Shown here one piece after another: positions 1 through 64,000 of a DNA stretch of 64,000 bases. Position 1 is the first letter of the stretch. Each line of letters begins with the position of its first letter. This stretch comes from Candidatus Hodarchaeota archaeon (GTDB taxonomy: Archaea > Asgardarchaeota > Heimdallarchaeia > Hodarchaeales > Hodarchaeaceae). Location: assembly GCA_016840035.1 (NCBI GenBank), contig JAEOTC010000086.1, positions 64,001 to 128,000 of the forward strand. Reading direction: 5' to 3'. The translations under genes were made by a program, and so were the position numbers. The notes under the pieces were generated by a model. It searched no databases, was not told the DNA's origin, and saw only the letters and a list, made by a program, of their open reading frames with translations.

Positions 1-1236
1 ATTTAGAATACCTAATGATTCTAAGTTCTGTAGATGTTCAAAGATTTTAATTTTATTTGTAGGTAAATCTAAATTAGAAAGTATCTTCACAACAGTTTTA
101 TGAATTTTAGTGCTCTGTAAAGTCCTTATTCCTGAAATACCGGTGAAGTTGCTTTCATTATCACAGTACATCCTTCTAATGACAGAATAGACAATCCATT
201 CTCTTATTAATCTCTTAATCTCGATTTTACGGCCAGTGTTACCTCTGCCTGAAAGATTTACACAGGAGGTAACTATTCTATTATTAAATAGAAATGAATT
301 ATTACAATCCTCTTTATTTTCCACTTTCCACTTTCCTGTTACCAGATTTAAGTAGGTGTAAATCAATTCGTATAAAGATAATTTCTTGTTTCCTCCCATC
401 CATGTACGTTCTCTTCCACTTTTTAATTTAATTTGTCGACTCTTTTTATAATCCTGATCTGAAAATTGAAAGTTAAATTTTATCTCTACTTCATAAATTC
501 CATCTGTTTTAAATTTCAACAAGAGAGGCCTATTTAAAATCAAATTTCCCATTACCTCACGTGTTTTCTTTGAGAAAGTAATACATTCATCAGATATCTC
601 AAATTCCAATGTTAACAACCAGTTGAAAGCGTTTTCCATTTGCAAAATCGAACAGCATGATGGTATGTTCTTCATGAAATAAGAAACATTATGGTATCCC
701 ATTTTCAGGGCAATAAGTTCACAGGATGGATGTAAAAACTTATCAGTCTTAACTAATCGCACTATTCTTGGATTTTTTTTAAGATCGACAACGGCTTTAA
801 CAAATAATGATATACATGTTTTATATCCATGATAAAAGTTACCTTGGGCGCAAATGGCTGACAATTTCAGAACATTGATATTTTTCAATTTAATACTATG
901 GAACACTATGTCAAAAGAAGAATTCTCAATTTGATTCTTAACATATCTTGAGCCTGTTTTCTCATTATTTCCATTCACAACTACTGCAACTTTAATTTTA
1001 CTAAATATAACAGTTAAAGCACTTAAGAAATACTGTTCATTAAAATCGAAGTATATTTTTCCAATCCTTCCCATCTCGAAAATTAAAGCTTCAACCTTAA
1101 AATTAGACTGTTCAAATATGTACCATAATCGTGTATCAATTCCTAAATTATCCAAAGTAGACAAGTATTTTGTCATCCCATTGGATTCAAGACCTATTGA
1201 GTTATTAATAGCCAACAGGATTCCTGCTAATCCCAT
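1..1236 (-). CDS. Hypothetical protein, >412 aa, runs off the left edge of the window (not in ORF track)
   Basis: Checked codon by codon: no in-frame stop from ATG at 1236 to position 1 (MGLAGILLAINNSIGLESNGMTKYL...); no recognisable motif. Confidence 0.7.
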   Translation of the reverse strand, partial: MGLAGILLAINNSIGLESNGMTKYLSTLDNLGIDTRLWYIFEQSNFKVEALIFEMGRIGKIYFDFNEQYFLSALTVIFSKIKVAVVVNGNNEKTGSRYVKNQIENSSFDIVFHSIKLKNINVLKLSAICAQGNFYHGYKTCISLFVKAVVDLKKNPRIVRLVKTDKFLHPSCELIALKMGYHNVSYFMKNIPSCCSILQMENAFNWLLTLEFEISDECITFSKKTREVMGNLILNRPLLLKFKTDGIYEVEIKFNFQFSDQDYKKSRQIKLKSGRERTWMGGNKKLSLYELIYTYLNLVTGKWKVENKEDCNNSFLFNNRIVTSCVNLSGRGNTGRKIEIKRLIREWIVYSVIRRMYCDNESNFTGISGIRTLQSTKIHKTVVKILSNLDLPTNKIKIFEHLQNLESLGILN

Positions 1237-1549
1237 CCTCTATACACTACCAGAAATAATGATTTTTGCCCGTTTAGGAGTAATATTTTGGATCTTGTCT
1301 GAGAGAGAATCAATATCCCAATGTGTGTTTGATTCAATTTTCTTAATGATTGAAGGTATTTCTGGTCATATTCCAACAAGTTAGATATTAAATCTGGATA
1401 CATCTATTCTGACTTGATCACTTTACCCTGAAAAGGTAAATGGAGAGACAGGTCTCTGAAAATGAAGAATTAATAGATATTTGAGGAAAATGAAATTCTA
1501 GAAGAAATTTTGAACTGAATTGTTATTTTCATCAGAGAAAGAGAAAGAG

Positions 1550-1660
1550 GGCCGGTGCGGGGAATCGAACCCCGACATGGTGGGCCACAACCACCGATTA
1601 TAGTAATCTAGAGTTTCCGAAGTAACCCCAGATCAAGACTACCATTATCCTACACCGGCC
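1550..1660 (-). tRNA. tRNA-His(GUG) with encoded G-1 and a 39-nt intron at 24/25 (1598-1636)
   Basis: Acceptor GCCGGTG/CACCGGC; anticodon arm GGTGG-TTGTGGC-CCACC; T-arm CGGGG-TTCGATT-CCCCG; BHB GTAG-TCT / CTAT-AAT closing a 12-bp intron hairpin. Confidence 0.93.
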
Positions 1661-1796
1661 AGAGCATTGGAAATTAGTTTTAATCAGGTAATTTCTTTAT
1701 TTTTACCAACTACTTTGTAGATCATTCTCCATTCGTAATCCATTTATGATTTATCCTTATGGACTCCTTTATTTTATCTAAAAATCCTTGGTATAG

Positions 1797-2390
1797 ATGG
1801 ATGACAGGATAATTTTTCTATTGAACCTAGGAAATAAACAAATGATAAAAGATTCTAAAGGTACTACTTCTTCATCTCTTGGGTGCTTACACATGATTAC
1901 AGGAGATGGTAAAGGAAAAACTACGTCTGCATTAGGTATTGCGCTAAGAGCAGCAGGCCATGGATTTAAAATATTGATGATTCAATTCATGAAAAAAGGG
2001 TGGAATTATGGAGAATTGAAGGCAGTAGAATTAGTTCCAAATTTCAAAATAGTCCAATTCGGAACTCCTGACTTTGTTGACAAAAATAATCCCTTGGAAA
2101 TCGATTTTCAGGAAGCACGGGCCGGATTAAATTTTTTTAAGGATGAAATAGACAAATCGTGGGATATTATCATTTTAGACGAAATTAATGTAGTAATTGA
2201 CTATCAACTAATTCCTGAGCAGGAGATCATTATTCTTCTCAGAACAAAACCTAAAAATCTCGAGGTTATTTTGACTGGTAGATATGCTCGAAAGGCCATT
2301 ATTGACCTTTGTGATTATTATACTAAAGTAGATTCCATAAAACATCCGTATCAACAAGGAATTATTGCTCGAAAAGGTGTAGAATTTTGA
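1797..2390 (+). CDS. cobO: Cob(I)alamin adenosyltransferase (CobA/CobO/BtuR family); real start probably 1842
   Basis: TGDGKGKTTSALG P-loop, IQFMK, ILDE, EVILTGR, KHPY...ARKGVEF; directly upstream of a B12 mutase. Confidence 0.92.
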   Translation: MDDRIIFLLNLGNKQMIKDSKGTTSSSLGCLHMITGDGKGKTTSALGIALRAAGHGFKILMIQFMKKGWNYGELKAVELVPNFKIVQFGTPDFVDKNNPLEIDFQEARAGLNFFKDEIDKSWDIIILDEINVVIDYQLIPEQEIIILLRTKPKNLEVILTGRYARKAIIDLCDYYTKVDSIKHPYQQGIIARKGVEF

Positions 2391-4102
2391 CAGCTTCTCC
2401 GAATAAACCCAAAAAGACCTCTGAACGCAAGACTTCTTCCAAACACACTGAACTACTTCAAAAACGAAAAGAGTGGGAGGAAAAATATGAAAAATTGGTG
2501 AAAAAGAAGCCTGAAAGGCTACCCAGTTTCGTGACAACATCAAGCGTCTCGATCAACCGTCTCTATGGGCCTACCGATATACCTATGACATGGAATTATC
2601 TTGAGGATTTAGGTCATCCTGGAGAATTTCCTTTTACTCGCGGGGTACAACAAACGATGTACAGAGGGCGTTTATGGACAATGCGCCAATTTGCTGGTTT
2701 TGGAGGGGCAGAAGAGACGAATGAAAGGTTTAAATTCTTGTTAGCTAATGGTATGACTGGTTTAAGTGTTGCCTTTCATCTTCCTACTCTATATGGACGT
2801 GAATCAACTCATCTTATGTCTCTAGGAGAAGTGGGAAAGCTGGGAGTAGCAATCGATACGTTAAGGGATATGGAAATTCTCTTCGATGGGATCCCACTTG
2901 ATCAAGTTACTACTTCAATGACTATAAATGCACCAGCGGCTATCTTACTTGCTATGTATATTGCAGTAGCTGAGCAACAGGGGATTTCGTCAGATAAGAT
3001 CGGCGGTACAATTCAAAACGATATTCTTAAGGAATATATGGCCCAAAAATCTTATATTTTCCCACCAAAACCATCTATGCGTCTCATCGTAGATACGATA
3101 AAATACTGTTCCAAAAAGGTCCCGAGATGGAATACTATTTCAATTTCTGGTTATCATATTCGTGAAGCTGGATCAACAGCAGCTCAAGAACTAGCTTTCA
3201 CCCTTATTAACGGGTTTGAATATGTGAGATGGGCTGTAAAATCCGGGATGGACATAGATGAGTTTGCTCCAAGGCTTTCGTTCTTTTTCAATTCACATAA
3301 TGATTTTTTTGAAGAAATTGCAAAGTTTAGAGCAGCTCGCAGAATTTGGGCTAGAAAAATGAAAGAATATTCCCCTAAGAATGAGCGTTCTCTTTGGCTT
3401 AGATTCCATACTCAAACTGCAGGATGTTCATTAACTGCCCAACAACCGTATAATAATGTTGTTAGAACCACAGTTCAATCTATGGCTGCTGTAATTGGTG
3501 GTACACAATCTTTGCATACAAATTCGCTGGATGAGGCGTTAGCTTTACCAAGTGAAGATGCTGTAGAAATTGCACTCCGAACCCAGCAAATAATTGCTCA
3601 TGAGAGCGGACTCACAAATACAATTGATCCCCTGGCGGGGAGCTACTTTGTGGAAAGTCTGACAAACAAGATGGAAGAGGAAGTAGAGGAATATATTCGA
3701 AAAGTGGATCAATTAGGAGGAGTGATTCCTGCAATAGAGAAAGGATTTTTCCAACAGGAGATTGCGAATGCCGCTTATCAGTACCAAAAAGAAATTGAAG
3801 CAAACGAGAGAACTATTGTTGGAGTGAATGATTTCGCAAAGGATGAACAGATCAAGATACCAATTTTACAAATTGGTGAGGAGATTGCAGAACGTCAAAA
3901 GAAACGATTAGAGAAAGTTAAACAAGAAAGAGATTCAGAATCAGTTGTTAACACATTAGCCAGAATTCGTGAAGCTGCGAAAGGGGACGAAAATCTATTT
4001 CCCCTAATTTTGGAAGCTGTTAAATCCTATGCATCTATTGGAGAAATCTGTGATGTCCTAAGAGAAGTATTTGGAGAATGGAAGGGAGATTTGTTATTCT
4101 AA
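2387..4102 (+). CDS. B12-dependent acyl-CoA mutase large subunit (MCM family; isobutyryl-CoA mutase-type residues)
   Basis: PGEFPFTRG, WTMRQFAGF, GTIQNDILKEY, ISISGYHIREAG, GGTQSLHTN. Confidence 0.93.
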   Translation: MTASPNKPKKTSERKTSSKHTELLQKRKEWEEKYEKLVKKKPERLPSFVTTSSVSINRLYGPTDIPMTWNYLEDLGHPGEFPFTRGVQQTMYRGRLWTMRQFAGFGGAEETNERFKFLLANGMTGLSVAFHLPTLYGRESTHLMSLGEVGKLGVAIDTLRDMEILFDGIPLDQVTTSMTINAPAAILLAMYIAVAEQQGISSDKIGGTIQNDILKEYMAQKSYIFPPKPSMRLIVDTIKYCSKKVPRWNTISISGYHIREAGSTAAQELAFTLINGFEYVRWAVKSGMDIDEFAPRLSFFFNSHNDFFEEIAKFRAARRIWARKMKEYSPKNERSLWLRFHTQTAGCSLTAQQPYNNVVRTTVQSMAAVIGGTQSLHTNSLDEALALPSEDAVEIALRTQQIIAHESGLTNTIDPLAGSYFVESLTNKMEEEVEEYIRKVDQLGGVIPAIEKGFFQQEIANAAYQYQKEIEANERTIVGVNDFAKDEQIKIPILQIGEEIAERQKKRLEKVKQERDSESVVNTLARIREAAKGDENLFPLILEAVKSYASIGEICDVLREVFGEWKGDLLF

Positions 4103-4118
4103 ATAAGGAAGGAATATT

Positions 4119-4529
4119 ATGAGTACAAACCAGAAGATACGTGTCTTATTAGCAAAACCGGGGCTAGATGGTCATGACCGTGGCGTGAAAGTTGTCGCAA
4201 GAGCGCTTCGGGATGCTGGAATGGAAGTTATCTACACAGGCTTGCATAAGAGTCCGGAGGTAATTATTGAGGCTGCATTACAGGAGGATGTAGATGTCAT
4301 TGGCCTGTCTAGTTTAAGTGGTGCTCATTTGGCACTTTTTACTCAGATAATGAAGTTACTCTCGGAAAGAGAAATGGCTGAAGATACTCTTGTCATTGCT
4401 GGAGGAATTATTCCTGATGCAGACATTCCAAAGCTCGAGAAAATCGGTATCAAGGGTATTTTTGGTCCCGGTGCGGATACTGATGACATAACAAATTTTA
4501 TCAGATCAAATCTTAAACGTACCATATAA
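4119..4529 (+). CDS. Acyl-CoA mutase small, cobalamin-binding subunit
   Basis: [10 protein letters not shown] (DxHxxG), SSLSGAH, GGIIP, IFGPG. Confidence 0.95.
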
Positions 4530-4572
4530 CTGTGATATTGATTTCCATAATCCTACAATATTGGGTTAAAAC

Positions 4573-4719
4573 ATGACGTCCTATTTATGTCAAAAATGCC
4601 ATCAAGAGATTGATCCCGCCGAGTTGGAAACATTACCAGGGATTAGATGTATTATTTGTGGTCATAGAATTCTTTTGAAAAAACGACCCCCAATTATCAA
4701 ACGATTGAAAACGGATTAA
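4573..4719 (+). CDS. rpo12: RNA polymerase subunit Rpo12 (P), 48 aa (not in ORF track)
   Basis: Translated by hand: MTSYLCQKCHQEIDPAELETLPGIRCIICGHRILLKKRPPIIKRLKTD; C4 zinc ribbon plus the typical CG.RIL.K.R. Confidence 0.93.
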   Translation: MTSYLCQKCHQEIDPAELETLPGIRCIICGHRILLKKRPPIIKRLKTD

Positions 4720-4819
4720 TCAGTGTCGGACGACTGAAATCTCTAGATAAATTTATATTCTCGCATAAATTAGTGAATGTCAGCTGATTCAACCAGAAAT
4801 TTGAGGTCTAATTAAAAAA

Positions 4820-5131
4820 ATGGGTGAAATTTGTAAAACCTGTGGTTTACCGACAGAGCTCTGTGCTTGTTCGGATATTGCACGGGAAGAACAGACGAGT
4901 ATTCGTGTTTATATCGAAAGAAGAAAATGGGGAAGAGAGGTAACGGTGATAGCGGGTCTATCAAAAGACATCGACTTGAAACCTTTAACTAAACGCCTGA
5001 AGAAAAAACTTGCAACGGGTGGTACGACAAAAGAGGGACGTATCGAACTTCAAGGTAATTTCATGCGATTAGTTGCGCCTATCTTGGTGAAAGAGGGTTT
5101 TCCTGAATCTTCTATTGAACTACGAGATTAA
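4820..5131 (+). CDS. sui1: Translation initiation factor aIF1 (SUI1)
   Basis: CKTCGLPTELCAC, RRKWGREVTVI, LKKKLATGGT, IELQG. Confidence 0.95.
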   Translation: MGEICKTCGLPTELCACSDIAREEQTSIRVYIERRKWGREVTVIAGLSKDIDLKPLTKRLKKKLATGGTTKEGRIELQGNFMRLVAPILVKEGFPESSIELRD

Positions 5132-5232
5132 TTCTGTAGATTTCTCTACCTCTGAATTCTTTTCAAAGAGATCTTCTTTACGTAAAAGAATATTTAAGGC
5201 CCTTACAGTATTGAAGGATATAGAAAAAAAGT

Positions 5233-5260
5233 AATCTTCACCTTTTCGAAAGGTGAGATT
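5233..5260. terminator. Inverted repeat between convergent genes, possible bidirectional terminator
   Basis: AATC-T-TCACCTTT-TCG-AAAGGTGA-GATT next to an A-run. Confidence 0.35.
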
Positions 5261-5301
5261 CAGAATGAATTCTTATTCCTTGTTACTTTTCGCTAGGACG
5301 C

Positions 5302-5634
5302 TCAATCTTGAGGTGTTTCAATTGCCTCAACTAAGTGCTTGCCAGAAATGACTTGGTCAATTGAATGAATCGAACCGTGTAAGTCATTAATTGCCTTTGA
5401 AATCAATTCGTAATCCATATTCGATCCTTCGAGAACCACTTTTAAATTCTCTGTTTTTGCATCTATTTCCACCAGAGTGCAATTTACGGCATTTACTCCA
5501 TCAACTTGTTCTAGTGCGGTTGCAAAAGAAACAAGAGACGGATCATGAAGTTTTAGAACATCTAGCACCAGACGACGCACACCGCCGACCTTTGAAGTAC
5601 TGCTTCCACCCTTCGAATCAGTTTTGTCAGACAT
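5302..5634 (-). CDS. DUF211 family protein
   Basis: VRRLVLDVLKLHDP ... GSIHSIDQV signature. Confidence 0.85.
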   Translation of the reverse strand: MSDKTDSKGGSSTSKVGGVRRLVLDVLKLHDPSLVSFATALEQVDGVNAVNCTLVEIDAKTENLKVVLEGSNMDYELISKAINDLHGSIHSIDQVISGKHLVEAIETPQD

Positions 5635-5746
5635 GACCTCTGTGACACCTAAATTTTTTTCCTATTAGAATAGAATACTGTGAGTATTACTCAACGAAAA
5701 AGGTTTTTAAACCTTAGGAGAAGAATAAATAAAACGTGATGCATGG

Positions 5747-6088
5747 ATGTCAAATCTAAATCGGTTTTTTTCACAGGAAATTGGGGTAAAACCAAAATCC
5801 AAAGAAACTCTTAAGAAAAAAAAGCCTATCCTTTTCACCCGGAATAAACTCCCCAAAGGACTCAACGATTTATCGAAGGAGGATTTACTAGAATTATTGG
5901 AACAGATTTTCCCTCTCATTCCAGGTTTTTTTTCAAATTTAGCTTGGACTAGACAAAAACTTCTTCCAAAGAATCCAAATATTACCCCCAGCGATCTAGC
6001 TAGCGAATTGAACATACCTTTATTAGAAGCATACTACATTCTGGAGAATCTTCAACAAACCTATTCTTCAGAAAGACCATCGGTTTGA
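5747..6088 (+). CDS. Hypothetical protein with a possible C-terminal HTH
   Basis: ITPSDLASELNIPLLEAYYIL resembles a helix-turn-helix. Confidence 0.55.
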   Translation: MSNLNRFFSQEIGVKPKSKETLKKKKPILFTRNKLPKGLNDLSKEDLLELLEQIFPLIPGFFSNLAWTRQKLLPKNPNITPSDLASELNIPLLEAYYILENLQQTYSSERPSV

Positions 6089-7344
6089 AACATTATTTCT
6101 GCAATGTTTTGGTAAGAATTAAGTTTGTTTATGGCCTCAGTACACCCTTCAATTAAAGGTGTATTGTTTGATTCTTCAGCTTTTTGTTTTGCGCCCTCGA
6201 GTAAAGTTGTAGCTTCATTAAAATGCGCTATAGCTTCAGGCATTAGCTGATCGTATTCAACGACCGCATTACAAAACTTAGTCATTGCATCGAAATAATA
6301 AATTTGGGGTTGAAATGATGCAGAGAGTTCTTCACTTGGTAGCTTCGAAAGCATGCCATCCAGAGTTTTACGCGCATTGGTAAAGTTAACAGCAGCCAAT
6401 TCATTATTATCTTTTGACATATGGTCTTTTGCTAATGCCTCGTAATACGATGACATCTGAATCAATTCCTGGAGTTCATATTCAATATTACTTTGAATTT
6501 TACTTAAAGATCTGTAGAGCTGGGCTGATTTACTATACTCCTTGGAGGCTTTGTCATAGATTTCGTTCTCAGATTGAATAATGCCTGTGGAAAAGAATTT
6601 TTCTGCTTGTTTTTCCAATTTTTGAATACCTAAACTTATAATTTGAACACGGGTTTTGTCAAAATCTTTATTACTAGTTTCTTGTCCTAAGAAACGAGCT
6701 TTGCGAAAGAAACGTAAAGCTTGGTACATTTCACTCGAATTTGAGGAAGAAATTCCTCGTAAATTGTATAAGAGACCCGTCACATAATAGATATTTCGTA
6801 ATGAATCAAAATAATGAAAGTAATCCTGAGATTTCTGTTCAAATTCCAATTCATTTGAGTACCGTTTGATCGCTTCAGTATATAGGATCTCGGCTTGTGC
6901 TAGATCATTCTCTTCAAAACTGGTCTGTGCACGAATGTTTTGGACCCGAGCATCAGTTCTTAGCAATAATCGATCGATATCATATTGCCATCTAGAATAG
7001 ACTTCTGGAAAATCTTTCTGAATGGTCGAAATTCCTTCTTGAACCTTCTGGTAATTATTTATTGCTTTAGAAATTCGATTACTGAGAAATAAAAATTCGC
7101 TATTAAAGAATAAACGTAAGTTCTGTAAAAGATGAAGATAGAAATCGATTTCTGGACTTTCTTGCGAGCTTAAAGTCTCATTCAATTCGTCACATATCTG
7201 AACTAATTCAGCAATTCTATCTGCTGAAATTTGATAGTCCTGAGTAAAGATCTCTTTTAATTTCGTCATAGCAATTTTTTCACTCATATATCGATCCACA
7301 CTGACAGTTAAAATATGCACAAGTCTATTCTGGAAAAGAGTCAA
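6061..7344 (-). CDS. Helical-repeat (TPR-like) hypothetical protein
   Basis: 427-aa all-alpha pattern with A..Y..A / A..F..A motifs. Confidence 0.65.
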   Translation of the reverse strand: MTLFQNRLVHILTVSVDRYMSEKIAMTKLKEIFTQDYQISADRIAELVQICDELNETLSSQESPEIDFYLHLLQNLRLFFNSEFLFLSNRISKAINNYQKVQEGISTIQKDFPEVYSRWQYDIDRLLLRTDARVQNIRAQTSFEENDLAQAEILYTEAIKRYSNELEFEQKSQDYFHYFDSLRNIYYVTGLLYNLRGISSSNSSEMYQALRFFRKARFLGQETSNKDFDKTRVQIISLGIQKLEKQAEKFFSTGIIQSENEIYDKASKEYSKSAQLYRSLSKIQSNIEYELQELIQMSSYYEALAKDHMSKDNNELAAVNFTNARKTLDGMLSKLPSEELSASFQPQIYYFDAMTKFCNAVVEYDQLMPEAIAHFNEATTLLEGAKQKAEESNNTPLIEGCTEAINKLNSYQNIAEIMFQTDGLSEE

Positions 7345-7454
7345 CTGAACATATCAACGTTCTGGTGGAGTAAGAGAATTCAACGATAAAAAACATTTTG
7401 ATATTTTCTTTAAATCCTCTCTAATATAAGATAGCAACTAAACAACTGGTATAG

Positions 7455-8492
7455 GTGCAAGAAATGACTGATTGGACATCTGAAGAAGGTATTTCTGATG
7501 AAGAGAAAATTTATTATTACCGTAAGGCTGGACAGATAGGATATGAGGTATTAAATTCGGTCAAGGACATGATTAAACCCGGAGTTCCTATCATTGAAAT
7601 TTGTGAAACTGCAGAAAAATTGATCATGGATAAAGGAGCTGAAGGTTTCGGTTTTCCAACAAATGTTTCTATTGATAATATTGCAGCACATTATACCAGT
7701 CCTTTTGGGGATGAGAGTTTAATTCCTGAGTCAGGGAGTATAAAACTTGATCTTGGAGTTCATGTGAACGGTTATATTGCAGATACAGCAGTAACGGTAA
7801 TTCTCTCTGATGAATTAAAGGATCTAAAAAAAGCAGCTGAAGAAGGATTTTCTGCTGGTATGGAAATCATCCAGGCTGGAACACTTCCCTCAATGGTAGG
7901 TGGAAGGATTGAAGAAACCATTACCGGGTATGGATATAGACCAATTAAAGAATTAACTGGTCACAAATTAGGACGATATGAGCTGCATGGGGACAAAAGA
8001 TTACCAAGTGTAAGTGCTCCATTTGACCCTGCAGAAGCATCCTTAGAGGTAGGAGAAGCTTATGCACTGGAAACTTTTGCAACTACGGGTTCAGGGAGTA
8101 TTCATGAAATAAAAGGTTCAAGATACATCTATATGCTCCTTCCACGACGAATTGCGATCCGAAATCCCGTCTCGAGAAAAATATACTCTACGATATACAA
8201 AAAGTATAAAACACTTCCTTTCGCGGAAAGATGGCTCAGTTCATATGACCAATTTAATCCTGCGAGAGTTCGCTTCGCCCTACGTGAATTACTCAATAAT
8301 GGTGGAGCTATTGTATACCCAACTCTTGCAGATGAAAAAGGAAGTTACGTTGCACAGTATGAACATACTTTTGTAATTACTGAAAACGATGGTGTAATTA
8401 TCACAACGAAACCACCATTTAAGTTTGAAGTTCCAGAATCATTGACAGAAAATGGAACTGATAACAATTCCAAATCTTCTGAAGAGGAATAG
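7455..8492 (+). CDS. map: Methionine aminopeptidase type II
   Basis: FPTNVSIDNIAAHYT, KLDLGVHVNGYIADTA, LTGH, ALETFATTGSG, AQYEHT. Confidence 0.96.
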   Translation: MQEMTDWTSEEGISDEEKIYYYRKAGQIGYEVLNSVKDMIKPGVPIIEICETAEKLIMDKGAEGFGFPTNVSIDNIAAHYTSPFGDESLIPESGSIKLDLGVHVNGYIADTAVTVILSDELKDLKKAAEEGFSAGMEIIQAGTLPSMVGGRIEETITGYGYRPIKELTGHKLGRYELHGDKRLPSVSAPFDPAEASLEVGEAYALETFATTGSGSIHEIKGSRYIYMLLPRRIAIRNPVSRKIYSTIYKKYKTLPFAERWLSSYDQFNPARVRFALRELLNNGGAIVYPTLADEKGSYVAQYEHTFVITENDGVIITTKPPFKFEVPESLTENGTDNNSKSSEEE

Positions 8493-8673
8493 CGAAATCT
8501 GCTCCCTGAAAAACTGTTTATTTTGACTCTGTATTATTCATCATTCGATAGAGGATAATTTCACTAAAATTTACTAATTTTTGAATCTACTAGATTCAAT
8601 AACCTTTTTTTATTCCTCTTCTAGTTTAGTACTTAAACAAAAGAAAAGGATAATTCCGAGGATGTAAGAATAC

Positions 8674-10656
8674 TTGGATTTGGAGAAGAATTTACGCCAA
8701 ATTTTGATGAAACTTCGAACAGATAAGCTGATAGAAGAAAAAGTTCTACTATCACAGCTCGAGAAATTTGAAAAAATAACCAAGCAGAATATAGCATTAC
8801 CTTCACCTCCCTTATTAGCAGTTTTGCAGACTGTTGACCAAAATCAGCTAATAACAGAATTAAATGCAAAAATGGAAGAACTAGAAGGAAAGATTGAAAG
8901 TATAATATCTTCTTGGGAGAGTAACAGAATATCAGATGACGAGGCACGTGGTAAAATCTCTTCTCTTGTGGAATTAAAACAGTTTTATGGTTTACAGAGA
9001 GAGGGTTTAAATAAATTTGTTATGGAACGATTAAATTTTCTTACATCCATTATCAAAGATTCTGGTCAATCTTTTCATGATTTCTTTTTTTCTGAATACG
9101 ATGAAAACGCTTTAGGAATAGAACCAGAAGTAAAGAACACTTTCTTAGAAATTTGGATGAAACATCAAGTCGCTGACTATGATCCTAAAAAATCTTCAGA
9201 TAATCTTTTAGTAAGCGAAATTATAGAGTCAGACATCTTAAAAGCATTCATATTACCAATTTCTGAAGAAAATCAAGTAAAATTTCATTTAGAGGATATT
9301 ATCAAACCCTTCCCAGAAATCATTGATCAAAAACCATTATTTCGAGCCCCTGTAGAACAGAGTATAAAACCTGAAGAATCGATGCAAACAGAGTCACCTT
9401 CTTCCCAAATTCCCCCTGGTGACTCAAATCTGTGGAGATCAGTCGGACTTCTCGCATTCAATACTGAGAATAAGCCAATAGGATTAATTCGAGCTCCAAT
9501 CCAGGTACGAAATGTACAATACTTACCAATTGTGTTAGAGGAATCACTTTCTTTCATGGATATTAAATCAAGGTATCTTTCATCCCTATATGATTTGGGG
9601 ATAGATCTAAATACGACTTCCACAGAAAAAATCCAAAAGAGAATTGCTACAGCGTTGAAAATCCCCCTACAGCTTTCTTTTCAGCCATCATTTTTCAATG
9701 AATGGTTAAACCTCTTATCACCTGACTTAATGCCACTTAAACCAAAAATTGCTAACGTTTGGTTTTACAAGACGAACACAGTGCATATAACATCAGAAAA
9801 TTTGATAATTATTGATGATGCAGATTTAGAAAAAATTACTTTACCTGCTTGGATACCAGCCTCTAGCCCTCATCCTTCTTTTCCTGTCTCAAAGGGTATG
9901 ATAATTAAAGGTATAGCAGGGACCTATTTTGGTGAAATTTCGGGAATATTAAGTGAAACACCCTTCGGTCATTCATTGTTGGTTGAACGGGACATCCCTC
10001 CCTCGAGTTTATTGGATATATTTATACAGGGATTAGGGAAACAAAATTTAGCCGAACTTCGATTCTATTTGGCTAAACAATTGAAAGTTGGCGAAGGAGA
10101 AGTTTTTTCTCCCGATAATTTATGGAAAATTAACTTTCAAGAGAGACTATTACGTTCACCTCATGAGATTGCCATATCATATTATTCAATTGTCCCCTCT
10201 TGTGCATTTTTTATGGCACCTGTACTCAGAGCAAAAATTGGCATTTACTTCAATTCAATTTCCGAATCTTTGCGTTTCTTAATAGGAAAATCTCTGTATA
10301 AGAATGATACTCATTTTGGAACAATTTATGGATTTAAAGTTGAAGATAATCAGCTTTTTGTGCTATATTCTCCACTTTCGGCTGATCAACTGGTTCAACA
10401 AGTTGGGAGAAAACATTCTCATCAACATGTGGATCGATTTCGTAAGCGAATTTCATTAGCTCTCGCTGTTCCAGAAAATGAAAGCTTGTGGCCAAATAAT
10501 CTGGCAGTATATTACCTAAATTTTATTTTTCCAATGAGAGAGGAATTTAACTTGCTACCAAATACTATGGCTGAAATTGAAGCAAAATTCGCCTTAAAGC
10601 TAATCTCTTTTTCGGAATTTGATTCAATTACAGAGGAAGGGTTATTCTGCAGATGA
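8674..10656 (+). CDS. Hypothetical protein: N-terminal coiled coil plus three PRC-barrel-like repeats
   Basis: 660-aa ORF with three internal modules (VGLLAFNTENKPIGLI; KGMIIKGIAGTYFGEI; IGKSLYKNDTHFGTI), each followed by R(I/F)...L.(I/V)....(F/L).P. Confidence 0.7.
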   Translation: MDLEKNLRQILMKLRTDKLIEEKVLLSQLEKFEKITKQNIALPSPPLLAVLQTVDQNQLITELNAKMEELEGKIESIISSWESNRISDDEARGKISSLVELKQFYGLQREGLNKFVMERLNFLTSIIKDSGQSFHDFFFSEYDENALGIEPEVKNTFLEIWMKHQVADYDPKKSSDNLLVSEIIESDILKAFILPISEENQVKFHLEDIIKPFPEIIDQKPLFRAPVEQSIKPEESMQTESPSSQIPPGDSNLWRSVGLLAFNTENKPIGLIRAPIQVRNVQYLPIVLEESLSFMDIKSRYLSSLYDLGIDLNTTSTEKIQKRIATALKIPLQLSFQPSFFNEWLNLLSPDLMPLKPKIANVWFYKTNTVHITSENLIIIDDADLEKITLPAWIPASSPHPSFPVSKGMIIKGIAGTYFGEISGILSETPFGHSLLVERDIPPSSLLDIFIQGLGKQNLAELRFYLAKQLKVGEGEVFSPDNLWKINFQERLLRSPHEIAISYYSIVPSCAFFMAPVLRAKIGIYFNSISESLRFLIGKSLYKNDTHFGTIYGFKVEDNQLFVLYSPLSADQLVQQVGRKHSHQHVDRFRKRISLALAVPENESLWPNNLAVYYLNFIFPMREEFNLLPNTMAEIEAKFALKLISFSEFDSITEEGLFCR

Positions 10657-10925
10657 AATGCCTAAAACAGATTGGAAATGATACCTTAGTAACAATCAAA
10701 GTAAAGACGCGTCAATCAGAGGAATTAATTTTTCGAGAAGAGGAGGAAATCATCATCTTTGTTAAAGAACCACCAGTAAAAAATCGTGCGAATAAAAGAG
10801 TAGTAAATATGATGCGGAAGCAGTTTGGTAATCCCGTATCTATGGAAGCTGGTCATAATTCATCGATTAAAACCTTAAAAATATCTGATATTAACCCAAA
10901 ACGAGTTTTAGAGATTTTAGGTTAA
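10653..10925 (+). CDS. DUF167/UPF0235 (YggU) protein
   Basis: VKEPPVKNRANK ... GHNSSIK. Confidence 0.85.
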   Translation: MKCLKQIGNDTLVTIKVKTRQSEELIFREEEEIIIFVKEPPVKNRANKRVVNMMRKQFGNPVSMEAGHNSSIKTLKISDINPKRVLEILG

Positions 10926-10956
10926 AAAAAAAGAAAAGAAGGAAAGAAATTCAAGT

Positions 10957-12990
10957 TTAGAACTGAATTTCACCCATCATCTGACGACGAGTAATTAATC
11001 CTTCAACTACTTCAGGGTTTGCTAAAGTCATTGTATTCCCAATGTCTTTCTGTTCTGCAACTGCTTTTAAAATACGACGCATAATTTTCCCTGATCTAGT
11101 TTTGGGAACAGCTGTAGCGAACATAATGATTTCAGGATAGACAGCGGGTCCAGCTACAGAGCGCACATGCTTTTGGATAACCTTTTTCATTTCATCAGAG
11201 GCATCTTCATCATTCATTAACGTAATATATGCGAAGATTGTCGATCCCTTTACAGGATGAGGATAGGGAATAACAGCGCTTTCAGCTACCTTTGGATGTG
11301 AGTTTATAGCGGCTTCAACTTCTGCTGAACCAAGACGATGTCCAGAAACTTTAATTACATCATCTGAACGACCTAGAATGAAGTAGTATCCTTCATCATC
11401 AATTTGGGCATAATCTCCTGTAAAGTAATGGCCAGGAAATTGTGCAAGATATGTATTTACAAATCGCTCATGATCACCCCAGACTGTTCGCATAAGGCCA
11501 GGCCATGGCTTATCATACGCGAAATATGCTTGAGTGTTTGGTGTTTCAACCTTACTTCCAGCTTCATCTAATAAGACTGGATTGATTCCGAGATAGGGGA
11601 AAGTACAACTACCAGGTTTCATTGGTGTTACAGCTCCTAAATTAACCATCATATACGAGCCTGTTTCAGTTTGCCAGTAGCTATCAACAATGGGACGACC
11701 AATGGGTTTTTCTCCACTTGATCCTTTTCCTACCACATCCCAGTACCATTTCCATTCTGGCCAGTTACATACTTCTCCTACTGTACCTATCATCTTTAAT
11801 TTTTCTAAATTCCACTTTGTGACATTTTCGTCACCTAGTTTCATTAGTGCACGGATGGCAGTAGGAGCGGTATAAAAGTGAGTTACTCCAAACTTTTCAC
11901 AAATTTCCCAGAAGCGACCACCATGAGGCCAGGTTGGAACACCTTCGTACATAATCGTAACGGCTCCAAGAGCCATTGGGGAATAAATAATTTGAGTATG
12001 ACCTGTAATCCATCCAATATCGGCTGTACAATACCACACATCTCGGTTTGCAGGAGTATCACCTTTGAGATCAAGTAGACAGGAATAATCCCAAACATAA
12101 TAATTTGTGGAAACTCCAAACACTAAATATCCAGCAGTTGTATGAACAACTCCTTTGGGTTTACCAGTTGTACCAGAAGTGTATAAGATGAATAATGGAT
12201 CTTCTGCATCCATCGGTTCACTTTCACAGGTGGTAGACTGTTCTTCCATAAGAGCTAAAAAGTCAACATCCTTTTCGTATTCATACACATCACCGCCAGT
12301 AAGCTTGATAACTGCAACATGTTCAATTGAGTCACAGGTGTCAATAATCCCCTTAAGATTATCTTTCATTGGTCTATTCTTACCTGCTCTTCGTACTTCG
12401 TCAGCGACAACAAGAATTGTACATTCTGAATCATCGATTCTATCTTTTACAGATTCAGCAGAAAATCCTCCAAACACGATCGAATGAATTGCCCCAATTC
12501 GGGCACAAGCCAGCATAACAATTGCTAGATTTTCAATCATAGGAAGCCAAAGACAAACACGATCGCCCTTTTTCACACCTAATGACTTTAATGCATTAGC
12601 AGCTTTGTTAACTTCGTCTGTTAGAGATTTATAGGTAAATTTTTTTACAGAATCGTCTTCACCCATCCAAATAAGTGCTGTTTCGTCACCATAGCCTTTT
12701 TCTATCCAACGATCCAAACAATTATAGGTAACATTAAGTTTGCCCCCAACGAACCATTTTCCTACAAATTCGTCCTGTTCACCTTGTGGAGGTTGCCACA
12801 CCTTCTGATAGGGGGTAAACCAATCGATCATTTTTGCTTCTTCAGCCCAAAATTCTTCAAAGTTTTCAACTGAATACTTCCATTTCTCGAAGTATGCGTC
12901 CATATTTTGAATACGGGCTTTCTCTGCCAATGCTGGCAAAGGATAATATTTTTTTGCTTTTTCTTTTTCTGTCTCAGTCAGCTCAGACAT
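10957..12990 (-). CDS. acs: Acetyl-CoA synthetase (AMP-forming)
   Basis: LYTSGTTGKPKG, TADIGWITGH, DSYWQTETG, GRSDDVIKVSGHR, PKTRSGKIMRR. Confidence 0.96.
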   Translation of the reverse strand: MSELTETEKEKAKKYYPLPALAEKARIQNMDAYFEKWKYSVENFEEFWAEEAKMIDWFTPYQKVWQPPQGEQDEFVGKWFVGGKLNVTYNCLDRWIEKGYGDETALIWMGEDDSVKKFTYKSLTDEVNKAANALKSLGVKKGDRVCLWLPMIENLAIVMLACARIGAIHSIVFGGFSAESVKDRIDDSECTILVVADEVRRAGKNRPMKDNLKGIIDTCDSIEHVAVIKLTGGDVYEYEKDVDFLALMEEQSTTCESEPMDAEDPLFILYTSGTTGKPKGVVHTTAGYLVFGVSTNYYVWDYSCLLDLKGDTPANRDVWYCTADIGWITGHTQIIYSPMALGAVTIMYEGVPTWPHGGRFWEICEKFGVTHFYTAPTAIRALMKLGDENVTKWNLEKLKMIGTVGEVCNWPEWKWYWDVVGKGSSGEKPIGRPIVDSYWQTETGSYMMVNLGAVTPMKPGSCTFPYLGINPVLLDEAGSKVETPNTQAYFAYDKPWPGLMRTVWGDHERFVNTYLAQFPGHYFTGDYAQIDDEGYYFILGRSDDVIKVSGHRLGSAEVEAAINSHPKVAESAVIPYPHPVKGSTIFAYITLMNDEDASDEMKKVIQKHVRSVAGPAVYPEIIMFATAVPKTRSGKIMRRILKAVAEQKDIGNTMTLANPEVVEGLITRRQMMGEIQF

Positions 12991-13039
12991 AATATCGCCC
13001 AGAAATTTCTTTAATTAAAATCCTGTATGAATGATGCCA

Positions 13040-13063
13040 TTGACAAATAACAAATATTGTCAA
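13040..13063. promoter_or_regulatory. Palindrome TTGACAA-N10-TTGTCAA upstream of acs (candidate operator)
   Basis: Perfect 7-bp inverted repeat about 50 nt upstream of the acs start. Confidence 0.35.
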
Positions 13064-13231
13064 GGTGGTGTTACAGAGTATTGATTAACTCTATAATCCA
13101 ATTCAAATTAGTTCGTCTTAAGATTAAGAAGTTTATTTCTTGTATTGTAATTAATATATAACAGATGAATACTTTGTGACCGAAATTGAGAATAACTTGT
13201 AGAATTACATTCTTTCGGATAATTTCCCTAG

Positions 13232-13250
13232 CTGTTATTATAAATAACAG
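13232..13250. promoter_or_regulatory. Palindrome CTGTTATT-ATA-AATAACAG in the acs/MFS divergent region
   Basis: Perfect 8-bp inverted repeat. Confidence 0.3.
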
Positions 13251-13446
13251 ATTACAGTTGGCTTTGCATTGGATTTTTTTTTTTGTCTCCTTCCTGATAG
13301 TAAAATCTAAGTTAAAATACGACTTTATTGTATCCACTATTAATTTAACTTATGTCACTTTAAATATTTATAGTTCGAAAAATTTTCGACATTCAGATCA
13401 TATTTAGAATATAGAACGATTCATATTCAAAATTGAAAAATTACTG

Positions 13447-14760
13447 GTGAGTAAACTGACAGAGACTTCCGAGACATTGTATAATCGGTATCTTGTTGTT
13501 ATAGGTGCTCTTATTGTTCAATTATGTCTAGGCTCGATATATGCCTGGTCAATTTTCCAGACTTCATTGAAGAAAGCACCTTACAATTTGGGTACGTTCG
13601 AAAGCTTATTGCCTTTTGCCATTGGATTAGCAACTTTCGCCGTTGTAATGATATTTGCTGGAAAGTGGCAGGATAAGGTTGGTCCGCGTCGTGTAGCAAC
13701 GACAGGAGGAATCTTACTTGGATTAGGATACATTCTGGGAACAGGTGTATCTTTTTTTGAAACTGATCCTAATTTAACTTTGATTTGGCTTGTGGTCACC
13801 TATGGTCTTATTGGTGGAGCTGGTATAGGATTAGCATATGTTTGTCCAATTGCAGCTCTTGTTAAATGGTTTCCCGACAAAAAAGGCCTAATAACTGGTA
13901 TTGCTGTAGCTGGATTTGGTGCAGGTGCCTTAATTTTCGCACGAGTTGAGACTGCGTTTATCAATGTTATTTCTCGTGATCTAGATGGAAAAATTTTAGA
14001 AAGTGATATTGCTCCTGCATTATTAATCTGTGGAATTATCTATCTTATTGCTGTAGTACTTGGTGCACAACTATTGAGAAATCCCCCAAAGGGATGGATT
14101 CCTGAAGGCTGGCAACCTCCTGAACCTAAATCTACAGGTTTAGGTCGAGACTATGAATGGCGCGAGATGCTCAAGGTTCCACAGTTTTGGCTACTTTGGA
14201 GTATGTTCGTTCTTGCAGCTACAGCAGGATTGATGACATTGGGTATTCTGAAAACATTTCTTCAAGCAGCAAATAGTTCAATAGATGATAATCTTGCCGC
14301 ATCCATTGTAGGAATTTTAGCGTTGTTTAATGCTGGTGGACGAATTTTCTGGGGATATACATCTGATAGAATTAATCGTGCCCCAACAATGATTGTAATG
14401 TTCGCTTTACTTGCATTAGCTATGTTCACATTTGGTTTCCAAACTGATGTCCTCCTTTTGACAGTAATTGCCTGTATCATTGGATTATGTTTTGGAGGGA
14501 ACTTTGCGTTATTTCCTTCAACTACAGCTGATTTTTTTGGTACAAAGAATGTTGGGAATAACTACGGTTTCGTTTTTTCAGCATATGGAGTTGCTGGAAT
14601 CCTTGGAGCAATCATTCCCGCAGTTGTGATTGATGCCATTAAAGGAAGCGGTACGGCAATTACTGGATCCTCATACGCGCCAGCATTTCTAGTGTGTGCA
14701 GTGGGAGCAATACTTGCTGTTGCATTAGCTGGAATTGCAGAGTACTTAAATCGAAAATAA
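13447..14760 (+). CDS. MFS transporter, oxalate/formate antiporter (OFA) family
   Basis: LGSIYAWSIF, GKWQDKVGPR, KWFPDKKGLITGIAVAGFGAG, NAGGRIFWG, FFGTKNVGNNYG. Confidence 0.92.
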   Translation: MSKLTETSETLYNRYLVVIGALIVQLCLGSIYAWSIFQTSLKKAPYNLGTFESLLPFAIGLATFAVVMIFAGKWQDKVGPRRVATTGGILLGLGYILGTGVSFFETDPNLTLIWLVVTYGLIGGAGIGLAYVCPIAALVKWFPDKKGLITGIAVAGFGAGALIFARVETAFINVISRDLDGKILESDIAPALLICGIIYLIAVVLGAQLLRNPPKGWIPEGWQPPEPKSTGLGRDYEWREMLKVPQFWLLWSMFVLAATAGLMTLGILKTFLQAANSSIDDNLAASIVGILALFNAGGRIFWGYTSDRINRAPTMIVMFALLALAMFTFGFQTDVLLLTVIACIIGLCFGGNFALFPSTTADFFGTKNVGNNYGFVFSAYGVAGILGAIIPAVVIDAIKGSGTAITGSSYAPAFLVCAVGAILAVALAGIAEYLNRK

Positions 14761-14793
14761 ATTTCGAGAGAATCTTTTTCTCTCCATTTTTTT

Positions 14794-15327
14794 TTACACA
14801 AGACCTAGTTTCTGAAAATCAGCAATTAGTTTCTGTCTCTCAAGCCAGGCATCTTGAATAGCACCAAGATCTTCTAAAATTTCATTTGTTAATCTACTAC
14901 TGTCGGAGAGCATTCCACTTTCAATAGAATCATCGAATTGTTGAATTTTTTCATCTAATCGATCTATAACATCAATAATAGTTTTTTCCAAGGTGTAGAG
15001 ATAACCTAAATCAAAATCTTTGATCAATCTTGAGTCGAAAAAAGTGCTAATCCCATATTTAGATCCTCTAATTAAATATCGTGCTTCTGTAAAACTGGAA
15101 ACCAATCTATCTAGATCTGACCAGGTTGTAATCATTTGACTCATTAAAGCTGCTTCTTGGATTTTTTTGACATCGTCAGAAGAGGTTGATAATCTGCTTT
15201 CTAAGTATCCTCTAATGGATATATCTGAATTTTTTCTATCTGATTGTTTTTCGTAACACGCATATCCAGGAATTTTATTATTGAGCTTTTTACGTGCATC
15301 ACTACTTTCTGGGTCTAGTTTTGGCAT
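14794..15327 (-). CDS. Conserved hypothetical helical protein, last gene of the MoxR cluster
   Basis: KIPGY..Y....DR...D...R start; 22 nt from the upstream gene. Confidence 0.7.
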   Translation of the reverse strand: MPKLDPESSDARKKLNNKIPGYACYEKQSDRKNSDISIRGYLESRLSTSSDDVKKIQEAALMSQMITTWSDLDRLVSSFTEARYLIRGSKYGISTFFDSRLIKDFDLGYLYTLEKTIIDVIDRLDEKIQQFDDSIESGMLSDSSRLTNEILEDLGAIQDAWLERQKLIADFQKLGLV

Positions 15328-15349
15328 GGTTTCACACTCGAGATAAAGA

Positions 15350-16711
15350 TTAGAGTTCCTCCTCTTCTAATAGCTCCTCTTCTTCAGTATCTTCTGATTC
15401 AGAAACATCACTTACTGCAGTTGGTTGAGGACTTGAACGGTCAAAATCGACTAGAGTATCAATTCTTTGTACAACACGTTGCATTACTGTTCTGGTTTTC
15501 CCGCTTGATAGATAGTTGAGAACTGCTCCAATAAGAATTAGGATGAGTGCCATATTTAGTATTGCAATTGTTTGAAATTCAGGTTGTGATAACTCTAAAC
15601 TGTCCAATAATGCTGGGAAGATGAAGATTTTAATATTTAAGATTGGAATTTCAAGATTTAACATCCCCTCGGGTGCCATGACAAAGTATGAAAGTAAGAT
15701 TACGGCAAACAATCGAAATAACATTGCGGGAACAAAATATCTGATTAATGAGGAGGTGTCGGGTTGGGCTGTTTGTGCTGCTAACTTTGATTCTGTTCTA
15801 GGATCACTTTGTTGAAGATTAGCAAGGTAAGATTGTAATCTCATCATAGACTTTGAATCACGAACAGTGTCCCCTCTTCTAAATACTCGTCGTTCTACCA
15901 TTTCACGAAGATAGCTTGAAGCTAAGAGGCCGAACTTTTTTGATTGCATACTTTGTATTGATTGATCAGTAGTTGCTATTCCTTCTTCTGTTGGGACAAA
16001 TGTACGAATGCGCTTAAGGTGTTCCTGTATCCGTTTTTCACGTTCAGCCATAGGTTCAATGATATTCAGAGTATACGAAGTTTGGAAAGCTACCTCGAGG
16101 AGTAAATATAAGAGAAAGCCTAAAGTAAAGATCGGGCTTAGAATCATTGAAGGTAACGAGCTAGTATCGATCTGGGTTGAAATCTTAATTTTCTGAGTAA
16201 AAATCGCTACAATTAATATCATTTGAAAACCTAAAAACGAATAGATCGCTAATTTAGTATCTCCTTCTCTCAGAAATCCGATACCAGAGAAGAAAGCAAT
16301 TGGAAGCAATACTAAAATGATAGTTGCACCAATAAATACTGAAACGTCTGTGATGATATCAGCCTGAGCAAGATCTAGTGTAGAATGAGGGAAAAACCCA
16401 TTAGCCGGATTAAAAATACTTACAAGCATCTGTTCAATGTCAGTAACATTAATTGTTCCTAAACTAGGATCTCCAAGAAAAGGAATAGCTGTCTTACCAG
16501 AAAGAATAATATTTGTAATAATCTTTGCTACTCCACCTAGAGCACTGACAAGCCCTTGAACAATTAGTAATAGATAATTTAAAATTTCAAATACTTTGGT
16601 GAAGTCAAACATTGCTGGATCAATGCTTGATAAGACAAGGAATCCAGAGAAAATAAATAAGATAATATAGACTACTCGGAAGAAGTATGCCGCACTTTGA
16701 CTTGTTGCCAT
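15350..16711 (-). CDS. Multi-pass membrane protein
   Basis: About 7 hydrophobic segments, a central soluble loop and an acidic tail; 5 nt from the DUF58 gene. Confidence 0.75.
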   Translation of the reverse strand: MATSQSAAYFFRVVYIILFIFSGFLVLSSIDPAMFDFTKVFEILNYLLLIVQGLVSALGGVAKIITNIILSGKTAIPFLGDPSLGTINVTDIEQMLVSIFNPANGFFPHSTLDLAQADIITDVSVFIGATIILVLLPIAFFSGIGFLREGDTKLAIYSFLGFQMILIVAIFTQKIKISTQIDTSSLPSMILSPIFTLGFLLYLLLEVAFQTSYTLNIIEPMAEREKRIQEHLKRIRTFVPTEEGIATTDQSIQSMQSKKFGLLASSYLREMVERRVFRRGDTVRDSKSMMRLQSYLANLQQSDPRTESKLAAQTAQPDTSSLIRYFVPAMLFRLFAVILLSYFVMAPEGMLNLEIPILNIKIFIFPALLDSLELSQPEFQTIAILNMALILILIGAVLNYLSSGKTRTVMQRVVQRIDTLVDFDRSSPQPTAVSDVSESEDTEEEELLEEEEL

Positions 16712-16716
16712 ATTGA

Positions 16717-18183
16717 TTACACCGAACCTTTTCCAACTTGTTTTCCTTTCATATAGGTTTTAATTACATTGGGAAGAATATCATCGGGACCAACATTGAT
16801 GATCTCAACTCCAAGTCCTCTTAGACTATCCTCAACTTGTTTACGATAACCTAAATACTCCTCAAAGATTGCTTCTGCAATCGCTCTTTCAGTAGTCGAT
16901 AAATCAGTTAATTTTGCTTCGAATAATGGTCCAAAGGGGGAAATTACTGTTATTCGATTTTTTGTAGAACGTGCACGTTTAGCTGCCTCTGTAAAGATCT
17001 CAGAATCAGATGATTCCAGATCAGTTAGGAATACGTAAAAGGATGCTCTTGGCAATCTCTGCATGACATAATCCACTGCAGCAAGAGGGTCTGAACGTCC
17101 TTCAGGTTCCACCAATGCAAGGATCTCTAAAAGTTGATGGAACATAGATTTGCTTCCTCCAGGAGGTAGATATGATGTTGGTCTATCCGCATAAGTAAGA
17201 AGCCCAAAAAGATCCTGTCGTTCCTCAGCCATTTTCATAACTAGCATTACTGAACGTATGGCAAAATCGAGTTTAGTATTATACGGAATACCGGCCCCCA
17301 TACTTCCACTATGGTCAAGAAAGAGAACAATTCGAATATTCTTCTCGGCTTCAAACTCCCGAACCATTAATTCCCCTGTGCGACTAAAAGCCTTCCAGTC
17401 CAAGGATTTGAACGGTGCTCCAGGATAGTAACGTGCCAGTGCATGAAAATCGTCCCCCATACCTTTTTGTCGAGTTTTATGTGCACCAAACATTTTTCCT
17501 TGTTGTCTTCGTTTACTCAAGGCTTCCATTCTTCGAATATCTTCGTAAGAAGGGTAACACAATACTTCAGTATAGAAGTGTCTCACATCTTCCTCAAAGT
17601 AAAAACCTAATCTATCATGAATGATGACCTTAACTGGGCCGATCTGATATACACCCCGTGTGCTAACTTGTACAATGTAAGAAAATTCCTTTGTTTCATG
17701 ACCAGCTAGTTGTGTGATAATGAAGTTTTCACCGAGGACAATTTCAAACATATCAGGAATAGCATCATAAATTTCAAGAAAATCTATCCGTTTTCTGCCC
17801 GTATTTTCCACTCTAACGGTAACGTGAACGTATTCACCAGCGAAAGCTTTTTCTCGATCTACCAATCGTGTAACACGGATTAGTGATGCATTAGCTGATG
17901 CTCTAAAGAATGGTAATCCGATAACACTAGCTAGGATTAGTAAAGTACCTAAAAACATACTGTAGTCAACAATAGGTGAACTATTCAGAATTTCAAATGC
18001 TTCTAGAAACTCCATTCCTTCAGGAAGACCAGCTGTTTGATTTGTAGACTGTTGAATTAACCCCTCTCCACTAAAGAGAATAGGAACCATTGTAGTAACT
18101 GTTCCAATTCCCTTAGCACTTAATCCAATTGAAAGAAGTAAGATTCCTCCAATTGCAATAAACGCACCACGAGACGAAAGCAT
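16717..18183 (-). CDS. DUF58 / vWA-domain protein
   Basis: N-terminal TMs, G.GDDF..L.RY.PG...KSLDWKA.SRTGELMVREFE, MIDAS DHSGSM. Confidence 0.92.
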   Translation of the reverse strand: MLSSRGAFIAIGGILLLSIGLSAKGIGTVTTMVPILFSGEGLIQQSTNQTAGLPEGMEFLEAFEILNSSPIVDYSMFLGTLLILASVIGLPFFRASANASLIRVTRLVDREKAFAGEYVHVTVRVENTGRKRIDFLEIYDAIPDMFEIVLGENFIITQLAGHETKEFSYIVQVSTRGVYQIGPVKVIIHDRLGFYFEEDVRHFYTEVLCYPSYEDIRRMEALSKRRQQGKMFGAHKTRQKGMGDDFHALARYYPGAPFKSLDWKAFSRTGELMVREFEAEKNIRIVLFLDHSGSMGAGIPYNTKLDFAIRSVMLVMKMAEERQDLFGLLTYADRPTSYLPPGGSKSMFHQLLEILALVEPEGRSDPLAAVDYVMQRLPRASFYVFLTDLESSDSEIFTEAAKRARSTKNRITVISPFGPLFEAKLTDLSTTERAIAEAIFEEYLGYRKQVEDSLRGLGVEIINVGPDDILPNVIKTYMKGKQVGKGSV

Positions 18184-18229
18184 TCAAGGCTACACCTTTA
18201 CACTCCATTTAATTTAAAGAAATTCCTTG

Positions 18230-19297
18230 TTAATCCTCATCATCAATTTCTTCAATGTACTCTTCATACACCATTTCTTCTTCAACAGGATCAACAGGGA
18301 TGGATAGACTATCTCTGATATCCTCTGAAATCCGAATTTGGGTTATTCCTTCTAGTTCAGCTTCAGGTTTGAGGATTAGACGATGATGGACAATATGAGG
18401 TATCATGAGAATTATATCGTCTGGAATTACGAAATCGCGTCCATGTATCGCTGCACGTGATTTTCCAGAAAGTAATAGACTTTCGCTTCCTCGTGGTGAA
18501 CATCCAAGAATTAACCGTGGATCAGTTCGCGTTGCAACTGTGATGTCACGGATCATTTCTAATATTTCAGGACATACATACACACGTTTAACAACATCCA
18601 TCATTGCTACAATGGTTTGAGGAGAGACAACTTGCCTGATTTTAGCAGGAACAGGTTCATTTTTGAATTTAATTATTCTTAGCTCATCATCAGGTGATGA
18701 GTGATGAATAATCACCTTTATCATAAATCGGTCAAGCTGAGCTTCAGGTAGGGGATATGTTCCTTCCTGTTCAACTGGGTTTGCTGTTGCTAAGACCACA
18801 AATGGCTTTTCTAATCTATGTGTTTCTCCTTCAATTGAAACTTGGCCTTCACCCATAGCTTCAAGCATAGCAGATTGTGTTTTTGGAGGAGCTCGGTTAA
18901 CTTCGTCAGCTAGGATAACATTGCCAAAAATAGGCCCTTTCTTCAGACGAAATGTCCCTGTTTTTGGATTAAAGATGTTAGTACCAACAATATCCGATGG
19001 TAGCATATCAGGAGTAAACTGGATACGACTAAATTCGGTACCAAGACATTGTGAAAATGAATTGGCCATATAGGTCTTTCCAATACCTGGAACTCCTTCT
19101 AAATAAACATGCTTGCCTGTTAGCATTGCTATCCAAAGCATTTCGAATATTTCTGTTCTTCCAATGTAGACTTTCCGGATTTCTCCCATGATTTGTTGAT
19201 ACGCTCGTGCAATATCACTCACATCGAGCATTTCATAGGTGATTTCATCACTTGTGAAATCCTTACCCTTTGCACTGGTGTTACTCATTTCTTCCAC
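18230..19297 (-). CDS. moxR: MoxR family AAA+ ATPase
   Basis: LEGVPGIGKT, RIQFTPDMLPSDI, LADEVNRAPPKTQSAMLEAM, EGTYPLPEAQLDRF. Confidence 0.96.
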   Translation of the reverse strand: MEEMSNTSAKGKDFTSDEITYEMLDVSDIARAYQQIMGEIRKVYIGRTEIFEMLWIAMLTGKHVYLEGVPGIGKTYMANSFSQCLGTEFSRIQFTPDMLPSDIVGTNIFNPKTGTFRLKKGPIFGNVILADEVNRAPPKTQSAMLEAMGEGQVSIEGETHRLEKPFVVLATANPVEQEGTYPLPEAQLDRFMIKVIIHHSSPDDELRIIKFKNEPVPAKIRQVVSPQTIVAMMDVVKRVYVCPEILEMIRDITVATRTDPRLILGCSPRGSESLLLSGKSRAAIHGRDFVIPDDIILMIPHIVHHRLILKPEAELEGITQIRISEDIRDSLSIPVDPVEEEMVYEEYIEEIDDED

Positions 19298-19334
19298 TTC
19301 TTATTTATTAGCATGTATTACAGTATATTTTTTA

Positions 19335-21047
19335 TTAACTTATTATAGATCCAATATTCTTAAGGAAAAAGTAGTGATCGAGGAATTCCTCCTCAGTTAT
19401 TAATGATCGGGTATCGATTATATTTTCAATTAGTGTAAAGTTTTCTGCGAGATTTTTATAGGAAAAATTCTCTGGAAACTCATTTATTAAATAGGTCGCG
19501 ATAACATCAGGAGTCAAATCCTCCTCTGGACTATAACGTTTGATGATATTTCGCTTCAGTCTTCTAAATATGAGTTCAAGGCCCCTAGAATATTGCCTGT
19601 ATTCAAGGAACCACCTCATTTTTACAGCAAAGAAGCTCCTTCCGTAATAACGTTCGACTCGTGTTAATAGTAATGGTTTTGCTTGTGTTTTTCTTGGTAT
19701 GAATCTACGTGATAATATTAGTGCAATTGGTACAAGAAAAATTGCGAATAGGGGAAACATTGTTATCATATCCAAGAATTTAAGATAAAGACTTAAGGGG
19801 AAAATCGGGGTTAATGGATTATTTGCTAAGTGTCCCTCATCAAAAATAATGGTCTGTCCTGGCCGCTCTTTCATCATAATTCGTATTACATTATCTGCAA
19901 ATGCACGGTTGTCATAACGACTCGCCAGAGGATAATCTGCGTTATCAGAATCAATGTATTGGTTAATAAAGATTGAAGGATCAGAACATAGAATAATTTG
20001 ACCACCTAATGGGAAGGGAAAGTAAACAAATACTGGGAACCCTATGTTCGGATTTCCCCATTCATTGAGATTTGGCTCGATATTGTTGACATCAGCTTTT
20101 GCACCAGAAATATCCGATTCCATCCATGCTTCGGTACTACTATAGAGAACAGCAATTTGAAGACTAATAGACATATCAGGGAGCTCAACTCCTGGAAATT
20201 GTTCACCTAAACTATCATAAGCTGAAGACGCCGAAGCTGGAAATTCTCCCATTGGAACCCATTTCGTAATATACTCAGTGTCATTAAGATTTGACTGAGT
20301 ATTGTTTGGATCGGGATAGCGAACTTTCATGGTTATGATAGAAGCAAAATTTCCGATTACTCCAGTTCCACTTAGACCTGTGGTGAAATCAGTAACCCAA
20401 GGAGCAGGCATCTTATAAGTTGTTCCTTCTTGAGAAGTACTGGGAGATTGAAAGATTGGAGTAAGTGGGGTACCATCGTAACTCCCTTGATCCGCTAGTA
20501 AACTCCCATTAAATGCAATTCCTGCTATGGGAAATGGAATCGAAGTATTTTGACCAGATGTGCTGGTGTTCATACCGAGAGGATTAGTACCCCCCGTATC
20601 ACCAAATCCCATTGAACTCATATCTAATTGAGAGATAAATCCTAAAAAGATTGATAAAACACTGAGGATATCATTTCCTGTCCCAAAATCATCTGCAATA
20701 ATCACTCTACCGCCATTAATAGCATACATAAGTATAGCTAAGGATTCTGAAAAATCGTAATGAACAGATGGTCCAAGAATTATTAACGAGCCTTGATTCC
20801 CTCCAAGCTCTGTTTGATTTAATCGATTAAGGACGTTACTGCTTCCAACAATTGTTGATATCTCGGCCCCTTCCTCGACGAAAAGGTCTTTGAAAGTACT
20901 TGCACCGTTCCAACTGGTATTATATATTGAAAAATGTGTTGTGTTGTTAGTAAATAAAAATCCAAGCATTGATGCAGAAGCAAATGGATAAGATATGAAT
21001 ATGGCTAGAATAATAAGAGCACTTGTCGTTCTATTAATTTCAGCCAT
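19335..21047 (-). CDS. DUF4350-domain membrane-anchored protein
   Basis: FSIYNTSWNGASTF, GGRVIIADDFGTGN, SDPSIFIN, IFDEGH, then a TM. Confidence 0.88.
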   Translation of the reverse strand: MAEINRTTSALIILAIFISYPFASASMLGFLFTNNTTHFSIYNTSWNGASTFKDLFVEEGAEISTIVGSSNVLNRLNQTELGGNQGSLIILGPSVHYDFSESLAILMYAINGGRVIIADDFGTGNDILSVLSIFLGFISQLDMSSMGFGDTGGTNPLGMNTSTSGQNTSIPFPIAGIAFNGSLLADQGSYDGTPLTPIFQSPSTSQEGTTYKMPAPWVTDFTTGLSGTGVIGNFASIITMKVRYPDPNNTQSNLNDTEYITKWVPMGEFPASASSAYDSLGEQFPGVELPDMSISLQIAVLYSSTEAWMESDISGAKADVNNIEPNLNEWGNPNIGFPVFVYFPFPLGGQIILCSDPSIFINQYIDSDNADYPLASRYDNRAFADNVIRIMMKERPGQTIIFDEGHLANNPLTPIFPLSLYLKFLDMITMFPLFAIFLVPIALILSRRFIPRKTQAKPLLLTRVERYYGRSFFAVKMRWFLEYRQYSRGLELIFRRLKRNIIKRYSPEEDLTPDVIATYLINEFPENFSYKNLAENFTLIENIIDTRSLITEEEFLDHYFFLKNIGSIIS

Positions 21048-21089
21048 GGAATCTCACTTGAATTAAAGTATTTGCACCGTTTTTATCCG

Positions 21090-21590
21090 TTATTCTGACA
21101 TAGGAATTTCTCCAATTGAAGTTGCCATTTGGAGGAATTGATGAAGCCCTGATAAGCCATCCTTGAATTCTTGATTGGTTAAAGGAGTTTGACCATATCG
21201 TGCTTTTTCAAATGCAATAATTATAGCATTAATTGCACTAGGATCAAGATCACCTCTGTTCATAAGCTTAACACCAAGCTGTCTTGCAGATTCATTGGGT
21301 GCACGACCTACACCGAGAAATCCTTCGGAAGCTAAAGTCATTGTTTGCCACATTAGAACAGCTGCATCCTTAAACATCTGTTGTCGTGCCAATTGTCTAA
21401 TTTGTACAAGTCTTTGTTCAATTTCTTGTTCGAGAATCGTCTTTTTAGCTGCGGTAATTCCTAACGCGTCTATAATTCGTTCACGAAAGTAATAGACTAA
21501 AGCACTGGCGACTATTAACACAACAAAAGCTAAGATGTAGAGTTCCGGGCCAATCTGAGCAAAGAAATTTAATCCTTTCATTCTTATCAC
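21090..21590 (-). CDS. DUF4129-domain protein
   Basis: N-terminal TM, R.PNES.RQ, FEKARYG. Confidence 0.85.
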   Translation of the reverse strand: MIRMKGLNFFAQIGPELYILAFVVLIVASALVYYFRERIIDALGITAAKKTILEQEIEQRLVQIRQLARQQMFKDAAVLMWQTMTLASEGFLGVGRAPNESARQLGVKLMNRGDLDPSAINAIIIAFEKARYGQTPLTNQEFKDGLSGLHQFLQMATSIGEIPMSE

Positions 21591-21741
21591 TAATCTTTTT
21601 TGTTATTGGGTTCTAATTTTTATAAATCTTAATATGTTAATATTGTATTGGTAGAGAGATATGTTAATTTTACCTCATAATATTTTTTTCTTATAATTGT
21701 TCTGAAATCAATTATTTATTTTTCATAACTATAGATCATTT

Positions 21742-24700
21742 CTATCCTTTTCGTCGAGCTTTTACACGCTCAAAGATCACTGCAATTCCAATTCCACTGC
21801 CTAGGGCAATAATATCTAGTAAGATAAACTGAATTAGGTCTATTGGGCGTAATACACCAGGACCGCCAGAAGGGGGTTCTGTTGTTGTTGAAGGAACGTC
21901 AGTTGTAGTCACTGGGTGCAGTATGACAAAATTATCTGAATCAACTGAACGACTGTTGCCTGTGTTGTCAAATACAGTGATTACTACCATATAGTTTCCA
22001 TTATTCAAAATATCGGCATTTAAAGTTAGACTTGCATTTGTATCTGCGATTAAGGACACTTCTGTGTCAGTAGGATCGTAAGTTTGAAGTTCTGTGTTAT
22101 CATCAGCATTGAATAGAGTAAACCGTATGAAATCCACATTTATCCCACTTTTGAGATCATAAAATGAAACTCCAATCTCAAATGTTCCTTCAGCAATAGT
22201 TGGAGGTGGATCTGCTTCAATCAATAATGCTGGAACTTCATCTTCTAATTCGATTGTTAAAACTGTTTCATTAGCATTTCCTGCTGTGTCCGAAACAGTT
22301 ACTATTAATTCCCAAGTAGTTTGGAGTAAGTCGAATGTGGAATTTCTGATTAAAAAGGTGGTATCAAAGATATTCCAGTTATAATTAAAGGAATTACCAC
22401 TTACATTTAGTGCAACATTGTTCAAGCTTAATACTGGCACATCACCTTGAGGTTGAATGTCTAAACTCACACTTGGATTATTTACACCAGAATCACGTCC
22501 CGTACTTGAACTTGAATCGGAAATCGTTCCAGAAATTAATATATCACCGTTGGAATTCATGGTAGCGTATACGGTACTATCTGAAGTTATGGAGGAAGCA
22601 CTAATTGTAGCCATCGGATCAACAACGTCAATTACGGCATAAAAGGAAACATTACGAAGATTTCTGGCGTTATCATATGCAGTTATTGAGATAAAGTACG
22701 TTTGATCAACTGCACTAGATGTATCCCAGTCAAAAGTGAATCTGGTATTTGTGATATTGGTCATTGAAAAGCTCGCCCCATCAATAGTAATCATAATCGA
22801 GCTATAATTCATTCCAAGGGAAACATAACCTATACCAGTATCCCTATCTGGATCAAAAATATCAGCGAAAATTTGTGTTATAGGATTATTCGGCTGTGCG
22901 ATAGTTTCTATGTTTGAAGGACCCATTAGAGTGATACTAGGTGCCGTATCGTCTATAGCAATCCAGTTAAAAGTAACTATAAAGGTTGTTGAGAGGGTTG
23001 TTCCATTATCTAATCTATGTGAGAGACTCCAAATCCATGAGACACTAGTAAACCCAGTAAAAGTGTGATCAAAATTAAATGCTCCACCACTTCCGGCATC
23101 TACTGACGGAAAACTACCATTCCAATCGTCATTAAGCTCTTTCCCCACTAATCCTCGATTGATCTGATCTACAAAATCTCCAAGAATATTGATTTGCCGA
23201 TGAGAATCACCCACAATATAGTAGGTACCACCATTCGCAATTGGAATTGTAGAACCGTTTGCAGGGAGATAAATCTCAAACGAGGAAATACTAATGGCAT
23301 TGTATACGTTTAATGGTTGTGCAAAAAATCGGGGGCGATAATGAATGAGTCCAGGTCCCCAAACGACCTTGGATCTAATAGAAATTCCATTTAATGGATA
23401 GGTAGTTGGTATTTGATAAGATAATGTGAAACTTCCAGAGGTCAGACTTCCAAAGCTTGGACTTCCTACTTCTTGTGAACCGTCATAACCAATATTACGC
23501 ATTAAACCGATAAATTGAGATGAATCAACAATTGAATTTTGGTCGTCACGGATGGTTCCAGAGGAAATCACACTCTCTCCAACAAAGACTGAATTTCCAT
23601 CATATCCGCTTAAGGTATGACCAGATATAGATAACCATGATATTAACCTAACATTTGTGATCGGATTACGGTTCTCTTGGGGAGTAGGAGTTGCCGGATC
23701 CCAACCATAGATTTGAATATCCTGCAATTGAGTAGATCCTGGAATCGTAATGATAGCTGAAAATTCCCCATTAGCATCAGTAACAACATTAGTTAGTGTT
23801 ATCGTTTGTGAGGAAGGAATCGTGATATTATAAGCAAGGCGTACCGTTGTAAAGGGAACACCCATACTCGCTACTGGATCATAATAGCTACCTGAAATAT
23901 TGACTGAGGTTGTCCCCCGATATACCTCGTAATAACCAGTTGTTGCATTTAAACCTGCATCTGGATGAGTTCCGTCAGTAATATCGTTAATTGGATCTTG
24001 AATTAGAACTTGAATTCGATCGACATTTTTTACTTCAAAATTAAATGTCGCTGATGAGATGGTATTTGTGTGTGAACCATTAACCCAAACTCCTGATAGC
24101 TCTCCAGAGGGCACAGAGGAATGAGATATATTGTAAGTTAATCCTTGTGCATCGCCAAAATGAGCAGTAGCATTCACTGTATACCATTTTTCGGGAGTAG
24201 TTCCTGTTGGCTGAAGAGAGAATATTGCTTTACTAACAGCTGAATCTTGGTAGCTTCCAACTGGAATGACATTCATATTGATGGTGGGATCTCCTGGAAG
24301 TTTACCATCTACTTGGATGGAAATATTAACATCATCAATATTCGGAAAAACTGTTCCTGCTCCACTCAAATAAAGTGTAAATTCAATATTTATCCATTCA
24401 GTCTGGCCAATTCGAGTAACGGGATTATCGGCCGGATAGGCAGTAATTTCGCCAAAGAAATATTGGGGATTAACTGTTACTGTTTCTTCGACATCTGAGT
24501 ATGAGGTACTAGAATAGAAGCTGGGATTGGTTGCTTTTTGTCCTACCAACCAGACGCCAGGGTCTGAAGTTAAGTCAGCTGTTGCATTAATTACTATATC
24601 AAGGATTTTCGGGGTTGTAAGAAAAGTTGTGGTTAATTGTATCGTAACATAGCCTGAACCATTTGTCGTAGAGCCTCCTACATAGACGAAGGATACACCC

Positions 24701-26880
24701 GCATAGACTCCTCCAAAAACAACGCTTACATCTACTCCTGCGAGTCCTGCTCCTCCTCCTTCCTGCTGAACTCTAAAGTCTATCTCAAGAACATCTCCAG
24801 AACGTATCGTTGTATCTCCAGACTCATTTGTTGTTGCCAGAATGATCTCATAGGTTGTGAAATTTGGATCGATGTTTAGATTCGTGTCTTGTTTAGTTCT
24901 CCAAGATTTATTCCATTGGGCAAATGTAGCTGTTCCTTGATGTTGATCACCAATCCAACGGACTTGTGAATCATTTTCAAAATCAACTGTAAGGTCTAAT
25001 ATAATCGTTTTCAATATTTCAGGAGTAGTAAGGTAAATTGAATTTACTGTAACTTCTATCATTCCACTTGAATCAGTATACCGGTAACCGTTTGCATAAA
25101 GGGGATTTCGCAGAGCATTAAATGATAAAGAAACACCTGGAGTGACTTGATTTAATTCAATCTTCACTGGAACACCTGAGAAATCGTCTAGTGTTGAAGT
25201 AGAATTCACCTCAAATACGAGTGTGGATGATTCTCCTGGACGAATACTTGATGCTGTGATAGAATTTAGATGAATATCGCCTATCCAGAATTCAGGATCG
25301 ATACTGATCATATCACCCCCCGATGATACATCAAGGGCTCCACCAGAACTTCTTATGTACATATGGAAGTTATTTGGATAACTACTGGGATAAGCTCCTC
25401 CAGGGAAGTCAGAATTGCGTAAATCTGCAAATGCGGTTATTATTGGTGTTTTAGATTGGTATGGGATTGGAAAACCGGCTGTGACAACAAATTGAACCAT
25501 TCCGCTTCCATTTGTTTGTGCCCATCCTGTTCCATTATCGAGAAATCCAGTGCCAAATTGGAGATCAACTCCCGTTGGATACGAATCTAGAGACGCATTT
25601 ATCGGGATTCCTGCAACTTGGTACACATCACTAGTGTATACGTAATCAATATTCACTCGAAATGTTACCAACGTCGAGTTTACATTTGGGGGATCGATCG
25701 AGGATGAGGGTACAGCAGATACAAGCTCCAAGCTAGCGATATCCATTTCATTTTGAACTGTAAAATTGGAAGTACTGGATACCCAGTTGGTTGTAGGATC
25801 TGATCCATCATAATTTTCTGTAAAATAACCAGAGACTGGATCTATTGTGGTGTTAAGAATGAAGTAATAATCATTTTCTGGAGTTGTTGGATAAGTAGTT
25901 GTAACATTTAACCGTAGCTCACCGTTCGTGTCAGTTGTCGTACTTGGTAAGCTGGTGGTCATATCTAAGAGATTGTAGTTTATTCCCTGTCCTCCATTAG
26001 GTATAAGAGTGTGTGTAGCACCATTACGGAGCTCTACATCAACAGTTAAGCCCGAGATGGGTGTTGTACCTGATTGAGCTTTGAGTACTACAGTTGCTTC
26101 CTCTCCCTGACGAAAAGTACTATCGCTGCTGGCAGTATTTACAAATCCTGGACTTGTTTCTGCAAGGGTAGAAAAACCACTAACAATGAAATAATCAACT
26201 TTGGCGAATGCGTTTACATTCTCGATCTCCGCTGTTACATTCGAACTCCCTCCAGGATAATATTGGTAGATAGAAACATTATCTCCAGGTGAAATCCCAT
26301 AGGTATTGGTTAATTCAGACATATCAGGTATAGCAAATGATACATCGATAATTCCTTCAGTTAAATCAAAAGAGATTGATGGAACAGTGGGTGTACCATT
26401 CGTTTTTGCCGTTGTAATTAAGTGATTTGCGTCTGTAAGATCACCATAATCATGTTTATGCAAATAAATACTAATAACCTGAGAAACAATTGCTAAAGGT
26501 CCTGTTTGTGAACTATTAAATCGATTAGTGACACTGATAGTTTCTCCTGGGAAATAAATGGCTTTATCAGGATCAATTGATGTTATTGAGTAATAGGGAG
26601 AGTTTAGCGAATCCTTATTGCGATAGATCCCTGATTGGGGAACAGAGGGAGTGTATGAAAAAGGTTCACGTAAAGAAGTTAAAGATTGATTCGTTGATTG
26701 ATCCTCCTGAGGAAGATTATATCCAAGAAAGGGTAAAAGGAGGGAAGACATAGTTAAGAGAGGAACGATTAGTAAAAACGAGTATAACGACGATAAACCT
26801 TTTAGTTTTGCTGACAAATTCAATTCACCAAACAGAGAATGGATTAGAACCAAGATAAACGTCGGAGTGTTCACTATCAT
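21742..26880 (-). CDS. Giant secreted surface protein with Ig-like repeats and a C-terminal TM anchor (1712 aa; start may be a little downstream)
   Basis: N-terminal hydrophobic segment, T/S/N-rich beta repeats (T(D/N)..G....), D...P...I modules, Thr/Pro linker, TM and basic tail KARRKG. Confidence 0.85.
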   Translation of the reverse strand: MIVNTPTFILVLIHSLFGELNLSAKLKGLSSLYSFLLIVPLLTMSSLLLPFLGYNLPQEDQSTNQSLTSLREPFSYTPSVPQSGIYRNKDSLNSPYYSITSIDPDKAIYFPGETISVTNRFNSSQTGPLAIVSQVISIYLHKHDYGDLTDANHLITTAKTNGTPTVPSISFDLTEGIIDVSFAIPDMSELTNTYGISPGDNVSIYQYYPGGSSNVTAEIENVNAFAKVDYFIVSGFSTLAETSPGFVNTASSDSTFRQGEEATVVLKAQSGTTPISGLTVDVELRNGATHTLIPNGGQGINYNLLDMTTSLPSTTTDTNGELRLNVTTTYPTTPENDYYFILNTTIDPVSGYFTENYDGSDPTTNWVSSTSNFTVQNEMDIASLELVSAVPSSSIDPPNVNSTLVTFRVNIDYVYTSDVYQVAGIPINASLDSYPTGVDLQFGTGFLDNGTGWAQTNGSGMVQFVVTAGFPIPYQSKTPIITAFADLRNSDFPGGAYPSSYPNNFHMYIRSSGGALDVSSGGDMISIDPEFWIGDIHLNSITASSIRPGESSTLVFEVNSTSTLDDFSGVPVKIELNQVTPGVSLSFNALRNPLYANGYRYTDSSGMIEVTVNSIYLTTPEILKTIILDLTVDFENDSQVRWIGDQHQGTATFAQWNKSWRTKQDTNLNIDPNFTTYEIILATTNESGDTTIRSGDVLEIDFRVQQEGGGAGLAGVDVSVVFGGVYAGVSFVYVGGSTTNGSGYVTIQLTTTFLTTPKILDIVINATADLTSDPGVWLVGQKATNPSFYSSTSYSDVEETVTVNPQYFFGEITAYPADNPVTRIGQTEWINIEFTLYLSGAGTVFPNIDDVNISIQVDGKLPGDPTINMNVIPVGSYQDSAVSKAIFSLQPTGTTPEKWYTVNATAHFGDAQGLTYNISHSSVPSGELSGVWVNGSHTNTISSATFNFEVKNVDRIQVLIQDPINDITDGTHPDAGLNATTGYYEVYRGTTSVNISGSYYDPVASMGVPFTTVRLAYNITIPSSQTITLTNVVTDANGEFSAIITIPGSTQLQDIQIYGWDPATPTPQENRNPITNVRLISWLSISGHTLSGYDGNSVFVGESVISSGTIRDDQNSIVDSSQFIGLMRNIGYDGSQEVGSPSFGSLTSGSFTLSYQIPTTYPLNGISIRSKVVWGPGLIHYRPRFFAQPLNVYNAISISSFEIYLPANGSTIPIANGGTYYIVGDSHRQINILGDFVDQINRGLVGKELNDDWNGSFPSVDAGSGGAFNFDHTFTGFTSVSWIWSLSHRLDNGTTLSTTFIVTFNWIAIDDTAPSITLMGPSNIETIAQPNNPITQIFADIFDPDRDTGIGYVSLGMNYSSIMITIDGASFSMTNITNTRFTFDWDTSSAVDQTYFISITAYDNARNLRNVSFYAVIDVVDPMATISASSITSDSTVYATMNSNGDILISGTISDSSSSTGRDSGVNNPSVSLDIQPQGDVPVLSLNNVALNVSGNSFNYNWNIFDTTFLIRNSTFDLLQTTWELIVTVSDTAGNANETVLTIELEDEVPALLIEADPPPTIAEGTFEIGVSFYDLKSGINVDFIRFTLFNADDNTELQTYDPTDTEVSLIADTNASLTLNADILNNGNYMVVITVFDNTGNSRSVDSDNFVILHPVTTTDVPSTTTEPPSGGPGVLRPIDLIQFILLDIIALGSGIGIAVIFERVKARRKG

Positions 26881-27360
26881 TAAATTTGAGCCAGTAGTGA
26901 AGAAACTCTCCGTATAGTCGTTTTATGTAATCCTGTATTAATTAATGTTGCCTAATTCGGTTGAGAAGTTTCTATTGTAAAATATTACTATAGGTTCTTT
27001 CTCGTGACTTTTTTACACGAAATCTTACTCTGTGCCAGTATAAAAGAAAAATTGAGTTTATTTCCTGATATAAATCCTGTAAAGCTACGGTATTGTGACC
27101 TGCTAGAAGATCTAAAATATCTCCATATTTAAAATTCTGTTTCTATAAGTTAAACTTAACTACTTATATTTTCACGGAAAAATCTTCCTCAGTAGATTTA
27201 ATAGTGTGTAAATCAGACAATTCTTAGGAATCAATACTTAGAAATATTTATCGTTATATATTAGTAATAGAATTAGAAGTTATCTTATTGTTAAGTAATA
27301 CCAGCAATTCGAATATTTATATATGATGTGGGTTTTACTCTATTTGCGGAGTCATTCTTA

Positions 27361-28110
27361 ATGGTTTTATTCAAGGGAAGTAAAGTTAAGAAAGGTCAGG
27401 AAGAGTTCGATCAAGGCATGGCTTATTATGAAACTCAACGATATGATGAGGCCGTGGAGAAATTTAAACGGTCTGCAAAACTCTTTAATGATGGTGATGA
27501 GAAAAAGTTGAGTAAAAGAGCTGAAGCATTCAAACTTTGCGCCTATGGCTATACCGATATGATCCAGATGAATTTCTTAGAGGCAATTCGTTCTTTTGGC
27601 AAAGCAAATGTAATATTCTCAACTGAAGGTTTTTTAGATGAAGCTAAACACGCAAGAACGGTTCAAGCACAAACTCAAGGAGAATTAGCTAAATCTAAGG
27701 CTCAGAATGGGGATTTCATTGAATCCGCCAGATTATATGAATCTGCGGGGGCATTATATTCAACCACAGGGTTAGAGATGGAGGCAGCCAAAGCTCGTGC
27801 GCGTTCCTTTGTTCAACGAGCTGCTGCAATGGAATCAGATTTTGACAAAGCATATTATTTAGAACGAGCCGTTGAGGAATTCAAGAAAGGTAGGGAAGAT
27901 GCTACTCGATATGAGGCACTTGCATTATATAGTAAAGCCAAATCTCTTATTAGTGCTCGTGAAAACATGAAAGAAGCCATTGATTTACTAGTACAAGCCC
28001 ACGAGAAGTATGTCAAGGTTGGAAGCACATCTCAAACCGAGAAAGTAAAACTCTTATTAGAAGACCTAACAGAACAAGTAAAGATTCGTCCATCTGAATT
28101 TGGAGTGTAA
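27361..28110 (+). CDS. TPR / SNAP-like helical-repeat protein
   Basis: YDEAVEKFKRSAKLF and FIESARLYESAGALY repeats; ATG 27361 preferred as start. Confidence 0.7.
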   Translation: MVLFKGSKVKKGQEEFDQGMAYYETQRYDEAVEKFKRSAKLFNDGDEKKLSKRAEAFKLCAYGYTDMIQMNFLEAIRSFGKANVIFSTEGFLDEAKHARTVQAQTQGELAKSKAQNGDFIESARLYESAGALYSTTGLEMEAAKARARSFVQRAAAMESDFDKAYYLERAVEEFKKGREDATRYEALALYSKAKSLISARENMKEAIDLLVQAHEKYVKVGSTSQTEKVKLLLEDLTEQVKIRPSEFGV

Positions 28111-28126
28111 CAAAAAACAAATAATT

Positions 28127-28193
28127 TAGCCTGTGATGATTTGTTAAAAGGCACAGATTACCAATATGAAGAGCGATGAGCGGTCTGAGGCTA
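28127..28193 (+). ncRNA. C/D box guide sRNA
   Basis: Terminal stem TAGCC/GGCTA; C GTGATGA 28133-39; D' CAGA 28154-57; C' ATGAAGA 28166-72; 12-nt guide; D CTGA 28185-88. Confidence 0.85.
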
Positions 28194-28222
28194 TTTTCCT
28201 TTTAAACTGGAGCCAAGCTACA

Positions 28223-28966
28223 GTGAACATCAGTATATTTCCTCTAAGGGATTTTCCTCTTATTAATCCTGGTGATCCACTAGCAGATATTATTGTGGAT
28301 GAACTACGAAAGATGGACCTGAAGGATAGAGATATCATTGTAATTGCGCATACTATTGTTTCAAAAGCAGAGAATAAAGTTTTTGATTTAGAAACAATAA
28401 CTCCAAGTCCGTTTGCGTTAGAGATCGGTAAAAGGCAGGAAAAGGATCCACGTAAAATCGAAGTGATTTTACGTGAAAGTAGCGAAATCATTCGTATGAA
28501 TGATAATGTTCTGATAACAGCAACCCACCATGGATTTATCTGTGCTAATAGTGGAATAGATAAATCTAATACACCTGGAGAAACGGTAATCTCTCTTCCT
28601 GATGATCCTGATTCTTCTGCTAGACAAATAAGGGAGGTTATTAAGAAAAAATTAGAGAAGGATGTTGCTATAATAATCTCTGATACCTTCGGTCGCCCTT
28701 TAAGAGTAGGCACTGTTAATTTTGCTATAGGATTAGCTGGGATCGCCCCTTTAGAAGACATTCGGGGTAAAAAAGATCTATTTGGTTATGAATTAAAATC
28801 AACAATTATAGCAAGGGTTGATGAGGTGGCTGCAGCTGCGGGTATAGTTATGGGGCAAGCTGATGAAGGAACACCGATTATTATAGTAAGAGGGGTTGAA
28901 TATTCAATCAGCAATGAGTCTGCACGAGAATTGATACGCGAACCAACAAAAGATGTCTTCCGATAA
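28223..28966 (+). CDS. cofE: Coenzyme F420-0:L-glutamate ligase
   Basis: TIVSKAE, GFICANSGIDKSN, ISDTFGRPLR, DEVAAAAGIVMGQADEGTP; the track's ATG 28166 lies inside the sRNA C' box, so GTG 28223 is preferred. Confidence 0.93.
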   Translation: MNISIFPLRDFPLINPGDPLADIIVDELRKMDLKDRDIIVIAHTIVSKAENKVFDLETITPSPFALEIGKRQEKDPRKIEVILRESSEIIRMNDNVLITATHHGFICANSGIDKSNTPGETVISLPDDPDSSARQIREVIKKKLEKDVAIIISDTFGRPLRVGTVNFAIGLAGIAPLEDIRGKKDLFGYELKSTIIARVDEVAAAAGIVMGQADEGTPIIIVRGVEYSISNESARELIREPTKDVFR

Positions 28967-29030
28967 ATAAAAAACAATAAGGGGAATGCTATTCCTCAGA
29001 CGTTAGTTACATCCTACCGTGTTAACATAA

Positions 29031-29132
29031 GCGCCGATAGTCTAGTCTGGTAGGACTTCACCCTCCCAAGGTGATAGCCCGGGTTCAAATGGGTTTCTCT
29101 GTCGAGATATTCTGAAATTCCCGGTCGGCGCA
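29031..29132 (+). tRNA. tRNA-Gly(CCC) with a 29-nt T-loop intron at 59/60 (29090-29118)
   Basis: GCGCCGA/TCGGCGC; TCACC-CTCCCAA-GGTGA; BHB TTCA-AAT / TGAA-ATT. Confidence 0.95.
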
Positions 29133-29158
29133 TTTAATCTCGAGTGGACTGATATTAC

Positions 29159-29443
29159 ATGGAAATATTGTTTGTTTTTCTTGGTTCTTTACAATATGAC
29201 TTAGGTCATATGGAATTATCCCAGAAATTTGAGGAAGGTATATCTGTAAAGGCCGCAGTTCAAGAACTTTCCAAAATATCAGAATTTAAAGATATAAATA
29301 AATACTTCACTGATTCTTATGAATCCACAAGATCAATAATCATCTTTCTAAATGAACAGGATATTTCTGTGCTGAAAGGGATGGATTCTACACTTCAACA
29401 AGGTGACAAACTTACATTTATTCCAGTAATTCATGGAGGATAA
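29159..29443 (+). CDS. MoaD/ThiS/Urm1-like ubiquitin-fold sulfur carrier (SAMP)
   Basis: IIIFLNEQDI...LQQGDKLTFIPVIHGG with C-terminal di-Gly. Confidence 0.9.
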   Translation: MEILFVFLGSLQYDLGHMELSQKFEEGISVKAAVQELSKISEFKDINKYFTDSYESTRSIIIFLNEQDISVLKGMDSTLQQGDKLTFIPVIHGG

Positions 29444-29474
29444 TTTTTACTGTTTAATAGGTAGGTAGCTAATA

Positions 29475-30407
29475 ATGGGTAATCAATTAGAAGGAAAATC
29501 AATATTAACGCTTTTAGATTTAACACCTGAGGAAATTCGTTTTTTATTAGATGAAGCAAAAGATTTCAAGAAGAATAGAGAGAGATACATTCAATCTCAA
29601 CCTTTAAAGGGAAAAACACTTGGAATGATCTTTCAGAAAAGATCTACAAGGACTCGTGTGTCAACAGAGACAGCTATGGCCGAGTTAGGAGGTCATGCGC
29701 TATTTCTAGGGAAAGACGATATCCAACTAGGCGTGAATGAATCATTATCGGATACTGCTATTGTTCTTGGACGTATGGTTTCTGCTGTTTTAGCACGAGT
29801 TTTTGACCATGAAACTGTAGAAACTCTTGCAAAGCACGCTAATGTTCCAGTTATTAATGCATTGTCTGACCAATTTCATCCTTTGCAAGGTTTGGCTGAT
29901 ATACTAACGATAGAAGAACATTTGGGAAAATTAAATAACGTAAACCTCGCATGGATTGGAGATGGGAACAACGTTTGCCATACTCTCATGATCGCATCAA
30001 TTAAAATGGGAATGAAGATGAGTGTTGGTACACCCATAGACTATATGCCTGACAATAGTGTAATTGAATATTGTAATTCAAATGCTTCATTTTCAGAACA
30101 GATAACCGTTACAAATGATCCAATTGCGGCAGTTACTGACGCGGATGTTGTTGTTACTGATACTTTCATCTCCATGGGACAGGAAACAGAGACAAAAATG
30201 AAATTGAAGAAATTTGACGGATTTCAAGTTAATCAAGACCTAGTAAAACATGCGTCAAAAGATTATATCTTTATGCATTGTCTCCCACGTCATAAAGAAG
30301 AAGTAGCTGACGATATTATCTATGGTGCTCATTCTGTTGTATTCGATGAAGCAGAAAACCGTTTACATACTGTTGCAGCAGTATTAAATAGCATAATCCA
30401 AAAATGA
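29475..30407 (+). CDS. argF: Ornithine carbamoyltransferase
   Basis: STRTR, HPLQ, GDGNN, SMG, HCLP, EAENR. Confidence 0.96.
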   Translation: MGNQLEGKSILTLLDLTPEEIRFLLDEAKDFKKNRERYIQSQPLKGKTLGMIFQKRSTRTRVSTETAMAELGGHALFLGKDDIQLGVNESLSDTAIVLGRMVSAVLARVFDHETVETLAKHANVPVINALSDQFHPLQGLADILTIEEHLGKLNNVNLAWIGDGNNVCHTLMIASIKMGMKMSVGTPIDYMPDNSVIEYCNSNASFSEQITVTNDPIAAVTDADVVVTDTFISMGQETETKMKLKKFDGFQVNQDLVKHASKDYIFMHCLPRHKEEVADDIIYGAHSVVFDEAENRLHTVAAVLNSIIQK

Positions 30408-30510
30408 ATTCCTAACTATCAAAAATCAATTATTAAACGACAGATAATTAAGGGAATTAGTTATCCGAATCGAAGGATGGCTAGTTAAAGTACTAACAGA
30501 GGTTAAATAA

Positions 30511-31014
30511 GTGGTTAATACTCCAATATGCAATTTTTGTGCTAAAACTGGGGTGCTATGTAAGAAGTGTAAGCAGAAACTCCGTAAAAAGAAAATCAAC
30601 CAGCTAGATATAGAAATCTCTAAAGCATTTGCGAAAATTGAGTTACGTTTTGCCAAACAATTGCAAAATGTTACTTTCGAGAGAGCTCATAAGATGAATG
30701 GATCAGTGGTACTTTTAACAAGGAATGGACATGTGCTGATCGAGAATGAGGAAATACTGGACTATTTAGAAAGTGAACTAAGACAACCTATTGAAATAGT
30801 AGAAAGAAAAGGGGATACACGTACTACTTTTGCCCAATTCTTTTCTCCATTAGATATTGTGGAAATTGATCAGATCTTTGTACCACCCGAAGGCGATGTT
30901 GAGCTACGTATTACCTTAAATGGAAATCCAGATGACTTGAGGTTTCCATTAAATCAATTAGAGCAAATTGCAAAGCTAATCTCGAAAAATCCTGTGAGAA
31001 TCGAGATTCAATGA
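30511..31014 (+). CDS. NusA-like KH-domain protein with N-terminal Zn finger
   Basis: PICNFCAKTGVLCKKC N-terminus typical of archaeal NusA-like proteins. Confidence 0.75.
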   Translation: MVNTPICNFCAKTGVLCKKCKQKLRKKKINQLDIEISKAFAKIELRFAKQLQNVTFERAHKMNGSVVLLTRNGHVLIENEEILDYLESELRQPIEIVERKGDTRTTFAQFFSPLDIVEIDQIFVPPEGDVELRITLNGNPDDLRFPLNQLEQIAKLISKNPVRIEIQ

Positions 31015-31087
31015 AAGAATAAAACTTCAAACTCGTTTACCAGCAGTTAATAACGCACACCAGTGATATTATTCTCCAAAGTACAGA

Positions 31088-31675
31088 TTACAGGAAGAAT
31101 AAAAAATCAGCAAGAGAAAAACCTATCATCTGTAAGAAACCTTGAATAAAACAAATAACTCCAATTGTTACCGAAATTATAGGGCTGGAGAGAAGTTCCG
31201 CGATGAGGAGATATAGATCCTCAATCATTCGGATTGATCCGTAAATAAGGAGAAATATTATGATAAAAACTCCTGCCATAATTTTAATCTGATTTGCTCC
31301 CAAAAAAACAAGAACTGCCGCACCGAGAAGGCCTAATGCCAATGATAGAAATGTCCCAAATCTAAAATTCTTGATTGGTCTCAAAATAAGGACAAGACCT
31401 AAAACTCCCAAACAGATTAGAGTCACTATATCAAAAGATGAGGGTAAACCTATTGGTTGATAATTAAGGTAAAATGCACTTCCTATCATTAGAAATGAGA
31501 TAATTCCGACGGGAAATCCTAGGAGAGCAACCTTTTCAGTGAGTGAAACTATTTCCTCAGAATCAGAAACTGAAGATAATCGAATCAATAACCATGAAGC
31601 GGCCACACAACCTCCCACTATTAGGAGGAGAAAATTCAAATCCACCAATAGGAATAATCCATCATCAAGTGCCAA
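31088..31675 (-). CDS. Hypothetical membrane protein (~6 TM)
   Basis: Almost entirely hydrophobic. Confidence 0.7.
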   Translation of the reverse strand: MALDDGLFLLVDLNFLLLIVGGCVAASWLLIRLSSVSDSEEIVSLTEKVALLGFPVGIISFLMIGSAFYLNYQPIGLPSSFDIVTLICLGVLGLVLILRPIKNFRFGTFLSLALGLLGAAVLVFLGANQIKIMAGVFIIIFLLIYGSIRMIEDLYLLIAELLSSPIISVTIGVICFIQGFLQMIGFSLADFLFFL

Positions 31676-31869
31676 AATTAATATTCTCCTTTGACCTAGA
31701 AGACTAGTTTTTTTGTCTTTGATCTGCTTAAAAATCCTTATACTTATAAAATTGCTGATTGGAGTACAAAAGAAAGCAAAGTCCTCCTTTTCTTAAACTC
31801 TCCTTCATGATTTCAAATTTAAATCAACTCTGATCCCTAATTTTTATCCCCAATCGACATTTCCTTAAT

Positions 31870-33087
31870 TTAGATTGGTTGCCATCCCACAAATATAAAG
31901 GAAAGAGCGAGATTTAAGAGTAAAACAAATAAGGCGAAATATTTTATCTTTGAATGTAGAGCTTTGTTGTTCTCTCCAAGAAAGAATGCAAGTAACTTAT
32001 CACCATCTAGGAATGGAACTGGTAATAAATTCATTAATGCCAACATTAAGTTTAATCCTGCAGTAAAGGACATAGTATTCAGTATCCAATACGGGAGTAA
32101 TCTTATAAATAAAAGATTGGATAGAAACTTTGGTTCATGATAATTTTGAGTGTATATTCCAACATAACCAGTGTTATTATCTAAGTTACTTCCTGTAAAA
32201 TCCGATTTATTTGCCGTTCGAAGAGTTATCGGATCTATATTGCCAGAAAAATGAAATGTCAGAGTTTGATTGATATAAACTGTAGTTTTTACGAAATAGG
32301 AGAATTCTGAAGCAGATTTTAGTGACCAGTATCTTTCACTCCCATATAAATCCCCCTGTATTCCTATAATCACATACCCAGCACGAATACCTTCTAACCG
32401 TGCGGGTGTTCCTGGGGAAGTATCTACAACAAGTACACCATTTGAATCTGGATTGTAAAATAGTGAATGAAAGAATGGAAATCCTATTGGTGCAACTAAG
32501 AGGAGAATCAAAATAAAAACCGTCATATTGGCTAACCCTCCAGCAGCCATAATTCTCATCTTTGATCTCCTTGAAGCTTCTTCTATGTCCTTTTCCTCGG
32601 GTTCAACAAAGGCTCCAAAAAAGAAAATAAAAATAAAAATACCTGTACTTTTTAATGAGACTTTTTCATTTATTGCAGCAATTCCATGGGCAAATTCGTG
32701 AACAACTGCACCAATCATAATTGCCACAATTACGTAGGGTAAAACTCCGAATGATACCGTTACTCCAGGGATTACAGGTGTTACGGGGATAGGAGCTACA
32801 TCACTTGATTTAGGTAGGAAAAATGAAACAATATTTATTGAGAAAACTATTAGCCCTGTGAATAGAATACCAAGGCCTGATATTACCCCAATATCCCAAA
32901 TAAGCTTCCAAATGTTCTTTCCACGTCCCCCAATTTTAGAAATTATATCATTAAGCCTCGTTGTGTGATAAAATAGAGTTCCCAAACCAATCCTTGGATT
33001 TGAGACACTAAACCATTCTATTCTTGAAATACCTGATAAAACAATCCAAACGAAAGCAGTTAGGAGGAGGAAGATCAGCGCGTCCAT
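31870..33087 (-). CDS. Site-2 protease (M50) with PDZ-like insert
   Basis: HEFAH, GAFVEP, AAGGLAN, NLLPVPFLDG. Confidence 0.93.
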   Translation of the reverse strand: MDALIFLLLTAFVWIVLSGISRIEWFSVSNPRIGLGTLFYHTTRLNDIISKIGGRGKNIWKLIWDIGVISGLGILFTGLIVFSINIVSFFLPKSSDVAPIPVTPVIPGVTVSFGVLPYVIVAIMIGAVVHEFAHGIAAINEKVSLKSTGIFIFIFFFGAFVEPEEKDIEEASRRSKMRIMAAGGLANMTVFILILLLVAPIGFPFFHSLFYNPDSNGVLVVDTSPGTPARLEGIRAGYVIIGIQGDLYGSERYWSLKSASEFSYFVKTTVYINQTLTFHFSGNIDPITLRTANKSDFTGSNLDNNTGYVGIYTQNYHEPKFLSNLLFIRLLPYWILNTMSFTAGLNLMLALMNLLPVPFLDGDKLLAFFLGENNKALHSKIKYFALFVLLLNLALSFIFVGWQPI

Positions 33088-33217
33088 AGTAGTCCCCGAA
33101 AAGTATTTAATCTTATTAGATGTTAATGTTCTCTCATTGTGTCAGTTTTCGTCTCTAATTGTGTATTAATCATATTCAGTATTTGTTTTTTTAGGTATGA
33201 ATCTAAATCTTCGAAAC

Positions 33218-34324
33218 CTAATTTTGGTCCCAACTTATAGTGTAGCGAAGAAGAGCGATGATACCTCCAAAAGTCTTCAGTTGGGTTGCTGAATCGCTTT
33301 GAGATGAAATAATTACGATTTTTCCCTTCGTTTGCTCGATAATTTTCAACAGTTTTTGTATCTCTGAAATAGGGGCCTGATTGCTTCCATGAAGATAATG
33401 ATCAATCATTAAAAGTGTTTCAACGACTCCTGTTTCAGCAATTTGCTTAATATGGGTGTAACCATAAGCAATGTCTCCCGATCCTTTGCTGATTCTTTGT
33501 AAAAATTCCTCAATATCTCTTTGCTCCTCAATTATCTGGAAATCTTTTGCTAATTTATCTAGAGCTTCTGATTTCATGAGCTCAAATAATCCGATTCGAT
33601 TTCCCCCACTAGATGAACTCCCAATGACCACATTGAGATTTTCTTTAGGAAATGCATCCCTTAAATATTCAGATAACCGTTCTTTTGCGAATCCTGGTCC
33701 TCCAATGAGTAAATTTTTCGTTTCTGGTAACACACTACGTTGGACAAGCTGTGCAATATTTTCAAAGAATGCGCTGGATTGTTCTTTACGTACTTTTGCC
33801 TTAGAGTGTTTTCTACTAATCCCAGATTTTTCTTGGAATATAACATTTAACTGATAATTATCTAAGATGCCAATACATACTTCATTATTATCTACGGTGA
33901 GTAACCCGATTTTCGGTTTAATTGATGCTTTTTCAGCATCTTTCAAAATTTTCAGGTAATATTTCGACCATTCAGCTTTAAAAACAGTTATTGTATCAGA
34001 TATTCCAATATTTAGTGTATGATATGAGCCAATTGAAACATGTTGCTCGGGACCTTGAAAGATTTTACCTTTTACTCGTAATCGATTGCTAGCAACGCTT
34101 TCCTGAAATTTTTGTCCTTCTACATCTACTCCAATAACCATGGTAACCCTTTGACTTTCTTCTCCAGATCTACCCTCGGTTCCAGACCTTCTGATCCGAC
34201 GAGAAGTCTTTGCAATGACTCTATCCCCATTAACAATTATTGTTGACAAAATGTACAAATCAGTTGGTGATTCTGCTCGTAGAATTACTTGATTTGTCCG
34301 TAAGTCAGATTTTATTATACGCAT
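33218..34324 (-). CDS. pelA: Pelota/Dom34 mRNA surveillance protein
   Basis: DLYIL...GDRV.AKTSR, RLRVKG, GSYHTLNI, GPGFAK, AYG, L..FGGIIALLRY. Confidence 0.95.
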   Translation of the reverse strand: MRIIKSDLRTNQVILRAESPTDLYILSTIIVNGDRVIAKTSRRIRRSGTEGRSGEESQRVTMVIGVDVEGQKFQESVASNRLRVKGKIFQGPEQHVSIGSYHTLNIGISDTITVFKAEWSKYYLKILKDAEKASIKPKIGLLTVDNNEVCIGILDNYQLNVIFQEKSGISRKHSKAKVRKEQSSAFFENIAQLVQRSVLPETKNLLIGGPGFAKERLSEYLRDAFPKENLNVVIGSSSSGGNRIGLFELMKSEALDKLAKDFQIIEEQRDIEEFLQRISKGSGDIAYGYTHIKQIAETGVVETLLMIDHYLHGSNQAPISEIQKLLKIIEQTKGKIVIISSQSDSATQLKTFGGIIALLRYTISWDQN

Positions 34325-34363
34325 TTGGAGAAACGCCTTCTAGGGCATGTAGTTGTTCGTTAT

Positions 34364-34720
34364 TTAATATAACTTTAGTGTAGAAGTGATTTTTTCGACC
34401 TCAAGTTGATTGTGGGGTCCTACTCCAATTGCTGTTGTAGTACCTGGAGGTAGTTGGGTTCTTCCAGCATCATTAATTTTGCTTACAAATACTCCTTGTC
34501 TCCTTATTCGTGCCTCGATTTCTTCAAGTTGAGCTTCAGAATCGACCGCAAGGACTACCTTCATCTGACCCCCATTCCACCACTGATTAAAGAGAGTAGG
34601 ATTTTGTCTCATTATTTTAATTGCGGCACTGACTGCTGCATGTGAAGCTTGTGCCGCTGCTTTCCCCTTGGACATTTTAAGGTCTTTTCTCAGAATGAGG
34701 ATTTGCTTGAGTTCTACCAT
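34364..34720 (-). CDS. pth2: Peptidyl-tRNA hydrolase Pth2
   Basis: RKDLKMSKGKAAAQASHA, DAGRTQLPPGTTT..GVGP. Confidence 0.96.
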   Translation of the reverse strand: MVELKQILILRKDLKMSKGKAAAQASHAAVSAAIKIMRQNPTLFNQWWNGGQMKVVLAVDSEAQLEEIEARIRRQGVFVSKINDAGRTQLPPGTTTAIGVGPHNQLEVEKITSTLKLY

Positions 34721-34805
34721 TCTTTTTTCCTCCAGTTCTCAACTATTGCATTGGAAATAATTTTGTAGGACCTAAGAGATACCCTTCAATAAATATTCGG
34801 AGGAA

Positions 34806-34900
34806 TACTCCTCAGTGAGGTACATGGACATCATTAACAGGTTCAAGTGGTGTCCGATTATGAACCCATCATCAGTATAGGTCAGTATCATCATTCTGGT
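34806..34900 (-). ncRNA. Dual-guide C/D box RNA predicted to target 16S rRNA helix 34 (both strands)
   Basis: C ATGATGA (34894-88), guide TACTGACCTATA, D' CTGA (34875-72), hairpin GGGTTCA/TGAACCT, C' ATGATGT, guide CCATGTACCTCA, D CTGA (34815-12); guides complement conserved archaeal 16S UAGGUCAGUAU and GAGGUGCAUGG. Confidence 0.9.
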
Positions 34901-35076
34901 GATTATAGTCAAGTTTGCATCAATTAAGGCAAGTGATCTAAATATCACCATGTTATACTGAAGGATATCTCAAATATTGCTAATAAGAGGTTGTTTTTGG
35001 AGGTGATTTAATTCTTTAGAATTATTTGGAGATGAATCCAACTTGATTAAATTTCTTTAAAAAATAGATCCAGTCG

Positions 35077-35595
35077 CTAGGCAACTAGTTCTTCGCCCTT
35101 GGTAATTCTTATCCTGCATGGAGTGGGGAATTTTGCTTTTCCACGGCGAAGGGCATCTTTAGCCATTTCTAGATTTTCAAGATTAGTACGTACAAATAAT
35201 AATCTATCCTCTTCATATACACGGGCAGCTACACTAATTACTTTGCCAAAAGCTTTTCGCATTCCATTTTGAATACGATCTGCTCCTGCACCAGTCATCA
35301 TCTTATTTTCTCGAATACGATGATGAGGGTAAACACAAATTCGATAATGATAATTTTCTCGACCAAGATTTCGTGTTAAGAATCGATTCACGTGTATCCT
35401 GGCTGCTTCTAATGCGTTGTGTGAGATTTGACATCGTTCTTTAGCAATTAAAGACACTTCTATAGGAAAATCTGTACCTGGAGAACCTAGATCAAAAGTA
35501 CGAATTTTAGGGTCAGGTCCACCTTTTATGAATTTTTTGCGCGTAAAGGGTGGGCGGTCAATACGAGTATAGCAGTGAGCTGGTCTTTTTCCCAT
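35077..35595 (-). CDS. rpl10e: 50S ribosomal protein uL16 (L10e)
   Basis: RPAHCY, ALEAARI, RENKMMTGAGADRIQNGMRKAFGK. Confidence 0.97.
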   Translation of the reverse strand: MGKRPAHCYTRIDRPPFTRKKFIKGGPDPKIRTFDLGSPGTDFPIEVSLIAKERCQISHNALEAARIHVNRFLTRNLGRENYHYRICVYPHHRIRENKMMTGAGADRIQNGMRKAFGKVISVAARVYEEDRLLFVRTNLENLEMAKDALRRGKAKFPTPCRIRITKGEELVA

Positions 35596-35774
35596 GAGTA
35601 TTCAACTTTGTAAGTTTAATGAAGCTGGAGCGAATTTCTATGTTATTAAATAACAAAGAACGTCGTCAGATCCTTATTTGAGCAATATTTAAGGGAGAAT
35701 TTTAAATCTACTTCAAGTTGAGTTCCTAAATAAGGAAAAATCTTCTTTAAAAAAAAGACTTTCTAAGTTTTTCT

Positions 35775-35993
35775 ATGGTAGAAATTCCGAATTCGGCAGT
35801 AGATAGAATAATCAGAAAAAGTGGGGCAACAAGAGTTTCAAAATCAGCAATACAAATCCTTCAAAAAGAATTGGAGGAGTATGGAGTGAAACTTGCCACT
35901 CTTGGCATAGAAATCGCATCACATGCGGGTAAGAAAACAATTGAAGGTGAGGATATCACACTCGCAATACACAAAGTGAAATTTTTACTCTAA
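35775..35993 (+). CDS. Archaeal histone (no tail)
   Basis: IP...VDRIIRKSGATRVSKSA...HAGKKTIEGEDI. Confidence 0.92.
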   Translation: MVEIPNSAVDRIIRKSGATRVSKSAIQILQKELEEYGVKLATLGIEIASHAGKKTIEGEDITLAIHKVKFLL

Positions 35994-36407
35994 TAAACCC
36001 ACGAAAACGCAAGTACTGAACCCATAAATTAAAAAAATTGGATGATGGAGGGATTTACTGTAAGTATTAGGAATTAAATTAGATCCTTTGATTTAGTTCA
36101 CAAAATAATGATAATAACAAAGGATATATTTCAAAACACTCAAAAAAAGTGGATAATTCAAACTACAAACTTCCCTTAAGAATAAACAGGTGTCAGTAAT
36201 CAAGAAGACACCGAGAAACAGGGAAAATATACCGATGTTTACAAGAACATCATTAAACTGCGCTTGAAACCGCATTTCATGATTATTACCTAACTAATTA
36301 ACACTAATCATTTCACAACCTAGTGGAACTTAAATACAGATGTTACTCGAACTTTCGTAATAGGAGTGGGTGTTGTTTCATCGTAGGAATTTGGAGATGA
36401 AACTTCA

Positions 36408-37652
36408 ATGGCAAATGAAGAAGATATCGATACTAGTACTGTAAAATACTTAATTCACGAAAAATTTTCGATCAACGGAGTAGCAGAGCGCTCTGATATA
36501 ATTGGGGCATTATTTGGTCAGACTGAAGGCTTGATTGGCGAAGGACTTGATCTACGTGAATTGCAGAAAACATCAAGAATTGGTAGAATTGCTGTAAAGC
36601 TACAATATCAAAAAAGACAAAGAAAAACGACCGGAACGTTAATTATTCCCTCATCACTTGACCGTGTTGAAACTGCACTATTAGCAGCCGCTTTAGAAAC
36701 AGTTGATAGAGTTGGTCCTTGTGTTGGGAAAATCAATCTTTTAAAGATTGAGGATGTAAGAGAAAGCAAACGTCGACAAATAGTTCAACGTGCTTCTCGA
36801 ATTTTGAAAACATGGGATCACGAAGTAGCACCCGACTCTGTATCAGTTCTCGATGAAGTTTTGAAGGAAGCACGAATTAGCATAATCCAAAAATTCGGAA
36901 AAGCAGCATTACCTGCAGGACCTGGAGTGTTGGATAGTGATAATTTAATCATTGTGGAAGGACGTGCTGACGTAATAAACTTATTGAAACATGGCTTTAG
37001 AAATGTTATATCTGTTCAAGGAACCGATGTTCCACCTGAAGTCGTCGACTTAACAAGGAAAAAGGTTACAACAGCGTTTTTAGACGGAGATCATGGAGGT
37101 GATCTTATCTTACGAGAATTAATTCATCTTGCTGATCTTGATTACGTTGCTAGAGCTCCTGCAAATTTAGAGGTGGAAGAATTATCAAGTAAAGAGATAT
37201 TGAAAGCTCTTCGTACAAAAATTCCGATCGAACAAATCATGAAAGAGCTAAATATTACTCCAGAAGATGATGATGAATTTCCTGAAACGACTGAAACAGA
37301 TACTGATCTTGTGGCAAAAGAAATCCCTATAGTTGTTAGACGTGATCCTGAACGTACAAGTTCAGCAAAAATGCCTGCAGAATTTCTCAAAGTTGTGGAA
37401 ACTCTTCCAGAACAACAAGCAACCCTATTTGATAAAGATTTTTCGATTATTGAGGAAAATATTCCTATTAGTGATCTTCGTGATAAAATTCTGAATACAG
37501 AAAATATTGCAACGGTAATTTTTGATGGAATAATCACCCAGAGACTCTTGGATATTGCCTCAAATCGGGGAGTTGAAAATCTAGTGGGCGCTCGTCAACA
37601 TGATATAACAAAGATCCCCCTGAATTTAAAAATCTATACCGCTTCGGATTAG
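36408..37652 (+). CDS. dnaG: Archaeal DnaG (TOPRIM; exosome-associated)
   Basis: GALFGQTEGL, LRELQKTSRIGRI, IVEGRADV, FLDGDHGG, FDGIITQRL. Confidence 0.96.
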   Translation: MANEEDIDTSTVKYLIHEKFSINGVAERSDIIGALFGQTEGLIGEGLDLRELQKTSRIGRIAVKLQYQKRQRKTTGTLIIPSSLDRVETALLAAALETVDRVGPCVGKINLLKIEDVRESKRRQIVQRASRILKTWDHEVAPDSVSVLDEVLKEARISIIQKFGKAALPAGPGVLDSDNLIIVEGRADVINLLKHGFRNVISVQGTDVPPEVVDLTRKKVTTAFLDGDHGGDLILRELIHLADLDYVARAPANLEVEELSSKEILKALRTKIPIEQIMKELNITPEDDDEFPETTETDTDLVAKEIPIVVRRDPERTSSAKMPAEFLKVVETLPEQQATLFDKDFSIIEENIPISDLRDKILNTENIATVIFDGIITQRLLDIASNRGVENLVGARQHDITKIPLNLKIYTASD

Positions 37653-37725
37653 AAAGGATTTTTATCAATTCTTTCCTTTTTTTTCTTTTCAAACTAATAA
37701 AAGACTCTTTCTTGAATTATATAAT

Positions 37726-37995
37726 GGATCTGTCGCCCCTAACACTAACTCTGCGACCACACTTACGGGAAGATCCCTCATTCAGTCTAGTTCTCTTATG
37801 CAGGGCCTTTATGATCCTTACACCTGTCGCTTAGGAGGGTTAACCCTATCGCTCATTGTTGGGTGACACACCCATCCTCATGCGAGAGCCCGTCTCCTAA
37901 TTCATATGGTAGTAATTGCTCAGGATATCTCTACTCATTTGCACTCCGAATCATCTTTACTCATCGTGTCCTCGAGAATAGAATTTATTCCATCC
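37726..37995. ncRNA. Candidate structured non-coding RNA of unknown class
   Basis: GC-enriched intergenic block with stems GGATCT/AGATCC, GTCGC/GCGAC, TTAGGAG/CTCCTAA, TGGGTG/CACCCA, AGGATAT/GTGTCCT; no credible ORF. Confidence 0.55.
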
Positions 37996-38091
37996 TTGCA
38001 TTTAGTATTTGGGATATTCAAATAAATAACATTTTCCACGTACAATTATATCGTGGTAATGCAAGAAGAAGTAGTATTCAGTGATTGAAAC

Positions 38092-38556
38092 TTGGTTAAA
38101 TATGAAAAATTAGGTTTAGGTGGAACTTTCGACCGTCTACACTGTGGACATAAATTAATTTTAGATATTGCATCTTACTATTCAAAATTTATCCAGATTG
38201 GGCTAATTAGTGAAAATTATTTGCGAAATAGTCCTAAGAAACTAAACGAATTCATCGAAAGTTTTGATAAACGTCAGATGGCTCTCATTGAATACCTGAA
38301 AAATCGGAATAGTGAGTGTTCCATTGTAAAAATTGATTCTCCAGGGATGGACAAACAAATAGCAAGCGAATCTGATTTAGCTGTTCTATTAGTCTCCCCA
38401 GAAACTTATTTAGGAGCATTAGTGATTAATTCTAAAAGAAAATTACTGAATAAATCTCCACTAACTATCATTCTTTCCACTCTTGCTACTTCTGAAGAAG
38501 GAAGTAAGATGAGTAGTACAAGAATCCGCGAGACTCTTTTTGAAAACACAGAGTGA
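38092..38556 (+). CDS. coaD: Phosphopantetheine adenylyltransferase (archaeal/eukaryotic type)
   Basis: GGTFDRLHCGH, LVSPET, INSKR, KMSSTRIR. Confidence 0.92.
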   Translation: MVKYEKLGLGGTFDRLHCGHKLILDIASYYSKFIQIGLISENYLRNSPKKLNEFIESFDKRQMALIEYLKNRNSECSIVKIDSPGMDKQIASESDLAVLLVSPETYLGALVINSKRKLLNKSPLTIILSTLATSEEGSKMSSTRIRETLFENTE

Positions 38557-38571
38557 ATTATGGATAAAAGT

Positions 38572-38664
38572 GAAAGGATCCTCTATACTCAAGATCATCA
38601 TCATTTAGGGATACTCTAAGAAGTACTCCTTATCGGTAGGGCTAGAGACATCATGGGATCCTTC
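38572..38664 (-). ncRNA. C/D box guide RNA with long terminal stem and internal hairpin; D guide matches tRNA-Leu(CAA) C34
   Basis: Stem GAAGGATCC/GGATCCTTT; ATGATGT, guide CTCTAGCCCTA, CCGA, hairpin, ATGATGA, guide TGATCTTGAGTA, TAGA. Confidence 0.78.
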
Positions 38665-38724
38665 CGATTTTTAGTTAGCACTTGGAATTTATAATTCTTG
38701 TTGTTTTAAGTTAAAATAGGATTT

Positions 38725-39768
38725 TCACAAAGACCAGTAGTCCGTTAATTCGTTCTTCGAGTGTTGGATTGTTATTTTTGTCTCTGCTCTCGCAGTAAGC
38801 GCAGGATCTATTTTTCCTATCATCTTATTTTCTTTGATAAAAGGGGAAATATATGCTGAAACTAATTCGGGTAAAAGATTGATATTGTATCCTCCTTCCA
38901 AATAATGGGCGCACGGGATATTTAGAGTATTCGTGATTTCTTTAATTTTGCTACCAATATATGCAAACCCATCAGTTGTTACCCCCATAACTCCAATAGG
39001 ATCTCGTTCATACGCATCAAACCCTGCACTAATTGCTAAAAATTCAGGTTTAAACTGAGTAATTATGGGAGTGATAATCTCATCAAAACAAAGTTCAAGA
39101 TCTGCTTCAGAGGCTCTATACCCGAGAGGGATAGGAACGTTATATCCACGTCCTTCGCCTATTCCGATCTCGTCGGAAAATCCGCAACCAGGATAAGAGA
39201 TTCTAGGATCTGCATGTGTACTAATATATAGAATATTAGGATTTGCTTCAGTGATATAGGCTGTTCCATTTCCAAAATGATGATCAAAATCCAATATTGC
39301 GATTCGTTGATATTTTTTCTTATTAAGAGCGATTTGACTAGCTACAGCGATATTATTGAAAATACAGAATCCTTGAGGGGTGTGTTGAGTAGCATGGTGT
39401 CCTGGAGGACGTACAAGGCAAAAAACTGATGAATTTTTTGTACTCTCAAAGATTGCTTGAGTCCCAATTTGAACGGCTTGCATTGCTGCCTCATAGGAGT
39501 ACCTATTTGCCGCTGTGTCTGCATCGAAGTAAAAATGACCCTCATAATTTTTTGTCTTTTCAACTAATGTATGATAATCTTCTGTATGAACAGAGAGAAT
39601 GTCTGCCTTTTCAGCCATTTTGTCTGAAATCTCGAAGGAAATCGTATCACTTAAATTTGAATTAACCCACTTCTCAATCATTTCAATCCGTTGTGCTGAT
39701 TCGGGATGAAATCTCCCATTAGAATGCTTTTTTGCAAGGGAATTACGAATAAAACGGACTGAATTCAA
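38725..39768 (-). CDS. Histone deacetylase family (AcuC/HdaI) protein
   Basis: HPESAQR, VRPPGHHA, GFCIFNN, DFDHHFGNGT, SAGFDA, LEGGY. Confidence 0.95.
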   Translation of the reverse strand: MNSVRFIRNSLAKKHSNGRFHPESAQRIEMIEKWVNSNLSDTISFEISDKMAEKADILSVHTEDYHTLVEKTKNYEGHFYFDADTAANRYSYEAAMQAVQIGTQAIFESTKNSSVFCLVRPPGHHATQHTPQGFCIFNNIAVASQIALNKKKYQRIAILDFDHHFGNGTAYITEANPNILYISTHADPRISYPGCGFSDEIGIGEGRGYNVPIPLGYRASEADLELCFDEIITPIITQFKPEFLAISAGFDAYERDPIGVMGVTTDGFAYIGSKIKEITNTLNIPCAHYLEGGYNINLLPELVSAYISPFIKENKMIGKIDPALTARAETKITIQHSKNELTDYWSL

Positions 39769-39965
39769 GATCTAGATCACTTTCCTTCTGAATTATCCAA
39801 TAGAATGAATTCGACTTGAATGAGGAATATAAAATTTTTTGAATATTGACATTTACCTTTAATAAGTAAAGATTTAATTATCTTATCAAAGGTTTCTACA
39901 TAGCTTAGATAATTATCTCAAAATACTTTCGAATAGAATATAATCAATGGAGAGAAACTCAAACT

Positions 39966-40448
39966 ATGGCTGGAAAAAGGATTGTAATCAAAAGCATTCA
40001 TTGCTCTCTAAATCCCTCCAACCAAGAAAAATCTCCAGGATTCCAAGTTACTGGTTACAAAGAGTTAAAAACTGAAGAGGGATCAGAAAAGATTGGTTTT
40101 ATCATTTCAGGCATTAGAATTTTAATTTTTCAACAAATCAAAAACTTAGGTGTTCGAACACGTATTAAATGGATCTCTAAAGGTTTCGAAATCAGAGAGG
40201 AAATCCATCCAATATCAGAGGTCGTTGCTGACCCGCAGAGAAAGAATAATATACTATTTGTCAGCAAAGATGATAATTCAATGGTAGTTATGCAAGGAGA
40301 ACCCGTTTTGAGGGATAATGGATTCGTAGGTCAGATAATCAATGTTAGTTGGGAGATGAGTGAGGTTTTAGTGTTACCACATAATAATACTATTTTTCAT
40401 TGTGTCCTAGATCCAAAAAATAGCCGTATAGATTGTATTGTGAAATAA
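39966..40448 (+). CDS. Hypothetical beta-rich protein
   Basis: 160-aa ORF filling the gap; no motif recognised. Confidence 0.65.
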   Translation: MAGKRIVIKSIHCSLNPSNQEKSPGFQVTGYKELKTEEGSEKIGFIISGIRILIFQQIKNLGVRTRIKWISKGFEIREEIHPISEVVADPQRKNNILFVSKDDNSMVVMQGEPVLRDNGFVGQIINVSWEMSEVLVLPHNNTIFHCVLDPKNSRIDCIVK

Positions 40449-40506
40449 GAATGGATTCAAAAATTAGTTTTTTTAGACCTTTTGAATTCAAATGAAAGCT
40501 TTTGGA

Positions 40507-40878
40507 TTAGTTAATTACGATAGAGTCAATTGTTGCTTCTGTACCAGAGATAATATCTGTTGCATAACTCTGACATTTCGGGCATCTAAACACAGGAGCT
40601 AGTTCAGTATGCTTTTGGGGAATGTCTTCAATTTTTCCCTCAAAGCTGCACTGCTGGCATTTAAGTACACCTGAAATCCAGATGATTTCTAGTTCTGTTT
40701 GTTCAAGTAATTCCGACTCTTTTTGAAGAATGTCAAAACAAAACCTAAATTGATCTTCCTCAATTAGAGCAAATGTCCCGAATTTAAGTATAACTTTCTT
40801 AATTTCTTTTGCTCCTTGTTTTTTTGCAATTGAAATAACAGTTTCTTGTACTGATTGAGCCAGAGAGAATTCATGCAT
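40507..40878 (-). CDS. hypA: Hydrogenase nickel metallochaperone HypA
   Basis: MHEFSLA, CQQC...CPKC. Confidence 0.95.
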   Translation of the reverse strand: MHEFSLAQSVQETVISIAKKQGAKEIKKVILKFGTFALIEEDQFRFCFDILQKESELLEQTELEIIWISGVLKCQQCSFEGKIEDIPQKHTELAPVFRCPKCQSYATDIISGTEATIDSIVIN

Positions 40879-40948
40879 AGAGGATCATTTTATCTCTCAC
40901 AGAAGAGATAAAAAAAACTCTTTCTCTTTTTTAAAACAAGGATTACAC

Positions 40949-41599
40949 ATGCCCCGAGTAATTAATATCTCAATTGATCAGAAGATTCAAGAAAAAAATG
41001 ATCTTATCGCAAGTAGAATTCGCCAGAAAAGACAAGAATTAGATATTCCAATGATTGACATAATGGGAAGCGTTGGATCTGGAAAAACTTCGATCCTAGA
41101 GTACTTCTCACGAGAATATTCTATCGATAAGAAATTACTTGTTATTAATGGAGATCTTGCAACGGATATTGATGCACAAAGAATTAGTCGATTTGGAAGC
41201 AAATGTATTCAGATTAATACAGGACGAGGGTGTCATCTCATGGCGTTTCAGATTGAACAGGCTCTTAACGCACTAGATATTGCAGAATATGATTTTATTT
41301 TTGTTGAAAATGTCGGAAATTTAATTTGTCCCTCATCAACAGATGTTGGGGCCGATAAGAAAATTACTGTTACCAGTGTTACAGAGGGACCATATGTGTT
41401 TCGAAAACATCCTGTTACTTTTAGAATGAGCGATTTAGCAATTCTTAATAAGGTTGATTTGGCCTCAGCAATGGATGTAAATATTGAGGAAATCATTAAT
41501 GGATCTAAAGAACTGTACCCTCAACTAGAGGTAGTTCCTACGAGTACGAAAACTGGAGTAGGGATGGACATCTTCGCAAAGAAGATTGGTCTGAATTAA
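40949..41599 (+). CDS. hypB: Hydrogenase nickel incorporation GTPase HypB
   Basis: GSVGSGKTS, QINTGRGCHL, ENVGNLICP, NKVDL. Confidence 0.96.
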   Translation: MPRVINISIDQKIQEKNDLIASRIRQKRQELDIPMIDIMGSVGSGKTSILEYFSREYSIDKKLLVINGDLATDIDAQRISRFGSKCIQINTGRGCHLMAFQIEQALNALDIAEYDFIFVENVGNLICPSSTDVGADKKITVTSVTEGPYVFRKHPVTFRMSDLAILNKVDLASAMDVNIEEIINGSKELYPQLEVVPTSTKTGVGMDIFAKKIGLN

Positions 41600-41673
41600 T
41601 TTTAAATTGCTGGCCAAAGACTAAAGAATTAATAAAGTAACCAAGAAAAAAGAAAGAATATCCTCGGATTTTT

Positions 41674-42960
41674 TTAAAAAAGTCCTAGGAATTTCTTTTT
41701 ACGAGTTTTTCCTTCTCCAGAGTCTTCTTCCCCTTCTATTGAGAACCGTGCGGAAGGTAGACTATTTCTTAGATCGTCTTCACCTCGGTTTTTTGAGGAA
41801 ATAACCGAGAATGGTGAATCTAAATCAGCGAGAAGTGATTCTAGATCACTTTTTGAATAATAAAGTCCTTCGTTCTCTGTTAGGGGTGAATGCACATCAC
41901 TTAATACTACAATTACTCGAATTTTATTACCAAGATCTGGATCAATGGTTGCTCCCCAAATGATTTCTGCAGAATTATCTATCTCAGTTGCAATTTTCAT
42001 TACTGCTTCTTCTGCATCCTTTAAAGCAAGGCCTTCTCCACCAGATACGCATATAAGTCCTTTTTTAGCCCGACTAATATCTAGATCATCCAGCAAAGGA
42101 TTTCTTAATGCTTCATAGACTGCCTCATCTACTTTCATTGATTGATGATCGGATTCTCCTAATCCAATCATTGCCATTCCACCTTCCGTTAAAATCTTTT
42201 TAACATCCGCAAAATCTAAGTTGATGAGCTGTGGTTTTGTTATCAGTTCTGTAATAGCCATCACCGCTCTTAAAAGGACAGCATCAGCTATTCGGAAAGC
42301 AGCCATCATCGTAATGTCATCAGAAAGTTGAAGTAGTTTCTCATTTGGTACGACAATAACAGTATCGGAAGCTTCATACAACTTCTTCAAACCTTGTCGT
42401 GCGTTTTCATATCTCTTGACTCCTTCCATTTGAAACGGCAATGTGCAAATAGATACAGTTAATGCTCCTTTTTCTTTCGCTTGCCTTGCAATTACGTGAG
42501 CGGCTCCTGTACCTGTTCCACCACCTAATCCGCAAGTAATAAAAATCATATTTGCGTTTAATGTACTCTTAATTTCTTCTAAGGATTCACGAGCAGCTGT
42601 TTCCCCAATTTCAGGATTATTTCCGGCTCCAAATCCCCTAGAAGTGTCTTTTCCAATAAGTAGTTTTTTATGTGCTCGTGTTGATAACAAGTGTTGAGCA
42701 TCAGTGTTTACTGCAACGCATTCGGCATCTACTTCCGTATTCATGAGTCGAAAGATCGCATTATTACCTGCACCTCCAACTCCCACAACTTGGACTTTAG
42801 GTAGCCGTTCAGTCAAGATATCCGCTATTTCGTCATCAATTTTAGGAGGAGATGGAATAAACTGTGTTGTTCGTTCCCTTTTTACCTCTCCTAGATTTTT
42901 GAACGACCCTGTTCCACTCAGAGCATCTTTTAAAATTGATTCCATTGGGTTAGCCTTCAT
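41674..42960 (-). CDS. ftsZ: Cell division protein FtsZ
   Basis: [50 protein letters not shown]. Confidence 0.96.
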
Positions 42961-43079
42961 TTGTGTTATGTACCAATAACCGACAAAAATATTATAGGAT
43001 AGGGTAATATGTTCATATTATGTAAATGAAGTATCAATAAATACCATTAAACGGGAGGGGAAGAAGAGAAGGAAATGAA

Positions 43080-43182
43080 TGGGTTCGAGGGGAATTTCGT
43101 TATACTTTAAGTAAGCATAAGTTCGAACCCCTGAACTCGTGCACCCCAGGCACGGATCCTAGCCAAGCTAGACCACGAACCC
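43080..43182 (-). tRNA. tRNA-Pro(GGG) with a 28-nt T-loop intron at 59/60 (43094-43121)
   Basis: GGGTTCG/CGAACCC; CGTGC-CTGGGGT-GCACG; BHB TTCG-AAC / CGAA-ATT. Confidence 0.94.
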
Positions 43183-43398
43183 TTAGTGTATTGGTTGTAT
43201 TCATAGAATTCTTTAGAAAAATATTCTTAAAATCCTGTACACACATCAGTAAGATATTGATTAGTAGATCAACACTACTTGACGGCATTTACCTCTCAAT
43301 ACTAAAGAAATTAAAAGTTGTTCTATTATCTAGATGGTTCATTTCAATTGCGAAAAGAGATATGAAAGACGACTAAGATGTATTAAATATTAAGTTAA

Positions 43399-44526
43399 TT
43401 GTGGAGATGGATCATAAGCATGGAACATCAATCAAAAATCAAACCTAAGCAAGAATCATTCACGAGATCTGCACCTAAGATGGATAAATTGATTTTATCA
43501 CCCGTAGGTTATCCGTTGAAAGCGGGAGATGAATCATCCCCATATTTATCAACCGATGATCCCTCCTTATTTCAACACTATGCTCGAAGTCAATGGGTTG
43601 GTCTAGTAGTAAAGGAAGGAAATTTCTTGTTCGATTCTCTCATTTTTCCTGATTACGCGTTTCGTGCAGTTACTGTAGAACCTAAAGAGTCTCAGATAAC
43701 TAAGAAAACCAAAATTTTTCTATACTCTGAACAGAAAGCTGATCCTGGAAGCAAAATCTTTCAACAACACACTACATTTGCTGAAATAATTGGTCAAAAT
43801 CAGGCAAAGGAAAAATGTCAAATCATAGGAAAATTTCTAAGGAATGACGATTTGATGAATTCTCCTTGGGCTCCCAAAAATATACTGTTCTGGGGTCCAC
43901 CAGGTAATGGGAAAACTATGATGGCCAAAGCCCTTTCTCATGAAATTAAGAGTTCAATGTTCCTAATAAAAGCAAGTGATTTACTTGGTATTTATGTGGG
44001 TGATGGAGCAAGAAAAATAAAAAATTTATTTTACGAAGCAAGAAGATCAACTCCAGCCATTATATTCATTGATGAACTCGACTCAATCGCGCTTAAAAGG
44101 AATTTCCAAAGTATTAGAGGAGATGTTGTTGAGCTGGTTAGCGCATTATTAGGTGAAATGGATGGAATTGCAAGCAATCACGGAATTATTACTATTGGTT
44201 CAACGAATCAACCGAATATGCTAGATTCAGCCATCTTGAGTAGATTTGAGGATTTGATCGAATTCAAATATCCAAATTCTTCTGAACGAGAACAAATACT
44301 GACATTATATGCCAATCAATCCCCAATCCCATTCGTTGATATTTCGTGGGATATTATTGGTCAAGAAACAACTGAATGGTCAGGAAGAGACCTAAAAGAA
44401 AAAATAATCAAAGGTGCTATTCATCATGCAGTTTTAACTGATCGTTCTAAAATTACGATGCAGGAATTGACTGATTCAATACAAAAAGCTAATCTCTTCA
44501 GCGAGAACTTAACATACTACTCTTAA
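43399..44526 (+). CDS. Archaeal AAA+ ATPase (COG1223-like); start probably 43420
   Basis: FQHYARSQW.G, WAPKNILFWGPPGNGKT, IFIDELD, RGDVVELVSALL, SGRDLKEK. Confidence 0.9.
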   Translation: MWRWIISMEHQSKIKPKQESFTRSAPKMDKLILSPVGYPLKAGDESSPYLSTDDPSLFQHYARSQWVGLVVKEGNFLFDSLIFPDYAFRAVTVEPKESQITKKTKIFLYSEQKADPGSKIFQQHTTFAEIIGQNQAKEKCQIIGKFLRNDDLMNSPWAPKNILFWGPPGNGKTMMAKALSHEIKSSMFLIKASDLLGIYVGDGARKIKNLFYEARRSTPAIIFIDELDSIALKRNFQSIRGDVVELVSALLGEMDGIASNHGIITIGSTNQPNMLDSAILSRFEDLIEFKYPNSSEREQILTLYANQSPIPFVDISWDIIGQETTEWSGRDLKEKIIKGAIHHAVLTDRSKITMQELTDSIQKANLFSENLTYYS

Positions 44527-44584
44527 ACACAATTAAATTTCCTCTATTCATTAAAGTTTACTGATTAATAATGGATATCTACTT

Positions 44585-45706
44585 ATGAATCCAAAACAAC
44601 TATCAGAGTTTTTCTGTTTTCTATCTGGAGAGAATCCAGATCTTGCCCGATTTGAATTAGAAAGTATAATTCTTTCTCAGGGCAAGAAAATCTTTTTGGA
44701 AGCGACCAATGACACACGAATTGTTAATATAAGAATGCAGAAAACAATGAAATCTGTAGAGGAACTTTATTACATCCAAAATTTAATTAAACGAGCAACA
44801 CTTGTTCACTGTTGTTGTAAAGCTTATTTTCAGGTTGAATACAAAGATAATCAGCTCAACGATTTTGAAAGGTTAGTTGACTCATTTAAAAGTGATTATA
44901 TACCAAAGTTAAACCCCTCATCTTCCTTTTGCGTGAGAACTAGACGTATAAGAAATCCTGAAGGGATTCTGAAACAATCTCAAATTACTCAAGAGATTAC
45001 CAATTATTTCGGTTCAAAGATTTTGGAGCAGTATCCATCAAAGAAAGTTAATCTAAAGAATCCTGAAGAGATTTATCGGGTAATAGTTAGTAAGAATGGA
45101 TTATGGTTTGGATTACACGTTTTTGATTCTTTACGGAAGATAGTCAGAAAACGAACTGCAAGAAATCGTCCTTTTTTCCATCCAAGTTCAATGAATCCTA
45201 TTCTACAAAGAACTTTGGTTAATCTTACAGCAATAAAGGAAGGTCAATGGTTATTGGATCCATTCTGCGGAACTGGAGGGGCTTTACTTGAAGGTTCAAG
45301 ACTAGGATTCAAATGTGTTGGAATTGAAATCGATCGTCGAATTGTATGGGGAGCGATCAGGAATCTAAAATCGGATGTAGAAACCAAAAGATTAACTAAT
45401 CTCATATTTGGAGACGCACTTCATTTAGGATTCAAATTAGGGGCTATTTCTGCTGTTGTAACCGATCCTCCGTACGGAACTGCCGCATCTACACAAGGAT
45501 ATGACTTGAGTGATCTTCTTTTACGATTTTTCCAAGAAGCAAAAGCAATTCTTCCACCTCAAAGCAGATTAGTAATTTCAATTCCTTCCACTGTTGATCT
45601 CGAAGATAGGGCGGCCGAAATTCTCAACGCTTCATATCGAGCATTTCATCAGTATGTCCATCGCTCTTTGACAAGGAAAATTCTTGTTTTCACATTACTC
45701 AATTAA
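44585..45706 (+). CDS. THUMP-domain tRNA m2G10 methyltransferase (Trm11/Trm-G10)
   Basis: LSGENPDLA, RPFFHPSSM, LDPFCGTGG, VTDPPYG, VHRSLTR. Confidence 0.9.
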   Translation: MNPKQLSEFFCFLSGENPDLARFELESIILSQGKKIFLEATNDTRIVNIRMQKTMKSVEELYYIQNLIKRATLVHCCCKAYFQVEYKDNQLNDFERLVDSFKSDYIPKLNPSSSFCVRTRRIRNPEGILKQSQITQEITNYFGSKILEQYPSKKVNLKNPEEIYRVIVSKNGLWFGLHVFDSLRKIVRKRTARNRPFFHPSSMNPILQRTLVNLTAIKEGQWLLDPFCGTGGALLEGSRLGFKCVGIEIDRRIVWGAIRNLKSDVETKRLTNLIFGDALHLGFKLGAISAVVTDPPYGTAASTQGYDLSDLLLRFFQEAKAILPPQSRLVISIPSTVDLEDRAAEILNASYRAFHQYVHRSLTRKILVFTLLN

Positions 45707-46119
45707 TGAATCTAATTCTTTATTTGACGATTGGAATTCCTTCTAAAGAAAGATACGAAGAATATTATTGGATAAACAACATGAAAACAGGACTGATATC
45801 GTAGATTATTATTTCTGAATTAAATTTGAATATCAATAATGTAATCCTCCTCTTAAATGATAATTACTTTTGATTAGCTATAAATCTCGTGAAAACTACT
45901 GTGATAAAGAAGATAGCCCCCCTAATTCCAGTGAATATATTTTCCACCTTTAGTTCGACTTCATGAAACCTAGTCATTTAAAAGAATTCAATGGAAGAGG
46001 GTCATAAGAAGACGTGAAAGAACAAATGTTTTCTTAATCCTTTAATGATGTTTAGCGTATTCTAAACTCTTTATGAACGGACTAGCAAGTACATCTATGA
46101 AGTCCAGCTCTCTAAGAAG

Positions 46120-48057
46120 TTGAATGAAATTATGGAAAAGACCGAGAGTGAATCGATTGAGGTTGATATGGAATTTGAAACAACACGTGATATTCCTATT
46201 CCCTCGAGATTAGTTGATCAAGTTATTGGTCAAGAACCATCAGTTGCAATTATAAAAAAAGCTGCAATCCAAAGAAGAAATGTCTTGCTCATCGGTGACC
46301 CTGGCACAGGGAAATCAATGTTAGGGCAAGCTCTAGCCGAATTACTTCCACGTGAAGAACTAGAAGATATATTATGTCTACCTAACCAAAATGATTCACA
46401 CACTCCACGAATCATGACAGTACCAGGAGTGGAAGGAAGAAAGATTGTAGATCATTACAAACAACTTGCCCGTAAAACTGATCAACAAAGGAGTATGTTG
46501 TTATTAGGTATTCCAGCCCTTGTTATTCTCGTCGGGTTAGCTCTCCAGGTTACTAACCCAGAGGGTAATCCTATACTGTTTGCGATTTTAGTTGCTCTTG
46601 TAGCCTTTTTTGTAATTGGTCAATTTCGGTCAAGAAGAGAAAATCTAGTTCCAAAATTACTTGTAGATAATTCTGAAAGCAATAGCGCGCCGTTTAACGA
46701 TGCGACAGGGGCACACGCAGGAGCTCTCCTAGGAGATGTAAGACATGATCCCTTTCAATCAGGTGGATTAGGAACTCCAGCCCATGATCGTGTTGAGGCA
46801 GGCTTAATTCATAAATCTCACAAAGGTGTACTGTATATTGATGAAGTAGCTACATTAAATCAGAAAACCCAACAACAATTATTGACTGCTATGCAAGATC
46901 GACAGTTGTCAATCACAGGACGATCTGAACTTTCGAGTGGTGCAATGGTACGGACCGAAGCGGTTCCATGCGATTTTGTTTTAGTCGCATCGGGGAATAT
47001 TGATACAGTAAGACGAATGCATCCTGCTTTGAGGTCTAGAATCCGTGGTTATGGATACGAAATTGCTGTAAATCATGTAATGAAAGATACTATGGAGAAT
47101 CGAAGGAAATTAGTTAGATTTGTAGCTCAAGAAATAACAAATGATGGAAAAATCCCTCATTTCTCACGAGCTGCAGTTCTTGCAATTATTCTCGAGTCTA
47201 AGAAACGAGCTGATAGAAAACACCACCTAACATTACGTCTTCGTGATTTAGGTGGAATGATCAGGGCTGCGGGAGATTTAGCACGAGAAGAAGGAGTTCC
47301 ATTTGTTGAAGCTCGACATGTATTTGCGTCACGAAATCTTGCTCGTTCACTAGAAAATCAGATAGCTGATAAGCAAATAGAACGCAAAAAAGAATATAAA
47401 ATATTTGAAACAGTAGGAAATATAATAGGCCGTGTGAATGGACTAGCTGTAATGGCTGGTGATTCTGGTGCAGCACGTGGTGGACATATCACTCCTATCG
47501 AAGCCACAGTAACTCCTGCTCAAGGCACAGGAGGAAGAGTGATCGCTACAGGAAGTTTACGGGTAATTGCTCGTGAATCCGTGCAAAATGTCTCTGCTTG
47601 GTTCAAAAAATATGCTGGAACTGATATACGAAATCTTGACTTTCATATCCAATTCCTAGGAGTTCACGGTATAGATGGAGATAGCGCAAGTATTACTATC
47701 GCTACTGCAATTATGAGTGATTTAGAAGGTTTACCTGTTAGACAAGATCTTGCAATGACTGGATCTTTCTCTGTGCGGGGAACTGTATTACCTATTGGAG
47801 GAGCAACCGCAAAGATTGAAGGGGCTTATGAAGCGGGGGTCAAAGAAGTTATTATTCCAAGAACAAATCTTGAAGATGTAGTTTTAGAAGATAAAATAAG
47901 AGAAGCAGTCAAAATTCATCCTGTAGAAACATTGGAAGAGGTTTTATCAATTGCCCTTGTAGGTTGGAGCACTAGAAGTCGAGATATCGAACTTGATCCG
48001 TCTACTAAACTACAAGGAATGAGATCATCTCGCAAATCCTTAGGGTTTCCAAGTTAA
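46120..48057 (+). CDS. lonB: Membrane-anchored Lon protease (LonB)
   Basis: DQVIGQE, GDPGTGKS, two TMs, GDVRHDPFQSGG, DGDSAS, MTGS, KIEGA. Confidence 0.96.
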   Translation: MNEIMEKTESESIEVDMEFETTRDIPIPSRLVDQVIGQEPSVAIIKKAAIQRRNVLLIGDPGTGKSMLGQALAELLPREELEDILCLPNQNDSHTPRIMTVPGVEGRKIVDHYKQLARKTDQQRSMLLLGIPALVILVGLALQVTNPEGNPILFAILVALVAFFVIGQFRSRRENLVPKLLVDNSESNSAPFNDATGAHAGALLGDVRHDPFQSGGLGTPAHDRVEAGLIHKSHKGVLYIDEVATLNQKTQQQLLTAMQDRQLSITGRSELSSGAMVRTEAVPCDFVLVASGNIDTVRRMHPALRSRIRGYGYEIAVNHVMKDTMENRRKLVRFVAQEITNDGKIPHFSRAAVLAIILESKKRADRKHHLTLRLRDLGGMIRAAGDLAREEGVPFVEARHVFASRNLARSLENQIADKQIERKKEYKIFETVGNIIGRVNGLAVMAGDSGAARGGHITPIEATVTPAQGTGGRVIATGSLRVIARESVQNVSAWFKKYAGTDIRNLDFHIQFLGVHGIDGDSASITIATAIMSDLEGLPVRQDLAMTGSFSVRGTVLPIGGATAKIEGAYEAGVKEVIIPRTNLEDVVLEDKIREAVKIHPVETLEEVLSIALVGWSTRSRDIELDPSTKLQGMRSSRKSLGFPS

Positions 48058-48175
48058 GGATGGATATGGATCTTTTTCCCTTAGAATCCTCGGATAGCAA
48101 AACTTAGCTTAAGATTAATTAAATCAAAGAGAAGTTTTTCAAAACCATTCACAGGTGTCATCTTATAATAAGTAT

Positions 48176-48283
48176 GGATCCGTGGCTTAGCCAGGATAAA
48201 GCTTTTATACATGTAGAGCTTCTAGAAAGAGCGGCGGCCTTCTAAGTCGCAGGTCGGGGGTTCAAATCCCCTCGGATCCGCCA
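48176..48283 (+). tRNA. tRNA-Arg(UCU) with a 30-nt D-loop intron (48198-48227) and encoded CCA
   Basis: GGATCCG/CGGATCC-G-CCA; GCGGC-CTTCTAA-GTCGC; relaxed BHB in the D-loop. Confidence 0.93.
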
Positions 48284-48301
48284 TCCAGTATTATTGAATT
48301 A

Positions 48302-48435
48302 GGACTCGTAGCTCAGCATGGATAGGGTGTCTGTTAATACAGACCTTCTGTAGAGAGCATCTGCCTCCTATTGAATTCGCTTTAGCGACTCAGAGAGAAA
48401 GCAGAGGGCCGGGGGTTCAAATCCCCTCGAGTCCG
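48302..48435 (+). tRNA. tRNA-Arg(CCU) with two introns: D-loop (48324-48353) and canonical 37/38 (48371-48399)
   Basis: GGACTCG/CGAGTCC; TCTGC-CTCCTA[intron]A-GCAGA; BHB ATGG-ATA / CTGT-AGA. Confidence 0.92.
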
Positions 48436-48486
48436 CTCCTTCGATTCAAAAACTTTTAGATTTTTTTTATTGTTTTAATGTTAATA

Positions 48487-48589
48487 GAGCCCTTCGCTTA
48501 GCATGGATAGAGTGCTTGCCTCCGGAGCAAGGATTATCTATTTCATGATCCTCCGTAAGAGGTCGTGAGTTCAAATCTCACAGGGCCCG
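48487..48589 (+). tRNA. tRNA-Arg(CCG) with a ~28-nt intron in the 3' anticodon-stem strand; A2-C71 mismatch
   Basis: GAGCCCT/AGGGCCC; CTTGC-CTCCGGA-GCAAG with the stem strand repeated as GTAAG 28 nt later; GTGAG-TTCAAAT-CTCAC. Confidence 0.87.
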
Positions 48590-48770
48590 TTATCAAAAAA
48601 ACCTCTCATCAGTCTCCCCTACTTTTAAGATTTTTCCGTAAAACTAGAGTTTCTTGGGTTCCCATGAACCCTACTTGTGCCAGAATAATAAAAACGAGTG
48701 TTAATCTTCTAGATATGGCATTATCTGAGGATTTTCTGGGGGCATCTATCCGTAGACAACATACTAATGT

Positions 48771-49001
48771 TTATTTTTTAGAGCCGAGGAACCAATCTAA
48801 GTAATCTCGCTCTTTGCGCCGTTTTTTGTCATCTTGCTCATTTTCGGTAATTTGAGCATCATACACGACTTCTTTCTGTTTATCGTGCATTCTTTCATAT
48901 TCACGACGACGTAATGCTAACCCACATACTGTACAGACATAGAAGGGAGAATTCCATTTTGCTAATCCTCCGCATTCAGGACATTTTGCGATTATTTCCA
49001 C
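48771..49001 (-). CDS. Small Zn-ribbon protein
   Basis: CPECGG...YVCTVCGL; C-terminal DYLDWFL. Confidence 0.75.
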   Translation of the reverse strand: MEIIAKCPECGGLAKWNSPFYVCTVCGLALRRREYERMHDKQKEVVYDAQITENEQDDKKRRKERDYLDWFLGSKK

Positions 49002-49191
49002 CTCTGATAATATGAAATCATTTACTGACTATTAAGGCTTTTTTTATATTCTCTTGAAGTCCTTTTCTCATTGATGAATTCTAGTGGTAAACCATTTTAA
49101 TTACTAATAGATTAGCTACAAAAATTCATGATTAATGACTTATCTCTAACTGCAATTTTTGGAAAAAGAGAACTAAAAATAGGTTTGGAAT

Positions 49192-50295
49192 ATGTTTCGT
49201 ATCTTGCGGATGCCATCTGATTCGATATGGCAAGATCCAGAACTCTCCAAGAGGCTAGCTCGATATCGTGCAATTTGTAAAGGAGAAAAAACTGCAAGGT
49301 ATTTAATCGCAAAAAAAACTCCAGTTAAAAATCCTGTCAATTCTGAAAATGATATTGAAGATTTATGGAACAATCATGATGAAACACGTGAAGTGTTTAA
49401 TATCATTTTAAACAATATAGATAAAGGAAAAACGACATTAACGGAACTAAAAACACCTACTACAAATTTTTTAGATCTTAAAACTAAGATTGCTGATAAG
49501 ATTATTGAAAATTGTCACTTTTGTGAACGAAGGTGTTATGTAAATCGGAAGGTAGGAGAAAAGGGAGTCTGTAAAGTTGGAGTGAATTCTATTGTATCTT
49601 CCGCGTTTTTACATGTTGGAGAGGAACCACCCCTAGTCCCTTCTGGAACAATTTTTTTTGCCTCCTGTGTTTTCAAATGTGTTTTTTGCCAAAATTATGA
49701 CATTTCACAGAACCTTCAAGGCGATGAAGTAGAATACACTTATTTAGTGGACTTACAGAGGAAACTTATATCCGAGGGTGCAATAAACATTAATTGGGTT
49801 GGGGGTGATCCAATTCCAAATGTACACAATATACTACACTCCCTCCGAGAGCTGGATAAGAATATTGTACAACTCTGGAATTCAAACATGTATTTATCAC
49901 AAGAATCAATGAGCTTACTTGTCGATATTATGGATTTCTGGCTCCCTGATCTGAAGTTTCGTGAAAATTCTTTTGCAAAACGAATGTCTGGAATTGAAAA
50001 CTACTGGGAGGTAGTAACTCGGAATATTAAATATGCTTATACCGTAGGATCGCGTGAAATCATTATCCGCCACCTTTGTATGCCTAATCGAATCGAAATA
50101 GACACATTCCCAATATTAGATTGGGTAAACCACGAAGTTCCCTTATCCTTTGTGAATATAATGGCTCAATATCGCCCTGAATACCGTGCTCATAGGAGTG
50201 AATATCAAGATATTAACAGGCGTGTTTCCTCTGCTGAGATGCAGCTTGCACGAGATTATGCTGACAAGAAAGGAATTGCTTGGAGACAGGTGTAA
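49192..50295 (+). CDS. Radical SAM protein, PflX family
   Basis: CHFCERRC, GEEPPLVPSGTIFF, CVFKCVFCQN, WNSNMY, NIMAQYRP. Confidence 0.9.
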   Translation: MFRILRMPSDSIWQDPELSKRLARYRAICKGEKTARYLIAKKTPVKNPVNSENDIEDLWNNHDETREVFNIILNNIDKGKTTLTELKTPTTNFLDLKTKIADKIIENCHFCERRCYVNRKVGEKGVCKVGVNSIVSSAFLHVGEEPPLVPSGTIFFASCVFKCVFCQNYDISQNLQGDEVEYTYLVDLQRKLISEGAININWVGGDPIPNVHNILHSLRELDKNIVQLWNSNMYLSQESMSLLVDIMDFWLPDLKFRENSFAKRMSGIENYWEVVTRNIKYAYTVGSREIIIRHLCMPNRIEIDTFPILDWVNHEVPLSFVNIMAQYRPEYRAHRSEYQDINRRVSSAEMQLARDYADKKGIAWRQV

Positions 50296-50412
50296 AATAC
50301 TAAGGGGAATATAAAAAACGAAAGTCTATTAGGAATCAGTTTTCCCTTTGAAAATCATCCTTGAATGAATCTCCTTGTCTTGTACAGTGCTTTATCATTG
50401 GAGTTTCCGTTA

Positions 50413-51570
50413 ATGAGTGATCAGAACCAAAATCTTGAATCTTTCTATACTGCGTACGAACTCTTGGTTAAGACTGCCAAAAAAACGGTGAATTCCATAA
50501 ACGAAAACCCCATACAATTAGTAAAGTTTTGTAAGATTATCCAGGAAGCGAAAAATAATCGAATTCATCTTGTTGGGATGGGTAGATCAGGAAAAGTTGG
50601 AATGCTATTTGGAGAGATGTTGAAGAACATAGGTTATGAAGTTTCATATCTGGGTAAGAGTTTAGCTAAACCAGTGAGAGCTGATGATGTTGTGATTGGA
50701 GTTACTGGTTCAGGATGGACAAATTTTACTACTAAGGCCATACAAAATGCTATTCTTCGGAAAGCTAAAATTTTAGTCTATACTGGAGATCAGAAATCTC
50801 TAGCTGCACGACTGGCAGATTCAATAATTTTAATTCCAAAAAGCTACATGAGATCAGAAACTTCAAGCTCTAAATCTCCAAGACAATTATCCTCTGGAGC
50901 ACCTCTAACACCATTAGGTACGTTGTTCGAAATGACAACAATGGCAATTGGATTTGGGATTGTGGCCGGACTTAGAGAGGATTCGAGTGTGAAAGGATTC
51001 AATGAAGGAATTAACAAAGTTTTTACGGCTGTAGATGAAACTTTAACTAAAATAAAAGTGAATTCAACTCCCTTACAACACTTTATTAATGCACTTGAAC
51101 CTTATTCGCTCAATCCAGCGAATAACGTCTTTATTTTTGGGAGTGGATTAGATTCGATAATTGCTAGTATCTCTTCGATTAGATTAAGTCACCTTGGAAT
51201 CCATGTGAAATCTACTTATGATTGGCGATTTCGAACAAAAGATGATTTGTTGGTAGGTATTTCAGGTTCAGGGGTATCTAGAAGAACACTGGAACAAGTG
51301 AAAAGCGCTAAACTATCTAAAATGAAAATTCTTGGCTTAACGTCATTTCCTGAATCTGCTTTAGCAGAGGATAGTGATATACTATTAGAAATTGAGGGGA
51401 GACATGAGGAAGTGAGTGCTGATTTCCGAAAGATATCAGATATGAGTTTTTTCGTTCCTTCATTTGAATACGCCGCTGCAATTGCTTTAGATTCATGTGT
51501 AGCTCAAATTGCTGATAATTTAGGCATTACAGAAGAATCTATGAAAGCAGAACATGCAAATATTGAATGA
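50413..51570 (+). CDS. Tandem SIS-domain protein, 6-phospho-3-hexuloisomerase-like
   Basis: GMGRSG, TGSG, PLGTLFE in domain 1; ISGSG, PSFE, MKAEHANIE in domain 2; convergent with HPS. Confidence 0.85.
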   Translation: MSDQNQNLESFYTAYELLVKTAKKTVNSINENPIQLVKFCKIIQEAKNNRIHLVGMGRSGKVGMLFGEMLKNIGYEVSYLGKSLAKPVRADDVVIGVTGSGWTNFTTKAIQNAILRKAKILVYTGDQKSLAARLADSIILIPKSYMRSETSSSKSPRQLSSGAPLTPLGTLFEMTTMAIGFGIVAGLREDSSVKGFNEGINKVFTAVDETLTKIKVNSTPLQHFINALEPYSLNPANNVFIFGSGLDSIIASISSIRLSHLGIHVKSTYDWRFRTKDDLLVGISGSGVSRRTLEQVKSAKLSKMKILGLTSFPESALAEDSDILLEIEGRHEEVSADFRKISDMSFFVPSFEYAAAIALDSCVAQIADNLGITEESMKAEHANIE

Positions 51571-51579
51571 TAGGAACCT

Positions 51580-52272
51580 TCAAGAATTAAGAGAGTCGAG
51601 GAATTTTTTCAATTCAACAAGGGGCTCCTCTGCTTGATAGATAGCTCTTCCCACAATAATTATGTCAGAACCACTTTTCAAAGGTTTTTGAACATTTTCT
51701 AAGGTGATACCTCCTGCTACCGCTATTAAACTGGGAACTAGTGACTTATATTTCTTAATTATTTCCCAAGAATATTCCTTTCCTGAGAGTTCTTCATCAA
51801 TCCCTCTATGAATGATTAAAACATCAGGAAAGAGTTCTAATGCTTCGATCTTCTTTTCAAACGCATAAAATGGGACTCCCAACGTGTCAACCCAGCTATC
51901 GATATTCAAGGTTTTGCATTCACTGATAAAATTGTCAATTGTAGCGATAGGGGCAAGTCCAGAAACTACACAGGCATCAACTTTTGCTTGAGCACCAATA
52001 TTTACTTCAAGTTTACCGACATCTAATGTCTTGAAATCAGCAATAATGTAGTTTGAGGGAAAAAATTCCCGACAGAATGGAGCTATCTTGCGTAAGCCTT
52101 CATTCTTCAGGAAAGGAGTACCAATTTCTATCAATAGTTGAGAAGAAGTAATTTTTGCTATTTTCATAAAGAGATTTCTTACTTCAGATACTATAGGGAT
52201 ATCTATCGCAAGTTGGAGATATGGAGGGAATTTCAAGCTATTGGATCTTTGAGAGTTCAACTTTATGTTCAT
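51580..52272 (-). CDS. hps: 3-hexulose-6-phosphate synthase (HUMPS/OMPDC family)
   Basis: LQLAID, IEIGTPFLK, ADFKTLDVG, HRGIDEE, AVAGGI, IVGRAI; start set at ATG 52272. Confidence 0.87.
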   Translation of the reverse strand: MNIKLNSQRSNSLKFPPYLQLAIDIPIVSEVRNLFMKIAKITSSQLLIEIGTPFLKNEGLRKIAPFCREFFPSNYIIADFKTLDVGKLEVNIGAQAKVDACVVSGLAPIATIDNFISECKTLNIDSWVDTLGVPFYAFEKKIEALELFPDVLIIHRGIDEELSGKEYSWEIIKKYKSLVPSLIAVAGGITLENVQKPLKSGSDIIIVGRAIYQAEEPLVELKKFLDSLNS

Positions 52273-52291
52273 CTTATTTCTAAGACTCAGA

Positions 52292-53416
52292 TTAATTGAA
52301 GGGAATAAATGTTGTCTGTAGATTATCAAAGGAAGGGTATTCTTCAGCCATACCTACTTGTGCTTTCGGAAATTTCGTAATAATTTCCTGAGTAATTTCC
52401 TCTAATAAGGCAGCATTAGTTAGGAGCCTTTGTTTTTCATAATCAATATGAACTAAGTTCGCTGGAATATCCAAGTCTAGGACAAGGTACCGTTTTACCT
52501 CTTCCAAATCATAATCTACAGTTTTGATGATTCCTCTAATGAGGAGTCCTTTGTCAGTTCCCTCTTCTATGACAACATCCGAAGGAAGTTTAGTGTTCAT
52601 TGCCAATCGAAATAATCTGTTCGGTAATTGTACATTGTCCTTAGTGGCAAGTGCACAATAATGAACTGGAATTTTTGTATTCATCGTGGCCCATTCAACT
52701 ATTTCCATTGCCAGCCTTGAACTATTCTTTACGGCAGACAGTCTAACCTCGTCAACTTCTAATTTATGAGAAAGAATATTCCTATAATTTGTTTCGCTTA
52801 TCTCTAGTTCATTAAGATTTATGAAAAAAAAACGATTATCTTTAGGGATTATAGTTTCAAATTTCTTTATAATTTCTTGGTAGAAACTCATTCCTTTTGT
52901 TGGGATAACAGGTATTTCAATTCCAACATCAATTTCAAACTGTATGGCAAGTTGGATGGTTTTAATTTCCTTCTTAATGTTCAGAACATGAAATCTGATC
53001 TCATCCAGATAGGGAGTAATTTCTTTTAATAATGATTTATTTAGATCTTTTCCTCTTGTGTAGGCATGAATATGAAAATTTTCAGAAAAATGTTCTTTTA
53101 ATGCCTTACAATATGAAAGAGTTTTATTAAACGAATGTAATTCAAGTGGATCTCCGCCTGTCATACTTGCTCCTTTGGCATTCATGTGTACAGCCTCAAC
53201 AAGAAGTTCTGAGATGCTAGAAAAGGGGCGTTCATTGGCAAATGATGTCTTAGCTTCCTTTCGCTCAATACTTAAAGGACAATAAAAACAGCTACTCGAA
53301 CATTGTGAACTAACCAGAACGACCATTTTCTCCCCTGATATGCATTGTTGACATCCTCTGGATATTGAACCAGAAAACATGCTTCCCCAATTAGTTTTCT
53401 TAGGTTTATTAGTCAT
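52292..53416 (-). CDS. Radical SAM protein (COG2108-like)
   Basis: GCQQC..GEK, CSSSCFYCPLS, TGGDPL, LDEIRFH, NLNELEISETN, EEYP. Confidence 0.88.
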   Translation of the reverse strand: MTNKPKKTNWGSMFSGSISRGCQQCISGEKMVVLVSSQCSSSCFYCPLSIERKEAKTSFANERPFSSISELLVEAVHMNAKGASMTGGDPLELHSFNKTLSYCKALKEHFSENFHIHAYTRGKDLNKSLLKEITPYLDEIRFHVLNIKKEIKTIQLAIQFEIDVGIEIPVIPTKGMSFYQEIIKKFETIIPKDNRFFFINLNELEISETNYRNILSHKLEVDEVRLSAVKNSSRLAMEIVEWATMNTKIPVHYCALATKDNVQLPNRLFRLAMNTKLPSDVVIEEGTDKGLLIRGIIKTVDYDLEEVKRYLVLDLDIPANLVHIDYEKQRLLTNAALLEEITQEIITKFPKAQVGMAEEYPSFDNLQTTFIPFN

Positions 53417-53466
53417 ATTATCCCGTTTGAAGAAGAATTCAGCTTAAAATAAGTACTTACTACGTG

Positions 53467-53706
53467 TTAGAATTCCTGGAAATGAACAAGGAAGTGATCG
53501 CCCTGGGAAACGACTTTATAAACTCCAGGTAAGTCTCTCCGACCAAGTACTTTTTTTGTATAAAATTTAAGTTTTCTAGAAGAAAGATCCTTCGCAACTA
53601 AGGTTTTTCCTTCCTTTTTTGTTTTAATACCTTCTTTCTCTTTGATCATTTTTGCTAAGTCATCTAGTATATCTGGGTCTGGAATGTTTGAAAGATCTAC
53701 CTTCAT
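53467..53706 (-). CDS. rpl22e: Ribosomal protein eL22 homologue
   Basis: LSSRKLKFYTKKVLGRRDL....KVVS aligns with eukaryotic [27 protein letters not shown]. Confidence 0.78.
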   Translation of the reverse strand: MKVDLSNIPDPDILDDLAKMIKEKEGIKTKKEGKTLVAKDLSSRKLKFYTKKVLGRRDLPGVYKVVSQGDHFLVHFQEF

Positions 53707-53745
53707 ACTTTTTCACCTATATGATGTTGATTAGGGTAAACTCTA

Positions 53746-54258
53746 CTAATTAATATCTGAATCACTAAGATCTGGAAGAGAAATGTCAATATAATCAAGG
53801 AGTACTGATAGATTATTATTATTGCGCATTTCTATAAGGTTAGTTTCGGCAGCAATAAATCTAGTGCATTCTCCTGCCTGGGATGATGTCGTTAAATTTC
53901 TATATGAGCATGCACGACTAATATCAAGAATAACGGATTCGAAAGGTCGTGATAACAGTTCCTGACGCACTTGAGATTCTGAAAATAAGCCGCTGGCTAA
54001 ACCTGAAGATATAATCGGTTCAGCTTTCATTATATATTGGAGGAGACAGTTTATATGTCCAATATAACCATTATCGACTTCCGCAACAATTTTTTCGTCA
54101 AACAGATCGTTTAATTCAACTCTATTTCCGCAATGAGAACAGATTAATCTTCCATTATTTGCAACGATTTCATATATTAAAAATTCATTGAAATCATTGT
54201 CTTTTATTTCCAACTGGATCGATTCTCCGTAAAATATTCTTAGGAACGAGTTTTCCAC
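53746..54258 (-). CDS. Hypothetical protein with a putative Zn site
   Basis: CSHC...HINC. Confidence 0.6.
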   Translation of the reverse strand: MENSFLRIFYGESIQLEIKDNDFNEFLIYEIVANNGRLICSHCGNRVELNDLFDEKIVAEVDNGYIGHINCLLQYIMKAEPIISSGLASGLFSESQVRQELLSRPFESVILDISRACSYRNLTTSSQAGECTRFIAAETNLIEMRNNNNLSVLLDYIDISLPDLSDSDIN

Positions 54259-54547
54259 TACATTGTGCCGTCTATTTCTGAAATATTTATAGTATTTTCT
54301 TAGGGAAAATACATAAATTTTGATTCCTTGGGTATTGGATTTTCCTATGAAGGTGTTAGATCAGTGATGAAACTTAAAAAGTAAAAATCATATATACGAA
54401 AAGAAAGGTTTTTCTAGATTTTTTGATTAGGCTGTCACAGAGAAGCTTGGAATTCAGAGCTCAATAAGATTGTTCTGACATCGTATATATTCCAAAAAAT
54501 TGAGTATCTCTATATTCAATTCAATTAGAAGGTCTGGGTGATCAAAA

Positions 54548-54823
54548 ATGGAAGATAAAATTGAAAATTCAAAGATGTTGTTACAGCAAATTTCATCAGA
54601 TCATAGTGTACCAAAAAACATCAGAAGAGCGGCTAAAGAAGCATATATGGCGGTAACAGGTAAGAATAGCCAAGATGATGACCCACCTGAAGTACGGGCG
54701 AATTTTGCTATTTCTATTCTGGATGAAATTAGTCAGGATCCAAATTGTCCTCTTTTTGCACGTACCAAAATATGGGGTATTTTGTCCTTACTAGAAACCA
54801 TTACATCAGAGTCTCAGGAATAA
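54548..54823 (+). CDS. UPF0147 family protein
   Basis: SVPKNIRRAA, VRA..AISILDEISQDPN.P..ART.IW. Confidence 0.93.
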   Translation: MEDKIENSKMLLQQISSDHSVPKNIRRAAKEAYMAVTGKNSQDDDPPEVRANFAISILDEISQDPNCPLFARTKIWGILSLLETITSESQE

Positions 54824-54836
54824 AGTTGGGCACGGT

Positions 54837-54871
54837 AAAACGCCATAACTAGCGTTTTTCCTTCTTTTTTT
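54837..54871 (+). terminator. Hairpin plus T-tract after UPF0147
   Basis: AAAACGC-N8-GCGTTTT followed by a T-rich run. Confidence 0.4.
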
Positions 54872-54932
54872 AGTATAAAAAATAAATGAATAGTTTCTCA
54901 TTAAAGAGAAAAAAATCCATGTTCGGAGAGCT

Positions 54933-55133
54933 CTAAACCTCTTCCACAGGTATATTTAAGTTTTGGACAATTTGATTAGCTTCTTTCGGAGATGTTTTAA
55001 AAGTATAGAGACGTTTTTTTGTTCTAAGTTTCAATTTCACAATATCAGAGTCTTTTAATCGTTTGACATAACAAACAGATGCTAAATCAAGGGTGGCCAT
55101 AAATTCTTCTTTGGATTTTAACTCTTCTGGCAA
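54933..55133 (-). CDS. rpl38e: Ribosomal protein eL38
   Basis: MP.EL...EEF...VKLKLRTKKRLYT. Confidence 0.88.
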   Translation of the reverse strand: MPEELKSKEEFMATLDLASVCYVKRLKDSDIVKLKLRTKKRLYTFKTSPKEANQIVQNLNIPVEEV

Positions 55134-55214
55134 TTCTATTTCTTCCTGTATGAATTTTACTCGTAATTGTCCTTTCTTGAAATGAATTTTTATTTTTAAT
55201 TCATTTTTTCCTAT

Positions 55215-55745
55215 CTATTTACTTAGATTCTCTTTGGAGAAATACTCTTTCACCTCTCCCCCACAATCCGGACAATGCTGATGTGATCCTCGAATGACTG
55301 TTTTACAATTTTTACATTTTAGATAAGTCTTTCGTATCTCTGTGATTTCTTTCCCGCTGATTACATATATCGGAATTCTAATCTGCTTCGCGATATTTTG
55401 CAAAGCAAGGTCATTTGTCACCAATACGCCCCCTTCTTGCTTGGCCAAGGATAAAACTTCAATATCCGTTTTGGAAAGACGTGTTTTAGGATCTAGCTCA
55501 AGTATTTTATTTTTGACTGTTTCTATAATTAGAGGGTCAGGAGATGATACTTTTAACTTATTGGTTTGGAGCATGACATCTGAATTCATCTTTGATCGAA
55601 AATCTTTCAATTCTTGTAAAACCGAATTGACTGTCATAAATTTTCTGACCCTAAGAGTCTGAAGACCTGGAAAATCTAGTCTGATAAATACTGTTGAATC
55701 TAATACAAATATTTGCTGAGAATTCTTGTTCAAGTCTAGTCTCAA
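55215..55745 (-). CDS. nob1: Nob1 endonuclease (PIN + Zn ribbon)
   Basis: VLDSTVFI, LSKTDIEVLSLA, TNDLALQNIA, CKNC...CPDCG. Confidence 0.92.
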   Translation of the reverse strand: MRLDLNKNSQQIFVLDSTVFIRLDFPGLQTLRVRKFMTVNSVLQELKDFRSKMNSDVMLQTNKLKVSSPDPLIIETVKNKILELDPKTRLSKTDIEVLSLAKQEGGVLVTNDLALQNIAKQIRIPIYVISGKEITEIRKTYLKCKNCKTVIRGSHQHCPDCGGEVKEYFSKENLSK

Positions 55746-56602
55746 TCCCCAATTTCAGGATGTAAGTGCTGTCGCCATCTTGAAGTAAAATGACGTCGCC
55801 GATAGAATTTTACTTTTTCTTGAGACAAAGAAATAGAGAATTTTACAGGTGTAGTATATTCTACACTAACCTGTCCATCAAATACCATTTTGATAGGATT
55901 AATTCTAGTTGAACAAATTATATCAATATTACGTGAACGATTTAGAATCACAGGACGAGAAGCTAAATTTATCGGATTAATCCATGAAATTATTATCCCC
56001 TGTAGGTTAGGATCCATAATACTCCCCCCACTAGATAAACTATGACCAGTTGAACCAATAGGAGTTGCTATAATTATTCCATCAGCGGGAGAACCTGAAA
56101 TAACTTCATTTTCCACAAGTACTTTAAAATCGATTGGTTTTAGTAGATCACCTGAAGTAATTAAGATTTCATTGATTGCAGATCCTTGTAGATCTTTATC
56201 GATTTTTGCCATTATTTTAGTATGTTCTTCTAGTCGATAATTTCCTTGAAAAAATGATGCTAGAGAGATTTCGATCTCATTTAACTCAATCTCTGTCATA
56301 AATCCCTTTCTCCCCTTATTAATGGATAAGATTGGGATATCAGGTTTGGCTCGTGCGATTCTAAGAATTGTTCCATCTCCACCGATTGAAAGAATACAAT
56401 CAGTTTTCATTTCTTGGAGTGATACTTTCTGAAATTTTTTGACCAAATCTGGATTATTCTTCTCAAGGAAGGTGAAAAGTTCAGGATTCAGTGAAAAGGA
56501 AATATGTTTGCTCTCATCAAGAGAGAGAATTCGCTTAAGGATATCTATTGTCTCTTCACATAAGACTTGGGAGAAAATACCAATTTGTGATACTTCTACC
56601 AA
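55742..56602 (-). CDS. nadK: NAD kinase
   Basis: GGDGTIL, INE, DGIIIATPIGSTGHSLSSGG. Confidence 0.95.
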   Translation of the reverse strand: MVEVSQIGIFSQVLCEETIDILKRILSLDESKHISFSLNPELFTFLEKNNPDLVKKFQKVSLQEMKTDCILSIGGDGTILRIARAKPDIPILSINKGRKGFMTEIELNEIEISLASFFQGNYRLEEHTKIMAKIDKDLQGSAINEILITSGDLLKPIDFKVLVENEVISGSPADGIIIATPIGSTGHSLSSGGSIMDPNLQGIIISWINPINLASRPVILNRSRNIDIICSTRINPIKMVFDGQVSVEYTTPVKFSISLSQEKVKFYRRRHFTSRWRQHLHPEIGD

Positions 56603-56617
56603 GAATTAAACATCCTT

Positions 56618-57055
56618 CTAGTATTCCATTTCCCGAACTAAAGTAACTTTTTTCCGATCCATTACCTCCCAGTAATCGATCTCGATACCCTTTCCAGCCT
56701 TAAAAAGTTCATTTAATTTTAACTTTAAATCTTCCTCTGTTGGAGAATCCACAATAAAAGTTTCATATGATTCATTGTCCATGACATGTACGAATCCTGT
56801 ATTCGATTCGACATTGGTTACCTGTCCTGTTTTTTTCTCAATAATAGGAACGTTTACCCGCTTGTCAACAGGCGAAATTAATTGTCGTTTTTGATTATCA
56901 AAAAGACCTATAATCATCATTCGAGCTTTAGCCGCTCCATGTTTACCAGGCTTTGACTTATCGATCGATATTACTTTGCATGGTTCATTTGAATCTGGAT
57001 CAATGATATATCTTCCTACCTTGATGGTACCTATTTTTTTCGGTTCGTACGCCAT
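56618..57055 (-). CDS. eif5a: Translation factor aIF5A
   Basis: SKPGKHGAAK hypusination motif. Confidence 0.97.
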   Translation of the reverse strand: MAYEPKKIGTIKVGRYIIDPDSNEPCKVISIDKSKPGKHGAAKARMMIIGLFDNQKRQLISPVDKRVNVPIIEKKTGQVTNVESNTGFVHVMDNESYETFIVDSPTEEDLKLKLNELFKAGKGIEIDYWEVMDRKKVTLVREMEY

Positions 57056-57270
57056 GGGATAACACCTTTAAAAGATTTTACAGGGAATTCCTCTGAAAAT
57101 CGACTTTAATCTGCAGAGGAAATGCTTAATTTAAATAGTTTTTAACAGCTTACTAGTTATTCCACCATTCTCATTGTGTACAATATCTTCTGAATCGTTA
57201 AATATCCAAACTAAACTCGATTGGTTTGAAAGAGAAAAGATAGAAAAAGTTAATTTTCAGGTGGAATGAG

Positions 57271-58008
57271 TTGTTTGCCCCAAAAGGTTTAGGATATGAC
57301 AGAGGGAGTACTATCTTTAGTCCTGATGGACGATTGTTTCAGGTAGAATATGCTATAGAAGCCGTGAAAAGGGGCACAACAGCAGTCGGCATTAAAACTG
57401 ATGAGGGATGCATTCTCGTTGTACAAAAGAGATTACATACCACTCTAATCGAAAAAGAAAATGTAAAGAAGATTTTCGCAATTGATGATCACATTGCTGT
57501 TGCAATTGCGGGTTTAACTGCTGATGCACGTATACTTGTGAATCAGGCACGAATACAAGCCCAAATTCATCAAATCACCTATAATGAATCAATCACTGTA
57601 GAAAATCTTACATATAGAATAGCGGATATGAAACAAGCATATACTCAACATGCAGGTGTCAGACCTTTTGGAGTCTCTTTGATCATAGCAGGGGTTGATG
57701 AAATTCATGGACCTCAATTGTACATGACAGAACCGAGTGGAAGCTACTGGGGGTATCGTGCCGCAGTGATTGGATCTGGAACTCCGATAATCATAGAAGA
57801 ATTAGAGAAATCTTACCCTAAAATATCTAAGACGATCCAAGAAGGAATAATTATCGCTCTAAAGGCATTACAAAAAGTGACGGACGATATTTTGGATCCC
57901 GAAATGGTAGAAATTGCTGTAATCTCAACTTCTGACAGAAAATTAATCTACTTTAGCTCGATAGATATATTAAATCTCATAAAGCAAATTGGAAACACAG
58001 AGGAATAG
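57271..58008 (+). CDS. psmA: Proteasome alpha subunit
   Basis: GYDRGSTIFSPDGRLFQVEYA, RPFGVSL, EPSG. Confidence 0.97.
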   Translation: MFAPKGLGYDRGSTIFSPDGRLFQVEYAIEAVKRGTTAVGIKTDEGCILVVQKRLHTTLIEKENVKKIFAIDDHIAVAIAGLTADARILVNQARIQAQIHQITYNESITVENLTYRIADMKQAYTQHAGVRPFGVSLIIAGVDEIHGPQLYMTEPSGSYWGYRAAVIGSGTPIIIEELEKSYPKISKTIQEGIIIALKALQKVTDDILDPEMVEIAVISTSDRKLIYFSSIDILNLIKQIGNTEE

Positions 58009-58010
58009 TT

Positions 58011-58745
58011 ATGTTACGTGATGCCAGAAGAGTAGATCTTTCAGGAAAATCTGTTGTCCGGGCAAAATTTGAAGGAAATCGATTCGAACTAATCGTTAAT
58101 CCTGAACTCGCCCTAAAGTACAAAATGGGTCTACTTGATGAATCGAAAACTATAGATGATATTTTAGAAGTGGATGAAATATTTGTAAACGCCAGTAAAG
58201 GTGAACGAGCACCAGAGGAGATTCTTAATCATTGTTTCCAGACAACTGACGTAATGGAAATTGCAGAGAAAATTCTTATCAAAGGAGACTTAAATTTAAC
58301 GGCAGAACAAAGACAAGAATTCTTTGAAAAGAAAAGAAAACAAATCGTTACCTTACTTGCGAAAACCTGTGTAAATCCAAAAACCCGAACACCTCACCCG
58401 CCTTTACGAATCGAAAATGCGATGAAAGAGGCTAAAGTGATGATTGATCCATCAAAATCAGCAGAGGAGCAAGTTAAAGACATCATCGTTGAACTGAGAA
58501 AAGTAATTCCTATTAGTATGGAAACTGTAAAACTAGCGGTTCAAATTCCCCCAGAATATACAGGAAAAGCCTTTGGGGAAATCAAACGTAAAGGACAAAT
58601 CGAAAAAGACGAATGGCAGAAAGATGGATCATGGATTGCGGTTGTTAGTGTAGCTGCAGGAGTGCAAGGGGAATTTATGGAGATGGTTCAAGGAATGACG
58701 AAAGGTCGTTCTGAAATCAAAGTCCTAGAACGAATAAGATTATGA
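58011..58745 (+). CDS. sdo1: Ribosome maturation factor SBDS/Sdo1
   Basis: FELIV.P, NASKGERA, LTAEQR, PHPP.RIENAM, DGSW. Confidence 0.95.
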   Translation: MLRDARRVDLSGKSVVRAKFEGNRFELIVNPELALKYKMGLLDESKTIDDILEVDEIFVNASKGERAPEEILNHCFQTTDVMEIAEKILIKGDLNLTAEQRQEFFEKKRKQIVTLLAKTCVNPKTRTPHPPLRIENAMKEAKVMIDPSKSAEEQVKDIIVELRKVIPISMETVKLAVQIPPEYTGKAFGEIKRKGQIEKDEWQKDGSWIAVVSVAAGVQGEFMEMVQGMTKGRSEIKVLERIRL

Positions 58746-58752
58746 TAATAAA

Positions 58753-59469
58753 GTGATCAAAATGGGAATTTTAGTAAGTAAAAATCAACTGGTTGTACCA
58801 GGTGAGGTTTTAGCGCGCGGATCGGGAGTTAATGTCGCCGGTGGAGTATATAGAAAAAAAGTTAAGGGAGAAACTGAAATAATAGCCTCCATGATCGGTT
58901 TAGTAAAAATACGCAAAGACAGTGTAGGTGTAGTCCCCTTAGAAGGATGTTATATTCCCCTAGAAGGAGATATAATAATTGGAAAAATAGTAAAGGTTGG
59001 CATTACCTCTTGGAATGTCGATATACGAGGTCCATACGTTGGGGCTCTTCGAGTTAATAGTGTGCTAGATCGCGATTTCGATTCTCTTAGAGAAAGTCTG
59101 GATCAAGTTTTGAATCATGGTGATGTGATTAAAGCACAAATAACGTATTTTGATAGAACTAGAGATCCAGTACTCACTATGCAAGGAAGAGGGCTTCGAA
59201 AAATTACACATGGTAGATTAATCGAAGTCGATCCTGTCAAGATACCAAGAATTATTGGGAAGAAAGGCAGTATGATCCAATTATTAAAGAATATGACAAA
59301 TGCGCAGATAATTGTGGGTCAAAATGGGCGTATTGTTGTTTCTGCCAACTCCGTTGAGAAAGAAAACTTGGTAATTAATGCTATTAGGAAAATTGAAGCG
59401 GAAGCTCATACAAGTGGACTTACCGATCGAATAAGAGCTTATTTAGACGCTGAAAAACGAAAATTATGA
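58753..59469 (+). CDS. rrp4: Exosome RNA-binding subunit Rrp4
   Basis: VVPGE, YIPLEGDIIIG, PRIIGKKGSM, EAHTSGLTD. Confidence 0.96.
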   Translation: MIKMGILVSKNQLVVPGEVLARGSGVNVAGGVYRKKVKGETEIIASMIGLVKIRKDSVGVVPLEGCYIPLEGDIIIGKIVKVGITSWNVDIRGPYVGALRVNSVLDRDFDSLRESLDQVLNHGDVIKAQITYFDRTRDPVLTMQGRGLRKITHGRLIEVDPVKIPRIIGKKGSMIQLLKNMTNAQIIVGQNGRIVVSANSVEKENLVINAIRKIEAEAHTSGLTDRIRAYLDAEKRKL

Positions 59470-59485
59470 TAAAGGTTGAATTTAA

Positions 59486-60241
59486 ATGACACAAGAGAAA
59501 ACATCTCTACTTTTAGATAATGGAAGACGTTTAGATGGTAGAGAACTTCATGAATTACGTCCAATTACTATGCGAAGTAGTGTGTTGGATAGAGCAGATG
59601 GGAGTTGTTACCTCACTTGGGGTAATAACAAAATTATATGTGCAGTATATGGTCCTAGAGAATTGCATCCAAAACATTTAGCTAAACCAGATCGAGCTAT
59701 CGTTCGTGTTGAATATCGACTAGCCACATTTTCTGTAAATGAACGAAAAAGTCCCGCTCCTAGAAGAAGGGAATATGAATTAAGTAAATTAATTAAAGAG
59801 TCTTTAGATGCAGTTCTATTCTTAGAAAAATTTCCTAACGGCACAATTGATGTTTATATCACGGTTTTAGATGCAGATGGAGGAACCCGATGTGCTGCTC
59901 TAACAGCGGCATCGATAGCCCTAGCCGACGCCGGTATTCCAATGAAAGGATTCATTACGGGCTGTGCGGTTGGAAAAGTTGCCGATAAAATGGTTGTTGA
60001 CTTATCTGATGTTGAAGATAAAGATGGCCAAGGTGATATGCCCGTAGCTATGAATCATAACACCGGGGAAATCACTCTGCTTCAATGTGATGGAGAATTC
60101 ACAACTGATGAGGTAAAAGAAGGATTATCACTCGCAGTTGATGCAATTGGTGAGGTTTACAAGATGCAAAGAGAAGCAGTTTTAGCGAAATACACCCAAA
60201 TCGAGGGAAAAATAGATGACTTGGGAGAAGAAGAGGAATAG
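59486..60241 (+). CDS. rrp41: Exosome subunit Rrp41
   Basis: RLDGR...ELR, ADGS, AVYGPRE, ADGGTR, ALADAGIPM. Confidence 0.97.
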   Translation: MTQEKTSLLLDNGRRLDGRELHELRPITMRSSVLDRADGSCYLTWGNNKIICAVYGPRELHPKHLAKPDRAIVRVEYRLATFSVNERKSPAPRRREYELSKLIKESLDAVLFLEKFPNGTIDVYITVLDADGGTRCAALTAASIALADAGIPMKGFITGCAVGKVADKMVVDLSDVEDKDGQGDMPVAMNHNTGEITLLQCDGEFTTDEVKEGLSLAVDAIGEVYKMQREAVLAKYTQIEGKIDDLGEEEE

Positions 60242-61105
60242 GTGAATATCATGCGTTCAGAAGCAATAGTTGGCGTTTTAGAAAAACAATACGTCACTAA
60301 ATTACTTGAAAAGGGAAAGAGAGTTGATGGAAGAGGCTTATTGGATAGTAGACCAATACAAATCATTCCAAATGTAGTTAAGAAAGCTGAAGGGTCTGCG
60401 ATGGTAAAATGGGGAGATACTGTTGTCCTCGCAGGTGTTAAAGCCCAATTGGGTTCTCCATTTCCTGATACACCAAATGATGGAGTAATTACTGTCAATG
60501 CTGAAATCTCACCAATTTCATCACCAACCAATGAAAGTGGTCCACCTGGCCCTCGCACCGTTGAATTAGCGCGTGTAGTGGATCGTGGTATTCGTGAAAG
60601 TAAAGTACTTCCTATGAAGGATCCTAAACTTTGTGTAATCCCAGGAAAGAAAGTTTGGATTATATTTGTTGATATCTATATCCTTGATGATGGTGGAAAT
60701 TTATTTGATGCTGCAGCTCTGGGTGCTATAGCAGCAATTGCAAATACGCGTATAAAAAAGGTCGTTATTGATGAAGATCTAGAGGAAGTTACTCTTTTGG
60801 AAGAAACAGAACCTCTCCCAAGGAATGGATCTGTTGTGAGTCTTACTTTTGCAAAAATTGAAAATACAATAGTTTACGACCCAAATCTTATCGAAGATCG
60901 GGGAAAAGATGCTCGATTCTCATTAGCTCTGACTGATAAAGGAATCGTATGCTCAATGCAAAAAGGAGAGTCTGGAATCTTCACTCAGGAAGAATTTACA
61001 AAAATTTTAGACCAAAGTTCAGCGTTAGCTGCACCTTTACTTGAGAAAATTGAGGATTGTTCTCAATACCCTGAACTGAATGAAATGTACAATTTTGAAT
61101 TTTAA
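60242..61105 (+). CDS. rrp42: Exosome subunit Rrp42
   Basis: RVDGR, AEGSA, PFPDTP, ELARVVDRGIRES, DGGNLFDA, MQKG. Confidence 0.97.
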   Translation: MNIMRSEAIVGVLEKQYVTKLLEKGKRVDGRGLLDSRPIQIIPNVVKKAEGSAMVKWGDTVVLAGVKAQLGSPFPDTPNDGVITVNAEISPISSPTNESGPPGPRTVELARVVDRGIRESKVLPMKDPKLCVIPGKKVWIIFVDIYILDDGGNLFDAAALGAIAAIANTRIKKVVIDEDLEEVTLLEETEPLPRNGSVVSLTFAKIENTIVYDPNLIEDRGKDARFSLALTDKGIVCSMQKGESGIFTQEEFTKILDQSSALAAPLLEKIEDCSQYPELNEMYNFEF

Positions 61106-61155
61106 CTGTCAAAAGGTAAAAAACAGACACTTAAAAATGGAAACTTGGTGGTAAA

Positions 61156-61431
61156 ATGGGTCGGACTAAGAAAGTAGGTTCAACTGGACGTTTTGGTACC
61201 CGTTATGGAGCTACAATTCGAAAACGAGTTAAAAAAATTGAGCAAGATTCGAAGAGATTTCACACTTGCCCTTCCTGCGACTCACTGAAAGTTAAACGTG
61301 TATCTATTGGAATTTGGCTGTGTAAATTCTGTGGACACAAATTTACTGGTGGTTCATGGGCTCCAGAAACCCCTGGAGGCAAGATTGCTCAAAGAACCGC
61401 GAAACGTCTTGCAACACAAACTGATTCTTAA
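61156..61431 (+). CDS. rpl37ae: Ribosomal protein eL43 (L37ae)
   Basis: KKVGSTGRFGTRYG, CPSC...GIWLCKFC..KFTGG. Confidence 0.97.
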   Translation: MGRTKKVGSTGRFGTRYGATIRKRVKKIEQDSKRFHTCPSCDSLKVKRVSIGIWLCKFCGHKFTGGSWAPETPGGKIAQRTAKRLATQTDS

Positions 61432-61473
61432 GAGGGACTTCCCTTAGCGAGAATATTAACCGAATGAAGAATA

Positions 61474-62049
61474 ATGACGAATAATGAGAAGGAAGCTTCC
61501 CCTTCCTTTTTAATTACAACTTCTCATAATCCTTCTCATTTTCTTCGTCGTGTGAGTAAATTAATTTCCTATTCACTCCCTACTTCAAAGAGAATAAACC
61601 GAGGATCCTTAAATCTCAAGGAATTACGCAATTTTTGCTGGAATACCGGTATTCAGAAAGTATTAATTATACAAGGTTCTAAATCAATAGATTCAGTATC
61701 TATCTGCTGTTATAACTTCATTGAATCTCTCCAGCAAATGAAAGCAGATATCATTCTTTCTAACTTTAATTTCCCTAAGAGAGGAGATACTAATTCGAGA
61801 ATTGAAGTAACCAAGATTAATGTTAAATTTTCTCCCGAAATTCCGGCGAGTATTCGAAGATCTGTCCATAACTTCATGCATCCTTTAGTGCTTGAAGTCG
61901 GAGAGGATGTATCAAAGTCAAGTTTATTGATAGACTTTGAAGGATATTCAAATGGGAATATACTAGGAGTTGTAACTAGGGCAGATTCGATAGATAAATC
62001 CCCTCTCTATTCATTTAAATTAAGTAATTGCTTGGAGGCGGAACCATGA
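61474..62049 (+). CDS. Brix-domain (Imp4-like) ribosome biogenesis protein
   Basis: LITTSHNPS...INRGSLNL; conserved position in the exosome operon. Confidence 0.82.
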   Translation: MTNNEKEASPSFLITTSHNPSHFLRRVSKLISYSLPTSKRINRGSLNLKELRNFCWNTGIQKVLIIQGSKSIDSVSICCYNFIESLQQMKADIILSNFNFPKRGDTNSRIEVTKINVKFSPEIPASIRRSVHNFMHPLVLEVGEDVSKSSLLIDFEGYSNGNILGVVTRADSIDKSPLYSFKLSNCLEAEP

Positions 62050-62330
62050 GGGCCAAAGTTAGTGTAAGGACCAGAATCCAACTTGAATCATTGGAAGAGG
62101 CTGAATTTTTGTATGAATCCTTGTCTCCTGAAGTAAATGATCATCAATTTTTTCGATCAAGTATTACGCTGGAGTTGGATGGCACATCCTTGGTTGTACA
62201 CGTTAATTCACATGATATTACTGCTGCAAAAGCAAATATTTCATCGATGCTACGATGGATTTCTTTGTTAACAGAGTTAATTCAAATTATCCCGAAGAAA
62301 ATTGTAAATACAAAAAATAAATCTACTTAA
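62046..62330 (+). CDS. pcc1: KEOPS subunit Pcc1
   Basis: LYESLSPE...RS...DITAAKANISSMLRW. Confidence 0.87.
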   Translation: MRAKVSVRTRIQLESLEEAEFLYESLSPEVNDHQFFRSSITLELDGTSLVVHVNSHDITAAKANISSMLRWISLLTELIQIIPKKIVNTKNKST

Positions 62331-62349
62331 TAACAGAGGAATTTCAAAA

Positions 62350-62694
62350 ATGGCACTCCCTGAACTCTCACCTGCTCAACAAGAACAACTAGTCCGATTT
62401 CGAACCTTAGAACAGAATATTCAGAATCTCCGCATTCAATTAAATGAGATAGAAAGAGCTCTCTCGGAAATAGAAGTTACAAAAAAGGAGTTACTAAATC
62501 TCGAAGGAGATACAGAAGTTTGGAAGGCTGTTGGAGGCGTTATGTTTCCAAAAAAGGCCCAAGATGTATTAAAAGAATTAACTGAGAAAGGAGAATTACT
62601 CGAAATCCAGAAAAAAGGGCTTTCCTCACAAGAAAAACAAAATGTTGAGCGTTTTGAAGAATTACAAAAGAAACTAAGTCAAGATCTTGGATAA
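62350..62694 (+). CDS. pfdB: Prefoldin beta subunit
   Basis: Coiled coils flanking VWKAVGGVM. Confidence 0.93.
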   Translation: MALPELSPAQQEQLVRFRTLEQNIQNLRIQLNEIERALSEIEVTKKELLNLEGDTEVWKAVGGVMFPKKAQDVLKELTEKGELLEIQKKGLSSQEKQNVERFEELQKKLSQDLG

Positions 62695-62740
62695 TTAAAT
62701 TCTAATCATTCCTTCATCATAGCTAATCAGGTCGATTCTT

Positions 62741-63031
62741 TTGTCAATATTAAATCCTGATGATTTACTTGACCATCTCTATGAAGAGATAAACAATTTC
62801 GTTGTTAAGGAAGCGGGGGAAGAATTAGGACATTACGAAATTGATATATCCCTTGATTCAGATAAGAAGGGGGAAATAAACATCGATATTTCCCTAGAAC
62901 TCGAACTGATAGCATATTCTCAAATAGATGTTGAAGAGCTAACTAATAGAGCTATCGCCTATGGCGGAGAAATTGCAGATAAGTACTGCCCTCCACTTGC
63001 TAAGCTAAATATTTCCAAACGTAAATTATAA
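62741..63031 (+). CDS. DUF3194-like acidic protein
   Basis: Size, acidic composition and position after pfdB. Confidence 0.65.
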   Translation: MSILNPDDLLDHLYEEINNFVVKEAGEELGHYEIDISLDSDKKGEINIDISLELELIAYSQIDVEELTNRAIAYGGEIADKYCPPLAKLNISKRKL

Positions 63032-63047
63032 TATTGGTTGCATTGGG

Positions 63048-63995
63048 ATGGCTGAAACGAGCTGTTGTAGTAATCCAGCATACACCAAAGATACAAAGAC
63101 AAGGAAAAATCTTTGTCGTCAACATTTTTGTGAGCTATTTGAGAAACGGGTCAAAAAAACCATATCAAAGTACAAAATGCTGGCCCCTGAAGACCATATA
63201 GGACTTGGTTATTCGGGTGGGAAGGATAGTACTGCTCTGCTTCATTTTTTTTCGAACGTTCTTCTGACAAAATATTCCAAGAATAAACTTACACTTATTG
63301 TCGTAGATGAAGGGATAAAAGGATATCGTGAGAGTGCCTTAGAAATAATAAAGAATATTTCCATGAAATACAATTTTAGACACCTTATCATCTCTTTTTC
63401 AGAACTATACGGAGCAACATTGGATGAAATCGTCCACAAAAGCCATGAATCAGGGAGTTCCTTATCTGCTTGTGCTATCTGTGGAATCTTACGTAGAAGA
63501 GCACTCAACTATGGTAGCCATAAGGCAAAAGTAACAAAGATGGCAACAGCTCATAATTTGGATGATGAAGCTCAAACTATTGTTATGAATCTTTTACGCG
63601 GAGACACAGGTAAGTTCAAGAGGATCACTAGAACTCCAGTAAAAAGATTTTCTTCTCTTATACCTAGAATTCGGCCCTTTGTAAAAGTCTCAGAACCAGA
63701 GATAGTACTTTATGCGCATGCAAATAATCTTGAATACCATTCTGTACCCTGCCCGTATGCTTCCACTGCAATGCGTAATGACATACGAAATTTCTTATCA
63801 GAGATGGAAAATAAACGACCTAGTACACTGATAAATATTGTTAATGTTCATGACTCATTATCGCAATTCTTTACGACACCTGAAATTACTTCCACTACAT
63901 ATTCATGTAAAATCTGTAAAGAATTAACAACACAAGAAATTTGTCCTGTATGTCAATTATTTGAGAAAATCGGCTTAAAGGTAAAAGTAACTTAA
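63048..63995 (+). CDS. ncsA: tRNA 2-thiolation protein NcsA/TtuA/Ctu1
   Basis: SGGKDS PP-loop, VDEGI.GYR, CAICGILRR, TAHNLDDEAQT, CPYA, C-terminal Zn finger. Confidence 0.93.
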   Translation: MAETSCCSNPAYTKDTKTRKNLCRQHFCELFEKRVKKTISKYKMLAPEDHIGLGYSGGKDSTALLHFFSNVLLTKYSKNKLTLIVVDEGIKGYRESALEIIKNISMKYNFRHLIISFSELYGATLDEIVHKSHESGSSLSACAICGILRRRALNYGSHKAKVTKMATAHNLDDEAQTIVMNLLRGDTGKFKRITRTPVKRFSSLIPRIRPFVKVSEPEIVLYAHANNLEYHSVPCPYASTAMRNDIRNFLSEMENKRPSTLINIVNVHDSLSQFFTTPEITSTTYSCKICKELTTQEICPVCQLFEKIGLKVKVT

Positions 63996-64000
63996 TTTTC

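Follow-up and report, generated by a model that had tools for sequence, protein, structure and literature searches.

A box C/D guide RNA of Hodarchaeaceae with predicted targets on both strands of 16S rRNA helix 34

The 64,000-nucleotide stretch of Hodarchaeal DNA analysed here (the window) carries on its minus strand, at 34812-34894, a box C/D guide RNA that reads box C, 12-nt guide, box D', 37-nt hairpin, box C', 12-nt guide and box D. In the reading that we prefer and hold to be very probable, this RNA would act with L7Ae, Nop5 and fibrillarin, methylating two Gs of 16S rRNA helix 34 while holding the strands of that helix and docking through its hairpin loop. The reading builds on the anatomy of the RNA, its conservation, covariation and complementarity to rRNA and the core proteins encoded by its host, and from these we infer expression, the two methylations, a chaperone role and the pairing of the loop. 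The RNA is best filed as an archaeal double-guide C/D sRNA, new for its closed C'/D' helix and its probable accessory pairing. The literature searched has next to nothing on box C/D guide RNAs of Asgard archaea, Hodarchaeales are often placed nearest to eukaryotes, and the predicted targets are two Gm sites in helix 34 of the decoding centre that are common to yeast, plants and humans. The middle of the RNA is extended in a eukaryote-like way, with a helix and no K-loop, and an apparent accessory base-pairing, hitherto a eukaryotic feature, is found in an archaeal RNA. The RNA bears on the timing of snoRNA-type architecture and of conserved rRNA marks, although ancestry is not shown thereby.

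The sRNA is flanked by the genes for uL16/L10e and PTH2, all three on the minus strand, and a Pelota/eRF1-like gene comes after. Its parts and neighbours are as follows, in the order of transcription.

35077-35595 (-): rpl10e (uL16/L10e), the upstream neighbour (Pfam PF00252)
34888-34894 (-): box C, AUGAUGA; RUGAUGA is constant in 30 homologs, except for UGACGA in G017 and G001
34876-34887 (-): D' guide, UACUGACCUAUA; the N+5 nucleotide is C34880 and the core ACUGACCUA is invariant
34872-34875 (-): box D', CUGA, unchanged in every homolog
34835-34871 (-): D'-C' spacer of 37 nt with the hairpin; stem 34861-34869 with 34837-34845, loop 34846-34860
34849-34855 (-): loop heptamer GGACACC, candidate for a third antisense element; kept by 29 of 30 homologs (GGACACA in the other one)
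34828-34834 (-): box C', AUGAUGU, invariant
34816-34827 (-): D guide, CCAUGUACCUCA; the N+5 nucleotide is C34820 and CAUGUACCUC is invariant
34812-34815 (-): box D, CUGA; CCGA in G017, G001 and G022
34799-34811 (-): 3' hairpin (GGAG-loop-CUCC) and then a U-rich tract, a possible 3' end or terminator
34364-34720 (-): PTH2 (PF01981)

A first-pass annotation of the window had placed a C/D guide RNA here, between rpl10e and pth2 on the same strand. Sequence and Pfam matches agree with the boxes, guides and neighbours that it gave, and the canonical boxes and 12-nt spacings, invariant across homologs, bear out the identity of the RNA. In the host RNA both the C-D' and the C'-D spacing are 12 nt; the first spacer is 13 nt in three genomes. 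The terminal stem is weak in the homologs, with 2-5 bp that are often offset. In G017, G001 and G022 a U5->C change in box C is paired with a U2->C change in box D (UGACGA/CCGA). This double change, from U-U to C-C at the K-turn 3b-3n position, supports a predicted pairing of the C and D boxes. The GGAG/CUCC hairpin at the 3' side has variable loops and is seen in the five closest relatives only. We also note a T6 run at 35059-35064 (-), 13 nt past the stop codon of rpl10e. As a likely archaeal terminator it makes a separate promoter for the sRNA probable, and an A/T-rich element ~30 nt upstream of box C suggests one, though this is a weak indication in a genome of 36% GC.

The host assembly (293 contigs, 87% complete) is without a 16S gene, and guide pairing was therefore tested on the 16S of relatives. 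Four genes from the same genus were used (G002, G008, G017 and G001), which are identical over the relevant stretch; all four carry both target sequences, GGUAGGUCAGUA and GGAGGUGCAUGG, unchanged. The D' guide pairs with GGUA[G]GUCAGUA on the 3' strand of helix 34 over 11 bp (10 Watson-Crick and one G-U, -17.0 kcal/mol), with its N+5 position at G1142 of the G002 16S. The D guide pairs with GGAG[G]UGCAUGG on the 5' strand, again over 11 bp (10 Watson-Crick and one G-U, -19.8 kcal/mol), with N+5 at G986. In both duplexes the bracketed G stands opposite the fifth guide nucleotide upstream of the box in a Watson-Crick C-G pair, and co-folding shows the two target stretches pairing together as helix 34. 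The earlier proposal that the guides match opposite strands of helix 34, with N+5 sites at UA[G]GUC and GAG[G]UGCAUGG, is thus confirmed on same-genus 16S. Half-units of the form TGATGN-N12-CTGA number just 27 in the host genome, and shuffled guides equal the observed pairing score on 16S with P ~0.003 per guide; here both halves of one RNA reach that score, on opposite strands of one helix. Chance is excluded as the source of the pairing between guides and 16S. As a separate observation, the D guide has a U opposite a 16S G, and this wobble is kept in 30/30 homologs, though a C would pair better. A search of the host genome for a perfect Watson-Crick target of the wobble-bearing guide gave none except the antisense strand of the gene itself.

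The RNA occurs once per genome in 20 of the 21 genomes of the genus (Hodarchaeaceae; BLASTN and covariance model), the one that misses it being 70% complete, and a pattern scan added nine further metagenome contigs. It lies 78-288 nt downstream of rpl10e, on the same strand, at 19/21 Hodarchaeaceae rpl10e loci. Over the 21 genomes and nine metagenome contigs, the boxes, both guide cores and the loop heptamer are constant against variable flanks and a variable stem. G022, which belongs to the same order but to a sister family, has a diverged ortholog that lies 235 nt beyond rpl10e, downstream, and shares the UGACGA/CCGA box pair of G017 and G001. The D' guide of this ortholog is still aimed at the same G, while its D guide has drifted: the latter has a mismatch at the helix 34 site, and its best-energy site is near 16S position 1290 and requires a bulge. 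The G022 hairpin is short and lacks the loop motif. A 16S gene was sought in G022 and G023 and not found in either.

Beyond these genomes the searches point to a narrow distribution. The covariance model R1, run over 83 genomes of the class, matched in the genus alone, and relaxed patterns for either guide gave G022 as the sole real match within the class. The exact D-guide pattern, run over 400 Asgard genomes, matched outside the genus in coding-like contexts without boxes, and the number of such matches was close to that of a reversed-pattern control. In all, the model, the exact guide pattern and the relaxed patterns recovered no ortholog in 61 other Heimdallarchaeia or ~320 other Asgard genomes. 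The region downstream of rpl10e holds no sRNA in G028, G034 and G044, and in G023 the contig ends too early. As far as seen, the family is limited to Hodarchaeales, and the form with two helix 34 guides and the loop motif occurs in Hodarchaeaceae only.

The long segment between D' and C' sets the RNA apart. Classical archaeal sRNAs are ~50-70 nt long and have a short K-loop (3-9 nt) between D' and C' (PMC6009581, PMC7994747), whereas this RNA is ~87 nt long and its D'-C' spacer measures 35-39 nt across homologs. The minimum free energy fold of the single sequence is uninformative (z = -0.46), so that covariation was needed to establish the hairpin. Over 18 sequences, 96.7% of the cells in the stem are paired and compensatory changes occur at 6/9 pairs; over 30 sequences the values are 96.2% and 8/9, in an alignment that is fitted to the model and leans towards structure. 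None of 500 shuffles reaches the observed stem score, and slid registers are <46% paired. D' and C' are thus joined by a helix of 9-11 bp that closes the C'/D' motif. In genomes without an extra base after D', the helix starts directly after D' and three unpaired nucleotides precede the GA of C', which is full K-turn geometry; the remaining genomes have a small internal loop between D' and the helix.

Long internal hairpins are also present in three further C/D-like RNAs of the host genome, so this build looks typical of the lineage. One lies in the window at 38572-38664 (-). Its terminal stem measures 8 bp (AAGGATCC/GGATCCTT), its boxes are C AUGAUGU, a D'-like CCGA and C' AUGAUGA, with an internal hairpin and no canonical D box, and its first guide pairs best with 23S near 640 (-17.2 kcal/mol, on the partial 23S of G017). 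The other two are outside the window. The canonical C/D sRNA at G000:C11:27826-27893 (+) has an internal hairpin of 9-10 bp and a D' guide that forms 10 Watson-Crick bp with the 16S 530 loop (GCCGCGGUAAAACC), aimed at the U of GGUAA, which we take to be the position of yeast Um578/human Um627. The C/D sRNA at ~6885-6990 of the minus strand of G000:C184 has an 8-bp internal hairpin and a D guide with 11 Watson-Crick bp to 23S near position 850.

The hairpin loop of 15 nt may contribute a third contact with rRNA. The complement of its conserved heptamer, GGUGUCC, occurs once in 16S, at 1016-1022, which is 22 nt 3' of the D target and corresponds to the h36/h37 junction (E. coli ~1081-1087, by the gapless alignment in PMC4644070). 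The loop and the D guide are colinear on 16S, with a spacer of 21 nt in the RNA against 22 nt in the rRNA. Averaged across 16 distinct loop variants, duplex energy on 16S is best at the GGUGUCC site (-16.7 kcal/mol), which ranks first or comes within 1 kcal/mol of first in 13/16 of them; 0/40 column-permuted controls fall below -12.9 kcal/mol. For the G000 loop alone, an alternative site is slightly better by energy. The Hodarchaeal 23S, searched except for its last third, has no site of the GGUGUCC type. A complete 23S at G001:C57:307-3242 (L163) matches neither the 23S of G017 nor G001:C38 in blastn and is probably on a contaminant contig, and its three GGUGUCC sites were ignored for that reason. 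A third box pair serving the loop (UGAUGA overlapping D') was considered and rejected, as it is present in six genomes only. We put the chance that GGACACC pairs with 16S as a third antisense element at somewhat better than even. Judged by sequence, a conserved D'-C' element complementary to rRNA near a methylation site, the hallmark of the eukaryotic extra-pairing C/D snoRNAs (van Nues et al. 2011, PMC3116282), is apparently present here as well. Those snoRNAs are from yeast and human, whereas the Hodarchaeal element sits in the hairpin loop of an archaeal sRNA and comes from computation only.

By the usual features the RNA belongs with the archaeal C/D sRNAs: boxes C, D, C' and D' are present, the spacings are 12 nt, and the guide pairings of 11 bp exceed the usual minimum of 9-10 bp and have a Watson-Crick pair at N+5. 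The host encodes the core proteins, with the Nop5 (PF01798) and fibrillarin (PF01269) genes adjacent in an operon on C112 and an L7Ae-family gene (PF01248) on C71. No Rfam family reached its gathering threshold; among the archaeal sR models (sR11, snoPyro_CD, sR22 and others) the top score was 14.3 bits, against a threshold of 39. The closest described counterparts in design are Nanoarchaeum equitans sR17 (helix 28) and sR15 (helix 30), double guides to both strands of a helix for which a role as folding chaperones was proposed (PMC4644070). They share with the Hodarchaeal RNA the D and D' guides on two strands of one 16S helix and the proposed joint role in methylation and folding. They differ in addressing helices 28 and 30 and in being ~50-60 nt long, against helix 34 and ~87 nt here, and the Hodarchaeal RNA has a covarying helix of 9-11 bp in place of the K-loop, a candidate third antisense element and an unrelated sequence.

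Guides to the same stretches of helix 34 are likewise known, among the sRNAs listed in the supplement of Dennis et al. 2015 (PMC4644070). Counting N+5 on the published sequence, Pyrobaculum calidifontis sR32, which addresses the 3' strand, selects the same G as the Hodarchaeal D' guide. Four sRNAs address the 5' strand (S. acidocaldarius sR6, M. kandleri sR120, I. hospitalis sR310 and P. calidifontis sR49), with N+5 on the G one nucleotide 5' of the Hodarchaeal D-guide site. The guide cores of these five are identical to the Hodarchaeal ones (…CUGACCU…, …AUGCACCU…), but their partner guides are directed elsewhere and their build is short and classical. Helix 34 is a recurrent guide target in archaea, and the double-guide kind is already known. 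What had been put forward as an undescribed system stands in part, as a new family with an unusual build; as a description of the kind, which is well known, it was overstated. The RNA represents a genuine guide RNA family that is undescribed in the literature searched.

The two predicted sites coincide with eukaryotic ones. Helix 34 of yeast carries Gm1271 (guided by snR40) and Gm1428 (snR56), which equal human Gm1328 and Gm1490 and sites in plants (PMC2794176 Table 1). The exact nucleotides follow from the yeast 18S tiling oligos of PMC5199042. The GGUGGUGCAUGGCCG stretch is in oligo 32, and Um1269 and Gm1271 require a U and a G two positions apart. A further constraint is ac4C1280, nine positions past Gm1271, which must be a C and which we presume to lie in a CCG context. 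From these three constraints, the G directly 5' of UGCAUGG is yeast G1271. When oligos 32 to 36 are joined through their overlaps, G1428 falls on the first G of AGGUCUG; two of the oligos as printed lack a base and conflict with their neighbours in the overlaps, which was put down to transcription errors. The pseudouridine Psi1415 lands on a U only in the chosen oligo register. The claimed identity of the predicted sites with yeast Gm1271/human Gm1328 and yeast Gm1428/human Gm1490 is upheld by the published site table and the oligos together. Box usage, which had been described as the same, is not: yeast snR40 guides Gm1271 from D' (PMC4344503), whereas the Hodarchaeal RNA would use its D guide for that site.

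In the mechanism that we favour, the ~87-nt RNA would assemble with L7Ae, Nop5 and fibrillarin, the helix of 9-11 bp that closes C'/D' taking the place of the classical K-loop. The D guide, on the 5' strand of helix 34, would direct 2'-O-methylation of the G before UGCAUGG (G986; E. coli C1051; yeast G1271), and the D' guide, on the 3' strand, that of the first G of GGUCAGUA (G1142; E. coli A1197; yeast G1428). In the bound state the RNA may keep the strands of helix 34 apart yet close, in line with proposals for other archaeal long-range double guides. Through its apical loop GGACACC it probably also pairs, in colinear fashion, with 16S 1016-1022 at the h36/h37 junction, a third contact that would dock the particle or keep adjoining hairpins open.

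Several other accounts of the locus deserve consideration. A small protein gene might be suspected, as an ORF of 59 aa (34772-34951) overlaps the RNA on the same strand, or the boxes might be fortuitous. The ORF has no Pfam match, and homologs differ by indels of 1 and 2 nt, so it is not a coding gene; with a covarying stem, invariant guides beside variable flanks and null statistics that speak against chance, we regard both versions as practically dismissed. An assembly chaperone that pairs with helix 34 and leaves it unmethylated would fit the role proposed for long-range double guides (PMC4644070), and a mesophilic, low-GC genome with few sRNAs may retain just those needed for folding. Pairing by itself, however, would call for neither a Watson-Crick C-G at N+5 in 30 homologs nor a 12-nt box spacing, and fibrillarin is present in the host, which makes an exclusively chaperone function unlikely. 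The loop could be a protein-binding or structural module with a fortuitous match to 16S. Its invariant core is just 7 nt, and a given 7-mer would turn up in 1.5 kb of RNA with P ~0.09; some lineages reach up to 11 bp through their loop flanks, yet taken together the flanks add pairs at no more than the chance rate; invariance extends to the top of the stem (UCA/UGA), a feature that rRNA pairing leaves unaccounted for; and the motif is absent from the short hairpin of the G022 ortholog. Against such a module are the colinear match 22 nt from a guide target with matching spacer lengths, a mean energy over 16 loop variants that no permuted control equals, and the tight loops in the other long-hairpin sRNAs of the host genome. 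We consider the module a possible reading, though a doubtful one.

The most far-reaching alternative, advanced in the first-pass annotation, is that the RNA is a direct ancestor, and thus a homolog, of SNORD32/snR40 and SNORD25/snR56 that was split into two genes during eukaryogenesis. The predicted sites do equal two eukaryote-wide Gm sites in helix 34, the host belongs to the Hodarchaeales, eukaryotic snoRNAs offer a parallel to its long D'-C' region and accessory pairing, and lists of snoRNAs with extra complementarity include yeast snR40 and snR56. Yet the eukaryotic RNAs (snR40/SNORD32A and snR56/SNORD25), like the Hodarchaeal one in their predicted modified nucleotides, are two separate RNAs with other second targets and show no covariance-model similarity to it. 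With a 106-nt query, Rfam SNORD25, SNORD32, snR40 and snR56 were absent from the matches even at E up to 10, and generic C/D families alone appeared, at 8-17 bits. The double arrangement is confined to one family, the D guide has already diverged in the sister-family ortholog, the other Asgard genomes searched gave no ortholog, and box usage differs in yeast. Moreover, guides are constrained by their target, so similarity between guides cannot show descent, and since unrelated sRNAs of other archaea also address helix 34 (the same G in Pyrobaculum sR32, the adjacent G on the other strand in four more, all with unrelated partner guides), an independent origin is at least as likely. Independent acquisition would suffice to explain the coincidence with the eukaryotic sites. 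The proposed history of an ancestral dual guide that later split thus finds little to sustain it, and we consider direct ancestry quite improbable. The broader form of the idea, in which Hodarchaeales sRNAs are intermediate between archaeal sRNAs and eukaryotic snoRNAs, with a helix-closed C'/D' K-turn and accessory pairing, and this RNA is a true homolog of the SNORD32 and SNORD25 lineages, seems to us to have an equally slim chance. If it were true, the RNA would install two helix 34 Gm marks kept by all eukaryotes. We treat the Hodarchaeal RNA as a functional analogue of the eukaryotic snoRNAs, descent not being shown.

Two minor observations concern other RNA genes. The 16S gene of G008 (L032, G008:C9:1695-3919) spans 2225 nt against ~1475, which implies an insertion of ~750 nt, either an intron or an expansion. 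The window itself has two tRNA matches on the plus strand, at 48217-48272 and 48487-48589; the latter occupies 103 nt for a 71-position model, which suggests that it contains an intron.
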